This document shows, in pieces, positions 1 through 59,028 of a stretch of 59,028 bases of DNA. Location: assembly GCA_050287085.1 (NCBI GenBank), contig JBNKBE010000019.1, forward strand, positions 1 through 59,028, in the 5' to 3' direction. This stretch comes from Polyangiaceae bacterium (GTDB lineage Bacteria; Myxococcota_A; Polyangia; Polyangiales; Polyangiaceae). The position numbers and the translations under genes are program-made. How positions within the stretch are numbered: the first letter of the stretch is position 1; each line of letters begins with the position of its first letter. A model generated the notes under the pieces. That model saw only the letters and a program-made list of their open reading frames with translations, had not been told where the DNA came from and made no database searches.

Positions 1-56
1 TAAGGCGGAATGCGGGCAGCAGCTGCGCCGGGCGGGGTTGCGCTGATCTCGGCGGT

Positions 57-74
57 GGGTTTTCCTACATGCTC
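57..74 (+). mobile_element. Probable right end of an IS1182-family element (rest lies upstream of the window)
   Basis: GGTTTTCCTACATGCTC matches GGTTTTCCTACGGCCTC (7762-7778), which follows an IS1182 transposase remnant; both are immediately followed by GTTGG. Confidence 0.6.
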
Positions 75-83
75 GTTGGACGG
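75..83 (+). other. Integron core-site-like GTTRRRY (GTTGGAC-GG)
   Basis: Matches GTTRRRY; 8/9 reverse-complementary to CCGTCTAAC at 1064-1072. Confidence 0.5.
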
Positions 84-380
84 ACTCCACCCTTATCGCC
101 GAGAGGGCCGGCATTGCGATGCTCGGTGCACTCCTCTGGGCACGGCGTCACGGCCGGAGCTGTGTTCACTTCGCCCGTCTGAGACGATGGCAAGCTCCCT
201 CCCTAACCATCTTCGCTTCCTAGCGCTGCAAAGGTGCCCGGGTACAGTAGAGCTCGACACCACTGGACTGCTGAAGCTGCGCCTCCGCAGCGAGCTCGTT
301 GGTGTCTCCTCCTCCAATACCCGGGCATGCCTCGACCTCAAAAGTCTTGCCTAGACGAATACAAATGCGAATATACTCGG

Positions 381-623
381 GTGCCGACCACCATCCACAT
401 TCCTGAGACGCTCTTGAGCGAGGTTGACAAACGCGCGAAAACACTGAACCTTTCTCGCAATCGCTTCATCGTGGATGCACTCCAGAAAGCGCTGGCCGAG
501 GAGCCTCCCTGGTCTCCAGCGTTTCTAGAGGCCCTGCAAGACTTCACTCCGCTCGATGCCGACTACGATGTCGCCGCTCTCGTTCGGAAGAACCGCGTCA
601 GCCGAAAGCGCCCGCTGTTTTGA
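381..623 (+). CDS. vapB: Ribbon-helix-helix (CopG-like) antitoxin, VapB type
   Basis: GTG start at 381 within ORF 234..623; TTIHIPETLLSEVDKRAKTLNLSRNRFIVDAL has the RHH pattern; 4-nt overlap with the PIN gene; TATACT at 372-377. Confidence 0.85.
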   Translation: MPTTIHIPETLLSEVDKRAKTLNLSRNRFIVDALQKALAEEPPWSPAFLEALQDFTPLDADYDVAALVRKNRVSRKRPLF

Positions 624-1030
624 AGTACCTACTCGATACCAACACCGTATCCGAACTCATGCGGGGCAACCCCGCCGCCGTCGCAAGACTTCAGGAATGC
701 TCACGCTCTGACGTCGTCATCCCTCAACCCGTTATCGCTGAAGTCGAATTCGGTCTTGCCCTGCTGCCCAAAGGTAAGCGCAAGACTTCGCTACGGCAGC
801 GCTGGACTGTACTAAGCGCCGAACTGCTGCGCGTTGGGTGGACTGACTCCGTCAGCGAGGCCTTCGCACGCATCAAAAGTGGTCTCCACCAGAGCGGCGA
901 GCTTGTCGAAGACTTTGATGTGGCGATCGCTGCGCATGCCCTCGCCTGGGAGCTCTGCCTCGTCTCCAACAACACCCGTCACATGGCACGAGTTCGCGGC
1001 CTTCGGCTGCAAGACTGGACTGCCGAATAG
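620..1030 (+). CDS. vapC: PIN-domain ribonuclease toxin, VapC family
   Basis: YLLDTNTVS, VIAEVEFG, DFDVAIAAHA, LVSNNTRHM..V.GL.LQDW. Confidence 0.93.
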   Translation: MKYLLDTNTVSELMRGNPAAVARLQECSRSDVVIPQPVIAEVEFGLALLPKGKRKTSLRQRWTVLSAELLRVGWTDSVSEAFARIKSGLHQSGELVEDFDVAIAAHALAWELCLVSNNTRHMARVRGLRLQDWTAE

Positions 1031-1063
1031 CTTTTCAGTGCCACACGGAGCAGCCACTGGTCG

Positions 1064-1072
1064 CCGTCTAAC
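1064..1072 (+). other. Integron inverse-core-like RYYYAAC (CC-GTCTAAC)
   Basis: GTCTAAC at 1066-1072; reads GTTAGAC on the minus strand 20 nt after the IS110 stop codon. Confidence 0.5.
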
Positions 1073-1291
1073 TCACGCCCTGAGGCGGTCCGTCAAGCAG
1101 CGTTTGGTGAGTTGGCGGCGTTCTTGAGGAGGGGGGAACGGCGTTGTTGGAGCTGCTTGAGGTGTAGGGACTCGTCGTAGGGCTTGCGAGCGTGCCAGCA
1201 GCGAAAGAGGATGCGAAGCCACTTGAAGGCGAGAGCTCTGACGGCGCGATTGTGTGTGGCGCCGCGTTCACGTTGCTGACGATAGTAGGCA
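1073..1291 (-). mobile_element. IS110-family transposase C-terminal remnant and element end
   Basis: AYYRQQRERGATHNRAVRALAFKWLRILFRCWHARKPYDE is the IS110 C-terminus; stop at 1093; TTGACG overlaps the stop. Confidence 0.88.
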
Positions 1292-2014
1292 CCCGTGGGC
1301 GCCGATCTGGTTGGCATTGTTGAAGGTGTACTTCACCTCGGTATTGGTGTTGCTCACGGTACCGCCGTTGCCACCGCCGTAGTAGGCGATGCGGGCCGTA
1401 CCGGCGCCGGTCCCATTCGTGTTGGCACAACCCCCGTTGTAGTTGTTGTAGCCATACCCGACGTGAGCCAGAACGCCGTTATTGATCGCGTTCTTGTCGC
1501 CGCCGTGGAGCTCTGTCCAGCCGTCGTTGTTGCCGTCTAGCTCTGCGCCGGCAGCAATCTCCTGCTGCGTTGCCAAATTGAGATTGGCCGACAGCTGCAC
1601 AACCGCTACGTCAGCACCACCGGGCATCGCCCAGATGTTTGATGCCACGATGTTTACGGCTGTGCTGGCTTGGTTGCGAACACGAATGTTAGCCGGCGCT
1701 TGAATGTTCGCACCGCTGGTTCCGTCTGCCGACACGCAGTGACGTGCCGTGAGTACGAAGTTGTTACGAAGCAGCGTACCGCTACAGAAACCGGTGCAGG
1801 CCGGGGCCCCACCACAACCCTGCGTTCGCGCGTTGGTAAGCCGCACCTCGCGCGCGTCTTGCGTGCTGGTCCAAGCGGTGCCCAGCACGATTTCCGCTCC
1901 AACGGTCTTCGCTTCAACCGGAGGAGCCTCGAGAGGCACGTCAGCATAGTCGCCGCACCCCGACAATAGCGCCGCCATCAGCGCACAAGTCATCTTAATT
2001 CAAGAGAATTTCAT
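1292..2014 (-). pseudogene. Trypsin-like (S1) serine protease lipoprotein, truncated
   Basis: Lipobox LLSGC; CSGTLL..VLTARHC (catalytic His); DVAVVQL (Asp); breaks at IGAHG just before the expected GDSGG; upstream in-frame ATG at 2014 with AGGAG is cut by TGA at 2000-2002. Confidence 0.85.
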
Positions 2015-2056
2015 AGTCCTGCTCCTGGTCTGCCTTGCTGCCAAGATCCGCTAGAT

Positions 2057-3127
2057 CTAGCGTCTTGGTCTTTTTGCATTTTTGGGGATAGTCCTTCCCA
2101 CCCCAATACAAGTACACATGGTCACCAGTAGTGCCGCCCATGCACTTGGTCGCCCTGCTGCGTCGCTCACTCGACAGGTACACCCGGAAGACGCGTTCGC
2201 ACGACCAACGGTTCTCGCGTCGTGTTCCCTGTCCGCGTCGGCGTCCGCGCCGCTGTCGGCAGCTCCCGCATCCGCGGCCCGGGCGGAGTCTTGCTCTGAG
2301 TCGCCAGCGGCCCCGTTGCCAGCTGGCGCGTCACCGTTGGAGCCCTCCACTCCGTCACTGCCGTTCTCCACGCCGACACTCCCGCCCGGAACGCCGGCGC
2401 CGCCCACACTCACCGGCGCGGCGTTGTCCGGACGAGGTGGCGTTTCGATTGGGTCACCCGCCGCCGGCAGGGTCGGGCCAGAGCCCTCCCCCGGGGTCGC
2501 TGGTGGCGCGTCGTCTTGCCCGACAGGGGGACTCCCCTCGTTCGGTCCCTCCGGGTCGGCTCCGTCATCCGGGTCGACTAATTCGCCGTCCTCGACCTGT
2601 GGGGGCCCGTCCGCCTCGTCGTCTGCCGGCGAGTCGTCAAAGCCGGGGAGGGCCGGTACGTCGTCCTCGTCCACGGAACGGGCGCAGCCGTCGTCCCGGC
2701 ACGTACCGCTGAGGCACTCCGTGTCGACGGTGCAGTCGGCGCCCTCGTTCAAGCAAGCCCCGACGACGGGCGGCAGCGTCACCGGCGCCCACAACTCACC
2801 GTCCAAGGCCAAGATTTCGCCGTGCCGCGCGATGTCGTAGGAAGCCGAGTCGGAGGCTGACGAGAGGGTCAGCTCCTCGTTCTCTAGGGACCAGGTCTCG
2901 AACGACCCGGTCAGCTCGCAGGCCCCGTCGTCATGTACCCGCAGCCAGCGAACGTCCCCACTGTCCAGGAAGTGAACAGCGTCATCCTCCAGCTCCTCAC
3001 AGAGGACGTCTTCGCACCGAACCCAGGCTCCGCACAGGGTGCAGTCGCCCTGCGCCTGGGCCTGCTGAACAGTGAGGAGTATCGCAAGGGCGAGGAAAGC
3101 GCCCCCCGCCTGGTTTCTTGTTGACAC
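2057..3127 (-). CDS. Secreted Cys-rich acidic protein with MYXO-CTERM-like C-terminal anchor
   Basis: Signal peptide, Cys clusters, D/E/G/P-rich linker, SGCTCRV followed by a hydrophobic stretch and basic tail. Confidence 0.7.
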   Translation of the reverse strand: MSTRNQAGGAFLALAILLTVQQAQAQGDCTLCGAWVRCEDVLCEELEDDAVHFLDSGDVRWLRVHDDGACELTGSFETWSLENEELTLSSASDSASYDIARHGEILALDGELWAPVTLPPVVGACLNEGADCTVDTECLSGTCRDDGCARSVDEDDVPALPGFDDSPADDEADGPPQVEDGELVDPDDGADPEGPNEGSPPVGQDDAPPATPGEGSGPTLPAAGDPIETPPRPDNAAPVSVGGAGVPGGSVGVENGSDGVEGSNGDAPAGNGAAGDSEQDSARAADAGAADSGADADADREHDARTVGRANASSGCTCRVSDAAGRPSAWAALLVTMCTCIGVGRTIPKNAKRPRR

Positions 3128-3333
3128 CGGATGGCCACTAGCAATCTCGTCACAGAACTTTCAATGATGTGGAAGAACGAAACGCACAAGCGGTGGCGCA
3201 CCGGACCCGTAGGCGTCGGTCGCTCGACCGGACACCATCGCCGGCAACTCTGGGTCCTGGAAAGGGGGGAGGCTAGCGGCCGTTCTGCCCCCGCAACGGA
3301 GCCCCAGCGGACACCCCCCTATAACCCATCTCA

Positions 3334-4366
3334 TTGCAATTTCTGGATCTCCTGACAAACACACCACGACGCCGGGCGGGCTGCGTAACCCTGGCTCCGT
3401 TGGCCCCGTCGACGGCGGCTTTGCCAACGACTGCCCCGGCGGTGAGGCAGCTGTCCGTCAAACGCCCTGACCGCACCCTGGTCGCCTTCGCGTCCTGCAG
3501 CAGGACTGATCTGGAGCAACCACTCTGGGCCCCGCTGGCGCAAACGGATCCGGACGCCTTCGTATGGCTGGGAGACATCATCTACGCGGACAGTGAGGAT
3601 GTGGGCCTGCACCCCCGCCACTATGCCGCACAAGCCCAAGTCCCGGGCTACGTGGCTTTAAAGAACACCACCCCCATCCTGGGGGTTTGGGACGACCATG
3701 ACTACGGCGCGAATGACGCCGGTGAGGAGTATGTCTCCAAGGTCGAGAGTCAGCAGGCGCTGTTGGACTTCTTGGAGGAGCCGGCGGACAGTCCCCGCGG
3801 CACCCAGGAAGGCGTCTACGCCGCCTACGATGTCGGACAAGTGCCGCGTCAGGTCCGCGTCGTGTTGCTCGATACGCGCTACGGCCGCGGCGCGTCCGGG
3901 ACCCACATGCTCTCCCCGGCGCAGTGGCAGTGGCTTGAAGCCGTGCTGACCAAGTCGCCCGCGCAAGTGCACATCATCGGTTCCAGACTTCCGGTAATTA
4001 CGGACGACCACCCCTATGAGAGGTTGGAAGCACTACCCGAGTGAGAAGGCGCGTCTGCTAGACATACTATCGCGCACCCGGAACCCCATCCTGCTCAGCG
4101 GCGACCGGCACTTTGCGGAGCTTTCAAGACTCGTCCCACCAGAACACTACGTACCGCTCTATGACCTGACCTCAAGCGGCTTCACCCATAGCTACCAGCC
4201 CGAGCAGGAGCCGAACCGCCACCGTGTCGGACAAGGCTACTTTGAGCTGAACTTTGGCGCTATCGATGTGGACTGGGCCAACGCTCAACTCGCGCTCCGG
4301 GTACATGGCCCCGACGGCGTCGTGGGGCTCGATCACCGAGTGCCGCTGTCCTTGCCTGAGCGCTAA
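3334..4366 (+). pseudogene. phoD: Alkaline phosphatase D family protein, frameshifted at about 4021
   Basis: FASC, WLGDIIYAD, WDDHDYG.ND, LLDTRY in ORF 3334..4044; LSGDRHFAE, LTSSG and NFG in ORF 4016..4366; removing one A at 4021 restores HPYEGWKHYP. Confidence 0.88.
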
Positions 4367-4448
4367 ACCAGGGCAAGCGCCCCCGTACGGAAGCCAACAA
4401 CCGAGTCATCACCGACCCGTGTAGAAGCTCTCCCGCAACCAGAACACG

Positions 4449-4730
4449 TCAATGTTCCAACAGGGCGCCGATGTCGCACGTGCTCCATAACTCTCCGGGC
4501 GCCAACTGATCGGCCCCACCCACGAACCGAAGACGAGTCCTGACATCGCGACAAGACGAGGGGGCTTGCGTGTCCTCTAGGATTTCCGGCACCTCGGTCC
4601 AACACCACCCCGGCTCGCAGCCGTCGCACTCGTAGCTCGTCTGACAAGCCTCTAGCGCTGCACCGTCAAGCTGTTTGATATAGCAAACGCGCAGTCCCTC
4701 GTCGTCAAATCGTGGTTCGCCAGGCGGGGA
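4449..4730 (-). pseudogene. 5'-truncated C-terminus of a myxobacterial Cys-rich protein (not in the ORF track)
   Basis: 94-codon open frame lacking an N-terminal start: RVCYIKQLDGAALEACQTSYECDGCEPGWCWTE...C...LRFVGG...TCDIG. Confidence 0.6.
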
Positions 4731-4894
4731 CTAAGAGGCGGACCGCAAGGAGCTGGCGGCACTAACGCCCCGCACCGAGCGGTCCAACGATGTCGCGCGC
4801 CATGGAGATTGGCGCCAAGCCGGGCGCAAGACGTCGACTTCGTTCGAGATACGCCCACTGGACAAGCGCACCGCCAGGCTGCATGATTTCGGGA

Positions 4895-5107
4895 ATGGCA
4901 AAGCCTGCTCTCGACATGCAAACCCTCACTTCGCAGGAGAAGTTGGAGCTGATCGATGACCTGCTGGCGAGCATGGACTTCTCGAATCTGCCGCTCACTG
5001 CCGAGCAGCGGTCCGAGCTCGACCACCGCCTAGATCGACTCGAGAGCGAAGGCCCCGTCGGTATCGCGTGGGAGCAAGTCCACGCCGAGATGAAGTCCGA
5101 CGCGTGA
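4895..5107 (+). CDS. Addiction-module antitoxin (TIGR02574-like)
   Basis: LTSQEKLELIDDLLASM..PLTAEQRSELDHRL...GIAWEQV; GTGA overlap with a RelE/ParE gene. Confidence 0.88.
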   Translation: MAKPALDMQTLTSQEKLELIDDLLASMDFSNLPLTAEQRSELDHRLDRLESEGPVGIAWEQVHAEMKSDA

Positions 5108-5250
5108 GGGTGATACTTCGACGCGAAGCGCGCGTCGACGCCTTGGAGGCATTCCGCTGGTATGAAGACCAAGCGCCTGGGCTCGGTGCTGCATTCCGAA
5201 GTGCGCTCGATCATACAATGACCCGGCTTGGGACTCATGCGAACACGTAC
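5104..5250 (+). pseudogene. RelE/ParE-family toxin, C-terminal half replaced by unrelated DNA
   Basis: MRVILRREARVDALEAFRWYEDQAPGLGAAFRSAL; similarity stops near HANTY; the chimeric frame runs to 5316. Confidence 0.82.
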
Positions 5251-5461
5251 CGAGAACAGCTACACGATTCCAATACGGAAGGGGGTCCTCAGCGTCCGCT
5301 ACTCACGCGAATTTGAAGAACGCTGGCGTGAAGAGTTTCCGTACGCGCTCGACTACGTGCCGGACGGGCCCCATCACTCTGGGCGGTCCTCGATCAGGGG
5401 CTGGCGCTGCCCTCAGTGTTGGAAACTGTTTAGCGAATTTGGACAGCCCGAAGAGCCTTGA
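5250..5461 (+). pseudogene. Orphan C-terminal fragment of an unknown protein with a CxxC motif
   Basis: Protein-like frame ENSYTIPIRK...RGWRCPQCWKLF begins where ParE similarity ends. Confidence 0.4.
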
Positions 5462-5541
5462 TTGGCGTCCACAGCCTGCCTTGGTCTCGGGACTGACTGC
5501 AAATCGAGAATCCGTGCCAAAGTCCCGAATGCCGTGCCCGG

Positions 5542-5640
5542 CTACTTTGATGCCCAGTTGAGTAGCGCCAGGCCCTTGAACCGCTTGAAGTCTCTTGGAT
5601 TGGCGGTCACCACCGGAAGGCCATTCACCGTTGACGCTTC
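5542..5640 (-). pseudogene. VapC/PIN toxin C-terminal fragment
   Basis: VNGLPVVTANPRDFKRFKGLALLNW* is the typical PIN C-terminus. Confidence 0.75.
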
Positions 5641-5823
5641 CGCTTCGTTGATAGGCCCCGTTCGGCGCTCGCTCTTCCCCTTTGGGGATGAGCGCCAGTT
5701 GACGTATTCCGGAAACGCCTCACGCCGCGGCACAACGGCAGGTTGTTGCGCGGACTACGCTTCGTTGCTCGCAGTACGACGTTAACCAACCGTTCTTGCG
5801 AATGCGCCAGTCGCGCTCGACGC

Positions 5824-6759
5824 TTACCAGCGCTTGGCCTCGGCCTCCGGCGCACGTTCTTCGAACACCAACGAACGGAAGTCGAACAACTCTATCGCCT
5901 CTTCCGTCGCCAACCGCGACACACTACCCGCTCCCAGGCGATACATGCGCCCACTTCGTGCGAACACCACGTCGTCCCTGTCCCATGCCGCCCAGTCGCT
6001 TCGCCCCAACCCCGCGGTCATGCCCGTGGCTTCGTCGACCAACGAGTGACGCAACACGTACCACGGACCGTCCTGCTCGTGAATCCCATCCAACGTTCGG
6101 TAGAGCGCGTGCCCCTTTCCGACTTTCGTTCCGGGCGCCGACTGCGCGTGAACCTCACCCCCCTCGGCCGAATACCAAATCGGCGATCCTCGTCGATTCT
6201 TCTTCCACGTCGCGGTGCGGATGCGTCGCCACCCATCTCTTCGGTCCCGCACAACCGCGATTGGATCATCCTCCCCGCGTCCAGGCCTCTCCCCGAAAGG
6301 GACGACCCCAAAGGATTTGGGTAGCTGAAACCCTTCTGCCAGTTCCGTCTGCCCCTCGGGGTGGTTCAGTGCCAGCCGTCTCTCGGACTCGAATAGGCCT
6401 CCGCCACCCCACGCGTCTCCCTTCGGCCACATCGCCAACGCCGTTAGATTTGGCGGACGACTGATTGCTGTCCAACTTCCGCGACCGCTCTTCCAGTTCG
6501 CAGCGAAGTACACGAGCAGCTCTCCCGATGGCGACAGGTCACAACGACGTTCATATATTCTACCGTGCAGCCATTGCCCCACCGTGAACTGGTCGCGCGC
6601 CATGTCCCACTTCACGAGGGCAACTCGCTTCGAGGGCCCCCGTCGAAATATGACCGCGGTTCGCGCCTTCCGCGCCGTCAATGCGTACAACCGAACTGCT
6701 GCGTGCCCCATAGCTGGCAACGGTAGCATCGTTGTTTCACCGATGACCAGCGGCCTCAT
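5824..6759 (-). CDS. Conserved hypothetical protein (true start may be a later Met)
   Basis: 311-aa ORF with AVIFRRGPSK, GQWLHGRIYERRCDLSPSG and WGGGGLF motifs; Trp/Gly-rich, possibly propeller-like. Confidence 0.75.
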   Translation of the reverse strand: MRPLVIGETTMLPLPAMGHAAVRLYALTARKARTAVIFRRGPSKRVALVKWDMARDQFTVGQWLHGRIYERRCDLSPSGELLVYFAANWKSGRGSWTAISRPPNLTALAMWPKGDAWGGGGLFESERRLALNHPEGQTELAEGFQLPKSFGVVPFGERPGRGEDDPIAVVRDRRDGWRRIRTATWKKNRRGSPIWYSAEGGEVHAQSAPGTKVGKGHALYRTLDGIHEQDGPWYVLRHSLVDEATGMTAGLGRSDWAAWDRDDVVFARSGRMYRLGAGSVSRLATEEAIELFDFRSLVFEERAPEAEAKRW

Positions 6760-6852
6760 TTCGGGGAGCCGAGCTCTCCGTTTTCCAGCACCGATACGCC
6801 AACGACAAGAGCGGGCGCCGCGCGTAGGACCCCAACGCCAGCGCGAGAGAGT

Positions 6853-6949
6853 CAGTCATCGTCATGGGGACCTCCATCCGCGACCGCGTCCTGTGCGTCG
6901 TCCACGTCGAACGCGGCGAATCATCAGCGCCAGACCCGCTACCCGCACC
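6853..6949 (+). pseudogene. BrnT-family toxin fragment with an internal frameshift or deletion
   Basis: VIVMGTSIRDRVLCVVHVERG then, in another frame, RIISARPATR. Confidence 0.75.
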
Positions 6950-6954
6950 GCCCC

Positions 6955-7065
6955 GACTTCGACGATTGCCAGCTCGCCACCCTTCGTCGCTACATCAACG
7001 CACTTGGCGGCCACCTCGAACTCGTCGCCAGATTCGGCGACAAGCGCATCACGGTCGTTGGAGTC
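6955..7065 (+). pseudogene. XRE/HigA-type antitoxin C-terminal fragment
   Basis: Frame not in the ORF track: DCQLATLRRYINALGGHLELVARFGDKRITVVGV. Confidence 0.72.
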
Positions 7066-7094
7066 GCACCACCGAGTGATGAATCCGACAGCGC

Positions 7095-7778
7095 CTGCTC
7101 GAACCTGCTTGCGCCGCTCATCAAAGCGACACGCCAAGAGTTTGCCGAGCTGGACGGCGGGGGCGACGTCTTTTCGCGGGCCAAAGTCACCGCTGACAGC
7201 GGCTTTCATAACAAGGTCGTTTTGGCTGCAATCGAGAAGACCGATGCTGATGCGTACATTGCTGCTCGCGACTACCGTCGGCATGACCGGGCTTTTACGA
7301 GCCCACAACGCCACAAGCGGCGCAGCAATAAGAGCGAGCCTTGAAGCGTCGGAGAGAACGTGAAGCGCGCCCGTCCGCCGAGCAACGACTATTTGTGTCG
7401 CGGACTTCTAGTACGATGAGCAGAGAGATCTGCTCATCTGTCCCGCCGGACATCGGCTCTACAAGAGCGGCACGAACAGGCTCTTCATGGGTTATCGCGC
7501 TGACCACTTCAAGGCGCCAAAGACCGCGTGCCGAGATTGTGTTCACCCTCCGTGATCAGCGCCAGGTGAATGCCCAATGGCAGCTTTTCTCACTGGTCCA
7601 CAACGTCGAAAAGCTCACGGGAGGGCAGCGGGCTTGAACGCTCTTGCCGGGCGGTGGCCGCGGCGCCTACTCCGGCACGGGGCGCGCCAGCGCCAAACGG
7701 GACAGATTTGATGGCAATCGCCCTCGTAGCCGTGCATGGGCTTACGCTGCGCTCGTCCGCTGGTTTTCCTACGGCCTC
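7095..7778 (+). mobile_element. IS1182-family transposase pseudogene (3' part) with right end
   Basis: VTADSGFHN..DAYIA.RDYRRHD..F; LICPAGHRL..ACRDC; FTLRDQRQVNAQWQLFSLVHNVEKL* at 7637; contains stops, frameshifts and an internal deletion near 7540. Confidence 0.85.
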
Positions 7779-8180
7779 GTTGGGAGGACTACGCACTTCG
7801 GGGCATGCGTTGGAGGGCCAGAGTGACGTCACTGCAGATGCGCCGCCGAGCCATGCTGGCCCGACTCGAAACGGCACGGAAGCCCATCCCGTACCCGGCT
7901 CACCAGCCGCGCTTTGTTCCCGGTAATCTTGGGCCTCACTCGCAATCGAGACGGCCTTGGCCCTGGTGGCGATGGACTCCCATATCACCCCACGAATCGA
8001 TGAGGGGGTGGCCATTTTTCCCAACGTATCGGCGATTGTCCGAAAGGTCGTCACACGGGTGGAACTGATCGCTCGCTGGGCCGCAGCAATTTCGATGCTG
8101 CGGTCTCAGACATGCCGGTGAGTGCTGTTCTTGCTTGTCACCTCTTCAAGCGCTATGATTCCGCCTGCCGAGGAGAATCC

Positions 8181-8384
8181 ATGTCCCGCACCAGCACATC
8201 AGGAACTTACGAGGAACTCGTAGCCGAGGTGAAGAGGCTGCAGAGCGCAGGCGCGATTCCGATCCGCCCCACGCAAGAGCAGCGCGTTAGCTGGGCCTAC
8301 GGTCAGACCAAGTTGGAGAACAGCGACGTCACTCGTGAGGACGCGGTTCGAGCGGTTGAGGCACGTACGCAAAGCGCGCAATGA
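8181..8384 (+). CDS. Small putative antitoxin partner of the Fic protein
   Basis: AGGAG RBS; EQRVSWAYGQTKLEN resembles the Fic-inhibitory (S/T)xxxE(G/N) helix; ATGA overlap with fic. Confidence 0.7.
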   Translation: MSRTSTSGTYEELVAEVKRLQSAGAIPIRPTQEQRVSWAYGQTKLENSDVTREDAVRAVEARTQSAQ

Positions 8385-9013
8385 TCAGTTCTCCGCTGCT
8401 CTGCCGGCCAGAAGACAAAGCGAGGCTGGAAAACGAGAACGCGGTTGATCAACTTGATCTGATATCGCATCTGGTTAACGACTACCAGATTGACGCGCTC
8501 CGGGAGTCCCACGTCCTTGAGCTGCAGAGCTTGGCGATTCAGAACATCTACCCGTGTGGTGGCACGTACCGGGATGCGCGCGTCGCGGTGAGGATCGCGA
8601 ACAGTCCACATGAGATTCCGGAACCCGCGCTTGTCAAATCGCTCGTTGCGGAAGCGATCGACTGGATAAACGCGAAGAAAGAGGAATGCTCGCCGTTGGA
8701 ACGGGCTGCGTATGCACTCTGGCGGTTCAACTGGATACATCCCTTTCGTGGGGGCAATGGGCGAACCTCACGCGCGATCGCGTATCTCATCATTTGCATG
8801 TCGGAGCGCTGCATGTTGCCCGGTACTCCCGTAATGCCGGACCTGATATACGAGCGGCGCGACAAGTACATCGACGCACTTCAGGCTGTCGACGCATCGG
8901 CACTGATATCACCCGAAGCCCCCGACTTCACCGCGATGTCCAGCTTCTTGCGCGAAGTAATAACTACTCAGCTAGCCAGCGTCATCAGCCACCTATCTCA
9001 TCATCCCAGCTGA
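8381..9013 (+). CDS. Fic/Doc family protein
   Basis: WIHPFRGGNGRTSR motif; GTYRD. Confidence 0.93.
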   Translation: MISSPLLCRPEDKARLENENAVDQLDLISHLVNDYQIDALRESHVLELQSLAIQNIYPCGGTYRDARVAVRIANSPHEIPEPALVKSLVAEAIDWINAKKEECSPLERAAYALWRFNWIHPFRGGNGRTSRAIAYLIICMSERCMLPGTPVMPDLIYERRDKYIDALQAVDASALISPEAPDFTAMSSFLREVITTQLASVISHLSHHPS

Positions 9014-9019
9014 CCGCCT

Positions 9020-9303
9020 TCTGGATCGTCTTTGGCCCCGCTCGGATGCCACGCCCTGCGATAGCGCGCCAGCGTCTGCGGGTTCACGGGTAGATGACGA
9101 AGAAGTCGTGCTCCAACAGCGCCGAGACTAGCGGCCCCCTCGAAAGCTCAAGGCACACGGCAATGGGCTTCCCCTCGAATCGCTGCCTCAACTGCCTTGC
9201 CCATTCCTCCAGCTCCACGGGCCCGTGGGGCACCACGCTCTGCTCAACCCGCTCGGCGCCCGCAGCCTTCAGGCATACGTCGTGCTTCTTGTCTCCCCAG
9301 TCG
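9020..9303 (-). mobile_element. IS110-family transposase N-terminal (DEDD) remnant, frameshifted
   Basis: DWGDKKHDVCL...IAVCLELSRGPLV..YP then shifted VNPQTLARYRRAWHPSGAKDDP. Confidence 0.88.
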
Positions 9304-9712
9304 AAGCAGAAAGGTCTGCTCATCTGTCCCGCCGCACATCAGCTCTGCAAGAGCGGAATGCACAGGCGCTTCATGGGTTATCGTGCTGACCACTTCAAGG
9401 CGCCAAAGACCGCGTGCCGAGCTTGTGGTCTGCGCGAGAAGTGTCTTCGCAACCCAAAGACCCGCCCCACAACGGCAAGTGACGATCCTCAAGGGCCGCG
9501 AAGGCACCAAGCCCGCGCCCCCCGCGAAGCGCAGTGGGCCCGCAGAGCGCATGCGCTTCAAGTTTGATACGCCGCTGGGGCGAAAGCTCTACAGAACGCG
9601 CATGGGCGCCGTCGAACGCGTCTTTGCCAACCTCCAGAACAAGAGCCTGCGCCGCTTCACCCTCCGTGGACAGCGCAAGGTGAATGCCCAATGGCAGCTT
9701 TTCACCCTGCTT
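9303..9712 (+). mobile_element. Second IS1182-family transposase remnant
   Basis: Visibly near-identical to 7420-7600; LICPA..ACRACGLREKC, YRTRMGAVERVFANL, FTLRGQRKVNAQWQLF. Confidence 0.88.
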
Positions 9713-9733
9713 CTGGCGTGGTAGCGTCCACCC

Positions 9734-9949
9734 ATGTTGCTCGACGCGCCCCACCGCGTCCAACAAATCCAGACCGAGGCGCAGCGCCGTCTCGGTGGGG
9801 AAGGACGATTGCTGACCGCGTGCCGCATGAGCCAAACCCTCCGCCAACTCGCCTTCGAGCGTATCCAGCGAACTGCTCCCGACCTCTCCGGACCCGCAGT
9901 GCTGGAGCGCCTCGTTGCCGAACTCTATAGCATCCGTCGAGACGCCTGA
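9734..9949 (+). CDS. Small helical protein resembling partners of minimal nucleotidyltransferases; possibly an orphan antitoxin
   Basis: Q..AQRRL.GE.RL..A..MS...R.LA...I....P..S......LV.ELY pattern, recognised by eye. Confidence 0.45.
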   Translation: MLLDAPHRVQQIQTEAQRRLGGEGRLLTACRMSQTLRQLAFERIQRTAPDLSGPAVLERLVAELYSIRRDA

Positions 9950-10045
9950 GCAGGTCATCCACCGCGGCACGGCACCCACTCGACGCCCGCGCGACACTGC
10001 AACTCTCCGCCCTGGGGCGGCGCCTTTCGAGTGAAGCACACGCGG

Positions 10046-10336
10046 TCAGTCGCGTGCCGCCCTTTTCCTATAGGCGTCGACCATCTCCTTCGTAACGTCT
10101 TTGTCGTAACAGAGCGGCGCGGCCCCGCCGGGCCTGGAGTATGCGCTTCGCTTGCCACATCTCCGCCCTGCTCGATCCGTATCATACGGACACGGGCAGC
10201 TCCCAGCGTACGAAGCACGTGACTCGCCGATCAGGATCTTTCGAATCTCCCCGTCAGAAAGGTTCTTCGCCCCTGCCTTGGCTGCGGTGACCACGCACAG
10301 GACCAGACCGATGACTCGCCACGTTTCTTGCCACAC
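10046..10336 (-). CDS. Small secreted Cys-motif conserved hypothetical protein
   Basis: GGAGG RBS, signal peptide, CPCPY..DRAGRRCGKRSAYSRPGG..PLCY. Confidence 0.8.
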   Translation of the reverse strand: MWQETWRVIGLVLCVVTAAKAGAKNLSDGEIRKILIGESRASYAGSCPCPYDTDRAGRRCGKRSAYSRPGGAAPLCYDKDVTKEMVDAYRKRAARD

Positions 10337-10593
10337 AGCTCGTACCTCCCCCGCGTTTCGCTTCCTGCAACGAGCCCGAGCCGCTCAGAGCAGCCTGCAT
10401 ACTCGCCGTGCCCCTTCGAAGCCAGGGCGACTGTCCTAGCCCCGCCCGCTATTAGCTGCAACCGTTCTTGTCGCACGTAACGACGGGTTGAGTCTGATCC
10501 ACATGATGCAACCACTCTTCTAGGATTGGAGGAGGACGTGTTGTACGACTTCAAGATCACCCACCGACCCCGGAAGCAGGAATCCCGCCAAAC

Positions 10594-10965
10594 ATGAGTT
10601 CGCCTTCCATTGAACTTGAACCGAGCAGCCTGGCCACCGCTGAGCACTACGTTTGGGGTGACGGGTGCGATGGCTGGCACCTGCTCAACCTCCCTGACCT
10701 CAGTGTGATCGAGGAATTGGTTCCCCCGGGTGGTGCCGAGACTCGCCACTACCATTGCCGGGCCAGACAGTTCTTCTACATCCTCGAAGGTCAAGCCACC
10801 TTGGAGTTTAGCGACCGCGCCATCGTATTCTCCTCCGGGCAAGGCGTTCACGTCGCTCCCGGCGTTCAGCATCGCTTTCGCAACAACTCCGCGTCGCCGG
10901 TGCGCTTTCTGGTGATCTCCTCCCCGACCACTCGTGGCGATCGAGCCAACACAGCCGACCCCTGA
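10594..10965 (+). CDS. Cupin-domain protein
   Basis: AEHYVWGDGCDGWHL, HYH..ARQFFYILEG, PGVQH. Confidence 0.9.
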   Translation: MSSPSIELEPSSLATAEHYVWGDGCDGWHLLNLPDLSVIEELVPPGGAETRHYHCRARQFFYILEGQATLEFSDRAIVFSSGQGVHVAPGVQHRFRNNSASPVRFLVISSPTTRGDRANTADP

Positions 10966-11130
10966 CTCTGGATGTGCTCGCTCCGCGCAGCGCTTCGCCG
11001 ATCCTTCTTGAGGATCTGGCTTGCGCCGGTACGACTTCGATCATTTCTATTACCGTTCCGCTCGCATGCCGCTTTCCATAGCTGCAGACTGCACCGCTGA
11101 CGCATGCAGACTTTCACCGAGCGTCCAGCT

Positions 11131-11625
11131 CTACGTGGTTCGTCGCGACTGAACTTCTCGCCACGCAACCCGGCCTGTCGAGCGCATGCGCGCTAGCGTC
11201 AACCAGGCTCCGGATGCGCCGAAAACAAGCCCGATCAGGCAGCGCAGTTCGGCATTCCCGGAGCGCAGTCCCAGGCGCTCAGTCAGCACGTCTATTAGCA
11301 TGGCGGCTGTCCCCAACCCAAACAACACCCATACCGGTGCAACTTTGCGCACAAGGTGCTCTCCGGCGGCCGCTACGGCCATGCCAAGGTAGATCCCGAA
11401 ACAGCGCCCGCAAACGGGTAGGTCCAACGCCTGGAGGAATCGATCAGGAACCCGATGACACTGAAGGCTAAATCCGACCTCCATCACCCGCACAAGTTCC
11501 TCTCCTACTCGCGCTTCCGTAAGTCCCACAAGGCCCAGCGGCAGAAGACCGAACCCGCAGATCGCAAACCGGAGCGCAACTCGCGGCCAGCCTCGCGGCA
11601 TCGCCGTGACTACATGATCCTCCAT
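11131..11625 (-). CDS. DUF2085-like membrane protein
   Basis: CHRVPDR..LPVCGRCFGIYLG plus several TM segments; start uncertain. Confidence 0.75.
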   Translation of the reverse strand: MEDHVVTAMPRGWPRVALRFAICGFGLLPLGLVGLTEARVGEELVRVMEVGFSLQCHRVPDRFLQALDLPVCGRCFGIYLGMAVAAAGEHLVRKVAPVWVLFGLGTAAMLIDVLTERLGLRSGNAELRCLIGLVFGASGAWLTLARMRSTGRVAWREVQSRRTT

Positions 11626-11680
11626 ACCTTGAAGCCGCTTGGGATTGACGCTCCGCCGGGAGATATGCGATTGGTTACCC

Positions 11681-12251
11681 GTGCTGCGCATCAACACAGT
11701 GACTCTTCCTCTTTGGCTCGTACTTGGGGCGCTTCTCGCATGCGGCGCTGCCCCGCAACCGAAACTAGCTGATAGTGCTGAGAATGTGAAGCTCGGCAAA
11801 GGCGATCCGCCTCAGAATGCAATTGAGATCGGGCCCGTTGAGGCCGCATGGTACCGGTTGTGGGTTGTTTGGCAGCCAGGGCAACTTCGAGGGCGCCTAC
11901 GCGCTTCTCCGAAACGAAGGTCTCCGAGTCGATGCCGACTACGTGCAAATTATGACAGCCGTAGAGCCATACTCTGATGGCCAGTGTGCGCACAACGAAT
12001 ACAAGCTAACTGGCGTGGCTTACAAGCTCTCGAACGGGGGAGCTGCGCAACCCACCAGAGGCGAGCGCTCCCAAAAGAAGGACGATGGTCCCGCGGAACC
12101 CCAGCAGCGCTGCGTTCCTGGCTCTACGCAGGCGTGTCTTGGACCGGGAGCGTGCAAGGGCGGGCAAGCCTGTCGCGAAGACGGACGCGGCTTCGAGTCC
12201 TGCGATTGCGGTGGCATGTCAAGCGGCAACGCGAACCCCAATTCGCAGTGA
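11681..12251 (+). pseudogene. Lipoprotein (DUF4156-like domain plus Cys-rich tail), frameshifted at about 11846
   Basis: Lipobox LLAC..EIGPVEA in one frame; HGTGCG..LRNE..ADYVQI and CVPGSTQAC.GPGACKGGQAC in the next. Confidence 0.7.
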
Positions 12252-12909
12252 ACCCGTTAGTGAAGGCCGCGCTGGCAGCGATAGAGCAAGGCCGCGCTGC
12301 AGCGATCAATCGAGAAGACCGTTGCTGATTACAGCGTTCGCTTCGGCGCCAAGCCGTGTTTGATGATTCCGGGAGAGTACGCGCTCTGGCGGATGGAAAC
12401 CCTCAATGTTTCGGTGCGCAGTGACGCCTCATGCCCCTCTGGATCGCTGAGGCACCTAGGCTGGGAGGACCCTGCTGCGAGCGAGTTCACTCAAGAGGTG
12501 GACGTCAATGGGATTACGTGGGAGCGGTTCAGTGCTGAGCAACAGGCTGCAGAGCTCAATAGTCTGTGGCCAGCAGCCAAGTCCCAACCATGACAAGTGC
12601 CCTTTGCGTGAGAGCGCTACCGCCAGTTACGCACAACAACGGGTGGGTGTAGGCCCCACAGTTCCCGACCCCACCCCCACGTACCGATTCGGACCGCCGA
12701 TACGAAAGTGAATCGCGACGGGACACTCCCTTAACTCAAGTTGGCCAGGGGTGACTACCCGCGTGGTCGAAGAAGAGAGCTCTCTGGCGCAAGTCGTGCG
12801 AGCCCAAATCAGAGCGTTGAAAGGGCAGCCACTCCTTGCTCAAGGTAGCGGCATGCTCGAACTGACGGAGGAGGGTAATCGCACTCGTAGGACCGAATCT
12901 CGTCCGAAA

Positions 12910-13896
12910 GTGCGACACGTCCTTCGACGTCTGTGTCTTGCCGTCTGCGCTACAACCATAGGGCTTCTGCTATTTCAGCAACTGATGGAGCACCGCGACG
13001 CAGCTCGCTATCTGCCGGACCAGCTCTTCCAGGCCACGTCCTTTGGCACTACGCGCTACGCACTACAAGGTAGCCGGGAAAGCCCGCCGGTCGTACTTCT
13101 AACCGGGGCCACGGGAGTACTCGAGCAATGGGAAGCCACGCAGCACCAGCTGGCAACACGCTTCGCAACTCTCGCCTACGATCGGGGTGGCACCGGCTTC
13201 AGCCACTCGACGGCCCATGACGCCAACGCTCAAGCCGACGAACTCTCCGAGTTGCTCGATGAGCTCGGGTTGAAACAACCCGCTATCGTGGTCGCCTATT
13301 CGCTGTCCGCCAATGTCGCACGAGTCTTCGGCCATCGCCACCCAACACGGACTCGTGGCCTGGTGCTGCTCGATCCAGAGCTGCCAGAGCTGCGCAAGCG
13401 GATCCCTCATCGGCACATACCCTTGCGCAAGTACGGACGCTGGTACGCCCAAGACACTTTGAGCGCCGTCTTGGGCCTTGCGCGACTGCGCTGGTACGTG
13501 ACGGGCCGTGGTCCCATGACGATGGCGCTGGCGGACTCTGAGCCGCGCGCGCATGCCGCGATGTTCAGGACCTCCCACTGGTGGGCTGTCGACCGCGAAC
13601 TGCTCGCGGTCGGGACGAGTGAGCGGCAGCTGGCCAGCTATTCCCAGCTCACCATTCCGATATCGTTCCTCATCAGCACGCAAGCGCAGCCCACATTGAC
13701 GGGACAGGCTTACCTCGACACCGCACGAAGGCTCTCCCGTCAATCGCGAGAGGGACGCATCGTTCCGTTGAACAGCACCAGTCACACCGCACTGCTGAAG
13801 GATCAAGAGAGCATCGACCAGATCGCGGCCGCCGTCGCCAACTTGGCAAGCCGAACGCAAGCGAGCTCTTCGCCACCCCCGCCTCAGACAAACTAG
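12910..13896 (+). CDS. Alpha/beta-fold hydrolase with N-terminal membrane anchor (ORF open from 12751)
   Basis: YDRGGTGFS, VAYSLS nucleophile elbow, LVLLDP, C-terminal His in TSH. Confidence 0.85.
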   Translation: MRHVLRRLCLAVCATTIGLLLFQQLMEHRDAARYLPDQLFQATSFGTTRYALQGSRESPPVVLLTGATGVLEQWEATQHQLATRFATLAYDRGGTGFSHSTAHDANAQADELSELLDELGLKQPAIVVAYSLSANVARVFGHRHPTRTRGLVLLDPELPELRKRIPHRHIPLRKYGRWYAQDTLSAVLGLARLRWYVTGRGPMTMALADSEPRAHAAMFRTSHWWAVDRELLAVGTSERQLASYSQLTIPISFLISTQAQPTLTGQAYLDTARRLSRQSREGRIVPLNSTSHTALLKDQESIDQIAAAVANLASRTQASSSPPPPQTN

Positions 13897-13926
13897 ACCG
13901 GCCCAACGTCAACGACGGAGCGGACT

Positions 13927-14874
13927 TCATCCGCGCCCGCGACGGGCCTCAACGCCGTTGTCGACCTCGTCGCACGAGCGACCCTTGGGAAAACGCTCCT
14001 CCAACAAGTCGATGAACTTCCGAACGGCCGCGCTTTGATTGCTGCCCCCAGAGAAGACCGCGAAGCACGGCGCAGGTCGAGGCCGAAACTCGGCCAGCAC
14101 TTCCTGAAGTGGACTTTGCTGCTGGTCTGAAGTGGAAGTCACTGGCAGGCGAGCGATGCCGCATCCCGCTGCGACCAGCTCCCTGAGAACCCCAAAGCTG
14201 TTCACAACAATACGAGGTTCGATAGCGATCGATCGCCTTCTGCCCCCGACCACATACCGCCAAAGGCGTGGCTGCTGCGAGCTCCCCATCGCCAAGCAGT
14301 CGTGCTCTATCAACTGCTCCGGCCGAACAGGGATTCCACGCCTCGCCAGGTACCCCGGACTCGCCAGCGTGCGCAGAGGAGGCAACTTGCCAAGGCGCCG
14401 AGCTGTCAGCGACGAGCTCTGCAACGGCCCAACTCGGATTGCCAGATCAAACCCCTCCGCTATCAGATTGACGACGCGGTCCGTAAGCTCCACCTCGAGC
14501 GTCACATCTGGATAGCGTTCAAAATACGCGGTCAGCAGCATGGGCAGCAAGGCCTGACCCAACTCTACGGGTGCGGTGAGACGAAGTCGTCCACTTGGGC
14601 GTTCCCGTGCGTCCGTGATGGCCAGCTCCGCCAGATGCAAACGCTCCAACGCGGGGAGTGCTTGATCGAGATAGCGCTGTCCTAAATCCGTCAGCCGGAC
14701 GCTCCTCGTCGAGCGCACCAGCAACTGAACCCCCAGCTGACGCTCCAACCGCTGCACACGCTCGCTGAGCGTGGAACGTGGGATTCCAAGCCGCGAGGCG
14801 GCAGCGCGAAAGCTCTTATGCGCAACAACGTGAGCCAGCGCGACGGCAGCTTCTATATCAACCCGAGGCAGCAT
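13927..14874 (-). CDS. LysR-family transcriptional regulator
   Basis: SFRAAASRLG..RSTLS..LERQLGVQLLVRSTRSVRLT; NLIAEGFDLAIRVG; divergent from the OYE gene. Confidence 0.95.
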   Translation of the reverse strand: MLPRVDIEAAVALAHVVAHKSFRAAASRLGIPRSTLSERVQRLERQLGVQLLVRSTRSVRLTDLGQRYLDQALPALERLHLAELAITDARERPSGRLRLTAPVELGQALLPMLLTAYFERYPDVTLEVELTDRVVNLIAEGFDLAIRVGPLQSSSLTARRLGKLPPLRTLASPGYLARRGIPVRPEQLIEHDCLAMGSSQQPRLWRYVVGGRRRSIAIEPRIVVNSFGVLRELVAAGCGIARLPVTSTSDQQQSPLQEVLAEFRPRPAPCFAVFSGGSNQSAAVRKFIDLLEERFPKGRSCDEVDNGVEARRGRG

Positions 14875-14998
14875 TGTCCCGTTTCGCGAACAGTATGTCC
14901 AATATTCTGTCACTGTCCAGGAAGTGACTCTAAACACATGCTCCGCCCGAAACCAAAGGCGCCCCGCTCTGGGGGCATTTGAAAGAAGTGAACGAAGC

Positions 14999-16066
14999 AT
15001 GACTCATTCCCTGTTCCAGCCGTACACGCTTGGCTCGCTAGCGCTAACCAATCGCATCGTGATGGCACCCATGACGCGTTGTAGAGCTATCGAAAACGTC
15101 CCGAACGCGCTCATGGCCGAGTACTACGGGCAGCGGGCTAGTGCTGGACTGATCATCAGCGAGGGTGTGGCACCGAGTCCCAACGGGCTGGGCTACGCCA
15201 GGATCCCCGGTCTCTTCAGCGACGCACAGGTCGCCGCTTGGCGCCAGGTCACTGATGCCGTCCACGCCAAGGGCGGCAAGATCTTCGCACAGCTCATGCA
15301 CACAGGACGCATTGGACACCCAGCCAATATGCCCGCTGGCGCCGAGCTACTAGCGCCGAGCGCGGTGGCCGCCGCGGGAACGATGTGGACAGATAGCGAC
15401 GGGATGCAGGCGCACCCCGCTCCCCGCGCAATGACATTGCAGGACATAGAGAACGCACAGAGCGAGTTCGTGCAAGCGGCTGCCAACGCCGTTGCAGCCG
15501 GCTTTGATGGCGTCGAACTGCACAGCGCCAACGGCTATTTACTCGAGCAGTTCATCAACCCCACCGTCAACCAACGCACCGACGAATATGGCGGCAGCGT
15601 GGAAAAGCGCGCGCGCTTCCTGCTGGAGGTTGCTGAAAAGGTGTGTGCACAGATCGGAAGCGAGCGCGTCGGCGTTCGTGTATCTCCCCACAGCACCTTC
15701 AACGACATGGGAAGCTACGACGAGATCGAGGCACAGTATGTCTACATCGCCAGTGCCTTGAGCCGGCTCAAGATCGCTTACCTTCATACCCTGCGCGGAC
15801 CGCACGTGGCCAAGAGCACGCTCGAAGCAGTCCGCGGGGCGTTCGAGGGTCCCTTCATGCTCAACGGCGGCTACAATGGGGAGCAGGCCTGTGACGACAT
15901 CGACGCAAAGCGCGCCGATCTCATCTCTTTTGGCAGCGCGTTCATCTCGAACCCGGATCTGGTGCAGCGCCTGCAAAGCGGAGCCGAACTGGCTGCGGCG
16001 AATCCTGATCTCTTCTACACCCCCGGTGCGGACGGCTACACTGACTACGTCGCTGACGCCACGTGA
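14999..16066 (+). CDS. nemA: Old yellow enzyme alkene reductase (NemA-like)
   Basis: NRIVMAPMTR, YYGQRASAGLI, AGFDGVELHSANGYL, RTDEYGGS, FISNPDL. Confidence 0.93.
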   Translation: MTHSLFQPYTLGSLALTNRIVMAPMTRCRAIENVPNALMAEYYGQRASAGLIISEGVAPSPNGLGYARIPGLFSDAQVAAWRQVTDAVHAKGGKIFAQLMHTGRIGHPANMPAGAELLAPSAVAAAGTMWTDSDGMQAHPAPRAMTLQDIENAQSEFVQAAANAVAAGFDGVELHSANGYLLEQFINPTVNQRTDEYGGSVEKRARFLLEVAEKVCAQIGSERVGVRVSPHSTFNDMGSYDEIEAQYVYIASALSRLKIAYLHTLRGPHVAKSTLEAVRGAFEGPFMLNGGYNGEQACDDIDAKRADLISFGSAFISNPDLVQRLQSGAELAAANPDLFYTPGADGYTDYVADAT

Positions 16067-16139
16067 AACACCGGCTCGGCATCTAAGCATTCTGGCGCGC
16101 AAGCGGCGTTGGGCCGACGCGGCATGACGCGCCTCGGTA

Positions 16140-17039
16140 CTACGGACAAGCGATTCCGCATACCGTCAGCTCTCGATTGCACTTCCGTCGCCGTGCTGGC
16201 TCGCACTCCAGCACGGCGTTGGTCGTTGCGCTTGGCTGATTGAGAGCACAGCGACTCTGAGTTGAACAGGTAAGGGCGCACTGACTGGCTTGACCGCAGT
16301 CGACTTCACACTGACCGGTTCCCAAGCAATCCATGCTGCAGACGCTGTCTGGGCTGCACTGCGACTTACAGTCCCCTCCGCCGCCACAACTCAGCGTTGT
16401 CCCGGCTGCGGCAATACCCTCCGTCTCGCAAATGGCCCCTTCTGCGCAGCGCAGGTGTACTTCGGTTGCATTGCCAATGCCTACCGTACAGGCGCTTCCC
16501 CAATTACAGGTGACATCACAGAGCGCTTGAGTGCAGACCAGGTCGCACTTCTGCCCTGCCGGACACGTGCATGTCGGGGAGCACTCGTTGTCCGCTGACG
16601 CTGGCGGCAATCCCGCATCGTGAGGCGCGCCTCCTACGGGCGGGAGCGGAAGCGTTGCATCCGGACCAGCCCCACCCATCCCGGCGTCGCCAGCGTCGGC
16701 TGCGGCGTCGGGCCCCGCATCGGAACCAGCATCCAGCCCGGAGTCAGGTGGTGATGCATCCCCGATCGAAGCGTCCTTTGCCCCGCCTCCTCCGCCCGCG
16801 CCCCAAGGCCCATCGCCCCCGGACGACAACGAGGCGTCGACCTCATCGGCCCGGGTGCCTTTGCCTGCACCCCCCTGGGCCTTGCCCCCACCTGCAGCCG
16901 CTGCGCCCCCCGAGTTCTTGTCGCCAGGCGCGTCGCGCTGCAGGTCCACCCCGATATGACCGCACGCAGTGATCAGAATAGTCGAGACCAGGGCTCCGCT
17001 CAGGACGGCGCGATGCATTCTATGTCGTAGTTCGATCAT
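16140..17039 (-). CDS. Cys-rich repeat lipoprotein
   Basis: Lipobox ITAC, DAG-rich linker, C-terminal periodic Cys repeats. Confidence 0.8.
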   Translation of the reverse strand: MIELRHRMHRAVLSGALVSTILITACGHIGVDLQRDAPGDKNSGGAAAAGGGKAQGGAGKGTRADEVDASLSSGGDGPWGAGGGGGAKDASIGDASPPDSGLDAGSDAGPDAAADAGDAGMGGAGPDATLPLPPVGGAPHDAGLPPASADNECSPTCTCPAGQKCDLVCTQALCDVTCNWGSACTVGIGNATEVHLRCAEGAICETEGIAAAGTTLSCGGGGDCKSQCSPDSVCSMDCLGTGQCEVDCGQASQCALTCSTQSRCALNQPSATTNAVLECEPARRRKCNRELTVCGIACP

Positions 17040-17045
17040 GGTGTG

Positions 17046-18773
17046 CTACTTCGAGCTAACGGGATGTGACACTCGGGCCCTTACCGGAACGCGAAACGAT
17101 ACAGCTGCCGCACGTGGTGCAAAGCGCACCTGTCTTGCTGCCGCCGCCAAGCAACTGCCCAGCGGACTACTCGCTATGTTCGACGGTTCCACCTTCACCC
17201 GCGGCGCGCCTCCTTCTGGCGACACGGAAAAATGGAGGAGGGCCTCCGACGTTTCGCGCGTCCCCGTCATGTGGGTCGCAAAGCACGATTGAAACTGGGA
17301 ACCCTGGGCGCGCACGGCGGCCATGAGCGGCTCCTGCCGACTGGAGGGTACCTTGGATGCGTCCTTCCTCGAGCCAGTCGCCTTCGCGGCCGCTGCAGGA
17401 GACGAATGCGCGGCCGCGACGGCAGGGCTGGCTGAAGGCGGCACAAGAGGGGCAGCCACGGAGGCCACTGGCGCGGCACTCCCCTGTCCCGCCGAAACCT
17501 CCCCTACGACCACAACCTGTTCAGCCCCTTGACCGCCCCGAGAAAAGACGGCAACCGCTGCGCCGAGGCCAAGCGCAATCAATCCACCAACGACCAGCAG
17601 GCCCCACAACAGACCTTGAAGCTGCCTCGGAGCAACCTGCGAGCCCTCTGGCGCCAGCGCGCCGGGGGACGGTGCGGATTCGTCCGGCAAAGCCCGCTCA
17701 ACCACCGTGGCCAGATCTTTCGCACGACCCGATGGACCTGCGGAGAAACCTGCGGGCGGCATCAGTGACAGGCTCCTATCGAGGACCAGCTCGCGCTCGC
17801 GCAAGCTCTCGATGCCCAACGCCTCCGGAATCAGCTCAAAGTCGTCCCGCAGCATCTCCCGAAGCTGCTCAGCCAGCTCCTCGTCATCTGCGACTTGCAC
17901 TCGACGCAGCTCGCGCGACAGCGCAAGTGCGGACTCGAAGCGCGCCACGGGGTCTTTGGCGAGAGTCCGCTTGAGAATGGCCTCGAGCTCGGGCGGTACG
18001 TCACTGCGAAAGCGTGAGGCTGTTGGGGGCTCCTCATTGACCATGCGCGAGAAAGTCTCGCCTATGGAATCTGAAGCAAACGGTGTCTCAAACGTCAGCG
18101 CCTCGAGCAGCACGATGCCCGCCGAATACTGATCCGATAACGGAGTTGCCGGCTTTCCCTGCACGGTCTCCGGCGCCGCGTAGCAGAGCTTTCCTCGAAA
18201 ACTCTCGGACTTGGTAGTGCCCCCGCCAGGACCGCGCATGCTGGCAATGCCAAAGTCCAAGAGATGGACGTACCCGGTCTGACTGAGCAACACATTGTCG
18301 GGAGAAATGTCCCGATGCACGATCTCGATCTCGCGCCCTTCCTCAGTGTCAAAGTGGTGGGCGTAGTGAAGCGCTTCCAGTATTTTGCGTACAACGTAGA
18401 CGCAAATGTCGACCGGAAGTTGGAGTTGAGCTTGGAGACGGTAGTCGAGCCATGGGGCCAGAGTGTATCCGTGCACATACTCCAGAACCATGATGTGGGC
18501 GCCATCTTCGACGCCGAAGTCCACGATTCCCACGATCCCAGGATGTCGCAACTTCGACAGAATCTTCGCTTCGCGAATGAAGAGACGATTGCCCTCATCA
18601 CTGGCGCGAATATCGCGTCGCATCCGCTTCACCACCACGGGGCGAGTGAACCCCTCCGCCCCCTCGACGCGCGCGAGATGCACCGTCCCCATGCCACCCT
18701 CGCCCAGCAGGCGCATCATTCGATAGCGCCCGAGCAGCAGCTTGTTGTCGAGGGGATGGTGTGAATACGTCAT
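17046..18773 (-). CDS. Membrane Ser/Thr protein kinase with AgmX/TonB_C-like periplasmic domain
   Basis: LGEGGMGTV, VVKR, HRDISPDN, DFGIA, YAAPE; one TM helix; C-terminal FQSCF...LGSCL...F.VP. Confidence 0.95.
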   Translation of the reverse strand: MTYSHHPLDNKLLLGRYRMMRLLGEGGMGTVHLARVEGAEGFTRPVVVKRMRRDIRASDEGNRLFIREAKILSKLRHPGIVGIVDFGVEDGAHIMVLEYVHGYTLAPWLDYRLQAQLQLPVDICVYVVRKILEALHYAHHFDTEEGREIEIVHRDISPDNVLLSQTGYVHLLDFGIASMRGPGGGTTKSESFRGKLCYAAPETVQGKPATPLSDQYSAGIVLLEALTFETPFASDSIGETFSRMVNEEPPTASRFRSDVPPELEAILKRTLAKDPVARFESALALSRELRRVQVADDEELAEQLREMLRDDFELIPEALGIESLRERELVLDRSLSLMPPAGFSAGPSGRAKDLATVVERALPDESAPSPGALAPEGSQVAPRQLQGLLWGLLVVGGLIALGLGAAVAVFSRGGQGAEQVVVVGEVSAGQGSAAPVASVAAPLVPPSASPAVAAAHSSPAAAAKATGSRKDASKVPSSRQEPLMAAVRAQGSQFQSCFATHMTGTRETSEALLHFSVSPEGGAPRVKVEPSNIASSPLGSCLAAAARQVRFAPRAAAVSFRVPVRARVSHPVSSK

Positions 18774-20308
18774 CGCGCTTGGGCGGAGCGCCGCAGATAA
18801 TAGTGAGTACCGCGACTTGGATGTGAGACCTGGATCGGCAATACGGTGGCGCCAGAGTCCATGCGCACCGAAAACGTATTCTCCCCGCTAACGTCCAGCG
18901 GCTTGCCAGCGACAGACACCTGCCACCCGGGCATGGCCTGACCGTTCACGACGGCCGTTCCCTGCGCATCGACGCCCACGGAAGGCTCGGAAAGGCGAGC
19001 CGCGGGGGCCTGTGTGTCGAAAACCACTTCGACGGTGCTCGTTCTCGACTGACGCGGACTGTCGACGGCGCTGTACGTGAAAGTGTGAGTTCCCCGGCGC
19101 AGTCCACTGACCGTGTGGGCGGGCTTGCTGGTGCGCACCGTCCTGCCGTCGATCATCAGACGATACGCCTTGGCCGGCGGGGCCGACGGCCAACTCACCG
19201 TAACGACCGGCAAGCGATATTGGTACAGCACGGTGTAGCGACGCCCATCCGTGGTCACTTGAGCCGTTGGAGCAAAGCTTGGAAGCTTGCGCGTACCCGC
19301 GTCTTGCAACACGCGTATCGAACCGCTAGCGGCCACCGTCTCAGGTGCCGTCAGGCACCTGATTTCGTAGCGATGAGTTCCAACCGGAAAGGTGAGATTC
19401 ACCTGACGCCGGTCGCCCGTTCGACGGTCGCCACTGGTCAGCTCAGCGCCTCCGTTGCACAGCTTGGCAATGGGGAATCCAACCGCAGTCGGTGGCCTTG
19501 GATCGTGAATGACAAACGACGCCCCGGCAAGCGCTACTAGGTCAGCATAACCCACGCCGTCGGCTAGTTTAGGCTCAGGTATTGCCAACTCCGGTACGGC
19601 CTGTTCAACCGGCGGCGTCACCGCATCGATATCAAGCGCTTCTACCGGAGCAGGAGCGACGGCTCCCCCCGGTTCCAACTCAACGCGCTCACCAGTGCTC
19701 AACGTTTGCTCGCCAAACTGCAGCCCTCCCATCTCGACGGAAACGAGGAGTCCGCCGTCGGTACGGCGCAGACGTATGCTGCTATTGCGCTCCAGCCTGA
19801 GTTCTCCGAACTCTGAGTGAAGGGTCAGCGCCGCCCCAAAGCTGTCCACGTCCGCCGTTCCCAGCTCGACGTCAACGTTGAGCGATTCTGGATCCAAGGA
19901 CCGCTTGAATCGTATCTGAGACGATGGACGAAGGCGAAGCTCCGCTCCCCTCGCAAGGCGAAATCGGGCTTCCGACTCTCGCCCGGTCCTAGCGCCGTCC
20001 CCGAAGTTGAAGCTGTCTTCTAGCGCCGCTGGCTTCCATTCCTCACGTGCTGATGCGATGTCACGCTCCGCCGAGCCACTCAGATACACCAACGTCGCAA
20101 GGGCTTGTTGGCGATACATTAACCAGAAGCCAATCACTCCAAGAAGCAGGAAAAGCCCGGCAATCGCGACGATTCGAAGGCGCAGCCGCAAAGGGCCACG
20201 CAGGCGGGCCGCGGTGCTATTCGCCCCCGCCCCACTTGTACCCACTAGCTTAACTACGTGCTCAAAACTCAGCATCTTGCAGAACTTCCGTACCTCACGG
20301 ACCGTCAC
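18770..20308 (-). CDS. FecR-domain membrane protein with Ig-like C-terminus
   Basis: TM helix then W..A....F..GD.ARTG..S.A...L..GAELRL.PSS. Confidence 0.75.
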   Translation of the reverse strand: MTVREVRKFCKMLSFEHVVKLVGTSGAGANSTAARLRGPLRLRLRIVAIAGLFLLLGVIGFWLMYRQQALATLVYLSGSAERDIASAREEWKPAALEDSFNFGDGARTGRESEARFRLARGAELRLRPSSQIRFKRSLDPESLNVDVELGTADVDSFGAALTLHSEFGELRLERNSSIRLRRTDGGLLVSVEMGGLQFGEQTLSTGERVELEPGGAVAPAPVEALDIDAVTPPVEQAVPELAIPEPKLADGVGYADLVALAGASFVIHDPRPPTAVGFPIAKLCNGGAELTSGDRRTGDRRQVNLTFPVGTHRYEIRCLTAPETVAASGSIRVLQDAGTRKLPSFAPTAQVTTDGRRYTVLYQYRLPVVTVSWPSAPPAKAYRLMIDGRTVRTSKPAHTVSGLRRGTHTFTYSAVDSPRQSRTSTVEVVFDTQAPAARLSEPSVGVDAQGTAVVNGQAMPGWQVSVAGKPLDVSGENTFSVRMDSGATVLPIQVSHPSRGTHYYLRRSAQAR

Positions 20309-21894
20309 CGGCTCATGGCGACATCGACAATCACGACCCCGCGATTTCGCACGCGGATCGTACGTTTCTGATCGGTGAAGTCGGGGTGCACGAAGTATAC
20401 TGTGTATTTACCTGGAACCAGCTCCAGTTCGAAGCTACCGTCCGCGGCAACCCCTATCTCAACCGCACCTGGTTCGACGCGCACTCTGGCGGGAATTGGA
20501 TGACCCAGATAGTCCAATACGCGTCCTCGCAGCTGCCCCGCAGGCGCCGCCGGGGCAAGCACGATGGTTCCGGCGTCATGTTTTCCAGCTGTCAACTCTA
20601 CGACCGCCGTATCAAAGCCAGGGGTTTCCACCCGCACCCGAACCACAACGCCGTTGGGTACATCCGCCTGCTCGAAACGACCATCGCCAACGGTCCGCAA
20701 CAAGTGGGGCTCCCCGTCACCGACCCGAAGCTGCACCGAAACGTCAGCCAAAGGCTTTCCGTCCGCATCTACGACGGTGCCGCTCACGGTGCCGAGCTCC
20801 ACTGTGGGTTGCACTGGTGCCGACGGCTTGGGATGGGTGATAGCGCCCTCCGTCGACGCCGACGAAGCCTTGGCTGCCGCAGATCCACCGCCACCGAAAC
20901 GCCAGATGACAGTCAGATTGCCCGCAGTTCTCGGCGCGATGGGGATCAGGTCGGCGCCAGCGAGAGTGCGCTTGCTCAGGGCTGCCTCCAGCATGGCCTG
21001 GAGAGACAGAGACGAAGCCAGCTGGTAGCGCGCTCCGAGCGCCGCATGCGCCGGGGAGTAGAGCCACGATGGTGCTCCCCCACCGATCAGAAGGCGCCCA
21101 CCTACTTCCGCCAATAGCTCCGTGCGGACACGCGGCAAGCGGTGGCTGACCGCGATCCCCCACGGCAGAGCCGAATAGGAACTGGCCCCGAGCGTTCGCT
21201 CATCCGCTGGTAGTAGCCGCTCCGGGTAAGGCACAGCCCGCGCCGAACGATCGAGCATGAACCCCACCTCACCCCCCAACCAGGTATTTGAATCCAATGC
21301 ACCCGCAAGCAGAGCCACAACCCGCGGTGAAGTAGCGGGGAGCTCCATGGAGGGCGCCTCCGCACCGATGAGACGAGCACCCACGTCAACCCCAAGCCGC
21401 AGCTTTGGGGTTGGCAGGTAGGCATAGCGAAGATTGAGGCTTCCTTCTCCGTACCCCTTGTGCCGAACCCCAGGCAGCTCTGGAGCGTAGCGATCGATGT
21501 GACCGGCGAAGTCGATCCCAACACCAAAGCCTGACAGCGGGGACGTGGCCAAAGCCAAGCGTCCATCGCCGCGGTGGCCCCCCGGGACGGCTTTGGTCTG
21601 GTCCATAAACCCGTAGCCAACTGTCGCGGCCGTCGCGAAGCCCGGATTCGGCGGCGCGGGGAATCCCAAATGAAGGAACGCTGGCATAGCCCGCTCTCCC
21701 TCACTGGCCGGTGCCGGCGCTTCCGCGTTGGCACGCTCTGATAGCCCGCTGCCGCCTCGGGCCGGCAAGCTCACTAGCAGCGCGCTGAGTAACAGCATGC
21801 GGCGACACGCGAGCCAAGGCCAACCCCGAATGACCGAAGCGGGGTTGTCCCTCTCCGCGGTTGCATTACGCAAGAGGGCAAAGAACATCTTCAA
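20305..21894 (-). CDS. Secreted/outer-membrane protein with two carboxypeptidase-regulatory-like domains (start may be 21798)
   Basis: Amphipathic beta N-terminal region ending IWRFG; GTVSGTVVDADGKPL and GQLRGRVLD domains. Confidence 0.75.
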   Translation of the reverse strand: MKMFFALLRNATAERDNPASVIRGWPWLACRRMLLLSALLVSLPARGGSGLSERANAEAPAPASEGERAMPAFLHLGFPAPPNPGFATAATVGYGFMDQTKAVPGGHRGDGRLALATSPLSGFGVGIDFAGHIDRYAPELPGVRHKGYGEGSLNLRYAYLPTPKLRLGVDVGARLIGAEAPSMELPATSPRVVALLAGALDSNTWLGGEVGFMLDRSARAVPYPERLLPADERTLGASSYSALPWGIAVSHRLPRVRTELLAEVGGRLLIGGGAPSWLYSPAHAALGARYQLASSLSLQAMLEAALSKRTLAGADLIPIAPRTAGNLTVIWRFGGGGSAAAKASSASTEGAITHPKPSAPVQPTVELGTVSGTVVDADGKPLADVSVQLRVGDGEPHLLRTVGDGRFEQADVPNGVVVRVRVETPGFDTAVVELTAGKHDAGTIVLAPAAPAGQLRGRVLDYLGHPIPARVRVEPGAVEIGVAADGSFELELVPGKYTVYFVHPDFTDQKRTIRVRNRGVVIVDVAMSR

Positions 21895-22249
21895 TCAGTT
21901 ACGACCCAACTCCCGGTCACAATAGTAATCGCCCGGCCGCAGCACGTTCTCGAGGCTGCAATCCCTACCCGGCGTTCGGTACTGACTCATTAGCGAGCAC
22001 CTCCCATGTGCGCGGGGTACCCACGGTGGCCCCCACCTGAGGCGTTGCGTAACCCTGCTTTGCCCTCAAGAACTCCGCCAAGCTAGCCGTTTGCTTGTGG
22101 ATGCGCCGAGTCTCTTCCCAGGTATGCAACCCCGTGCAGGCCCGCGCCCGGCGTCGTGCCTGCGGCCCACGGAGTAGTGCGGGCGGGTCACGGATAGCTG
22201 GAACCACTCGGGGGCTCCAGCAACTCCGGCGCCAGCTTCACGCCTGCCG

Positions 22250-24568
22250 TTGCGACGAAGAACACCTGAAGTGCGGTGTGGTCTTTCCGTGAAGCCCCCC
22301 TGGAAACTGTCGCCCGATGGAACGCCGGCCCTCACACGCGCGCATTGGCTTCTCCTATCCCTGTCCGCTGGCGTTACGCTAGCGGGCTACTATTACAGCA
22401 AGCGCATCACCGAAGAGCGGACGGAAGCGCGCTTCAAGCGCCAAGCTGAACAGGTGGTGGAGCTCGTGGTGGAGCGGATGGGAAAGTATGAAGACGCGCT
22501 CTGGGGTGGCGTCAGCGCCATCCGCGCACTCGGCGGCAACGTAAGCTACCCAGACTGGCGAACGTTCGCCAGCTCGATGCGCATCGAAGAGAAGTATCCT
22601 GGAATCAACGGCATCGGTGTGATCCACGCCGTAAACGAGGCAAATCTAGATGAGTATCTCGCCACACAACGGCAAACACGACCAGACTTCCGCATCTATC
22701 CCCGGCACCGCAAGTCAGAGCACTGGCCCATAAGCTACATCGAGCCGGTGGCGCCGAATGAACAGGCGGTGGGCCTCGATATCGCGCACGAGTCGAATCG
22801 TCTCACAGCGGCCAACCGGGCGCGAGACACCGGAAAGGCACAAATAACGGGCCCAATAGTTCTGGTTCAAGACGCCAAGAAGACGCCCGGGTTCCTCTTC
22901 TATGCCCCTTTCTACAACGGGGAAACGAACACTGTCGCGGAGCGACGCAGCTCCATCGTAGGTCTCGTCTACGCGCCCTTTGTGGTCGAGAGGCTCATGG
23001 AGGGAACGCTAGAACGAGACCAGCGCCACGTCGCGGTGAGGATCAGTGACGGTGTAGAGCCCATCTACGACGAACACGGAAGCGCGGACGACGCCTTTGA
23101 CCCGCAGCCACTGTACACGACCACACGCACCCTGAACCTATATGGCCGTCAGTGGCTCTTCGAGCTTCGCAGCGATAGCACCTTCCGGCACGCAGCCAGC
23201 AACGCGCAGCCGCTCACCATCCTACTGGGCGGCGCCGCTCTTGACATCCTCTTGCTATTTCTATTTCTGGGAATGGTACGCAGAGAGCGCGATGCTATTT
23301 CGTACTCCGACAGGGTAACACAGGAGTTGCGAACTCGGCAGTGCGAACTGGAACGTGGCAACGCAACACTACGTGAACAGTCTGCAGCCATCAATGCAGC
23401 ACGCTGTGAAGCCGAAGACGCACGAGCCGTCGCGGAACGGGCGGCGGCAACCCAAGCTCAATTCCTCGCCACAATGAGCCACGAGCTACGAACGCCCATG
23501 AACGGCGTCATTGCAACGGCAGAGCTCCTTGCCGACGCCGCTCCCGAAGAGCGGAAGCAACTAACGGACGTCATCATTCGCTCCGGCCAAACGCTCCTAG
23601 CCCTCATCAATGACATTCTTGATTTCTCCAAACTAGAGGCCGGAAAAGTCGAGCTAGACCCACATCCTACCGATCTCAGGCTCTTGTTTCGAGACGTGCT
23701 GCAGCTGCTCGAACCCGCAAGAGAAGCAAACGCGGTGGCTCTCACCTTCGAAATCTCACCGGAGATCCCCAACCACGTGCTCGCGGACGGTCTGCGTTTG
23801 AGACAGGTGATCATGAATCTATGCTCCAACGCAATCAAGTTTGCTCAGGGAGGACAGGTTCGGGTCAGCTGCATCCAGGAAGCACGGATCGGCGCGCGCT
23901 GCGCTTTCACCATAGCGGTGGAGGACAATGGCATTGGCATTGAAGATCCGAGCGTGTTGTTCAAGGAATTTTCGCAGGCAGATGCCAGCACTACGAGGAA
24001 GTTCGGAGGCACAGGCCTTGGGCTGGCCATATGCAAACGACTGGTCGAACGCATGGGCGGGACCATTGCCGTTGACAGTACCTTGGGCCTCGGCTCTCGC
24101 TTCTACTTTCAGCTGATGCTCGACGCAACCGAGGTGGCGCCTGCTCCTGTCGACACGCCCTCTGATGCCGCAGCGCATTCCATACATCGAGGGCACGCCC
24201 TGATCGTGGATGACAACGCGGTCAACCGCATGGTGGCCCAGAAGCTTCTCGCGCGACTCGGTTGGCAGGTGTCAGTGGCGACCGACGGTCAGCAGGCACT
24301 CGACATGGCCACCCAAAGGGAGTTCGATCTGATCTTCATGGACTGTCAAATGCCGGTGCTGGACGGATACGAAGCGACAACGCGACTCCGCGAACTGCGC
24401 CCCGACGTCGCGCCTATCATAGCGCTGACGGCCAATGCGATGCCCAGCGATCAACAACGCTGTCTGGACGCTGGAATGAGCGACTTTTTGCCCAAGCCGG
24501 TGCGAGCGGAAGCCCTTCGAGTCATGATCTCGAAATGGACCGCCAGTTCGCACCCGAGCAAAGCTTGA
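22250..24568 (+). CDS. Hybrid sensor histidine kinase (CHASE-HisKA-HATPase-REC)
   Basis: YPGINGIG, YIEP..PN..AVGLD (CHASE); MSHELRTPMNG; DNGIGI, GGTGLGL; FMDCQMPVLDG. Confidence 0.95.
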   Translation: MRRRTPEVRCGLSVKPPWKLSPDGTPALTRAHWLLLSLSAGVTLAGYYYSKRITEERTEARFKRQAEQVVELVVERMGKYEDALWGGVSAIRALGGNVSYPDWRTFASSMRIEEKYPGINGIGVIHAVNEANLDEYLATQRQTRPDFRIYPRHRKSEHWPISYIEPVAPNEQAVGLDIAHESNRLTAANRARDTGKAQITGPIVLVQDAKKTPGFLFYAPFYNGETNTVAERRSSIVGLVYAPFVVERLMEGTLERDQRHVAVRISDGVEPIYDEHGSADDAFDPQPLYTTTRTLNLYGRQWLFELRSDSTFRHAASNAQPLTILLGGAALDILLLFLFLGMVRRERDAISYSDRVTQELRTRQCELERGNATLREQSAAINAARCEAEDARAVAERAAATQAQFLATMSHELRTPMNGVIATAELLADAAPEERKQLTDVIIRSGQTLLALINDILDFSKLEAGKVELDPHPTDLRLLFRDVLQLLEPAREANAVALTFEISPEIPNHVLADGLRLRQVIMNLCSNAIKFAQGGQVRVSCIQEARIGARCAFTIAVEDNGIGIEDPSVLFKEFSQADASTTRKFGGTGLGLAICKRLVERMGGTIAVDSTLGLGSRFYFQLMLDATEVAPAPVDTPSDAAAHSIHRGHALIVDDNAVNRMVAQKLLARLGWQVSVATDGQQALDMATQREFDLIFMDCQMPVLDGYEATTRLRELRPDVAPIIALTANAMPSDQQRCLDAGMSDFLPKPVRAEALRVMISKWTASSHPSKA

Positions 24569-24624
24569 ACGAGTCACACAGCCCAGCGTCCGTGCGGTGA
24601 GCGAGGGGCTCGCGTTGCGGGCTC

Positions 24625-27600
24625 TTAGCCTCTGCGGCGCCGTGTCCACAGCAGACCGAGCGCACACGCCAGCAGCAGCGGGGCGTGGTCCGGAGCGCGT
24701 CGTCCAGGGACGGAACAGCCACACCCAGATTTGTCATGACGCTTTGCGTCTTGCCCCCCGGCGTCCCCCGCGTCGACTCGAGAGCCCGCGTCGGTGCTCG
24801 CGTCTGCGACTTGAGCGCGAGGTCCGCCAGACATGTCGTCAGCGCCCCTCGAGCCGCCGGTCGAGGCGTCCGGCCCAGAGCCGGCGCCGTTGTCCGAGGG
24901 CCCGGGGCCCACCGTGGTATCATCGTCTGTTGGCCCGTCGTCTGCCGGCGAGTTACCACCATCGCCGGCATCGGCGCCTGCGGTCGGTTCAGGCATTGCC
25001 ACCCCAGCGTCGCTGGCTGCTTGTGGATCGGCGGCGACGGCCAGCGCTACGCTTCCGGAACGGCTCTCCCCAAGTTCGCTTGTCACGGTAAAAGGTCCAA
25101 GCACGAAAGCGCCCGCCCTATCTGCCTCCACGACAAAGTTCACCTGACATTCTGCCCCAGCGGAAACACGACCGTCCTGCAGCAGGAGGCGCACGCCTCC
25201 AGACGCAGAGGTCGTTCCCATTCCGCAATCGGTACTGGCTTGGCCTACGCGTAGCCCCGATGGAAGGGTGGCATCCAGCTGGAGTGCCCCCACCGGCACG
25301 GGGTTCCGACGATTGTCCACAACCATAACCAGCTCGCCACTGCCCCCGACGAAAAGGTCCAGCGGACTGAATGTCAATTCCAGCGCCGGCGGGGCTGCGA
25401 CGAGTAGCTCTGGCTGAACCCGTAGTCCCGTTGCACCATTGCCGAGAGCAAGCTCTGCGCTTCCTGTCTGGTAGCGGCCTGAAGGCGCGTCAGGCGGGAC
25501 CCCGATCGGAACGTCGAAAGTGCACGAGCCACTGGGAGGCAGCACTCCGCCGCTGAAGACAAGCAGATTGGTCCCAGCCAGCTGAGAGCCCGCGCCACAA
25601 ACATCCACTCGACCCGCGCCATCCGCGCTGAGCCCGGGCAAAGCAATACCCAAGTCTAGGGCAAATCCGAGCCCTGAGACCGACTGTAGCGCGTCCCTAT
25701 TGTCGATCGTAAATGAGAGCTTCACCGATCCGCCGGGAGTGCCCGCGTCTTGAAACGCGCCCTCAAAGCGCAAGTACCCAATCTGAGCCTCGGCTGTAGC
25801 GCTCGTTCCGATGACGCGATTGCCACCCAGCAATGCGGATACGGGCTCGGTCACGTTGCGAATGAGACCACCCAATGCGGCGTCCTCTGGCACCTGGACG
25901 AGCGTCGAGAATGTGCAGCTTTCACCACTCCCCAGTGCCCCGCCCCGAAAAGCCAGAAGCGATACTCCGGATAGGTCGGAAGCGGAGCCACAGTCCCCTC
26001 CGCTCGGCGTTGTCGTCGCTATCAGACCCGACAACGCTGCATCGAGATCGTCGGAGAACGCTATTTCGCTGGCCGCTAGCGAGGGATGCAGGTTCGAGAT
26101 TGTAAACTCGAGCGGGACGGTGGCGCCGGGAGCTGCCGCCGCCAGGAATCGCTTGCTTAGGTGCACTGCGGCTTCAACCGTCAGCGTCGCCGCGGCGGGG
26201 CGGCCAGTCAACGGGAGCCCGCCCATCTGACCTGCAATCGCCGAAGTAACGCTCGAATAGACTCCGCTCGGAGCAGTAGGTGGAACGTGCAGGCGCACAT
26301 CGAATTGACACGTCTCGCCCGGCAAGAGGCTCCCACCACTGAAGCTCACCTCGTCGGTCCCCGACAGCACAGAGTCCATCCCGCAGGGCGTCGGCAGGAC
26401 GCCCGTCACGGAGGCCAGTCCGGACGTCACATCCGTCAGGTTGTCGCTGAACGCAATTTCCGTTACCTCGCGGCTGTCGTCGGTATTCGATAGCTGATAG
26501 CGCAGCACAACGTCCTGGTCCGCCACAACAACCTCGGGTGCGAACGACTTGCTGACAACCAAGCCACCTACCGATAGAGCCGCTTCTCCTGGGGGACTCT
26601 CGACCGCATAGCCATCTAGATCGGCGCTCACCAGGCTCGTTGTGATCGGGTAGTCGCCGGCGAGGGCACCCCCCGGAACCTTCACGTCGACCGTGAAGCT
26701 GCAGCTTTCGCCCGACAAGAGCGACGCGCCGCTAAGGCTTACCACACTCGTCCCAGACACCGTCGATTGGAGACCACAGGGTGCCCCCAGGGGAAGGTCA
26801 GCCGCCACGGCGCCAGCCAGCGCCGCTTCGAGGTCCAAGTCGAAGGCAATGTCGTTGTAGTCTCCCGTCAGGCCCTCAGGATACGCCAACGAAAACGTCA
26901 AGGTGGTGACTTGCCCGGGTTGTACCAGGGCGGGAGCTGCACTGAGCGTCAACGTCGGAGCAGATATCACACTGAGATCGCTGGTCGTCGGAGCGCTCGG
27001 TCCAAATGGGGTGTCGAGCGTAGTGACGTGCGAGTAGTCGCCGATAGCTGCCGCAACCACGTCAACGCTAACGCGACAGTTGTCCTTTCCGTCGTCGATC
27101 TTTCCGTTGCTGAGGCGAATCAGGTTGCTGCCAGAAACTGCGACGATATTGCCGGAACGGCAAGTCGTGGTCGCAAGACTGGGCTCCGCAACCTTCAATC
27201 CGCTGGGCAGGGAGGCGAGAAATGTCAACCCGTCAATCGCCACGGGGTCCGCTGAGTTGTCGATCGTGAAGGTAAGCGTTGTCGGCGCGCCAACGTTCAC
27301 CACTTGCGGCGTATACTCCGCGACAAAGCGGGGCGGAAAGCGCGGAGCCAGTACGGTCATCGTGGCGCTAGCGGGCGAAGCAACACGCAGGCCACCCACC
27401 ACCAGGTAGCCCGTTTGAACTTCATATTCACCGGGGGCCGTGCCTAACGGCACCTCTACGACCATTGAGAAGGAGCAAGCGCCAGCGGCGTCCAAGCTGG
27501 CTTTCGAGAGGCTTACCTGTCCCCCACTGCCCTGAAGCATCGATTCAGAACCGCACACCTGCAACAGCGGTAGCCCTTGACCGGCCAGACCCGGCAGAGC

Positions 27601-30540
27601 CGCATCGAGATTCACCCCAAGAGCCAATTCGGACTGGGGCCCCCCATGATTGAGCAACTGGAACTCCACCACGCCCCGTCCGCCCGCGGTGATCGGCTCG
27701 GGTATCGCTAGCGCGAGCTCGATACTCGTCACCTCCACCTCCGCCCTCGCCGGCTCGGCGCTCACCATCAAAGCGCCAACATTGCCACTCAGGTTGGATG
27801 TAACGTTTGAGATCACAGTGCCTGGCGCCACGGATCCGGGCAGCTCAAGAGCGACGTCGAAGGTGCAGCTAGCTCCCGGGGCCAGAGAGCCCCCGGACAG
27901 CGAAAGCACCTCCGTTCCCGAAAGCGTGGAACCGACCCCGCAGGCGCCCATTCGCGGTAGCCCCGTGGCTACAAGCCCTGTGAGGGCAGCCCCCAGGTCG
28001 TCGCTAAACGCCAAGCCCGTCGCCGTTTCGGTCGGATCGTTGTTTACGAGCGTGAAGCTCAGTGTCAATGGCTCTCCCACCTGCGTCGTCGTCGACGAAA
28101 AGGCCTTCTCGAAGCCGAGTCTGGCGACCACCCGAAGGAGGGCATTGGCACCGGGGAAGACAAGCGACGCTGAATCGAAGGTGGCGCTGGCGTTGCCCGT
28201 TTGCAGACTGTACTCGCCCACCAAGGCGTTGGTCGGAAGCAGCAACTCGACATCGAAGGTGCAGCTAGCCCCGGGAGGCAGTGTTCCACCGGACAGGAGC
28301 AGAGTGCTGGTTCCAGTCAAGATTGACCCAGAACCACACGGCTCGCTCGGAAGCGGGCCCGGCGCCGTGAGGCCGGCGAGTGCTTCCAGAAGGGGGGTAC
28401 TGAAACTGAGGTTCGTGAGGGCGCGAGTGCTATCTAGATTCTCGACGTTGAAACGCGCAACAACGGTATCGCCCGCCAGCGCCGCAGCAGGCATCAGCTC
28501 GACGCCCATTGCCAACCCCGCAACGACCAACGAGCTCGTGACACTAGGCCCCACCAGCGCGCGCCCGAGGGAAGTTGCACTGAGTGTACTCGTCGTGCTC
28601 CCGTGGGGACCTGGAGCCGCCGTGGAGGGAACCGTCAGCGCAACGCGAAACACACATTCTTCGCCAGCAGCCAGCGCCCCCCCAGCGAACGTCAGGGTAT
28701 CAACGCCGCTTAGGGTAGAGCCCGTACCACAGACGTCGGACATCGGAAGATTGGTCGCCACCAGTCCTGTAAGCGCGAGATCGAAGTCATCAGAGAACGC
28801 AATCCCCGTAGCCGCATCGGGCGCAGACTCCGACAATCCGAGTCGGTATTCCAACTCAACCGTAGACCCTGGAGCCACCGGACCATCGAGAAATGTCTTG
28901 CTCAGACGTGGGGGTGCGACGAACGTCAGAGCAGCCGACGCTCCGGGAAAGCTCTCGACGCGCCCCCCTAGGGTCGCCTTTACACGACCGGTCGGTAGCG
29001 TCTGCTCTCCGCTGTTCAGGCCGTCGGTGATCGGAATGTTCAGCTGGAGCGTGCAACCTTGCTCCCCCGCCAAACTTGGGACGCTGACAACTAGGTTCGG
29101 TCCACCAAAAGCTTCCTGAACGAATGCGCTGGAACCAGAGCCGCAGAAGTTCGTCACTGTGGAAATTGACCCAAACGCTCCGACGAGTGGCCAGGAGAAG
29201 GTGATACCAGTGGCCGTTCCAACGTCTGTATTGTCGAGCTGCAAGGTCGCCGTGACGGTGTCACCCGGCACCACAACCGACGGCTCAAACGCAAGGGAGA
29301 GCGAAGGCCCAGTGCTGACGCTCAAACCCGTGGACCCCTCCGACCAGATTCTTGGTGCGCCGCCGAGCTCGACCTCCACAGAACTCGTCACCAGCGCATA
29401 CGAGCCGCTGACCGCGCCAGCGGGAATGGCCAGCGGCACCGAGAACGTGCAGGCGTCGTCGGCCGCGACAGTGCCGCCCGAAAAGCTCAACACGCCCCCG
29501 ACGAATGAGAGGGCTGAGCCGACGCCACAGGGCGTAGACTCCAGGGCGCCAGACGGCGCAAGCCCGGCCAATGCCGCATCGAGATCGAGGTCAAATCCGA
29601 TGCTGGAAGCCTCCTCCCGCGCCAAGTTGTGAATCGTAAAGGCGAGCTCAGTGCTCTCGCCCGGTAAGACCAAGCCCGCAAGTCGGAGCTCCAGGTTTGG
29701 GACGGTGACATCCAGCACCGCTCCCGCACGTCCCACGGTCCCAGACAAGGTCGTCACTATCTCCGTGGTGCTGCCCAGAGCTCCACCGAAGACGGGCTCT
29801 ACATCCAGGCTGAGGCTGCAAGCGAAGCCAGCGTTCAAAACGGTAACCTGAACGCTCAAGGCGCTTTGCCCCGACTCTACCGACAGGTTGCTCGTAGCGC
29901 AGTCGCTAACGAGATTGAGCGGGCTCGCAAAACGAAGCCCATCGGGCAGATTGTCCTTGAGTAGGGTACCAAGCGCATTGCCGCCAGCTCGGGTGTTGTC
30001 GAGGTGGTACGTCAAGCGCGAGACTTCGCCCAGCTTGACGGCCGAGGGACTGAAGTCTTTCGTGATGCTCACCCGGTTATCAACGGTCAGCGTCGCGCCT
30101 GCAGAGCTGCCGATGCCAGCGTCTGAGCTGACAGTTGCAGGGCTCTTGGCATGGCTGCCGATGCTCGTTCCCGCAACGTCCAGCTCCACGGTGCAATTGC
30201 TCTGGCGCACGAGCCGAGCACCCGTGAGCGAGAACGCGGTAGCGCCATCGCTAGCGTCCAGCACGCCATTGACGCAGTCGGTCCAGGCGTTCGAAGGCGA
30301 AGCGATCACCAGCCCCACCGGCAAGGAATCCGTTAAAGCCACGTCGCTGACCGGATCCACGGAATCCCAATTGTACACCACGATGGTCAAGCGAGATTCG
30401 CTACCGAGTCCTATCGTCGTCGGTGAAAAGCTCTGAGTCAGGCCCGGAGCGGTCAGGGCATAGGCCTGCGGCGACAGACACAAGAACGCCCCACAAAGCA
30501 GCAGTCCCAGCACAATGCGGGCACGCGGAATACCAAACAT
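24625..30540 (-). CDS. 1971-aa surface protein with about 14 Ig-like (DUF11/DUF7933-like) repeats and a MYXO-CTERM-type anchor
   Basis: Signal peptide from ATG 30540; ~130-145-aa repeats K.F.P..V..G..L.F.I.N...F.D.L...CG.GS...GG.L..G..C.F.V; ends SGCGCSV, TM, RRRRG. Confidence 0.9.
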   Translation of the reverse strand: MFGIPRARIVLGLLLCGAFLCLSPQAYALTAPGLTQSFSPTTIGLGSESRLTIVVYNWDSVDPVSDVALTDSLPVGLVIASPSNAWTDCVNGVLDASDGATAFSLTGARLVRQSNCTVELDVAGTSIGSHAKSPATVSSDAGIGSSAGATLTVDNRVSITKDFSPSAVKLGEVSRLTYHLDNTRAGGNALGTLLKDNLPDGLRFASPLNLVSDCATSNLSVESGQSALSVQVTVLNAGFACSLSLDVEPVFGGALGSTTEIVTTLSGTVGRAGAVLDVTVPNLELRLAGLVLPGESTELAFTIHNLAREEASSIGFDLDLDAALAGLAPSGALESTPCGVGSALSFVGGVLSFSGGTVAADDACTFSVPLAIPAGAVSGSYALVTSSVEVELGGAPRIWSEGSTGLSVSTGPSLSLAFEPSVVVPGDTVTATLQLDNTDVGTATGITFSWPLVGAFGSISTVTNFCGSGSSAFVQEAFGGPNLVVSVPSLAGEQGCTLQLNIPITDGLNSGEQTLPTGRVKATLGGRVESFPGASAALTFVAPPRLSKTFLDGPVAPGSTVELEYRLGLSESAPDAATGIAFSDDFDLALTGLVATNLPMSDVCGTGSTLSGVDTLTFAGGALAAGEECVFRVALTVPSTAAPGPHGSTTSTLSATSLGRALVGPSVTSSLVVAGLAMGVELMPAAALAGDTVVARFNVENLDSTRALTNLSFSTPLLEALAGLTAPGPLPSEPCGSGSILTGTSTLLLSGGTLPPGASCTFDVELLLPTNALVGEYSLQTGNASATFDSASLVFPGANALLRVVARLGFEKAFSSTTTQVGEPLTLSFTLVNNDPTETATGLAFSDDLGAALTGLVATGLPRMGACGVGSTLSGTEVLSLSGGSLAPGASCTFDVALELPGSVAPGTVISNVTSNLSGNVGALMVSAEPARAEVEVTSIELALAIPEPITAGGRGVVEFQLLNHGGPQSELALGVNLDAALPGLAGQGLPLLQVCGSESMLQGSGGQVSLSKASLDAAGACSFSMVVEVPLGTAPGEYEVQTGYLVVGGLRVASPASATMTVLAPRFPPRFVAEYTPQVVNVGAPTTLTFTIDNSADPVAIDGLTFLASLPSGLKVAEPSLATTTCRSGNIVAVSGSNLIRLSNGKIDDGKDNCRVSVDVVAAAIGDYSHVTTLDTPFGPSAPTTSDLSVISAPTLTLSAAPALVQPGQVTTLTFSLAYPEGLTGDYNDIAFDLDLEAALAGAVAADLPLGAPCGLQSTVSGTSVVSLSGASLLSGESCSFTVDVKVPGGALAGDYPITTSLVSADLDGYAVESPPGEAALSVGGLVVSKSFAPEVVVADQDVVLRYQLSNTDDSREVTEIAFSDNLTDVTSGLASVTGVLPTPCGMDSVLSGTDEVSFSGGSLLPGETCQFDVRLHVPPTAPSGVYSSVTSAIAGQMGGLPLTGRPAAATLTVEAAVHLSKRFLAAAAPGATVPLEFTISNLHPSLAASEIAFSDDLDAALSGLIATTTPSGGDCGSASDLSGVSLLAFRGGALGSGESCTFSTLVQVPEDAALGGLIRNVTEPVSALLGGNRVIGTSATAEAQIGYLRFEGAFQDAGTPGGSVKLSFTIDNRDALQSVSGLGFALDLGIALPGLSADGAGRVDVCGAGSQLAGTNLLVFSGGVLPPSGSCTFDVPIGVPPDAPSGRYQTGSAELALGNGATGLRVQPELLVAAPPALELTFSPLDLFVGGSGELVMVVDNRRNPVPVGALQLDATLPSGLRVGQASTDCGMGTTSASGGVRLLLQDGRVSAGAECQVNFVVEADRAGAFVLGPFTVTSELGESRSGSVALAVAADPQAASDAGVAMPEPTAGADAGDGGNSPADDGPTDDDTTVGPGPSDNGAGSGPDASTGGSRGADDMSGGPRAQVADASTDAGSRVDAGDAGGQDAKRHDKSGCGCSVPGRRAPDHAPLLLACALGLLWTRRRRG

Positions 30541-30616
30541 GGACGGATCCTCCCGTAGGGTGACACCGCAGGCCCGACCGGACACAGCGGGACACGAGTT
30601 CTGCTCTTGGAGACGT

Positions 30617-31882
30617 TTAGCGACGTGACAACTTCTCGACCAGGCGCTCCAGCCTGTCGAGACGCTCTGAAAGCTCGTCATTCCGCAGCCGTAGCGACTT
30701 GTTCCGCTCTTCGAGCTTGGCATTGAGAGCCTGCACTGACGCCAGCGCAACGCCCGCTGCATCCAGCGCGGCCAAGTGCTGACCATCCGCTCCCAACCCG
30801 AAGGCCTCGCGGAAGTCTTCGGCCATGGGTCCCATGTGGTCGGCGCCGCTGGTATCAGCTTTATAGCCCCAACGATTGATCTGCAGACCGATTACCCGTG
30901 CGAGCACCTCTTCTTCGGTGACCGCTCGAATGCGATGCTTGGTGCGGCGACTCGACCCCTCGGATAACACCCCACCGATGGTGAGATTACCGCTCGCGCT
31001 GAGCGTCAGTGCAGCACCTGCAGCACCTGCCTCCGCCACGACGTACGCGCCCGCGCCATAGGTCTGCCGCCAGGTCTCACCGGCGTCGCTGTCTTGAAAG
31101 ACGTTCGCAACAGGGCCGTTGTTCGTAACCACTACACCAAAGCTCGTTTGCGCAGAGGTCGGCGTGGTATCGATCCGGATTCCAGCGCCCGCCAGTGGAT
31201 TGCTTCCGCTGCCTGACGCCCGCGCAATATGAAGAAATGCGGCCGGGGAATTGGTCCCCATGCCGACGTCGCCAGTGGTTGAAACATCCAGACTACTGCT
31301 CGGCGCACCCGCCGCTACGCGCAGCGGCAAGCGACTGCCCCCCGTTCGATCGCGCAGGAAGAAATTCGCCTCGTTGCCACCTAAGTCCCAGGCTTGCGGC
31401 GTGTACCCGCCGGAGGCGTCCTGCTCCAAGCGCAGGGTTGGCGTGTTGTTGCTCAGCGTATGAACTTCAACGAGTGGGGCCGCGGTACCGACACCGATGT
31501 TGCCGCTGGCGCCTACGACAAGGGCATTGCTGCTGGCCCCGGCTTCAACCACCAGCGGACTTGTTCCGGCATCGATGTCGTCGATGGAGAAACGGTTGGC
31601 TCCGCCATTCGTGCTATCGTTGGCGGTCAGTTGCCAGTCGTTGGTCGGAAATGCCGACGATGCGCTTGTGTCTACAAAACGAATTCGAAGGTTGTTCTCT
31701 TTCAATCGAATCGTATCGGCGCCAAAGATCTCACCATTGCTGCAGTCGACGCCAACGCATAGGCTGGCCAGTATGTCGACATCCTCGGTAATGACCTGGT
31801 CAGCCAACGCAACCGGAGCCAACGTTGCCGCAATCAATATCAGACTCCACTTGGTACCGACGTGTGTCCTAGCTCGTTTCAT
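30617..31882 (-). CDS. Secreted fibre-like protein with C-terminal peptidase S74 intramolecular chaperone
   Basis: Signal peptide; GNIGVGT/GDVGMGT repeats; SSRRTK..I...WGYK...HMGPMAEDFREAFGLG and terminal coiled coil. Confidence 0.88.
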   Translation of the reverse strand: MKRARTHVGTKWSLILIAATLAPVALADQVITEDVDILASLCVGVDCSNGEIFGADTIRLKENNLRIRFVDTSASSAFPTNDWQLTANDSTNGGANRFSIDDIDAGTSPLVVEAGASSNALVVGASGNIGVGTAAPLVEVHTLSNNTPTLRLEQDASGGYTPQAWDLGGNEANFFLRDRTGGSRLPLRVAAGAPSSSLDVSTTGDVGMGTNSPAAFLHIARASGSGSNPLAGAGIRIDTTPTSAQTSFGVVVTNNGPVANVFQDSDAGETWRQTYGAGAYVVAEAGAAGAALTLSASGNLTIGGVLSEGSSRRTKHRIRAVTEEEVLARVIGLQINRWGYKADTSGADHMGPMAEDFREAFGLGADGQHLAALDAAGVALASVQALNAKLEERNKSLRLRNDELSERLDRLERLVEKLSRR

Positions 31883-32715
31883 CGTGTTTGCTCCTCTACG
31901 CTGCGGCTGATTGAACCTTCGGACGCCAGTTCTGAAAGTGGAGTGATGATGCTCCCCTCGAATACTCGAAAGCTGCCTGTGGTGGCGCGCAACACAGACT
32001 TGTGAGCCCCTTCGGCCGCGCGCACTCGACCGTCCGCGTCCAAACTCATTCCGTCTACCGCGCCAGCTCGCGACAACTGGTAGCGCTCGGTCGGCCCTTT
32101 CGACGTGATCGCATGGGGAAGCCCTCCCCTGAACGCGCCACTAACCAGGACGCCATAGGGTGACAAGCGGAACTTGTAGAGCCCGTCGGACAGCTCACCA
32201 TCTGGACCGCGAGCGTCCACGGCAATGACCTCATCTGGCTGATGACGTGTGACGCGCTCGCTTCCGTCCGGACCAATGATCGTCAGGGCTACGGCTCTTA
32301 TGTCTTCATCAGCGGACGTGAGCTGCGCTCGAAATTCACTCGCCGTCAGCTCGATGGCAAACGTCGGATGTCGCTCGCTCAGCTCAGCCCTCGACTCAAC
32401 CTCCCGACTGCTACGAGCCAAGGGCAATGGCGCGTCCGGGTCGTCCGCGTCCGCTGCGACGGAGGCGGCGGTAGCGGGAAACGCCAGCGGCTCAGACTCG
32501 ACGCTTCGAGCCTCGTCGGGTGGCTGCTCCCCAAACCGCTGCTCCGCTCCCAAACAAGCGCTGAGCAGCCACGGGGCCATCACCCCGCAGACATAGACTC
32601 CAACGTTCTTGCCCGCACCGCACCGCTGCGCACCGCACCGCTGCGCACTGCGCTGCTTCGCACTGCGGCATGCCCCATGACGCGCAGTCCTAGCCCTCGC
32701 TTCGACTATCTTCAT
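31879..32715 (-). CDS. Hypothetical lipoprotein translationally coupled to the S74 fibre gene
   Basis: Lipobox LLSAC; LTIIGPDG..DGLYKFRL..GSFRV beta domain; ATGA overlap and GAGGAG RBS for the next gene; start uncertain. Confidence 0.7.
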   Translation of the reverse strand: MKIVEARARTARHGACRSAKQRSAQRCGAQRCGAGKNVGVYVCGVMAPWLLSACLGAEQRFGEQPPDEARSVESEPLAFPATAASVAADADDPDAPLPLARSSREVESRAELSERHPTFAIELTASEFRAQLTSADEDIRAVALTIIGPDGSERVTRHQPDEVIAVDARGPDGELSDGLYKFRLSPYGVLVSGAFRGGLPHAITSKGPTERYQLSRAGAVDGMSLDADGRVRAAEGAHKSVLRATTGSFRVFEGSIITPLSELASEGSISRSVEEQTR

Positions 32716-33694
32716 CGCACCAACCCCCTTGTGACGAGACGTGCCGGCAACGCTATCAGCAAAGCTGGGTCGCGCAAGGAGAAGCAGCCCCTCGAGACCG
32801 AACATTGTATCCTCAACTTCGTACTGTAAATACGCAGCCGGCATTCTCTGCGCATACTGTTATCAAACGCGCCCATCGTACCGCTAAGGGCGCCGCGACG
32901 AGCACGCCCGCCGCAGAGGCAGTGCTTGGCGTTGTAGGGCTTTCCCGTGCGTGGGCCCCAAGGCGCAGCGCACTCCCACGCCAAGAAGAGCATCCCCGTG
33001 CCGACGACCCAAGAAGCGGGTGGGTACCAAGCTCTGAGCACGCCTCTAGACCCAAAGCGTCGCTCCGCTGTGCTCAGGGCAGTAGCGGTATGTTGCGAGA
33101 CGACATGCCGCCAGACCTACGCCAACGTGCTTGCGTGTGCGCCGTCGTGTGCTGCTGGTGTTCGTTACCCGTCGCCCAATAGCCTCGATAGCTCCTGACC
33201 TCGGCGCCCCCCGGTAGTGGCCGCGCCAAGGGCGCGGCCGTAACGACCATGAGCCGCAAGGTGAAAAACGCCTCCCCGAGCCACGTGAGAAGCGTCCACA
33301 TTGAGCATGCGAGGGACACCATCGACAGGTCCGGTGCCACACGCAAGTTTGCCACCCGAGGCCCGTCGATAGAAAGGACCCAGCACGGTGTCGCGACGAG
33401 AAGAGACGTTGATCACTTACCCCGACATCGTAACAATGAGCACGAAAACACGGCTTGCCCCGTTTCGTGCCACGCCTGGAATTCACCCCCTAGAGCAACA
33501 GCCAGCTTCTGAGAATAGTTCTGGCCGCAAAGGCGGCTTACCCACTCCACGCCCTACACCAAGAACGGTGGGACGTGGGTGGTGAGTGCGTTACTTGTCC
33601 TAGCCTTGGGCTACATGGCAGCAGCACGCCATCGAGCGGCCAGTGTCCCGCGAGCGACGAACACGTTCTGGCCGTGAGAGCGCCCCAACGCTGT

Positions 33695-34210
33695 TCAGAA
33701 GAATACTCCCACTTCGAGGCCAACCGAGCCGTAGAAGTTGCTGACATCCTTGACCTCCACCAACGCGGCAATGCTGCCGCCTGGCAAGTCCTCCACGCTG
33801 CTTGCCACCGGCAGCGCGTAGCCTAAGCCAAGGGTGCCCCCAACAAGCAATGTTCCGAACTTCATGCGATAACCTGCCTCAACCTGGGGGACGACGAGCG
33901 TGACGTTGGTGGCCAACAACAGGGTGTCGCTCTCAGTACGCGACTGCAACAGCTCGACGACAAGCCCCAACGATAGCCCCGACAGCCCCGGCTGAAAGTA
34001 GCGCCGACCGCGGACTCCGACGCCATAGCTGAAGGCGAACTTCTCACCCGAATCGTCGTCCGGGAACATCGTCCTTGCCAGCATTCCGCCATCCAACCAC
34101 CGCCCGAACAGGCCAGCTGAGTACTCCCCGAGGGCGAGCTCTCCTCCCACGGTCGGGCCGAACATCAGTAGGCCAAGCGGATCCGCGTGCAGCGTGCCTC
34201 GGGGATGATT
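33695..34210 (-). CDS. Small outer-membrane beta-barrel-like protein, probably 5'-truncated
   Basis: DPLGLLMFGP..E, alternating beta strands, AGYR, terminal aromatic GVFF; no credible signal peptide or start. Confidence 0.55.
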   Translation of the reverse strand, partial: NHPRGTLHADPLGLLMFGPTVGGELALGEYSAGLFGRWLDGGMLARTMFPDDDSGEKFAFSYGVGVRGRRYFQPGLSGLSLGLVVELLQSRTESDTLLLATNVTLVVPQVEAGYRMKFGTLLVGGTLGLGYALPVASSVEDLPGGSIAALVEVKDVSNFYGSVGLEVGVFF

Positions 34211-34303
34211 ACTCCCAGTTGACTGTTCAGGGCAATATGCTCCTCTTTCTAAAGAGCGTTCGGCGTCATTGGACGCGTCGCGGCTGATGAGGTAACGTGA
34301 GTC

Positions 34304-34848
34304 ATGACTGGAGGTCTTGGTGCGGTAGTGGCATCTGCAGTGGTTGCCAGCATCGCGGTCGGCTGCAAGGAAATCACCGCATGCCCTGGTGTCACCGTGG
34401 GCGACCAGTTGGAGCTTGAACTGTACGAAGGTTCGGCGGGGCCGGGGTTCGACGAAAGGGTGACGGCCTGCGCGCAATGGGATTCGCAGAGGGCACCACG
34501 TTTCGCGGGACGATCACGGAAACCGCAGCCTATGAAGATTGTAGGGCCGGGGTACTCGAGCTCGAACAGATCGATGGTTGGAGCTACGAGTCAATGCCCC
34601 TGCTCGGCTTCAATGGTGGTGTCCCGCTTGTGGGCCGATATGTCACCACGAAAGATGAGTGTCGCGGTAACGTTAGGCTCAGACTCAGCGCGTCGGGTCA
34701 GGGCCTTGGCTGCGACGCATGAGGAGCTGATGGGGAGAGGTGCTCTCTCAGCGTGAGCGTGTCCCATGACGACTACGACAGCAACGGTGACGCCTGTCCT
34801 GCCCTCTGCGGCGCAGTTTTCGATTCAATGGTGACGCGCGTCGAGTGA
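34304..34848 (+). pseudogene. Cys-containing lipoprotein pseudogene
   Basis: Lipobox AVGC; frameshift near 34476; in-frame TGA at 34720-34722 followed by 41 more protein-like codons. Confidence 0.6.
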
Positions 34849-34851
34849 CCG

Positions 34852-34914
34852 GCACCACTTCCTGAAGCACCACTTCCTGGAGCACCACTTCCTGGAGCAC
34901 CACTTCCTGGAGCA
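34852..34914. repeat. 15-bp tandem repeat, 4 copies (GCACCACTTCCTGGA)
   Basis: Directly visible; no spacers. Confidence 0.95.
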
Positions 34915-35060
34915 GAGCGCTGCCGCTTCAGAAGCCCGACGGCAACGCGTCCCGCAGCTCTTGCCTGCGCACAGACCGCTCCGGGTTGCTGAGCTCCTGG
35001 CCCATCTTCTTGATACCTCTTCCATAGGTGACTCCGTTCAAGTCACCCTGATTGGTCAAG

Positions 35061-35915
35061 CTACACAGGTTGTCTTACAGCCTGGTCCTTGGGCATATCC
35101 ACTCGACGCATCACCCTTTGTATCAAGGGGCGGTTCGGAAGTGGAATTACCCAGGAAATAGCCTCCACCTCGATGCGCTCTCCATCGCCGCGAACATGGT
35201 GAAACGTAAACGGTTCGCTGTAGCTCCTGTCTACTACGCCATTGAATATGCCACGCAATTTGTCGGCGTCCTCAGCCGCGTGAATCTCCCAGACGGGTCG
35301 ATTGACCATACTCAGCGCTTCGCGGCCCAAGAGCTCTACGGCTTTGCGGTTGGCAAGTCGTACGAGTCCGGTGTCCTTGTCGATCAGAAGCATGGCTGCA
35401 GCCGCCAAATCAACGATAGCGTGGAAGTCGCCAACCTGGGTTGCCATCCGCTCGACGGCTTGGGAATGCTCGCGCGCGAGCTCAGCACGACTCCAACGCA
35501 GCTTGTCGAGTTCCGTCTTGGGCACGAGGCGAGGCACGACAGCCGGTCTTCCGTCGTCCATCGCAACCATGGTGAGAAAGCAGCTATTGGTGTGAAACGA
35601 CTTTGCCTCGCGGACGTTTCTGGCCTCCACTCGCACCCCGATTTGCATTGAGGTCCTCCCAGTATAGTTGACCTGGGCGTGCATCGTGACCAGATCCCCA
35701 ACGCGAACAGGATGCTTGAACAGAACGCGGTCCACTGAAAGCGTAACGCAGTACTTGCCACTGAAATTGGCTGCACAAGCATAGCCAACCTGGTCGATCA
35801 GACGCAGAATATGGCCCCCATGAACGTTGCCGCCAAAGTTGGCGAGCTCCGGAGTCATGAGGGTCACCGTACTAAGGCGGGTGTCTTCGGGGGTTAGGTA
35901 CTCGATTTCCGGCAT
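35061..35915 (-). CDS. HotDog acyl-CoA thioesterase fused to a C-terminal PAS domain
   Basis: ANFGGNVHGG, FKHPVRVGD, TGRTSM; then AMLLID..TG.VRLANRKAVELLG...HVRGDGERIEVE. Confidence 0.9.
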   Translation of the reverse strand: MPEIEYLTPEDTRLSTVTLMTPELANFGGNVHGGHILRLIDQVGYACAANFSGKYCVTLSVDRVLFKHPVRVGDLVTMHAQVNYTGRTSMQIGVRVEARNVREAKSFHTNSCFLTMVAMDDGRPAVVPRLVPKTELDKLRWSRAELAREHSQAVERMATQVGDFHAIVDLAAAAMLLIDKDTGLVRLANRKAVELLGREALSMVNRPVWEIHAAEDADKLRGIFNGVVDRSYSEPFTFHHVRGDGERIEVEAISWVIPLPNRPLIQRVMRRVDMPKDQAVRQPV

Positions 35916-35975
35916 TCGCTCCAACCACGCCACGCGAGGATCTTACGGCATTACGAGGCGGTCTGCGCCCTGAGC

Positions 35976-37865
35976 TCAAGGCCCCTGACACACTGGAGGA
36001 TACAGACTAATGCACAGGGTGTCGGCCCACATTTGTGAATCGTGCGCCATGCGGACGCAGTTCTCGGCAGGGCCGCCAGTAGGTTCTCCCGATGCCCACG
36101 CAACGAAGGCGCCGTTCTGGACCGAGCCGCTTGCGCCTCCGCTCCAAAAGTGAAACCCGTCATTGACCCACAACCACTCGCCCGCCCCCAGGGCGGCTTG
36201 TGCACCAATCCAACGGTCCTCCTTGATTTGCGAAAGGATGAAGTCCAGCTCCTGCTGACTGCGAATCGTCGCCAAGTCCCAACCCGCGCCATGGGCTCGG
36301 CACAAGGCCCGAGCTCGCGAGAAAGAGGCGCCACCAGCGCCGAGATAGTAGCAGATGCCTGACGGACCCTGCACCTCGTTCTCTCCACAGGTCGGCGGCA
36401 ATATGGCCCACTTAGCTCGCAAAGCGGCTCCAACGGCAGCACGCTCCGGGGCGGTCAGCACCCGGTCGTATAAGACGACCTCAGCGATGTCGCCCCGAAA
36501 GTAGCACCCGCCCTCCTGTTGGCATTCGGCCTGGTTGCCTCCCATGAGCAGCGGCGCAACGGGCTCATCCGGCGCCGTTGTCGGCAGCGGTTCGAATACC
36601 AAAGCACCCCCGTGTGCGCTGGAGAACAGACTCGTCGAACGCAGGTCGAATCCGAACCCCCATAGCGTGCGCGTGTCGCCGCTGGGGGGAGGAAGAAATG
36701 GCGCATAATACTGATCGCTACCGGAGCTGCAGCCCTGAAAGCAGGCTCCGACAGCACCTCCCGTCTCCGAGCGATGATAGTCGACGGTGAAGTTTCGCCC
36801 ATTGACTAGCAAGGGCTGCGCTGCAGCGGCAGCCGCTGCGGCGGGCGCCTGCCACACCACGAAGCCTTCATAACTCGACAACGGCAGCACGGTGTTCAGT
36901 GAGAGCGCATCATCAATGCCGTCAAAACGCACCGCAGGCTTCCCGTTGAACGCCGCCCTGGCCAGTGCCGGCATGCGCGCGCTATCTCCTTGTGCCATGA
37001 GCCCGTAGTTGCCTGAGCGATCGGCCCAAACAGCCACTCCCTCCGCCAGGCTGAAGCTCGCGGCATCCCCTGCGTCGAGCCACAGGCGCGGCGCAAACGA
37101 CAAGTCGCCCGGGTAGTATCCAGCGGCCGTCGTGAACGAGAACTCCGCGCCGCTGATGGCGGGTGAATCCGCACCCTCTGCGCTGAAGCACCCGGCGTCC
37201 ATCTCAACCTGATACGCCCGTTCAGAACCGAGCAGCGAAAGTGGGTCAATGCTCACCGTGGGCCCCGAAACGGTCACCTGCGGATCCAAGCCGGACCAGA
37301 GCTCCACCACTGTACCCGCCTGCTCTGTGAGCCGGATTTCGCAGTCATTGGCCGACACGTCTTGACTGAACGTGATCTCAAGCTCGGTTGCAGCCGAAAC
37401 ACCCCGCCCTGTCGGCAGCTTTGAGACGATCCTGAGCGGTTGTGTGTTGGCTCCATCCGACATACTGGACGTGACCGGTGAACCGTCTGGAGCAAGGGTT
37501 GCCTCGGGGCCATTGCCGTCGACGCCCTCGTCCGCCGCGCCGTCGACTCCCTCGTCCGCTGCGGCCGCCGCTCCCTCAGGCGCTGCGTCCACGGCCTCAG
37601 GACCCGCGTCGCGCACACCTGCGTCCGCGCCGCCGCGGCCCCCAGCCGCTGCTAGAGCCATGACTCCAGCTTCGGCAAGGTTGGCAGGCGCGTCCATGAC
37701 CTCGCTCAGACGTATGCCCACCTCGTTGCGACAGGCGGCAGAGCCCAGCAACGTCAAAGACAGAGCACAATGGAGTACCAAGCGACCACGCCGCGCGCGC
37801 GGCCGGTGACCGAGACGGCGGCTCCCGCGCGCCCGATCGCTACTCGCCCAGACTGATAGCCCCAC
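35976..37865 (-). CDS. Lipoprotein with Ig-like (SbsA/Big_5), LamG/ConA-like and C-type lectin domains
   Basis: Lipobox SAAC; LEITFSQDV; LWLDA..WADRSGN..FDGIDD..GDIAEVVLYDR; CYY..A...C..LATI..WIG..W..GEP...ENCV..W.D..C...VCQ. Confidence 0.85.
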   Translation of the reverse strand: MGLSVWASSDRARGSRRLGHRPRARRGRLVLHCALSLTLLGSAACRNEVGIRLSEVMDAPANLAEAGVMALAAAGGRGGADAGVRDAGPEAVDAAPEGAAAAADEGVDGAADEGVDGNGPEATLAPDGSPVTSSMSDGANTQPLRIVSKLPTGRGVSAATELEITFSQDVSANDCEIRLTEQAGTVVELWSGLDPQVTVSGPTVSIDPLSLLGSERAYQVEMDAGCFSAEGADSPAISGAEFSFTTAAGYYPGDLSFAPRLWLDAGDAASFSLAEGVAVWADRSGNYGLMAQGDSARMPALARAAFNGKPAVRFDGIDDALSLNTVLPLSSYEGFVVWQAPAAAAAAAAQPLLVNGRNFTVDYHRSETGGAVGACFQGCSSGSDQYYAPFLPPPSGDTRTLWGFGFDLRSTSLFSSAHGGALVFEPLPTTAPDEPVAPLLMGGNQAECQQEGGCYFRGDIAEVVLYDRVLTAPERAAVGAALRAKWAILPPTCGENEVQGPSGICYYLGAGGASFSRARALCRAHGAGWDLATIRSQQELDFILSQIKEDRWIGAQAALGAGEWLWVNDGFHFWSGGASGSVQNGAFVAWASGEPTGGPAENCVRMAHDSQMWADTLCISLYPPVCQGP

Positions 37866-38019
37866 ATTACACTCCCTGGCGGGAGCCTAGCGCAGATCAA
37901 GTCGTAGTGCCTATTGCCCTCGGGCAGCCAATGCGGCATTCAAGTGGCCCTGGACTGGTGCGATCAAGTCCCGGCACTCCGCCGCACGCTTTAGTCCTCG
38001 CGTGCGCCCCGCATCCAGA

Positions 38020-38433
38020 TCAGCCAGGCTGAAAGAACATAGGGTATTGCGCGATCACGGGGTCGGACTGCGCTGGCATCTGCAAACTCGAGAACGCGCT
38101 GAGAACACAGCGTGAAACCTCAGACGGCAAGTTGGACTCGACGGCCTGCGCGGGGCCGACACTCCCGTCCGGATGGATCAGGAAGCGGATTTCAATGCGT
38201 CCCGTCAACGACGGATTGCGCTCCCGACCGAGCTCGTAGCAGCGCTGGAAGCGCCCGGGATTGGCTCTAACCACTTCCCCAATCACCGCCGGATCGATCT
38301 CGTTGCTGGGCTCCCCGAGGCGGGCGTCGGGACCGTCCGCGCCGTTGTTCGCGTTATTTGCCGCGCAGCCAAGCGCCAAGGAGACAACAAGCCCAATCCA
38401 GATGAACCGAAACACGGCGCTGAGCTCTATCAT
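38020..38433 (-). CDS. Lipoprotein with AgmX/PglI C-terminal (TonB_C-like) domain
   Basis: Lipobox ALGC; FQRCYE....NPSLTGRIEIRF.I..DG.V...CV...YP..F. Confidence 0.85.
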   Translation of the reverse strand: MIELSAVFRFIWIGLVVSLALGCAANNANNGADGPDARLGEPSNEIDPAVIGEVVRANPGRFQRCYELGRERNPSLTGRIEIRFLIHPDGSVGPAQAVESNLPSEVSRCVLSAFSSLQMPAQSDPVIAQYPMFFQPG

Positions 38434-38787
38434 TCTTTGTCCTTCCGTATCGTCCCGTGTAGCTGCCGCGCACACACCAGCCCTGACACCAGCGGAATCT
38501 TCTGCTGCAGGCGCAGCTCAGGTCACCGACGGCGAGGCTCGCCGCCGCGCAGCGGGAGCAGCATCGTCTCGCGGCCTTGGCGGCCTGGCAGTGGCTTCGT
38601 TGGCAGCGCCGAAAGGGCTCCTGAGCCCTCGTTGCGCAACCGCTCAGAAGTCGGTAGACGAGAAGGTGGATGAGGTGCTCGCATTTCCATGCGAGGCCAA
38701 CAAAGGGCTCCAAGCCATGGCCGCACTGCGATCTGTTGGCTCTTTCCGCTGATGGTCAGCGATAGGTGGTGCAGAAACGGGTCGCCA

Positions 38788-41151
38788 ATGCAGAACTCGA
38801 GTGGACGCAAGCTAACGAGACCCGTGATCCGGAAGGGCCGCTCGAAGCTCCGCACAGCCCGGGCCGTATTGCTTGTCGCTGTGGTCTCGGCCTGCCACGA
38901 GACGCACCCAAGCAACGTGCCTCAGAGCCACCGGGCAGCAAAGAGACACGCGGCACAGGGCTCCACCACTGCTTCGGGCGAAGACGAGCGAGGGTCTCCG
39001 GCAGAACTCCAGCTATCGCGGTCGCGAGCGACGATAGCACTATGCCGACTCTATTCCGAACGCGACCTAGATCACGACCGTCGCATTACCGTGATCGACG
39101 AACGCGCGCGATGCGGGCAAGAGGAGTGCCCTTCGCAGCCGGTGATTCATCTCGCTGACCGCGTGATCCACTTAGGCAGCCTGGCGCAAGTCAGTCAGCT
39201 GGCAAGCGATCTCGCCGACGGCATTCTGCAGCCATCACCGATGGTGCACTTGCGCTTGGAAGAAACGCTCGACGATCCGGTGAGCTACCTGGCCCGCCGA
39301 ATCCAGTCTCGCTACTGGCCTGCGCTGACGCGCCGTATTGCGCCGAGCGGCGACGCCTTATGGTTGGCACTCGGCGACGAGAAACAAGGCACCGCCACCA
39401 CACGCGATGTCGAGCTGTGTGTCCCCGGTCGTGAGCCGCAGAGAGAAAAAAGCCGAGACGCACTGCGCTATTTGTACGTTCCTGAAGGCGATCACCGCTC
39501 GCTCATGCTCTACGGCCGCAGCCAGGAGCCCGCTCGCATAGCGGTGGGTACCGTGCCGCGGTCCGCAGCCAGCCAGTGGGTGCAGGAGCGCGATCGCGAT
39601 GGCAGCCATGGGCTTCTTGCCCTCGCATTGGACTCAGACGGAAAGCCCCTGCCCTTCCTGGTGCCCGGCGGTCGCTTCAACGAAATGTACGGTTGGGACA
39701 GCTTCTTCATCACGTGGGGTCTCCTGGAAGATGAAGCCAATAGCCAGCTCGCGCGCGCGATGCTCCGGCACCAGCTCTATGAGTTGAAGCACTACGGCAA
39801 AGTGCTCAACGCCAATCGCACCTACTACCTGACGCGATCACAGCCTCCGTTCTTGACCGCTCTGACAAAGCTGGTCGGTGGACGCAGCGGCAGCGGCGCT
39901 GCCGGCAACGTAACACCCTCACGGCAAGACGCCGAGCTCATCGCTCAGGCTCACGTTGCCGCGGAAGACGAGTACCATCGTATCTGGGGTTCGACGCCGC
40001 ATCGAACCAGTCTATGCGACGGGGACGTATGTCTGTCTCGCTACTACGGCGAAGGCAAAGGACAGCCGAGCGAGGTTGAGCCGGGGCACTTCCAGGCCAT
40101 GTATCAGGCCCACGCCATCAAACACGGGCACTGCCCGCCCCTGCCCCACGCGGAGCCCACTCAGAAAGCGCTCGCGGCATTGCTCGATTGCACCCGCCAC
40201 CTCGAGGCCGCGTATGTGCGAGGGACCCTATCAGACCCAGAGCTGGACGCCCACTTCACTCACGATCGCTGCGTGCGCGAGTCTGGACACGACACGACCT
40301 TTCGCTGGCATGTCGATGGCCAAGAGCGCTGCACGGACTTCGTCACTGTGGAGCTCAATTCACTGCTGCTACGCTACGAGCTCGACCTTGCGGAGGTCCG
40401 CAACTCAAGCCAGAACCCCGCGGAAGCCGCCCGCTGGTGCGCGCGAGCCAAGCGCCGCGCGCAGCTCATGAAGCGGTATTTGTGGGATCCCGACGCCCAG
40501 CTTTTCTTCGACTACAACGTGGCCACGGACGAGAGGTCTCATTACCTGTCAGCGACCACGTTATTTCCCTTGTGGGGCGCCGCTTCGCCCCTATGCGCGC
40601 CCCAACTACTGACCGACACCGAACGAGACGCGTTGGTCAGCTCTGCGCTCGTCCGGCTCGAGGCCCCAGGGGGCTTGCTGGCCACCGATCCCCAAGCCGT
40701 GAGCGGCATAACCCCACCGCAAGTCCTCGTGGACCGCGCCGGACACCTCGAATTCGTCGAACAAGTCCGCCAGTGGGAAGCCCCCAACGGCTGGGCACCT
40801 CATCAAATGATTGCGTGGGCGGCACTCAAACAAGCAGGATACGAAGCGGAAGCCCAGCGACTCATATATCGCTGGTTGTTCACCATCGTGAGCAACGCGG
40901 CCCGCTTCCACGGTACTGTGCCTGAGAAGTTCGATGTCGTGGCTCGCTCTCATCGCGTGTTCGCTGAATACGGCAACGTCAATACCGACTTCAGCTACAT
41001 CGCGCAGGAAGGATTCGGCTGGATGAATGCCTCGTTCTTGGTGGGACTGGGTATGCTTTCCCCCACGCTGCGCTCTCGTCTGGAAGCACTCGAACCCCCA
41101 GAAGCTGTCTTCGCAGAGCTGCCTCGGGCGAGCCAAACACCCGACCCCTGA
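38788..41151 (+). CDS. Alpha,alpha-trehalase (GH37), neutral-trehalase-like
   Basis: VPGGRFNEMYGWDSFF, NANRTYYLTRSQPPFL, RESGHD, QWEAPNGWAPHQ, EGFGWMNAS; start uncertain. Confidence 0.95.
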   Translation: MQNSSGRKLTRPVIRKGRSKLRTARAVLLVAVVSACHETHPSNVPQSHRAAKRHAAQGSTTASGEDERGSPAELQLSRSRATIALCRLYSERDLDHDRRITVIDERARCGQEECPSQPVIHLADRVIHLGSLAQVSQLASDLADGILQPSPMVHLRLEETLDDPVSYLARRIQSRYWPALTRRIAPSGDALWLALGDEKQGTATTRDVELCVPGREPQREKSRDALRYLYVPEGDHRSLMLYGRSQEPARIAVGTVPRSAASQWVQERDRDGSHGLLALALDSDGKPLPFLVPGGRFNEMYGWDSFFITWGLLEDEANSQLARAMLRHQLYELKHYGKVLNANRTYYLTRSQPPFLTALTKLVGGRSGSGAAGNVTPSRQDAELIAQAHVAAEDEYHRIWGSTPHRTSLCDGDVCLSRYYGEGKGQPSEVEPGHFQAMYQAHAIKHGHCPPLPHAEPTQKALAALLDCTRHLEAAYVRGTLSDPELDAHFTHDRCVRESGHDTTFRWHVDGQERCTDFVTVELNSLLLRYELDLAEVRNSSQNPAEAARWCARAKRRAQLMKRYLWDPDAQLFFDYNVATDERSHYLSATTLFPLWGAASPLCAPQLLTDTERDALVSSALVRLEAPGGLLATDPQAVSGITPPQVLVDRAGHLEFVEQVRQWEAPNGWAPHQMIAWAALKQAGYEAEAQRLIYRWLFTIVSNAARFHGTVPEKFDVVARSHRVFAEYGNVNTDFSYIAQEGFGWMNASFLVGLGMLSPTLRSRLEALEPPEAVFAELPRASQTPDP

Positions 41152-41239
41152 GGGCCCGCGAATGGGAAAGTCATACTACGCGGGCGCGTGCACTTGCTGC
41201 GGTGGGCGGGCTCGTCGCCGCCCGCCTCGAGCTGAGGGC

Positions 41240-42016
41240 CTAGTGCACGATCGAGGGCGGAAGCAAAGGAATCTTGTGTAGTGTCGCCCGCAGGCGCTCA
41301 CCCGGATGCCAGTGAGCGCTAGGCAGCGGATGCTCCCAGACGACTTCTCCGGCATGCCAGTTGAACGGAGCCACATCGAGCAGGACCCCTGAACCAAGCG
41401 GCACCCGCACCCCGGGTCCTGGCGCCTTGTCCATATTAGGGCGCTCCAGAAGCCCGGGCGCCGGTAGATGCTCCGTAACCAGAACGTAGCGATATTGCTC
41501 CAGTCGGGGCAGGAGAGCTGCAATCTCCGCGTTCGGCAAATGCTGCAACACCTGCCGCACCAAACACAGGTCCCCTCGCGGCAAGACGTCTCGACAGATG
41601 TCTCGGCACTCGAATGTGACACCGTCGCGCGCGTATCGCTTCTGGTTGTAGGCGACCAGTTCAGGCACAACGTCCACGCCGACGTACTCCGCAAATGAAC
41701 TGGCAAAGCGCTGCGCCACACGAAAGTCCCCACAACCCAAGTCGACCACTCGCGAAACGTTGAGTCGCGCGGCCAACCCTTTCACCAGCGCCGCATAGGG
41801 TCCTGCCAACTCCGGCTCTGAACCAGGCCCTGAATAGAAGCGTCCGTCACGGTGCCCCCAGGCGCCACGACGATACACCGCCGAGAATATCTCTCGATTC
41901 GTCATCGCGGCGTAGTTGGGCTGAGGCAACGCATTGAGCCATCTTCCTACGAGGCGACGACCCGCAGCCGGTACCCAGCGACGAGCCACCGTACGAATCC
42001 AAGACATCGAAGCCAT
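41240..42016 (-). CDS. Class I SAM-dependent methyltransferase
   Basis: FSAVY...WG..YSGPGS; VVDLGCGDF; YVGVDVV; RQVLQHL. Confidence 0.9.
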   Translation of the reverse strand: MASMSWIRTVARRWVPAAGRRLVGRWLNALPQPNYAAMTNREIFSAVYRRGAWGHRDGRFYSGPGSEPELAGPYAALVKGLAARLNVSRVVDLGCGDFRVAQRFASSFAEYVGVDVVPELVAYNQKRYARDGVTFECRDICRDVLPRGDLCLVRQVLQHLPNAEIAALLPRLEQYRYVLVTEHLPAPGLLERPNMDKAPGPGVRVPLGSGVLLDVAPFNWHAGEVVWEHPLPSAHWHPGERLRATLHKIPLLPPSIVH

Positions 42017-42562
42017 CTCTCGTCTGATACCACGAGATGCGGCACGGGACTCGGAAGCTCCGGGTGGCATCACCCAAGATCGGCCGCGCGGTACCCGCGC
42101 CGCCGCGCCCCCTTAGGCCGCCGAGCGGCTGCCCGCCCAATGCCCCGACCCGAACTCGCTGATTTACCCACAACCGTCAGAAGCCGCTCCGAGAGCCGCC
42201 CTGGCGAGCTCCGAATAAGATCAGAAACCAAACGGAAACCCCTATTTGATAGCCACAAGGCGACCTTGACCGACTTCGCGGAAGCACGCTAATAAAGGGG
42301 TTGGAAACGACTCGCACGACTGGGGCCGTAACCGCAAGCCGATGACCGCGATCAACGCTCTGCCCCACCCTGCGTGCCTTGCGAAGCCGTTTCCCGTGCG
42401 GCAGGAGAGCACACTTCTCTGTGCTGCTTCCGAGTCGGCTCTTTCAATTGCTCTGACCTCCGGAACGTGGCCCTCGGAGCGTCGGGCGTCGTCTGGAATC
42501 CTCGCCCCTCGCCGTAGATCGGACTCCGGCCGCGTGCACGGTCCCACCGAGAGCGTCGAGCC

Positions 42563-42598
42563 CCCCTCCCACAGGAATCGCCCCTCCCACAGGAATCG
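42563..42598. repeat. 18-bp direct duplication CCCCTCCCACAGGAATCG just upstream of the ATP-grasp gene
   Basis: Two identical adjacent copies. Confidence 0.9.
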
Positions 42599-42610
42599 AT
42601 AGAACCCAAT

Positions 42611-44089
42611 ATGGCTGCCCCCCGCTCACCTCTTCTCGCACGCTATCAACCAGAGCCCGGCGCCTTTGACGAATACTTCTCCGCGCCAGGCACGCCCAGA
42701 GTTGCGCTGCAGGACTTCGTCGCAGGAATAGACAAGCTCGGTGCCGTCGAACTCGCAAAACGTCAGAAGCTAGCCGACTCGGTCTTCCTGAACGCCGGCG
42801 TCACGTTCTCCGTCTACTCCGACCAACAGGGAACGGAACGGATCTTTCCCTTCGACCTCCTCCCCCGAGTTATTCCCGGAGACGAGTGGGCCAAGCTGGA
42901 ACAGGGTCTTGAACAGCGCGTGCGCGCGCTGAACATGTTCCTGGGAGACGTGTACGGCGAGCAACGCATCATCGCCGACAAGGTGCTGCCGAAAGCGCTC
43001 GTCCTCGGTTCGTCCGGGTATCTCCCAAAGATGAAAGGCATCACGCCCCCACACGCCAACTACATACATATTGCGGGCATCGACTTGATACGCGATCCCG
43101 ATGGTCAGTTTCTCGTTTTGGAGGACAACGCTCGGACTCCCTCCGGAGTCTCTTACGTCCTCGAGAACCGTGGCGTCTTGAAACGAGCGCTGCCACTTGT
43201 CTTCGGTCAGGCATCGGTTCGTAGCATTGACGAGTATCCGCAGCACCTGCGCAATGCTCTGGACGAAAGCGCGCCTGTAGGCGTCAGTGGCAAGCCAAGA
43301 GCGGTTGTCCTGACGCCAGGCCCCTTCAACTCCGCCTACTTCGAGCACGCGTTCTTGGCTCGCAGAATGGGTTGCGAGCTCGTACACAACAGCGACCTAT
43401 TCGTCGACGATCAGCGCGTATATCTCAAGACAACCGCCGGCGCTGAGCCTGTCGACGTCATCTACCGGCGCGTGGATGACGATTTTCTCGACCCGGAGTT
43501 CTTTCGCAAAGACTCCCTCCTGGGAGTACCTGGACTGGTGAAAGCGTACGCGGCCGGCAATGTCACCATCGCCAACGCCATCGGCAACGGCGTTGCCGAC
43601 GACAAGGCCATCTACCCCCATGTCCCCAAAATGGTGAAGTACTACTTATCCGAAGAACCCTTGCTCGGACAGGTCGAGACCTACGACTGCTCCGAGCCCA
43701 AAGAGTTGAGCTTCGTTCTGGCCAACCTGAAGAAGCTGGTCGTCAAGGCCGTGGACGGCTCCGGTGGCTATGGCATGTTGATGGGACCATCGGCCTCAAA
43801 GAAGGAACGCGACGAGTTCGCCGCAAAACTCAAGGCAAAACCTCGGGGTTATGTCGCCCAACCACGAATTGAGCTCTCCACCGCGCCAACCTGGTGTGAC
43901 GGAAAGCTCGCCCCCAGGCGTCTCGATCTTCGTCCCTTCATCGTCTCAGGTTCCAAAACGTGGGTTCTCCCAGGAGGACTCACCCGCGTTGCCCTCAAGG
44001 CCGGCTCGTACGTCGTCAATTCCAGCCAGGGCGGGGGTTCCAAAGACACCTGGGTGCTCAACACTAGCAAGAAAGGAGGCCGGTCGTGA
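42611..44089 (+). CDS. Circularly permuted type 2 ATP-grasp protein
   Basis: [41 protein letters not shown]. Confidence 0.95.
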
Positions 44090-45111
44090 TATCGCGCGTT
44101 GCCGAATGCTGCTTCTGGCTCACCCGCTACATGGAGCGGGCGGACAGCACCGCCCGTCTATTGGGAGTCAACCACGATATCATCCTTGACGCCGCGATCG
44201 GCACAACGGACCGCTGGAAGCCCCTCGTCATAGTGCTGGGTGAACAGCAGGGCTTCGAAAAGCGAGTCGGCGTGAAGGGCTACAAGAGCGATGCTCTGTG
44301 TGAGAAATACCTCACCTGGGACGAAAAGAACCCAGCATCGATCCGCTCAGCGCTCTATTGGGCCCGCGAAAACGCGCGCACCACACGCGAAGTCATCAGC
44401 CGAGAAATGTGGGAACTGCTGAACTCCAGTTGGCAATGGCTAAACACACAAGGCAAACGTGCCTACCGCGCAGACCGAGCTCAATTCTACCAACATATCC
44501 GCTCCTTGTGCCAAGAGTTTCAAGGTCTGAGCTTCAACACACTCTCTCACGATGAAGCGTTCGACTTCATGTGCATCGGCAGCCAACTGGAGCGCATAAA
44601 CCAGACGGCACGGGTCATGGATGTGAAGTACCACTGGGTTTCCGAAGCTGGAACAAGCGCTGCCGAATCACCACAGGAAGCCGCGTTGTGGGTGGCACTC
44701 TTGCGCTTATGCATGGGGATGGAATCGTTCTTCAAGCAGCAGCGAGCGGTCGTTACCGGCCCCTTGGTGGCTGGCTTCCTGCTCCAAGATCACCTTTTCC
44801 CGAGGTCGGTCCTGCATTGCTACGAGCAACTCGATCCGCTGCTTGAACGCGTCGAAGGCCTAACGCATAGAAAGACTCAAACCAAGAGTCGAAAGCTCGT
44901 GCGACAGATGATCCAGACGCTAAACGGACGGTCCATTTCCGCGATTTTGGCCGATAGTCTGCATGATCAGCTGACCGCGGTGATCAACAACACCGGGCAC
45001 ATCGGAACTTGTCTACACAGTGAGTTCTTCGACGCCACAATTCGCAGCAAAGATGGTGCTGCTTCAAGGACCACAGGTCAGCGCAGGTCCAAACGCAATC
45101 CTGATCGATAG
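44086..45111 (+). CDS. Alpha-E domain protein (DUF403)
   Basis: MISRVAE..FW..RYMERA..TAR; ARENAR..RE.IS.EMWE; LER..QTAR..DVKY; FPRS. Confidence 0.93.
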
Positions 45112-45199
45112 TTGGTCCGGAGCTGCCCCACCGGGCTTTGCCAGGTCCTCGGCGACAAGGTGCTTTCGGGTTGGGGTTCGGACAGTTCAGCCGCCTCAT

Positions 45200-45547
45200 C
45201 CGGTCCGGGCTTCATGACCTATCTCGCGATCACGAAGACGCTCGACTGCATGCCCTTGCATCGTCTGGAGACGGTCTTCAAGCGCTCAGGAGTCCCGCTC
45301 TCCCGCAGCACTATGAACGACCTCTACCATCGCGTCGGGAGCAGCTTGGGTCTGCTCGCGGACCACATCTTGGGGCGCGTTACCGCGGCTGAGATCGTGC
45401 TGACGGATGCGACGCCGCTGCGCACGCAGGTGAACGCGGACAACACTACATCTGGACCTTCAACAGCGAAAAGGACATCGTCAACAGGGTCAGCGAGGGC
45501 CGCGGTGGGAAGACGTCTTCCTATGTCCTCAGGGGCACCCATGGCAT
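45200..45547 (+). mobile_element. IS66-family TnpC transposase internal remnant
   Basis: GPGF..YL..TK..D.MPLHRLE..F.RSG.PLSRSTM; V.TDATPL; shifted YIWTF...R.G.T...VL.GT.G. Confidence 0.8.
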
Positions 45548-45613
45548 GAGGCCCCTGCGGTCTCCCGCACGGGCCTCGCACCCCAGTGGACGCAGGTCCA
45601 CTTTCTATTGGGG

Positions 45614-47119
45614 CTACGGCTCGATGACTTCGATGCTCACGCTAACGCCCATGTCGGGGTAGGTATAGCCGTCATCTACCGGTTGGACCTTGCCGTCCTC
45701 GTCCGTGCCAATATTCGTGCCGCCCTGGCGCGGTGCCTGTTCATCGCCAACACCTGGGGCCTGATTGACCTCGGTGCCCGCGTCCCACAACATCAGACCT
45801 TCGAGTTCACCTTCTACGGGCATATCCTCCTGATCGAAGAGAGCAACACCTTCCGGACCAAAGGCGAAGAACAGATCGTTGCTCTGGACGAACATGGTGG
45901 CCAACGAAAGCCTGTCACCAGGAGTCGCCGAAAACTCGAACTCGTAGCTGTGTCCGGGCAGCAACGGCCCAGCTTCGTCTCCGCCATCGGGCTTCGCGAA
46001 GACGCCCCGCGCAGAACCAACATCGCTTAGACTCTCTAGCAGCGACATTGGGCTGCCATCCTCCGCCAATGACTCAAGGCCGTCGCCGCGATCCGCCTCG
46101 CCATCCGAGAACAGCGGTTCGTCACCACTGTGGACCACAAAGACGCCTGGAGCCAAGGGGCTGACTACTCCGGTCATCTCTTCAGCAGTTGCAAAGAGGG
46201 CGGCGGGATTGCCGTCCTCAGCTAGGGGCTCCAGGCCTTCCGGGGCTTCCTTGCCGGCCTCGAACAACATCGCCTCAGAACCGACAACCCACGTACCCGG
46301 CGCAAAAGGAACAGCCGTCGGATCGCCCGCGGCGGGCATCAACGTATCGTCAGTCGAAACATTGGTGATCGTTAGCGTGAAGTGCGAGCCCTCTGCAGCC
46401 AACGTAACGCTGATCATCTCGTCCAAGGTGGGGAGCCCATCGGGGTCTACCAGCCGCACCTCCACAGCGGGATCGGCGTCCCCCACATCGATCCCCCCCT
46501 GCCGGGGTGCTTGATTCGGGCCTGCACCGGGCTCCTCATCAGCCTCGGTGCCCGCGTCCCAGAGGGCAAAGAGCGACGTCACGTCGCCCGTCATGGGCGT
46601 CCCCTCATCGTCGTACAATGCGATGCCCATGGGGTCCATGGCTGCCGCAAACCAATCGTTGCTCTGAACCATCATCGTCGCGAAGTTGAGACGATGGCCC
46701 GGCGCAGCGTCAAACGAGAACGCGTAGCTATCCCCTGGGAGGAGCGGCCCCGGTGCATCAGCCCCGTCTGGGGTGTTGAACACGCCGGACGCCATGAAGG
46801 GCTTGGCGGGGATCTCGTTGCTGACGGTCACGCGAAAGCGCGTCTCGGTGGCCCCAGTCGTGTCGTCGCCAGTCGTGTCGTCCCCGGTCGTGTCGTCCCC
46901 GGTCGTATCGTCGCCAGTCGTGTCGTCCCCGGTCGTGTCGTCCCCGGTCGTATCGTCGCCAGTCGTATCGTCGCCAGTCGTATCGTCCCCGGTCGTGTCG
47001 TCCCCGGTCGTGTCGTCGTCTGCGACGGTCTCAGCTTTCTCGTCGGAATCGTCACTGCTGCAGGCCAGCGCCAACGTGGAAGCAAGCGCCCCCACACCTA
47101 GTATTCTTGCAATAAGCAT
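45614..47119 (-). CDS. Lipoprotein with two spondin_N-like domains and a (DDTTG)11 linker
   Basis: GGAGGAG RBS; lipobox ALAC; two copies of PLLPG.SY.F.F.A.PG.RL..ATM.VQSND.F...WDAGTE..Q.PRQ. Confidence 0.92.
   Translation of the reverse strand: MLIARILGVGALASTLALACSSDDSDEKAETVADDDTTGDDTTGDDTTGDDTTGDDTTGDDTTGDDTTGDDTTGDDTTGDDTTGDDTTGATETRFRVTVSNEIPAKPFMASGVFNTPDGADAPGPLLPGDSYAFSFDAAPGHRLNFATMMVQSNDWFAAAMDPMGIALYDDEGTPMTGDVTSLFALWDAGTEADEEPGAGPNQAPRQGGIDVGDADPAVEVRLVDPDGLPTLDEMISVTLAAEGSHFTLTITNVSTDDTLMPAAGDPTAVPFAPGTWVVGSEAMLFEAGKEAPEGLEPLAEDGNPAALFATAEEMTGVVSPLAPGVFVVHSGDEPLFSDGEADRGDGLESLAEDGSPMSLLESLSDVGSARGVFAKPDGGDEAGPLLPGHSYEFEFSATPGDRLSLATMFVQSNDLFFAFGPEGVALFDQEDMPVEGELEGLMLWDAGTEVNQAPGVGDEQAPRQGGTNIGTDEDGKVQPVDDGYTYPDMGVSVSIEVIEP
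46853..47017 (-). repeat. 15-bp coding tandem repeat, 11 copies (DDTTG)
   Basis: Directly visible; only synonymous variation. Confidence 0.97.
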
Positions 47120-47172
47120 CTATTCTCCTCCGGATTCGGGGTTAACGCACGGCCTCGCCGTACGCCCCCTGG

Positions 47173-47248
47173 TAGGGCTTATCGCGTCGGTTGGTTACAG
47201 CAGTCGCAAGATTTCGTGGCGCTACGCGGGACTCCAACGACCGGTTAC
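47173..47248 (-). promoter_or_regulatory. Two tandem ECF-type promoter motifs GTAACC-N16-CGTA and GTAACC-N16-CCTA upstream of the spondin gene
   Basis: Motifs at 47223-47248 and 47173-47198 with exact 16-nt spacers; resemble the SigF/NrsF-type consensus GTAACC-N16-CGAA. Confidence 0.7.
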
Positions 47249-48120
47249 CGATTCTCGCGCATTCTTATTCGCTGCCAGATCTCCGCTCCAGCCACGACTA
47301 GGGCAACCCCAAGGAGCACCCCCCCGTGCCCCACCACCAGATGTCCTCGATGGGTGAGAGGGCAATGCAACTGCAGCGCGAATAGTGCGATCGCCGTCGT
47401 CCCAACGACCACGGCCCAACGCCCGCGCCCCCACGCCAACCAATGACCCAGCACGGCGCTCGCTGCCGCCGCACCCGTTCCCCAGAGAAGGCAGGACACA
47501 GCTCGGGGAGCAAAATCATGCTCCCGCCCGAGGAGCGATAGGGGATGCGGCGACTCGGCTTCCGGCAACACCCCCAATAGGAGAAGCAAAAGCGCAGCGC
47601 CCACCGGTCCCGCCACTCCGTCTCGCACGCGGGGTTCCGGCCGGTACAAGGGCTGGACGACGCGTCGAAGGAAGAAGAGGGTAAAGGCCGCCGCGAAGGC
47701 GAGCACGAGGGCCATCCGCAATCGGGGATAGACGGCCCAATCTACGCGATGCCGAACAAGCCCCATGGTCACTGGAACTATGAGCGTTAGAGCCAGGACA
47801 CTCCGCCGCCGTGACGTGCTCCAGCCGTCAAAGGCCCGTCTGCTTTCGGTGGCTATCAGCGCCCCCAGACTCATTGGAGAGCCCGCAGCGGAGTCAAAGA
47901 CGTGATCCATCAAGGCGAGCGACGGCCCGCCGCCCCTCGCCGTCGCGCCTGAGAGCTCGACCCCTGCGTCAAGGGGCTCAAACGCACCAAGGGGCTCAAA
48001 CAATGCGGAGCAGGCCGGGCACACCTGCAAGTGCGCGCGCACGTCGGCCCGGACGAGCCAATTGTCGTCTTGGTCCTCAGCCATAGCGCGTAGTTCGTCG
48101 CAGTCCACAGTCTTTGTCAT
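47245..48120 (-). CDS. Membrane anti-sigma factor (zinc-finger HxxxCxxC plus NrsF/DUF1109-like TM domain)
   Basis: HLQVCPAC; about 6 TM segments; SCLLWG and LHCP...HL.VGH. Confidence 0.82.
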   Translation of the reverse strand: MTKTVDCDELRAMAEDQDDNWLVRADVRAHLQVCPACSALFEPLGAFEPLDAGVELSGATARGGGPSLALMDHVFDSAAGSPMSLGALIATESRRAFDGWSTSRRRSVLALTLIVPVTMGLVRHRVDWAVYPRLRMALVLAFAAAFTLFFLRRVVQPLYRPEPRVRDGVAGPVGAALLLLLLGVLPEAESPHPLSLLGREHDFAPRAVSCLLWGTGAAAASAVLGHWLAWGRGRWAVVVGTTAIALFALQLHCPLTHRGHLVVGHGGVLLGVALVVAGAEIWQRIRMRENR

Positions 48121-48710
48121 ATGCCGCCGCCTGGGGTTCGGTTACCGCCTTTTGTAGGGGTAGTGCCTGGTGAAACTCGGTCCTCCAACACTTTCCGCAG
48201 TCGCCCGTAGCCGCGGTGGGCCCGCACTTTGGCCGCGCTCAAGCTGATCCCGAGAATCGTCGCCACGTCGCCCAGCGGAACCCCCGCCAGCCAATGCAGC
48301 GCTATCACGTCACGCTCCGCCTCCGGGACGCGGCCGAGCGCATACTCCAAGACCAGCCGTGCATGGGTTCGGGGCTCCTCGTCAGCCCCAGAAGTTACCT
48401 CAGGCTCAAACGCGACCTGAATCCGGCCCCGACCACGCCGCAGGTATTGGCGCTTCAGGTTAAGAGCGATGGTGTAGATCCAGGGGCGCAGGGTTCCGTC
48501 CACGCGAAAATCGGCTCGATGACGGTGAAGCTGAAGAAACGTCTGTTGGACCAGATCGCGTGCGTCGTCCCGAGCAATCCCGCGCTCCAGCACGCGTTGT
48601 AGGGGCCGAGCATAGCGACGGAAAAGGGCGTCGAACGCCGAATGGTCTCCCGCCATGTACGCGAGCATGAGCTCCTCGTCGCTCCTCCCATCTTCGGCTG
48701 GTGCCGTCAC
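48117..48710 (-). CDS. ECF RNA polymerase sigma factor
   Basis: SDEELM..Y..GD..AF..LF.RY; DLVQQTFL; WIYTIA.N; AAKVRAHRG. Confidence 0.95.
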   Translation of the reverse strand: MTAPAEDGRSDEELMLAYMAGDHSAFDALFRRYARPLQRVLERGIARDDARDLVQQTFLQLHRHRADFRVDGTLRPWIYTIALNLKRQYLRRGRGRIQVAFEPEVTSGADEEPRTHARLVLEYALGRVPEAERDVIALHWLAGVPLGDVATILGISLSAAKVRAHRGYGRLRKVLEDRVSPGTTPTKGGNRTPGGGI

Positions 48711-48992
48711 GACCCTGGATCTACGCCAGAGTGGCCCAGCATTCCAAACAGAGAAGGCAACACTCCCCCCCGCTCCACTCGAGCCCGGTTCCTCGACCGG
48801 CCACTGACATCAGCCCCGCGGGTGTGCCCAGGTAGAATCGGTGCGCCTCGGTTTGCCGACAGCCTCCCACTGCTCCTCACTCACGGTCGCTTCGTGCGGC
48901 AATCTTGGGCGCCGCTGCAAAGAGGACGCCGCTCCAATGACAAAGAACAAGATCGCTGAGCCTCAACACCCCGATGAGGGTTCATCCCAGGA

Positions 48993-50753
48993 GTGAGTTC
49001 AACAAGCCAGAGCGCGTTCAAACCTGCGGGCGGGACCACCAAGCAGACCCCAAGCAACCTCAGGACCTCTTGCCGGAGAAGAGCCCACCGCATCGCCGTA
49101 CCGCTCCTCGGCGCGATTGTGGCAGCGTGCGGCGGGCAGCCTAGCGCTCGTAACGACGATGCAGACGCCGGAGCCGCGACTGCTGGCTCTCTCAGTGAAG
49201 CGAAGGACGACGCCACCGCGCCCCCGAACACGCCCAGCCAGCCAAGGGGTGAAACGCGGATTGCACGGCTCACCCATCATCAATACGACAACAGCGTTGC
49301 CGACTTGCTCTATCTATCCGACGTAGCGCCCTCCGCTGCCTTTCTGCCCGACCCCACCTTTGGTGGCTACAACAATGGCAAGAACACACTGCAGGTGGCC
49401 AATCGATTGGGACGCGACTATCGGCGTGCCGCGGAAAGCCTGGCCCAGCAGGTTGTCTCTAGCGATGAGGCGATGGCTCAACTGGTGCCGTGTAGCCAAG
49501 ACGCCGCTAATTGCGAAGTTGAGTTCATCCAAGACTTTGGTCTACGTGCGTTTCGGCGGCCGCTCACCGACTCCGAGGTGACGCGCTACCACGAACTATT
49601 CCGACAGGGCAGCGCGCTGGTCGCAACGGGGAATGCCTTCGCCGATGGGGTTCGTGTCGTAGTTGAGGCTATGCTGCAATCACCGAAGTTCTTGTACCGT
49701 GCAGAACTCAGCGACGACAGCAACGCTCCGATCGCGCTGAACGGGTATGAATTAGCGCAGCGCCTATCCTACGCTCTCTGGAACACCACCCCTGACGCGA
49801 GCTTGCTGCAAGCGGCCCGCGCCGGAACGCTGGGCGACGCTTCCGAGCTCAAGCGCGCCGCGGCCCGTATGCTCGACAATGCCCAAGCGCACGATCCGGT
49901 GCGTGACTTTCACTCACAGTGGCTGCGCCTGTCCCGCACTCATGACTTGCAGCGCGATGAATTATCGTTTCCGCTATTCGATAGTCACCTCCCGCTCGAA
50001 GAGGAAACGTTGGCATTTGTCGAACACGTGGTCTTCGACCTGGAGGCGGGCTACGACACGCTCATGACGGGCTCGTTTTCGTTTCTCAACGAGGACCTAG
50101 CGCGTCTCTACGGAGTCGAAGGGGTATCCGGTCAAGAGCTAAGAAAAGTTGACCTAGACTCTGGGACTCGTCGCGGTCTGTTAACCCAACTTGGGTTCCT
50201 GGCATCGAACGCATACCCCAGCGACACGTCGCCCATTCATCGCGGCGTATTCATCCACCGCCAGCTGCTCTGCAACGATATCCCAGATCCGCCTCCGGGC
50301 CTGAACATCAGCGCAAGTGAGGTCGACAACCCGCGCACGACCCGGGAAGCCGTGGAGCAGCAAACAAGCGGAGAAGCCTGCTCCGCATGCCACTCTCTGA
50401 TCAACCCGCCAGGATTCGCATTTGAAGGCTACGACGCCGCAGGTCAGCTGCGAGAGACCGACCGAGGCAACCCCATCAACACCCGCGGCTCGTTTGTTCT
50501 CGACGGAGAGGTCGTCGAGTTCGAAGGCGCACTGGACCTGATTGACGCCATCGCGGACAGTCAGCAAGCACGGCGTTGCCTCGCTACCAACCTGCTTCGA
50601 TACACGCTCGGCCGGGACGAGCGGAGCACCGACGCGCCCCTGCTCACGTCGCTTGCTGACTCAATGAAGGACAACAACTTCGGAATCAAGGCAGCGCTCC
50701 TGAGCTTGGTTCAGAGCCAGACGTTCCTGACCCGCCCCGCCAACGAGGACTGA
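48993..50753 (+). CDS. DUF1587/1595/1592/1588/1585 multidomain lipoprotein
   Basis: RLT..QYDNSV.DL; RAFRRPL; LQSPKFLYR; RLSY.LW; SPIHRG; CSACH; start uncertain. Confidence 0.92.
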   Translation: MSSTSQSAFKPAGGTTKQTPSNLRTSCRRRAHRIAVPLLGAIVAACGGQPSARNDDADAGAATAGSLSEAKDDATAPPNTPSQPRGETRIARLTHHQYDNSVADLLYLSDVAPSAAFLPDPTFGGYNNGKNTLQVANRLGRDYRRAAESLAQQVVSSDEAMAQLVPCSQDAANCEVEFIQDFGLRAFRRPLTDSEVTRYHELFRQGSALVATGNAFADGVRVVVEAMLQSPKFLYRAELSDDSNAPIALNGYELAQRLSYALWNTTPDASLLQAARAGTLGDASELKRAAARMLDNAQAHDPVRDFHSQWLRLSRTHDLQRDELSFPLFDSHLPLEEETLAFVEHVVFDLEAGYDTLMTGSFSFLNEDLARLYGVEGVSGQELRKVDLDSGTRRGLLTQLGFLASNAYPSDTSPIHRGVFIHRQLLCNDIPDPPPGLNISASEVDNPRTTREAVEQQTSGEACSACHSLINPPGFAFEGYDAAGQLRETDRGNPINTRGSFVLDGEVVEFEGALDLIDAIADSQQARRCLATNLLRYTLGRDERSTDAPLLTSLADSMKDNNFGIKAALLSLVQSQTFLTRPANED

Positions 50754-50756
50754 GCC

Positions 50757-52220
50757 ATGCCGAAACGAACCCGATCTCTTCAACGACGGACCTTCCTGCG
50801 AGGTGCCGGAGGTGCCTGCCTGGCGCTGCCATTCCTCGATAGTTTGGCTCCGTCCAGAGCCCTAGCTCAAAGCAACAAGCGCCGTTTTGCCGTGTTCTTC
50901 ACCTGCAACGGTGTAGACATGGATCGCTTCTTTCCCACGGGCGACTTCGGCGCCCTCTCGACCACCAAACTGCAAGGCACTGCACTTGCCCCGCTTTCCG
51001 CACACGTCGGCTCCCTGCTGATACCGCGCGGCACGTATCAAGTGCCCATCGGCTTCGGTCGGGAGGGCAACGGCTGCGACCATCGCAAGGGCATGGGCAC
51101 GAAGCTCACCGCGCAGAATCTCTCAGGTGACGAGGACAACTACGCACTGGGGCCCAGTATCGATCAGATCATAGCGCGCGAGCTCAATCCAAGCTCACCG
51201 GACCCGCTCACGCTCTTTGTCGGGAGGCGAAGCAGCGGCGTCCTCAACCATATCTCATATCGCGAGGCGCGCACTCCGGTGGCGGGAGAGAACAACCCGT
51301 GGCTGGCCTACCGCGACTTCATCGGAATGGGGCTCGGAACAGAAGCGGACGCAAGCGGCGAAGCGGCGCTCCGCCTGGTGCAGCGTCGCCAAAGTATCTT
51401 GGATGTCGTCGAAGACGACTTCGACGACTTCAAGCTTGCAGCGCTCGGCCGTTCCGATCGAGAGAAGCTGGATCTTCACTTCTCTAGCATTCGCGACCTT
51501 GAAGTCACCATGACAACGCAGCCGGTGAGCGCGCTGGGGTGTTCACTTGCAGAGGCTACGGAAATGCAGCTCTCCGGCTTGACGCCGGAAGCCGTGGAGT
51601 CCGAATCCAACTACAAGCTAGTGGGTGAACTGTCCCTCGAGGTGATGGCACTCGCCCTCGCCTGCAACCACAAGCAGGTCGCAACCATTCAATGGGGGAG
51701 CGGAGCTGGAGGCCCAGTATTCCAGTGGGATGGAATGAACCACGAGGTGAACCACCATAAGTTGAGCCACGGAGCCTTCTTCGACGATTGCTTTCCGGGG
51801 GATGAACGCGAGAAGTGTCAGGCCCAACCCGAAAACTGGAAAGATCGCCTCTTCGAAATAGATACCTGGCACGCGGGGCGCTTCGCGATGCTACTGGATC
51901 GACTTAGCGCCTACTCCGAAGAAGATGGCACCGTGCTCGACAACAGCGTCATCGTCTGGGCAAACGAGCTCTCGGACGGACTGGCGCATCACTTCGCAAA
52001 CCTGCCCTGGATAGTAGCGGGTAGTGGTGGGGGATACCTGAAGCAGGGTCAACACGTGGACCTGACGCGCGGAGGGGATCTATACGACTTCGGCGACGCG
52101 GGGATCCCTCACAATCGCTTATTGCTGACGTTTCTCAACGCGCTAGGCCTCGAGCGTGAAGAATTCGGGGACCCGGAGTTCATGCGCAGCCAGGGCGAAA
52201 TCACCGAATTGAAAGCCTGA
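50757..52220 (+). CDS. DUF1552 family protein with Tat signal
   Basis: RRTFLRGAG..LALPFL; SIDQ.IA; HH.LSH; E.DGT.LDNS; LP.IVAG. Confidence 0.93.
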   Translation: MPKRTRSLQRRTFLRGAGGACLALPFLDSLAPSRALAQSNKRRFAVFFTCNGVDMDRFFPTGDFGALSTTKLQGTALAPLSAHVGSLLIPRGTYQVPIGFGREGNGCDHRKGMGTKLTAQNLSGDEDNYALGPSIDQIIARELNPSSPDPLTLFVGRRSSGVLNHISYREARTPVAGENNPWLAYRDFIGMGLGTEADASGEAALRLVQRRQSILDVVEDDFDDFKLAALGRSDREKLDLHFSSIRDLEVTMTTQPVSALGCSLAEATEMQLSGLTPEAVESESNYKLVGELSLEVMALALACNHKQVATIQWGSGAGGPVFQWDGMNHEVNHHKLSHGAFFDDCFPGDEREKCQAQPENWKDRLFEIDTWHAGRFAMLLDRLSAYSEEDGTVLDNSVIVWANELSDGLAHHFANLPWIVAGSGGGYLKQGQHVDLTRGGDLYDFGDAGIPHNRLLLTFLNALGLEREEFGDPEFMRSQGEITELKA

Positions 52221-52240
52221 ACCAACGCCGTTCTCTTGCC

Positions 52241-52340
52241 CTCACCATCACAATCGAAGCCCCACCGCTACAATCGAAGCCCCACCACTACAATCGAAGC
52301 CCCACCACTACAATCGAAGCCCCACCACTACAATCGAAGA
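52241..52340. repeat. 20-bp tandem repeat, 5 copies (CCCACCACTACAATCGAAGC)
   Basis: Directly visible; the last copy overlaps the stop codon of the convergent gene. Confidence 0.95.
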
Positions 52341-54973
52341 TAGTGACTTATCTTGAGCAGGAACACGTCCGACGGCTCGTGACGCCACAGCTGCAGCAGA
52401 TCGGCTCCGAGATTCAAGATCCCATCCCCACGGGTGTCTTGCTGCTGAGCCCGTGACCACACGCTGTAGAATGTAGCTCCAGGCGCGTAGTCCCAGCGTA
52501 ACACTACGTTGGAACGCAGCTGGGCAAACTCATAGCTTGGGTCTGCGTCCGTCTCCGTGCTTCTACGCCTCTCACCCAAGGTCTCGGCTTTCGGCCGCGT
52601 CACTTCGTAGAACCCCGCGTAGCGCCCAGCCGTAAGGAATGGGGCCATGTAGACGTCCAGCGTGAGCCCGAGCGCCAAGGTCCAAGTGGCCCGGAGCGTG
52701 AGTGAGTAGACCTCGTTGCTCAGATCACCGAGGATATACGCAGGCTGACTGCGCGAAGCATCGGTCTTGACGTATTGCAGCTTCGAGCGCTGAGCCTCGA
52801 CAACCGGACCCAAGCTCACCGTCAGCGACGGTATGGGCCGTACCGTCGCTGTTAACGCCACGCGACCCAAGCGGAGCGACCGCTCATCACCGAGCTGTCC
52901 ATTTCCAGCCAACTTGATCTGCAATGGCTGTCGAGCGTCGGTCTCGAGGCCCAGCCATCCGCCCGTGAGCCCCGGCTTGAGAAACGAGGGACCGCCGCGC
53001 AGGAGACGCGAGTCGAGGGCCGCCGCGCGCCGATCGGCGCCGACCCAAGCCGCCCAGTTGTGGCGAAGATTGAGCGTGAACTGACTCCAATAGCCGGCGC
53101 TGGTGAGTTCGGCGCCCCAATTTTCCTCCGCCCATCCGCCCACCTGCACCTGAGCCAATTGATACCAATCCGTCGGTCTATCAAAGCGGTAGATCGCCCC
53201 AAGCTCGCCTTTGATCTGGTCGGCCGCGAGCATGAATCCGAGATCGTTCGTATTCAAACGCGGGCTACGAATCTGCCCACCCCAATACGCCCGCAAGGGC
53301 GAGCCGTCGTACTTGCCGCCCTGCATACCCAAACCGAATCCGCTGAGGCGTCGCGCCTGCGGATCGTATTGGGTGTATGAGGCACCAGCCCGATTCAGAT
53401 TGTTGACGGACGAGCGCTGCACCGCGTCAATAGCCTGCGCAGTGCCCCACAACGACGATCCCAGCAAGAGCCCCTTCAGACCCCAATCACCGAAACGCAG
53501 ATCGAGGTCGCTCGCTGCCGTGGCTGCCGTGTCAACGCGGGGGTTGGAGGGAAGAGGTCTGCCCACGCGTTGTACCCAGGTTGCAACACCGCCGATCTGA
53601 CCCACGCCACCCTGAAGCTCCCGACGCACCCGCGCGACGCTGAATGTGGCCGGCCGCAAGACAGCCTCTTCGACCGAGTGTCCGTCAAGGTCATAGTGCG
53701 CCGTCACCCCGCCGGAAACCGCGCTCAATACAGAATAAGAAGTGCCGTCATGAGTGCGGCCCAACCACTTGGCCGCGCCCAGAATACGCGTCGCGGGTAT
53801 CGTGGCGGCTTGTGCAGCGCTCGGTAGCGCAACGGAAGGCGTCTGACCGATGCGCCGCGAGTAGTAGAGTTGCTCGTTGCCGGAGTTCGGAAACCCAAGC
53901 TCCAAGACGAAGTTCTCAGCGCCGTCGAGGAAGAACTGACGACGTTCGGTCTGTTGGATCTCATACGCCGTCAGATTCAGCTGACTCGGATCCTGCTCAA
54001 CCTGACCAAAATCGGGCAGCGCCGTCAGATGCAAAGTGGAATCTGGAGATGGGTTGAAGCGCAGATCTCCCCCAGCACGGTGCTCTGGCTGCCATCCGCC
54101 GCGACCCGTGCCCAGGCCAACAAGCGCGTATGGTCGTAGTGCAATAGCCCGCCGGTCAACAGCGGGCCACACCCCCCTGAGCTCCGCGAGGTGGAGCAAA
54201 GGACGCGCCGCCGCTTTCGGAACCGGATTGAGCGAACTCACCTCGTTGGTGCGCGCCTGGCGGCGTATCACCTGAAAGCCCCAGGTCCGAGCTTGGCCGT
54301 CGTAGCGTAGCTCCGAAAATGGGATACGAAACTCCGCAACCCATCCCCGCTCCGTCCGGGTCACGGCACTTTGCCACACCGCGTTCCAATGGGTGTCGAG
54401 CAGCTCTCCACTGCGCGAAGCACGGGCGTCCTGCTGAACGCCCGCCGCACTCAACGCAAAACGATAACCCGTCTGCCCGTCGTTCTGCGGATTCAACCAC
54501 AACTCAATCCAATCCGACGGCGCATCCTGGTCCCGCTGGGTCAACATGGCACGGACTCCGCCCGGCTCTTCGTCGCTCGCCTCCACGAGTACGTATAGGG
54601 CATTGGGATCGGTTGCCACCCGAACAGAAGTGGGATCCGCCGGCGTAGCTCCGTCGAATGGATAGCTCTGAACAAAACCGCTATTTCGTTCTGCCCGTCG
54701 CCAAGTCAACTCATCCGCGCGTCCATCGACGAAGATGCGCTCCTCAAGCCATCGAGCCTGCACAACGCGGCGCCCTGCGGAGGCGCTCGCCTCAAGAGAG
54801 GGCGCTGCGATCAGTATCCCCAAAGCCGCAACCTGGGCAACGCGGCAAGCTCGCCACGCTCGTATATGAGAACGCCAGACAGCCAAGAGCCAGCAATAGC
54901 ACGCCGCTCGGAGGGCATCTCGAGTGATCGTCCTGTGAGACGACCGCCGTAGCCCGACATGCATCGCTGACAT
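52328..54973 (-). CDS. CBM9-like plus DUF5916 outer-membrane protein
   Basis: VDGR.DE..W; W.AEFRIPFSELRY; PDFGQVE.D; E.RQFF.DG; YSRRIG; C-terminal beta strands; start probably downstream of 54973. Confidence 0.9.
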   Translation of the reverse strand: MSAMHVGLRRSSHRTITRDALRAACYCWLLAVWRSHIRAWRACRVAQVAALGILIAAPSLEASASAGRRVVQARWLEERIFVDGRADELTWRRAERNSGFVQSYPFDGATPADPTSVRVATDPNALYVLVEASDEEPGGVRAMLTQRDQDAPSDWIELWLNPQNDGQTGYRFALSAAGVQQDARASRSGELLDTHWNAVWQSAVTRTERGWVAEFRIPFSELRYDGQARTWGFQVIRRQARTNEVSSLNPVPKAAARPLLHLAELRGVWPAVDRRAIALRPYALVGLGTGRGGWQPEHRAGGDLRFNPSPDSTLHLTALPDFGQVEQDPSQLNLTAYEIQQTERRQFFLDGAENFVLELGFPNSGNEQLYYSRRIGQTPSVALPSAAQAATIPATRILGAAKWLGRTHDGTSYSVLSAVSGGVTAHYDLDGHSVEEAVLRPATFSVARVRRELQGGVGQIGGVATWVQRVGRPLPSNPRVDTAATAASDLDLRFGDWGLKGLLLGSSLWGTAQAIDAVQRSSVNNLNRAGASYTQYDPQARRLSGFGLGMQGGKYDGSPLRAYWGGQIRSPRLNTNDLGFMLAADQIKGELGAIYRFDRPTDWYQLAQVQVGGWAEENWGAELTSAGYWSQFTLNLRHNWAAWVGADRRAAALDSRLLRGGPSFLKPGLTGGWLGLETDARQPLQIKLAGNGQLGDERSLRLGRVALTATVRPIPSLTVSLGPVVEAQRSKLQYVKTDASRSQPAYILGDLSNEVYSLTLRATWTLALGLTLDVYMAPFLTAGRYAGFYEVTRPKAETLGERRRSTETDADPSYEFAQLRSNVVLRWDYAPGATFYSVWSRAQQQDTRGDGILNLGADLLQLWRHEPSDVFLLKISHYLRL

Positions 54974-55075
54974 GTTACTTTCAGGCCGTATGTGCGTCTA
55001 GCACCCGCGCAACAGACCTCGCAGGCCGGCCCGCTTTCGTGGTATGCGCGAGCGCACAGAAACACGGGTCACGGC

Positions 55076-58015
55076 ATGTCGACAACAGAAAGAGTTCGAA
55101 GGACTCAGCCCCGATCGTCGCTAGCGCTGCGTCCACTGCTCGCCGCAGCCATGCTGGCGGTGCCGTGGAGCTGCAAGGGCAAGACGGAAAGCGCGCCAGT
55201 GATCGCATCCGTCTCGAACACTGCCAGCAACCCCGCGCCGTCAGCGGAGCTCCGTCCGGCGCTCGCCGAACCCCGCTGGACAGCCCCGCGACCCCACGAC
55301 CCACCCAGCCTTGGGCGCTTCGTCCAAGACAACCTGGCCAACCCACACGAAACCAAGGTACGGCTGGTGACCCACCACGTCAGTGTCGCAATCCGTGACG
55401 GCCTTGCCAGGACCCACGTCGTGGAGGTGTTTCGCAATGACGGTCCGAATGCGGCCACGGGTAGCGTGCTTGTGCCCTTCCCCCCTGGAGCCAGCTTGGC
55501 AGGCGTCTCCGCCGGCGCAGAAGGGGAACTGCACGCCAGTCGCTACCTGCCACGAACCAAGAAGGCTTCCGCCAACGCCGCCCCGCTGCGGGTTCATCAC
55601 AGCGGTCCGAGCCTGATCCTCGGAGCGCTTGTAGTGCCCGCCGAGGGCTCGTGGCAACTCGAATTCGACTACGATCAACGCCTCTCCGAAGGCAACGCGG
55701 GCTTTTCGTACCGCTACCCGCTGGCAACGCTCCAGCCGCTAGAACTGGACGAGTTCAGCTTTCGAGGCTTCGTCACCGACCGGCGACGACTCCCTCACTC
55801 CCCACACGCCGAACCGCAAGAACTAGCTACCACAACGGAAGGCGGCGGCCTGTCCTTCTCGATGACCCGCCGCGGATTTACACCCGTTCAGGACCTGATC
55901 CTGCGCTTCCAGGTCGCTCACCGTTCGCCCCTGACTGGGGTGTTTCATCCACAGGTGACAGGAGGCGCAAACGCAGGACAGAACTGGGGCTACTTCGTCG
56001 TCGAGCTGCCCGTGACCACGCCGCAGACCTTCCTGCGACCTCCCTCCGGGCTATGGTCGCGCAGTCTGCTCTTGGATCGATCCCACGCACGCTTCGCCGA
56101 AGCTGCGGATACAGACGCCCAACTGGCGCAGCTGTGGCTGGACGAGCTGACTCCAGACGAGCCCTTTGCCCTGATCACCTGTCACACGGAGTGTGAAGCC
56201 TTTCCGGAAGCAGGCACCGTCGCGGCAAGCGATGACAACGTTCACGACGCCCTCAGATGGCTACGAGCGCGTGGCCCCCGACGGGGTGCGTCCAACTTGG
56301 CCGCCGGACTTGCGCGCGCCTACGCCGCCGTAGCCAACGCGGAGCGTGCACAAATAGCCTACGTGGGCAGCGGCAAGGCGACGGTGGATGAAACGTCACC
56401 GGAAGGCATTCTCGCGCGCCTTGCGGCTCCCGACAAGGGCGAGCTCGATCTTCGCTTTCTAACCACAGGCGTCGCGGATGGCACGTTGGTGCCTGTGCTG
56501 GCAAAACACCTCGATGCTTTTCACACCCACGTTAGCGACTACGACCCCAACTTGCGCGCTGGCCGGGCCTTTATCGGAGCCCTCTTCAGCAGCCGGATCA
56601 CCGACTTGGCGCTCATCGCCCCAGCCACAGTAGAAGCCAACCTCCGCGCGGTTTCTACTGCCGTGCCAGAACACGAACGCGTGTTGGTAACAGGGCGCTA
56701 CTCCGAGCCCGGTACGTCGCCCTTCTCGCTACGAGGACGACTTGCGGGGGAGCTTTTCAGCGCGCATTTTGCCATCGACCTCACCTCCCAAGGCCGTGAC
56801 AACCCCCTCGTGCCCCGGCATTGGGCGCTTCAGGAAGTTGCCAAACTCCAAACGCAACCGCTGCGCGACGTGCGTTTGGAGCTCATCGACCTAAGCCGCA
56901 AGTACCATATTGCGAGCGTGGCGACGCGACTGGAGCTTGAAGGAGGAGGACCACTTTGGTGGCAGGAGCCACCACAATACGGGGACGCTTCCCAGTTCAA
57001 GCAGCGCTCCCAGGAGTTCTTCCCGCCGAAGGGGTACTCATCCACCCTCGCCACTCCCCCGAAGGGGGTCACCGCCAGCACGCAGGTCGAGCACGTCCTG
57101 GAGAAGGAGCTCTCGAACGCGGACGCCCCGCATCTCGAACAACTCTGTGCCGCGCACATGGCACAATACCCCGACAACTCAGGGGCACTCGCTTGGGCGG
57201 CGCGGGAACTCCTCGGCCACGGGCGACTGCAAGCAGCACAGGACGCTGCTTCCAGGCTACTCGAGCTGGAACCCGACAACCTATTTGCTCTGCTAACCCA
57301 CGCAGAAGCAAGCGCCGCCTTGGGCGAAGCAGCGTTCGCGAGCTATTCGCTCTCCGCTGCAGCGGGCTCCGCTCGAAGCGATCCACAACTGCACCTGAGA
57401 GCGGCAAAGGCTCTGGGCACGCTCGGCCACCACGCGGAAAGCTGTGCCCACTATCGCTCCGCGTCTTCATTGTTAAGCCATAGCGATACGTTTGCGCTAC
57501 CGCCGAGGTGCGCGCAGGTGGCCTCCCCGGCCGAACCCGCATCCCCAGCGGACAATGCCACCTCACCCACACCACTGCCGCAACCTGCACTCGCTGGCTG
57601 GTTCACTGCCGAGGTCGAGTGCATCGATCCAGACGGCTGCCCCTACCCCGTTATCGGCACACCGGAGGGGCACTGGCTAAGCCCGTATTCACCGCCTCCC
57701 GATACCAACCCAAGCGCACGGAGCGTGGCCCTCGGAACGCCGCCAACACAAGGCACCTATCGCGTTCTAGTGGTCGGGGGACGCGCCGGAACTCGAGGAC
57801 GGTTGACGGTGAACGCGAGGGGAAGCCACCAAAGCGTCGACTTCACGTGGCAGCCGAACCGGCCGCTGCAGCTGACGTCACTCATTGGGGTCGCATCGAA
57901 TAGCCCGCTCACCACACCAGCCCCGAGCCCAGCAGTCCCGAGCCCAGCAGCCCCGAGCCCAGCAGCCCCGAGCCCAGCAGCCCCGAGCCCAGCAGCCCCC
58001 CCTGCCTCACCCTAG
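55076..58015 (+). CDS. VIT plus degenerate vWA plus TPR-like protein, probable lipoprotein
   Basis: HHVSV.IRDG.ART.V.EVFRN (VIT); LLLDRS; helical Ala-rich repeats; Pro-rich tail. Confidence 0.82.
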   Translation: MSTTERVRRTQPRSSLALRPLLAAAMLAVPWSCKGKTESAPVIASVSNTASNPAPSAELRPALAEPRWTAPRPHDPPSLGRFVQDNLANPHETKVRLVTHHVSVAIRDGLARTHVVEVFRNDGPNAATGSVLVPFPPGASLAGVSAGAEGELHASRYLPRTKKASANAAPLRVHHSGPSLILGALVVPAEGSWQLEFDYDQRLSEGNAGFSYRYPLATLQPLELDEFSFRGFVTDRRRLPHSPHAEPQELATTTEGGGLSFSMTRRGFTPVQDLILRFQVAHRSPLTGVFHPQVTGGANAGQNWGYFVVELPVTTPQTFLRPPSGLWSRSLLLDRSHARFAEAADTDAQLAQLWLDELTPDEPFALITCHTECEAFPEAGTVAASDDNVHDALRWLRARGPRRGASNLAAGLARAYAAVANAERAQIAYVGSGKATVDETSPEGILARLAAPDKGELDLRFLTTGVADGTLVPVLAKHLDAFHTHVSDYDPNLRAGRAFIGALFSSRITDLALIAPATVEANLRAVSTAVPEHERVLVTGRYSEPGTSPFSLRGRLAGELFSAHFAIDLTSQGRDNPLVPRHWALQEVAKLQTQPLRDVRLELIDLSRKYHIASVATRLELEGGGPLWWQEPPQYGDASQFKQRSQEFFPPKGYSSTLATPPKGVTASTQVEHVLEKELSNADAPHLEQLCAAHMAQYPDNSGALAWAARELLGHGRLQAAQDAASRLLELEPDNLFALLTHAEASAALGEAAFASYSLSAAAGSARSDPQLHLRAAKALGTLGHHAESCAHYRSASSLLSHSDTFALPPRCAQVASPAEPASPADNATSPTPLPQPALAGWFTAEVECIDPDGCPYPVIGTPEGHWLSPYSPPPDTNPSARSVALGTPPTQGTYRVLVVGGRAGTRGRLTVNARGSHQSVDFTWQPNRPLQLTSLIGVASNSPLTTPAPSPAVPSPAAPSPAAPSPAAPSPAAPPASP
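57918..57999 (+). repeat. 15-bp coding tandem repeat (SPAAP), about 5.5 copies
   Basis: Directly visible. Confidence 0.9.
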
Positions 58016-58124
58016 CTGGAGCCGCCTCAACGAGCAGCCGCGAGGCGGAGGGTGGGGCCACCGCATGTCGGTGCAATAATCAACACTTGCGCGCCAAATC
58101 GCCGCGAATCCAGCTTTCTTCGCC

Positions 58125-58150
58125 GGAATCCGAAGACACCTGCGTTCGAA
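58125..58150 (+). promoter_or_regulatory. Candidate ECF-type promoter GGAATC-N16-CGAA
   Basis: Exact 16-nt spacer, 56 nt upstream of the EF-hand gene start. Confidence 0.45.
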
Positions 58151-58206
58151 CCTATGCATTCGGCCCAAGGCGGGCCCCCACCACGTAGGACAAGGACATT
58201 ACGCGC

Positions 58207-58980
58207 ATGAAAGCTACCCCCATCGCATTGACTTCTCTGGCTCTGTTGACCTTGGCTGCTGCTGCCTTCGCCAAGCCGGGGCACAACAAGTACCTCTTCG
58301 CTCAGCTCGACCAAAACGCCGACGGCCAAGTGACCTTGGCGGAGATGCAGGCGGGCGCCGAGAAACGGATTTCCGAAGCCGACGCCAATGGCGATGGCCT
58401 GGCTAGCGCGGAAGAGTTGAAAGCGCTGCGCAAGACGCGCCAGGCGCAGCATCAGAGCCAACGCTTGGCGAAGAAAGATGCCAACGGCGATGGCGTATTG
58501 TCGAGGGATGAGGTCCCGCGCATGCCCGCTGAAGTCTTCGCCAAGCTCGACGCCGATAGCAGCGGAACGCTGTCGCGCGAGGAGCTCGCCGCCGGCTGGG
58601 GCGCACGCGGACGTCGCGGCGGCCTGGCCGCCAAGGACAAGAACGGTGATGGCGCAGTGACTCCCGACGAGGTGCCTCACATGCCTCAGCAGCTCTTCGC
58701 GCGACTCGACGCCAATGGCGATGGCGTACTCAACGGTGCCGAACTGACACGCATGCATCCAGCACAGGGAAACATGATGCGACGGGCAGACACCAATCAC
58801 GACGGCGCGCTTGATGCAAGCGAAGCCAAAGCCATGGCCGAAAAGCACTTCCTCCGCATGGACAAGAACCAGGACGGGGTGCTCACCCAAGACGAGATGA
58901 AGCGAATGGCCCACCCCGGAAAGCGACGCGGCCAGGGGCACGCCAAAGGACACGCCCGAAAGCAGCACAACGCACAATAG
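58207..58980 (+). CDS. Secreted EF-hand calcium-binding protein (8 loops)
   Basis: AAGGA RBS, signal peptide AFA; eight DxDxDG/DxNxDG-type 12-residue loops ending in Glu. Confidence 0.93.
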   Translation: MKATPIALTSLALLTLAAAAFAKPGHNKYLFAQLDQNADGQVTLAEMQAGAEKRISEADANGDGLASAEELKALRKTRQAQHQSQRLAKKDANGDGVLSRDEVPRMPAEVFAKLDADSSGTLSREELAAGWGARGRRGGLAAKDKNGDGAVTPDEVPHMPQQLFARLDANGDGVLNGAELTRMHPAQGNMMRRADTNHDGALDASEAKAMAEKHFLRMDKNQDGVLTQDEMKRMAHPGKRRGQGHAKGHARKQHNAQ

Positions 58981-59028
58981 CTCGTGCCCCTCTGTGCAAT
59001 ACCCACTCGTGGGGGAGGGGCCCGCCCC

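Follow-up and report, generated by a model that had tools for sequence, protein, structure and literature searches.

Toxin-antitoxin (TA) cassettes have a role in sedentary chromosomal integrons and in CALINs. Recombination of attC requires the AAC/GTT triplets and the L boxes. The bridge RNA of the IS621 type lies upstream of the transposase and forms a target loop and a donor loop with two guides each. The IS1111-attC group of insertion sequences was reportedly described by Tetu and Holmes in 2008 and by Post and Hall in 2009. Excerpts of PMC4889954 describe IS elements as frequent in integrons and CALINs, and passages of five papers (PMC3001079, PMC11187229, PMC11616780, PMC12444791, PMC3971601) report two groups that target attC, namely the IS1111-attC group and the group IIC introns, both inserting antisense near the 5' end of the site. 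The members of the IS1111-attC group cited in passages of PMC3001079, PMC11187229 and PMC11616780 are ISPa21, ISPst6, ISKpn4 and ISPa25. IS1272 and TnSha1 are presented in the relevant sections of PMC5678879 as palindrome-targeting members of IS1182, which select stem-loops.

We analysed a stretch of 59,028 nucleotides from a Polyangiaceae bacterium, hereafter the window, which is the first part of contig C19 of a 6.2-Mb genome in 160 contigs. We conclude, with a probability of about 85%, that positions 75-1072 are a vapBC cassette on the plus strand, both borders of which were hit by two specialised attC parasites, an IS1182-family element on the left and an element assigned to the IS110 group on the right. 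The features of the locus are as follows:

1-74, plus strand: IS1182-family right end, with its terminal inverted repeat at about 59-74; the contig begins inside the element
75-83, plus strand: R' core of the upstream attC (GTTGGAC followed by GG); the duplicated target triplet is 75-77
84-356, no strand assigned: cassette leader, non-coding, with an imperfect hairpin at 235-327
357-377, plus strand: conserved direct repeat 5' of vapB, retained in the homologues of genomes G024 and G011
381-623, plus strand: vapB-type RHH antitoxin, PF01402 (RHH_1); NF050181 matches weakly, under its cut-off
620-1030, plus strand: vapC PIN-domain toxin, PF01850; NF047863 matches at E 3e-22, under its cut-off
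1064-1072, plus strand: R'' inverse core of the cassette's own attC, with GTCTAAC at 1066-1072; the remainder of the attC is lost
1073-1295, minus strand: 3' remnant assigned to the IS110 group, with the right end at 1073-1084 and the last ~65 transposase codons reaching to about 1293
1296-1993, minus strand: trypsin-like gene, its 3' end cut at the IS110 remnant, a probable deletion junction
7099-7785, plus strand: second, decayed IS1182 copy, with a right end (7778) again followed by GTT (GTTGGGA)
9010-9305, minus strand: 5' piece of a same-family IS110 transposase, joined to a piece of IS1182 (9322-9712, plus strand)

The unit starts with the GTTRRRY core GTTGGAC at 75 (GTTGGACGG at 75-83), and a complementary RYYYAAC core, GTCTAAC at 1066 (CCGTCTAAC at 1064-1072), follows its last stop codon; both cores are present as the sequence-only reading had described them and are complementary at 8/9 positions. 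Taken alone, this match is weak evidence, because 3/9 letters are fixed and 5/30 mismatched core pairs from six cassettes of the genome also score 8. Between the cores, vapB and vapC overlap by 4 nt (620-623), which is the arrangement of a type II VapBC pair, with an RHH antitoxin overlapping a PIN toxin. The repeat at 357-377 is likely to be the promoter and operator bound by the antitoxin; a sigma-70 consensus scan for a promoter found no site. The leader of ~270 bp has no meaningful copy in the host genome or in the gathered loci. Its hairpin folds well (z -3.8, with 0/200 shuffles as stable), and we considered whether it is a decayed attC; this is doubtful, since the attC profiles give no match and there is no meaningful copy. 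Out of a complete attC (R'', L'', L' and R' with extrahelical bases), R'' alone is left at the window cassette; the arms are absent from the window, and neither the heuristic finder nor the attC profiles found an attC on C19.

The sequence-only reading had proposed looking for IS-free alleles in relatives. None was found in the 61 genomes searched with the DNA, nor among the VapC matches from 301 genomes, which gave 16 homologue loci; two of these loci are 84% identical, and none of the 16 has a convincing R'' downstream. What supports the cassette form is therefore the pair of flanking elements together with the cores, and not an IS-free allele. It could be argued that vapBC is an ordinary chromosomal TA module, caught between a foreign R' and a foreign R'' by deletion or insertion in a decaying array. 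Such a module would explain why 0/16 homologue loci have the cassette form, and it would accord with the unexplained 270-bp leader, the many fused IS fragments in the first 10 kb of the window, and cores matching at 8/9 compared with 9/9 in all five other cassettes of the genome (5/5). We nevertheless hold it to be improbable, since R'' starts 33 nt past the vapC stop and the unit, at 998 bp versus 1026-1751 bp, is comparable in size to the other five cassettes. Moreover, locus L031 in another genome of the same genus (G011) has the same design as the window cassette, a long leader followed by a TA pair, with cores complementary at 9/9; it reads IS1182 right end, GTTAGGCGG, BrnT gene and partner, CCGCCTAAC, IS110 right end.

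Further TA-like genes and fragments lie amid IS wrecks at 4886-5316, 5545-5733 and 8112-9013. These are a PF09720 addiction-module antitoxin and its short partner, a fragment judged PIN-like by eye, and a Fic gene preceded by a small gene. Together with the IS wrecks, these genes near the cassette look like a decayed array. A PhoD-like phosphatase gene at 3334-4366 of the window is spread over two reading frames.

At the left border, positions 1-74 match a truncated copy on C29 at all 74 nt, and ends on C58, C65 and C68 at 97-99% identity. The same sequence follows the transposase C-terminus on C58, C30 and C29, which bears out the proposal that an IS1182-like end abuts the left core and led us to reject a long attC arm as the identity of 1-74. 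The C58 copy has DUF772 (PF05598) and DDE (PF01609) domains, and NF033551 matches a 340-aa fragment of the transposase at E 5e-47, below the whole-protein cut-off. A census of the genome gave 8 left ends and 14 right ends. GTT follows 12/14 right ends (exact GTTRRRY in 8) and precedes 7/8 left ends, far above the per-site genome background of 1.2% for GTT and 0.06% for GTTRRRY, so the flanks of these ends are non-random genome-wide. Unlike the 8/9 core match, this bias exceeds chance. We also considered whether GTT and AAC are part of the IS and rejected it: the inverted repeats pair without these letters, one related locus (L207) has ATT on both sides, and retargeted IS110 copies are flanked by sequence without GTT.

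The host genome contains both intI and attC hairpins. In a profile search, an integron integrase at C15:169027-169968 scored 440 bits, over the TIGR02249 cut-off; this IntI has a long proline-rich N-terminal extension (G000 C15:170000-170560; open frame 593 aa). A likely attI core, divergent from IntI, opens a first cassette of 1751 bp, which ends with an attC and then an IS1182 left end at the contig break. The heuristic attC finder, set to admit 9-nt spacers, located nine attC with scores of at least 15 in the genome versus none in one shuffled genome, and six of the nine, with stem scores of 16-17, end at an IS1182 left end. With a profile of this ~150-nt attC family, we recovered more members, unoccupied or damaged, on C29, C35 and C1 but not on C19. 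The L'-R' spacing, compared by eye, is about equal in unoccupied and occupied members, so the IS adds nothing beyond the triplet. A second attC-like family of 117-118 nt occurs without IS1182 (G000 C21:1282-1399, C56:3491-3608 and C66:1080-1196), and its C66 site adjoins a tyrosine recombinase fragment.

Folded as bottom strands, the flanks of 6/8 IS1182 left ends give attC structures with two extrahelical bases (z -2.1 to -4.7, 60 shuffles). At all six occupied attC of the genome, IS1182 lies at R', the 3' foot, with the hairpin whole, in the arrangement attC...GTT-IS1182-GTTRRRY-cassette. This order, with attC to the left of the IS and the cassette to its right, places the vapBC cassette on the plus strand, as does the antisense position of the IS110 element after R''; the array orientation, which had been thought unresolvable, is thereby resolved. 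The claim that both IS displaced the attC arms holds in part. On the left, where the correction draws on the six occupied sites elsewhere in the genome (the window's own upstream site being off the contig), the hairpin is left whole. On the right, a later deletion probably took the rest of the cassette's attC together with most of the IS110 copy.

We scanned species genomes for relatives of the IS1182 element and obtained 73 loci with 33-75% identity, labelled Polyangiaceae, other Deltaproteobacteria, Acidobacteriaceae, Beta- and Gammaproteobacteria, and Verrucomicrobia. In 48/73 we located both ends; the other 25 had an end beyond the contig or one that the search pattern missed. The results showed a target duplication of exactly 3 bp in 48/48 (39 GTT, 8 AAC in reverse orientation, 1 ATT), flanking inverted repeats with 12-16 of 16 positions identical; terminal inverted repeats and a duplication characterise the IS1182 family, and the window holds the right end only. 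RRRY with at most one mismatch comes next in 35/39 forward copies, and the target logo reads C at -1 (41/45), GTT, A/G, G, G, C/T. An attC score of at least 13 was reached by 20/39 forward and 3/8 reverse targets, compared with 14/400 in the null set; the failing targets are either variant sites missed by the finder or many off-target insertions. The reverse-orientation copies form a subclade at the same triplet, mostly of Rhodocyclaceae type (L165, L166, L168, L170, L171, L183, L193, L197). Locus L207 (Nitrincola), with ATT duplicated, has an attC-like site whose R'' is AAT, a compensatory core variant. One contig of a deltaproteobacterial MAG (L141, L148, L146, L142) carries at least 5 IS1182 copies in ~25 kb of one array, some on consecutive cassettes. 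Among plasmids, relatives at E <= 1e-40 occurred in 2/72,556 records, both from Pseudoalteromonas.

A PAS-histidine kinase-receiver gene is apparently split at GTT by IS1182 (C18:74, L221; C30:968, L222). The PAS frame on C18 ends and the HATPase frame on C30 begins at GTT, and the two align nearly end to end on a paralogue, which suggests that C18 and C30 are the two sides of one IS1182 insertion. The hairpin at this GTT site is weak, so GTT in a loose context can apparently suffice for IS1182. By end type, the four identical left ends on C15, C18, C20 and C68 correspond to the four near-identical right ends on C19, C58, C65 and C68; the ends left over are a variant left one on C65 and a variant right one on C30. 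The ends at the kinase gene may come from different variants, and an IS-cassette-attC-IS unit, for example that of contig C65, may lie inside the gene. The end types would allow such an IS-cassette-IS unit in the kinase gene, and they would also be compatible with an intI array whose tail is the window; the window end is identical to the truncated C29 copy as well. Linking the contigs through collapsed IS1182 copies failed, since the middle of the element is absent from the assembly and the order could not be fixed.

The kinase gene bears on how IS1182 finds its target. If the element recognised a short double-stranded sequence (about CGTTAGGC), it would meet attC only through the R' cores while the hairpin stayed idle, and the strong target logo, the failure of about half of the targets on the attC score and the gene split at GTT would all follow. 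The bottom strand of R'' carries the same consensus, however, yet 6/6 occupied attC were hit at R'; rare unrelated GTTRRRY sites should also be hit more often, and the ATT of L207 with its AAT partner box fits structure over sequence, in one case. We therefore consider recognition of a short sequence unlikely, though the least unlikely of the rival readings. Much less probable still is that IntI rather than the transposase integrates a circular IS1182, its ends joined via GTT, at the G/TT crossover and so mimics a GTT duplication. The insertion point does coincide with the IntI crossover triplet, and IntI insertion at GWT secondary sites, as described in part of a preprint by Loot et al., could explain the kinase case. 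Against this, the element has a DUF772 and DDE transposase and terminal inverted repeats, ATT on both sides of L207 is what a staggered cut predicts, contrary to a G/TT exchange, and 8/48 copies belong to the subclade in reverse orientation.

We favour insertion by the transposase at attC. The position, orientation and duplication of the IS1182 insertions can be read directly from the aligned genome sequences. The DDE element would insert at the 3' foot of attC with a 3-bp staggered cut across the R' triplet, and we infer that it reads the attC hairpin, because all six occupied attC were hit at R' and the ATT site has an AAT partner. An occupied attC would stay recombinogenic, as its AAC/GTT triplets and L boxes are kept, and IS1182 would then travel along, forming the 5' portion of the cassette that follows.

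At the right border, the ~220-bp remnant confirms that an IS110 end abuts the right core; this right end lies 25 nt past the transposase stop. A unitig of run X1, possibly the source run and hence not independent support, spans 50-7528 across the junction with the trypsin-like gene, so the junction also occurs outside this assembly. Run X2 held short pieces of the stretch only, and one run alone holds it. The C-terminus encoded by the remnant is 55-67% identical to relatives. A full relative in the same genus (L025 in G002, 421 aa) splits a complete attC of the long family directly after AAC, following R'', in antisense orientation, and antisense insertion near the attC 5' end was likewise found for the window element and other relatives. 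The relatives have the DEDD and PF02371 domains of IS110 recombinases and a non-coding region of ~250 nt upstream of the transposase, and L025 scores over the NF033542 cut-off. Because of this long upstream region and the protein length, the right element is assigned on sequence features to the IS110 group, not to IS1111; filing it under the IS1111-attC group was ruled out by RNA position and protein length. The right element falls outside the published IS1111-attC group.

A metagenome scan gave 80 IS110 loci; six partial matches and one duplicate were dropped, and the remaining 73 were analysed together with L025. A quick protein tree recovered a clade of 43 rows (SH-aLRT 98), to which L058, outside the tree because of stop codons, was added by similarity. 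GTT follows the right end in 37 of these 44 rows and another triplet in 1, while 6 are unreadable because the end was short or was not found; outside the clade, the counts over 30 rows are 4 with GTT, 15 without and 11 unreadable. Reconstituted targets scored at least 10 in 15/27 cases versus 22/500 random sites. The window remnant is nearest to the GTT-flanked members of the clade. Four loci outside the main clade (L082, L089, L103, L112) also have GTTA after the right end, possibly through separate origins of attC targeting or a tree error. The flank census and the occupied attC hairpins together support the claim that both IS families target attC, and this targeting, the cores, and the intI and attC hairpins of the genome uphold the identification of the vapBC unit as an integron cassette.

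In the relatives, the region upstream of the transposase folds as two loops with an inner stem in each. We aligned 24 of the 37 sequences on this fold, drawing the two inner stems by eye: 95% of cells pair, compared with 28-38% in slid controls, and 16/29 pairs change on both sides, a value that 0/500 shuffles reach, although kinship among the sequences inflates these covariation figures. Four guide-like stretches covary with DNA, their partners being the core and L'' arm of attC on the target side and the two ends of the element itself on the donor side. The right target guide is GTTA/G in 34/37 and is altered along with the flank in 3 non-attC copies (L071, L072, L086). The left target guide matches its own flank (L'' arm and spacer) at 5.69 of 7 positions versus 3.99 +/- 0.16 after permutation (32 pairs, 0/2000 permutations as high), and the donor guides match the element's left end in 37/37 and its right end in 36/37. 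These results indicate a two-loop RNA with target and donor guides in the relatives; the RNA region of the window copy is lost, and its guides would be those read off the relatives. In the retargeted members L071, L072, L086, L227 and L228, which include an ISCfr13-like element on an E. coli plasmid, the guides follow the flanks.

The insertion position and the covariation of guides are evident from the sequences of these relatives. An IS110-group recombinase with an upstream bridge-like RNA would thus insert antisense at the junction of R'' and the spacer, one guide spelling the invariant core and the other the variable L'' arm plus spacer; by analogy, the RNA would be made and used as in IS621 and ISEc21. 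Both elements also occur together on a single attC. In L138, a full-length, frameshifted IS110 follows R'' and a full IS1182 sits at R'; in L088, R'' carries an IS110 and R' the stump of an IS1182 left end. Within one attC, the two lineages therefore insert at opposite ends.

As the attC arms are deleted, IntI is probably now unable to excise vapBC as a single unit, and the cassette would be fixed in place. A wider reading, to which we hold only tentatively, is that attC is shared out between two parasites with opposing effects. The structure-guided IS1182 would keep the site usable, ride on IntI and bracket composite transposons; pairs of IS1182 would leave the array as such transposons, possibly what split the histidine kinase gene. 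The RNA-guided IS110 clade would freeze cassettes, with one guide fixed on the invariant core and the other retuned to the L'' arm of each host. If IS1182 does read the structure of attC, site-specific targeting of integron sites has arisen in a classical DDE transposase, with a testable substrate in the hairpin foot and the 3-bp cut, and integron shuffling would be linked to transposition, with IntI carrying the IS and paired IS copies carrying cassettes out. The IS110 clade is a naturally occurring set of bridge-RNA guides matched to differing attC arms; it includes retargeting events and so illustrates the evolution of these guides. At a practical level, both elements interrupt assemblies and mask attC. 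In this genome the pieces of the array lie dispersed at contig ends and no attC can be called in the window, so arrays of this kind will be undercounted by cassette finders.

Our literature search found no paper on IS1182 at attC or on an IS110 group with an upstream RNA at attC; earlier notice is possible, and both attC-seeking lineages are apparently undescribed in print. Compared with the known systems, the IS110 clade differs from IS1111, whose members, according to passages of PMC11187229, are 330-350 aa long with a downstream non-coding region and sub-terminal repeats, in its ~420-aa transposase, its ~250-nt upstream region and a right end that usually lies 25-50 nt past the stop. In its upstream two-loop RNA, it resembles IS621 and ISEc21, which use IS110-group bridge or seek RNA. 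The nearest named member found is ISCfr13: an ISCfr13-like plasmid protein, near-identical by eye to the ISCfr13 supplement entry, is 47.5% identical to the element of the same genus and has the same right end. The attC core is what most of the clade reads, but in this copy and its closest loci (L071 and L072, 61% identity) the guides have changed and the flank is not attC. Group IIC-attC introns, as described in part of PMC3001079, are like the IS110 clade specialised for attC, antisense and near the 5' end of the site, but they are retroelements with another chemistry, and they share the R'' side with the IS110 clade rather than the R' side of IS1182. IS1272 replaces or deletes its target stem-loop without duplication, according to the relevant sections of PMC5678879, whereas in the IS1182 lineage described here the hairpin is retained, 3 bp are duplicated and insertion falls on the integron crossover triplet. 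The window cassette itself is a genuine TA cassette, now immobilised, and bears the record of two attC-specialist lineages at its opposite cores. It resembles the TA cassettes of sedentary chromosomal integrons and CALINs in having two genes, a probable promoter of its own and an IS-broken array, and differs from them in that its attC is destroyed, so that it is probably fixed in place.

Follow-up and report, generated by a model that had tools for sequence, protein, structure and literature searches.

The window analysed here comprises 59,028 nt of a Polyangiaceae genome and starts inside an IS1182-type element, which is cut by the contig edge and represented by its right end (1..74, plus strand; terminal inverted repeat at about 59-74). 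This end contains the repeat core, shares 95-99% identity with ends on contigs C29, C58, C65 and C68, and shows a read depth of 44 compared with about 16 for the rest. It is followed by the sequence GTTGGAC (75..81, plus strand), which fits the attC R' core consensus GTTRRRY given in PMC7923331 and whose GTT is the triplet that flanks the IS1182 element on either side. With this core begins a VapBC cassette (75-1072, plus strand) encoding a VapB-like ribbon-helix-helix antitoxin (381..623, start codon inferred; Pfam RHH_1 with 22.9 bits at a cut-off of 20.5) and a VapC-like PIN-domain toxin (620..1030; Pfam PIN, E 1.6e-9; NCBIfam VapC, E 3e-22, below cut-off). The cassette ends with the attC R'' core GTCTAAC (1066..1072), the remainder of the attC being lost. 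Compared with the reverse complement of its end, its first 10 nt agree at 8 of 10 positions, as complementary cores do, and it is the only cassette in the window delimited at either end.

Directly beside the R'' core lies the right end of an IS110 element with the last ~65 codons of its recombinase (1073..1290, minus strand; approximately residues 358-421), cut by a deletion. The fragment matches NF033542 with an E-value of 0.0012 and is supported by tblastn and blastn against full elements; the junction at 1072/1073 is the same as in IS110 relatives. A gene for a trypsin-like peptidase (1268..1993, minus strand; Pfam Trypsin, E 2.3e-8) enters the IS110 piece with its 3' end and does not share the orientation of the cassette. 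The genes in 1290-6770 face both directions and are not typical cassettes. Among them are an addiction-module antitoxin with a truncated partner gene (4895..5316, plus strand; Pfam Unstab_antitox, E 3.3e-13), the partner being without a Pfam match, and a degenerate attC relic consisting of variable region and right arm (5605..5748, plus strand), which resembles in blast an attC on another contig (C35:1167-1318; 83% identity over 82 nt, E 1e-16). A weak match beside an R''-like word (4729..4749, minus strand) may be a third IS110 right-end relic; it agrees at 15/15 positions with the right end at locus L093 (E 0.05) and is one of three matches to the motif in the genome. Further downstream, a short N-terminal IS1182 fragment (6771..6835, plus strand; blastn 76%, tblastn E 2e-5) precedes a BrnT-like toxin fragment (E 0.017, below cut-off), which was the sole relevant match in a six-frame Pfam scan of 56 of the 85 intergenic frames.

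A second, diverged IS1182 copy comprises the 3' part and right end of the element (7102..7778, plus strand), with frameshifts and internal deletions; residues ~275-421 and 498-527 are recognizable, and the repeat core ends at 7778. The R'-like core GTTGGGA follows (7779..7785, plus strand; 6/7 fit to GTTRRRY), and then a small ORF (8181-8384) overlapping a Fic-domain gene (8381-9013; Pfam Fic, E 1.1e-18), both on the plus strand. Four out of 250 further genomes from the order contain the pair (8181..9013) as well. No R'' core is present in the window between the Fic gene and the adjoining IS110 piece, and three Fic relatives have the same gene length and, judged by eye, no attC after the gene. 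The pair is a cassette only putatively, as it is not bounded by GTTRRRY and RYYYAAC. A word resembling R''/L'' at 8991-9014 is not counted as an attC arm, since it lies inside the coding end of the Fic gene, which has its normal length in relatives. The IS110 piece is internal and N-terminal (9020..9302, minus strand; approximately residues 17-113 with one frameshift; Pfam DEDD_Tnp_IS110, E 4.5e-5), and both of its borders are deletion joints without a natural end. It adjoins what remains of a third IS1182 copy, an internal C-terminal segment (9303..9712, plus strand; approximately residues 380-516; Pfam DDE_Tnp_1_6, E 5.8e-11), which is 90% identical to 7419-7544 over 126 nt and has no right end.

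A preliminary description of this DNA had read the region as two units of a repeating architecture in which an IS1182 end, GTT, a toxin-antitoxin pair, an antisense IS110 and again an IS1182 succeed each other. The right ends at 74 and 7778 with GTT next to them, the RHH and PIN genes after the first end and the small ORF and Fic gene after the second were all recovered. The same holds for the constant orientation, every IS1182 piece lying on the plus and both IS110 pieces on the minus strand. The claimed likeness of 25/31 nt between the two junctions holds in the register 58-88 versus 7762-7792 (24/31 for 57-87). Its extension beyond the GTT is real and is explained by the attC R' consensus; the triplet context at 54 IS1182 right ends includes GTTAGGC (16), GTTAGCC (7) and GTTGGAC (3). 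As for the IS110 copies placed at 1073 and 9020, the strand and the right end at 1073 are correct, but the pieces represent different halves of the element. Likewise, IS110 and IS1182 sequences do meet at 9302/9303, but because the IS1182 piece is internal, this is a deletion joint and not a meeting of two ends. The pieces of the repeating architecture are thus real, but the pattern is clean only once: the next IS1182 piece of the first unit (6771) lies 5.5 kb away, behind unrelated genes in both orientations, and since the second unit has neither an R'' core nor an IS end at 9020 or 9303, double occupancy of a site there is only what we infer. Contigs from a sequencing run are unbroken over 50-7528, 7506-9414 and 9392-11000, so the joints are not simple assembly joins; this is the only run containing the window DNA and possibly its source, hence not independent.

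Integron setting and targets of the IS1182-type element

The genome of the window encodes an integron integrase (TIGR02249, 440 bits at a cut-off of 265) at C15:169027-169968, on a contig other than that of the window, and an IS1182 left end closes the array there. The window's contig starts inside an IS right end; the intI contig and several others break off within an IS left end. Complete attC sites are present elsewhere in this genome; within the window no intact attC (R'', L'', L', R') occurs, only the R'' core at 1066-1072 and the relic at 5605-5748. A weight-matrix search for attC gave 544 matches, fewer than the 804 from the reversed genome that served as control, and was set aside.

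IS1182 ends were surveyed at 72 loci from 44 assemblies. GTT was found at 51/53 left and 52/54 right ends, at a background of 1.5%, and in 103 of 107 ends it lies outside the ~16-bp terminal inverted repeats, on both sides of the element. The IS1182-type clade thus inserts in sense orientation at the GTT of R', leaving GTT on both sides. In the genome of the window, six of seven GTT-flanked left ends come after an attC-like arm pair with a score of at least 13, and GTT comes after 10/10 right ends that were matched by a pattern including IS-internal sequence. In relatives, 31 of 42 left ends reach an arm score of at least 10, compared with 93 of 983 control CGTT sites, an approximately eightfold enrichment of attC arms upstream of the insertions. 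At 19 chosen sites, 89.7% of cells were paired, with a two-sided change in 11/18 pairs. The remaining 11/42 left ends score below 10, so attC is not a universal target. Exceptions include one copy in the genome of the window that splits a kinase-like gene at GTT (arm score 6.0), with the reading frame kept across a single GTT, one left end after ATT, and one decayed right end without GTT. Intact examples of the element are found at loci L021-L030 and L027; the window is a poor, decayed example.

Full-length relatives of the transposase have the Pfam architecture DUF772, DDE_Tnp_1 and DDE_Tnp_1_6, and their best model is NF033551 with 262 and 261 bits, just below the cut-off of 270; the element represents a divergent IS1182-type clade. 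D142, D306 and E484 are invariant in 28 transposases and are read as the putative DDE triad. No IS1182 relatives were detected in samples of 100 genomes of the family and 400 of the phylum, which does not mean absence, as repeats are often unassembled. A literature search retrieved no published description of attC targeting by IS1182.

The same sequence outcome would arise if the element excised in circular form, its two ends joined through GTT, and if the integron integrase placed this circle into attC. The crossover point of the integron integrase is G-TT; the fixed orientation and the GTT on both sides fit this point, and the integrase scores above cut-off in 3/5 host genomes tested. The terminal inverted repeats and the invariant D142, D306 and E484 in the 28 transposases, however, point to a self-sufficient transposase. 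In addition, genome G647 carries three copies that are 99-100% alike, while its best integrase match is fragmented and below cut-off, a weak argument in an incomplete genome. On balance, we regard integrase-mediated placement as improbable.

The IS110 element and its predicted guides

Full relatives of the IS110 element score 160.6 and 175.4 bits at a cut-off of 140, the window fragments alone remaining below it. The enzyme of this element has 421 amino acids; a noncoding region of ~250 nt lies upstream of the gene, and the right end follows ~25-45 nt after the stop codon. In relatives, the subfamily inserts in antisense orientation directly beside the R'' core. GTT follows 45 of 69 readable right ends. 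In a quick, midpoint-rooted tree of 74/80 rows, the 12 best matches of the N-terminal window piece fall into an 18-row clade with 15 GTTRG targets; the best matches of the C-terminal piece are mixed. An attC-like site is rebuilt by 12/16 GTTRG targets and by 0/17 non-GTT targets in the same analysis, the latter partly by construction.

The region upstream of the gene in relatives folds into a predicted two-loop RNA (z -6.4). For 28 of 32 elements, the right guide agrees with 4-5 of the 5 bases of the target, a level reached in 0/5000 shuffles. The target loop could be parsed in 37/81 elements; most of the attC clade is among the 44 dropped, where guides are readable row by row. The preliminary description had proposed a comparison of the bridge-RNA guides of intact IS110 copies with the core-site flanks, and in relatives the guides predicted in the upstream bridge-RNA region do match the attC flanks. 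Sister branches of the subfamily have guides for other targets (AGCGG class, 14/74 rows). In the window the guide region is deleted, and relatives are only 56-68% identical. Action of the bridge RNA would follow from the known IS110 mechanism. IS110 relatives were found in 6/400 phylum genomes sampled, in which repeats are often unassembled, and a plasmid search yielded three weak matches that are un- or barely annotated.

These data also bear on the view that two IS families merely piled up in a dispensable island in which toxin-antitoxin genes were retained, orientation and GTT being due to chance or part of the IS ends. Heavy decay, the mixed gene orientation in 1290-6770 and the missing attC after the Fic gene would fit such an island. 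Against it stand the position of GTT outside the inverted repeats in 103/107 ends, the eightfold enrichment of attC arms and IS110 guides that track the targets. The island is accordingly refuted for the IS families and, as an account of the region, very improbable; for the second unit alone it may still hold.

Double occupancy and proposed history of the array

At locus L027 of a related genome, IS1182 and IS110 are both intact in one attC, and the DNA between them is the attC body itself. Locus L191 holds a deletion-collapsed pair resembling the window joint at 9302/9303. The IS1182 loci yielded five IS110 right ends, every one of them antisense to the IS1182 element. The preliminary description had offered two explanations, of which the second was a divergent IS110/IS1182 composite that moves as a unit and recurs as the spacer in a new system of cassette capture. 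The intact back-to-back pair, the collapsed pair and the window joint could be read in this way, but mapping in relatives did not bear out a co-occurrence as divergent pairs. In G647, which has both elements, only 1/8 IS110 and 1/8 IS1182 left ends are paired; in metagenome contigs, IS1182 occupies the far arm in 0/16 cases of an IS110 copy at a GTTRG target; and the genome of the window has many IS1182 ends and no other copy of its IS110. Because most copies are solo, a fixed travelling unit is not supported. With pairing rare, the intervening DNA of the intact pair being attC body and the capture system an ordinary integron, the composite is largely refuted and extremely improbable.

The first explanation, in which the two IS families occupy opposite arms of one recombination site, finds support; the site is the integron attC. 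We consider the region, with a probability of roughly 0.86, as a decayed cassette array of an integron that two attC-seeking insertion sequences entered, probably independently of each other. The repeating pattern would be owed to their common target, with no new gene-capture machine involved. In the proposed history, the IS1182-type DDE element enters the right arm of attC along the cassette direction with GTT on both sides; it may make a 3-bp staggered cut and recognize either the hairpin formed by attC or the CGTT at its foot. Since the upstream attC would keep both arms and the GTT, it would probably still recombine, and the element would become the front of the next cassette. The IS110 element, with a bridge RNA predicted upstream of its recombinase gene, inserts oppositely in relatives, directly beside the R'' core. 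R'' is thereby separated from the remainder of attC, which would be expected to inactivate the site. Because attC is polar, the orientations would be fixed, and the order of IS1182 end, GTT, genes, R'', antisense IS110 and sense IS1182 would recur. Both elements in one site stand back to back about 90 nt apart, and later deletions, by analogy with the one intact and the one collapsed example elsewhere, may have trimmed such neighbours to the joint at 9302/9303.

Taken together, these observations allow a wider reading that we put forward tentatively and regard as somewhat doubtful. A DDE lineage ranging from Polyangiaceae to marine Gammaproteobacteria would read the folded attC hairpin with strand polarity, insert at the crossover triplet without harm and ride with the next cassette by means of the integron integrase, whereas an RNA-guided IS110 lineage would take the other arm and disable the site. 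If true, two kinds of element would share attC as a niche, one riding along harmlessly and the other killing the site, and doubly occupied sites would seed array collapse. The known attC-homing elements, the IS1111-attC group and the IIC-attC introns, use RNA. The former group is reportedly covered by Tetu & Holmes (2008) and Post & Hall (2009). A DDE element that works by protein alone and is almost fully specific for the crossover triplet, together with an IS110-type element at the other arm, would show that attC is targeted independently by more routes. It also offers a simple way to ask if DNA hairpins are readable by a transposase and if IS passengers move between hosts within cassettes. 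In practice, the elements break assemblies at attC and probably hide integron arrays from detection tools.

Comparison with known systems

The closest setting is that of sedentary chromosomal integron arrays and CALINs with toxin-antitoxin cassettes as described in PMC11023631, which share with the window an integrase in the genome, R' and R'' cores around a toxin-antitoxin cassette and IS copies inside the array. In the arrays described there, IS3/IS911 copies lie inside cassette genes, whereas here both elements lie in attC itself; moreover, the window is badly decayed and intI is located on another contig. The IS1111-attC group (ISKpn4, ISPst6, ISPa25, ISPa21) resembles the IS110 element in that an RNA-guided DEDD recombinase is aimed at one attC end (PMC11187229, PMC11616780). 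According to PMC11187229, the IS1111 type has an enzyme of 330-350 amino acids and a downstream noncoding region; with 421 amino acids, an upstream region and a very short right end, the element described here is of the IS110 type. Bridge- or seek-RNA elements such as IS621 and ISEc21 share with it an upstream two-loop RNA, target and donor guides and repeated DNA targets (PMC11208160, PMC11187229); in the present case the target is attC R'' and the RNA is predicted from sequence. Group IIC-attC introns also insert on the R'' side of attC, against the direction of the cassettes, but are retroelements with an unrelated enzyme and mechanism (PMC7923331). On the IS1182 side, IS1272/TnSha1 belongs to the same family and inserts at hairpin-forming DNA (PMC4923244). 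As characterized in that source, IS1272 uses terminators without a sequence consensus, in both orientations, with partial deletion of the stem and no duplication; the clade described here, in contrast, keeps to a CGTT target and a single orientation and shows a 3-bp repeat.

Pieces and joints of the window

All pieces named in the preliminary description are present in the window, which forms the initial 59 kb of contig C19. IS1182 right ends lie at 74 and 7778, each followed by GTT, the first preceding an RHH/PIN gene pair (VapBC) and the second a small ORF and a Fic gene; two IS110 pieces, at 1073-1290 and 9020-9302, are both on the minus strand, and an internal piece of IS1182 occupies 9303-9712. 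The likeness of the two junctions is 25/31 in one register, as described. The repeating architecture is real in its pieces and less regular than claimed: the IS110 pieces represent different halves of one 421-aa recombinase, and the first unit reaches its next IS1182 piece only after 5.5 kb. The supposed back-to-back ends at 9302/9303 had to be abandoned, since the IS110 piece has no natural element end and the adjoining IS1182 piece is internal. Contigs of a single sequencing run with this DNA, possibly its source, span the window joints unbroken. IS remnants in the window and on contigs C29, C35, C38 and C1 of the same genome carry many deletions, and we infer that the window joints would also stem from deletion.

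Positions 75-1072 are bounded as expected of an integron cassette, with GTTGGAC at the start and GTCTAAC at the end (complementarity 8/10). A relic of a further cassette recombination site (attC) lies at 5605-5748. Between IS1182 pieces, 6849-7080 contains a BrnT-like toxin fragment fused to a second fragment, presumably a helix-turn-helix antitoxin end, and probably represents collapsed toxin-antitoxin (TA) cassettes. The window also encodes an exported, acidic, low-complexity protein (2057-3127; no match in a Pfam search) with a C-terminal tail which we take to resemble MYXO-CTERM, a PhoD-like phosphatase gene interrupted by a frameshift (3334-4366), and a small cysteine-rich ORF of secreted type (10046-10336), part of which is 90% similar to C15:65469-65556. 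Short tandem repeats (15 or 20 nt), for the most part coding-like, occur at 34852-34911, 46807-47047, 52240-52339 and 57915-58014, and a short-repeat array with AACC-rich words at C15:37719-37958. Just beyond the window (C19:61050-61135), a further decayed IS1182 right end on the minus strand is followed by GTTAGAC.

attC as insertion site of the IS1182-type clade

The transposase scores 262 bits against the IS1182 model, slightly below the cut-off of 270, and the clade is therefore termed IS1182-type. An integron integrase of intact appearance (440 bits, cut-off 265) is encoded on C15, which terminates in two or three cassettes and one attC leading into the left end of an IS1182 copy where the contig stops (C15:169027-173029). 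Two more cassette arrays (C29:17600-29400 and C35:1100-10300) contain related long attC sites of 140-160 nt, as well as several TA cassettes and remnants of IS1182 that have undergone deletion; the IS at C29:22337 is reduced to its last ~90 nt.

Among ends with IS-internal sequence in this genome, GTT precedes seven of eight left ends (ATT the eighth) and, in the same pattern search, follows 10/10 right ends; the remaining pattern matches lack such sequence, one (C31) being ambiguous. Additional decayed right ends show GTT at two and lack it at one. The arm pair upstream of the GTT left ends scores 13.2-15.8 in 6/7, and the insertion site in this genome is classed as attC. Integrase-driven insertion of an IS circle would produce the same sequence outcome as insertion by the transposase, and we consider it highly improbable. 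The seventh left end (score 6.0; C18:1-74) and the right end on C30 (C30:1-967) flank an IS1182-type copy at GTT in a sensor-kinase-like gene, with a short hairpin upstream and no full attC. Because the frame stays open for 313 + 319 codons across a single GTT, the repeat is 3 bp; such an insertion demonstrates that targets other than attC do occur.

A genome scan located 72 loci of the clade across 44 assemblies, belonging to Polyangiaceae, Binatia, Nitrospiraceae and marine Gammaproteobacteria, with integrase-like matches within 7 of these loci. Counting ends by the inverted-repeat pattern alone, GTT adjoins 51/53 left and 52/54 right ends (background 1.5%), and of the 36 assemblies in which any end could be read, 32 have it at all such ends. 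After omission of four near contig edges, 42 of 46 located left ends were scored; arm scores of >=10 were obtained for 31, compared with 93/983 control CGTT sites. In 19 sites hand-selected from these, with the structure drawn from one member, attC pairing with two unpaired bases gave 89.7% of cells paired and <=37% when slid.

IS110 guides and double occupancy of attC

Enzyme length and RNA position distinguish the second element from IS1111-type elements and place it as IS110-type. Our sample comprised 80 metagenome loci out of at least 592 matches, plus a few others, and GTT follows 45/69 readable right ends. The 12 best matches of the piece at 9020-9302 all fall within an 18-row clade having 15 GTTRG targets; the piece at 1073-1290, not placed by BLAST, adjoins the R'' core (the ...AAC arm of attC) with its own right end. 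In silico removal, with both ends available at 42/79 loci, yielded attC-like arms from 12/16 GTTRG and 16/25 GTT targets, the element being antisense and located between R'' and spacer.

The ~250 nt upstream of the IS110 gene have a predicted two-loop RNA fold (z -6.4). A comparison of bridge-RNA guides with core-site flanks, suggested previously, was run on relatives, and the predicted guides match above shuffled expectation. The right guide agrees with its target at 4-5 of 5 bases in 28/32 elements (mean 4.5 vs 2.4 shuffled) and the left guide 6.6/9 vs 4.4 (n=33), each with 0/5000 shuffles reaching this, among related, non-independent elements of which 44/81 did not parse. Sister branches have different guides and different targets; one (L135, L143, L148-L150, L157, L160, L163, L168, L172), which targets a repeated word of the AGCGG class and has guides to match, forms a natural retargeting series.

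Of the two explanations offered earlier, that both families occupy opposite arms of one recombination site is borne out at locus L027 of a related genome: a gene end, R'', a whole antisense IS110, 91 nt of attC body to GTT, a whole sense IS1182 and GTTAGGC follow each other, and without IS110 the site measures 98 nt (arm score 14.8). At a second locus there, an R''-IS110 piece is joined straight to the last 89 nt of IS1182, then GTT, a close analogue of window 9302/9303. On the four contigs with both families, IS110 pieces are antisense to every IS1182 piece except one. The other explanation, a divergent composite as repeating spacer, is not supported by co-occurrence: paired ends were found at only 1/8 IS110 and 1/8 IS1182 left ends in this genome and 0/16 metagenome GTTRG-type IS110 copies have an IS1182 partner. 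Most copies are unpaired, and a common polar target rather than a composite accounts for the pattern.

Proposed mechanism and known systems

In integron attC sites, the GTT/AAC triplet and the arm structure count most, and the upstream attC would therefore survive IS1182 insertion, the IS being carried within the next cassette. IS110 insertion would abolish attC function. The DDE enzyme would recognise the attC hairpin; attC folds as a single strand (PMC11023631).

The literature searched, comprising few subscription papers, yielded no description of IS1182 targeting attC, and a search for IS110 bridge RNA with attC gave attC only within the references of one paper. Integrons of halophilic bacteria reportedly carry numerous IS1182 elements within and close to their arrays, and the paper concerned may anticipate part of our finding. 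The observation is real and is explained by a known system, the integron, and two targeting habits, one of which seems unpublished within the literature covered. For IS1111-type elements and IIC introns, insertion targeted to attC is well documented (PMC11187229, PMC11616780, PMC12444791, PMC3971601, PMC7923331, PMC11208160). Within the IS1182 family, hairpin targeting is known for IS1272, with a signature that differs from that of the IS1182-type clade studied here (PMC4923244).
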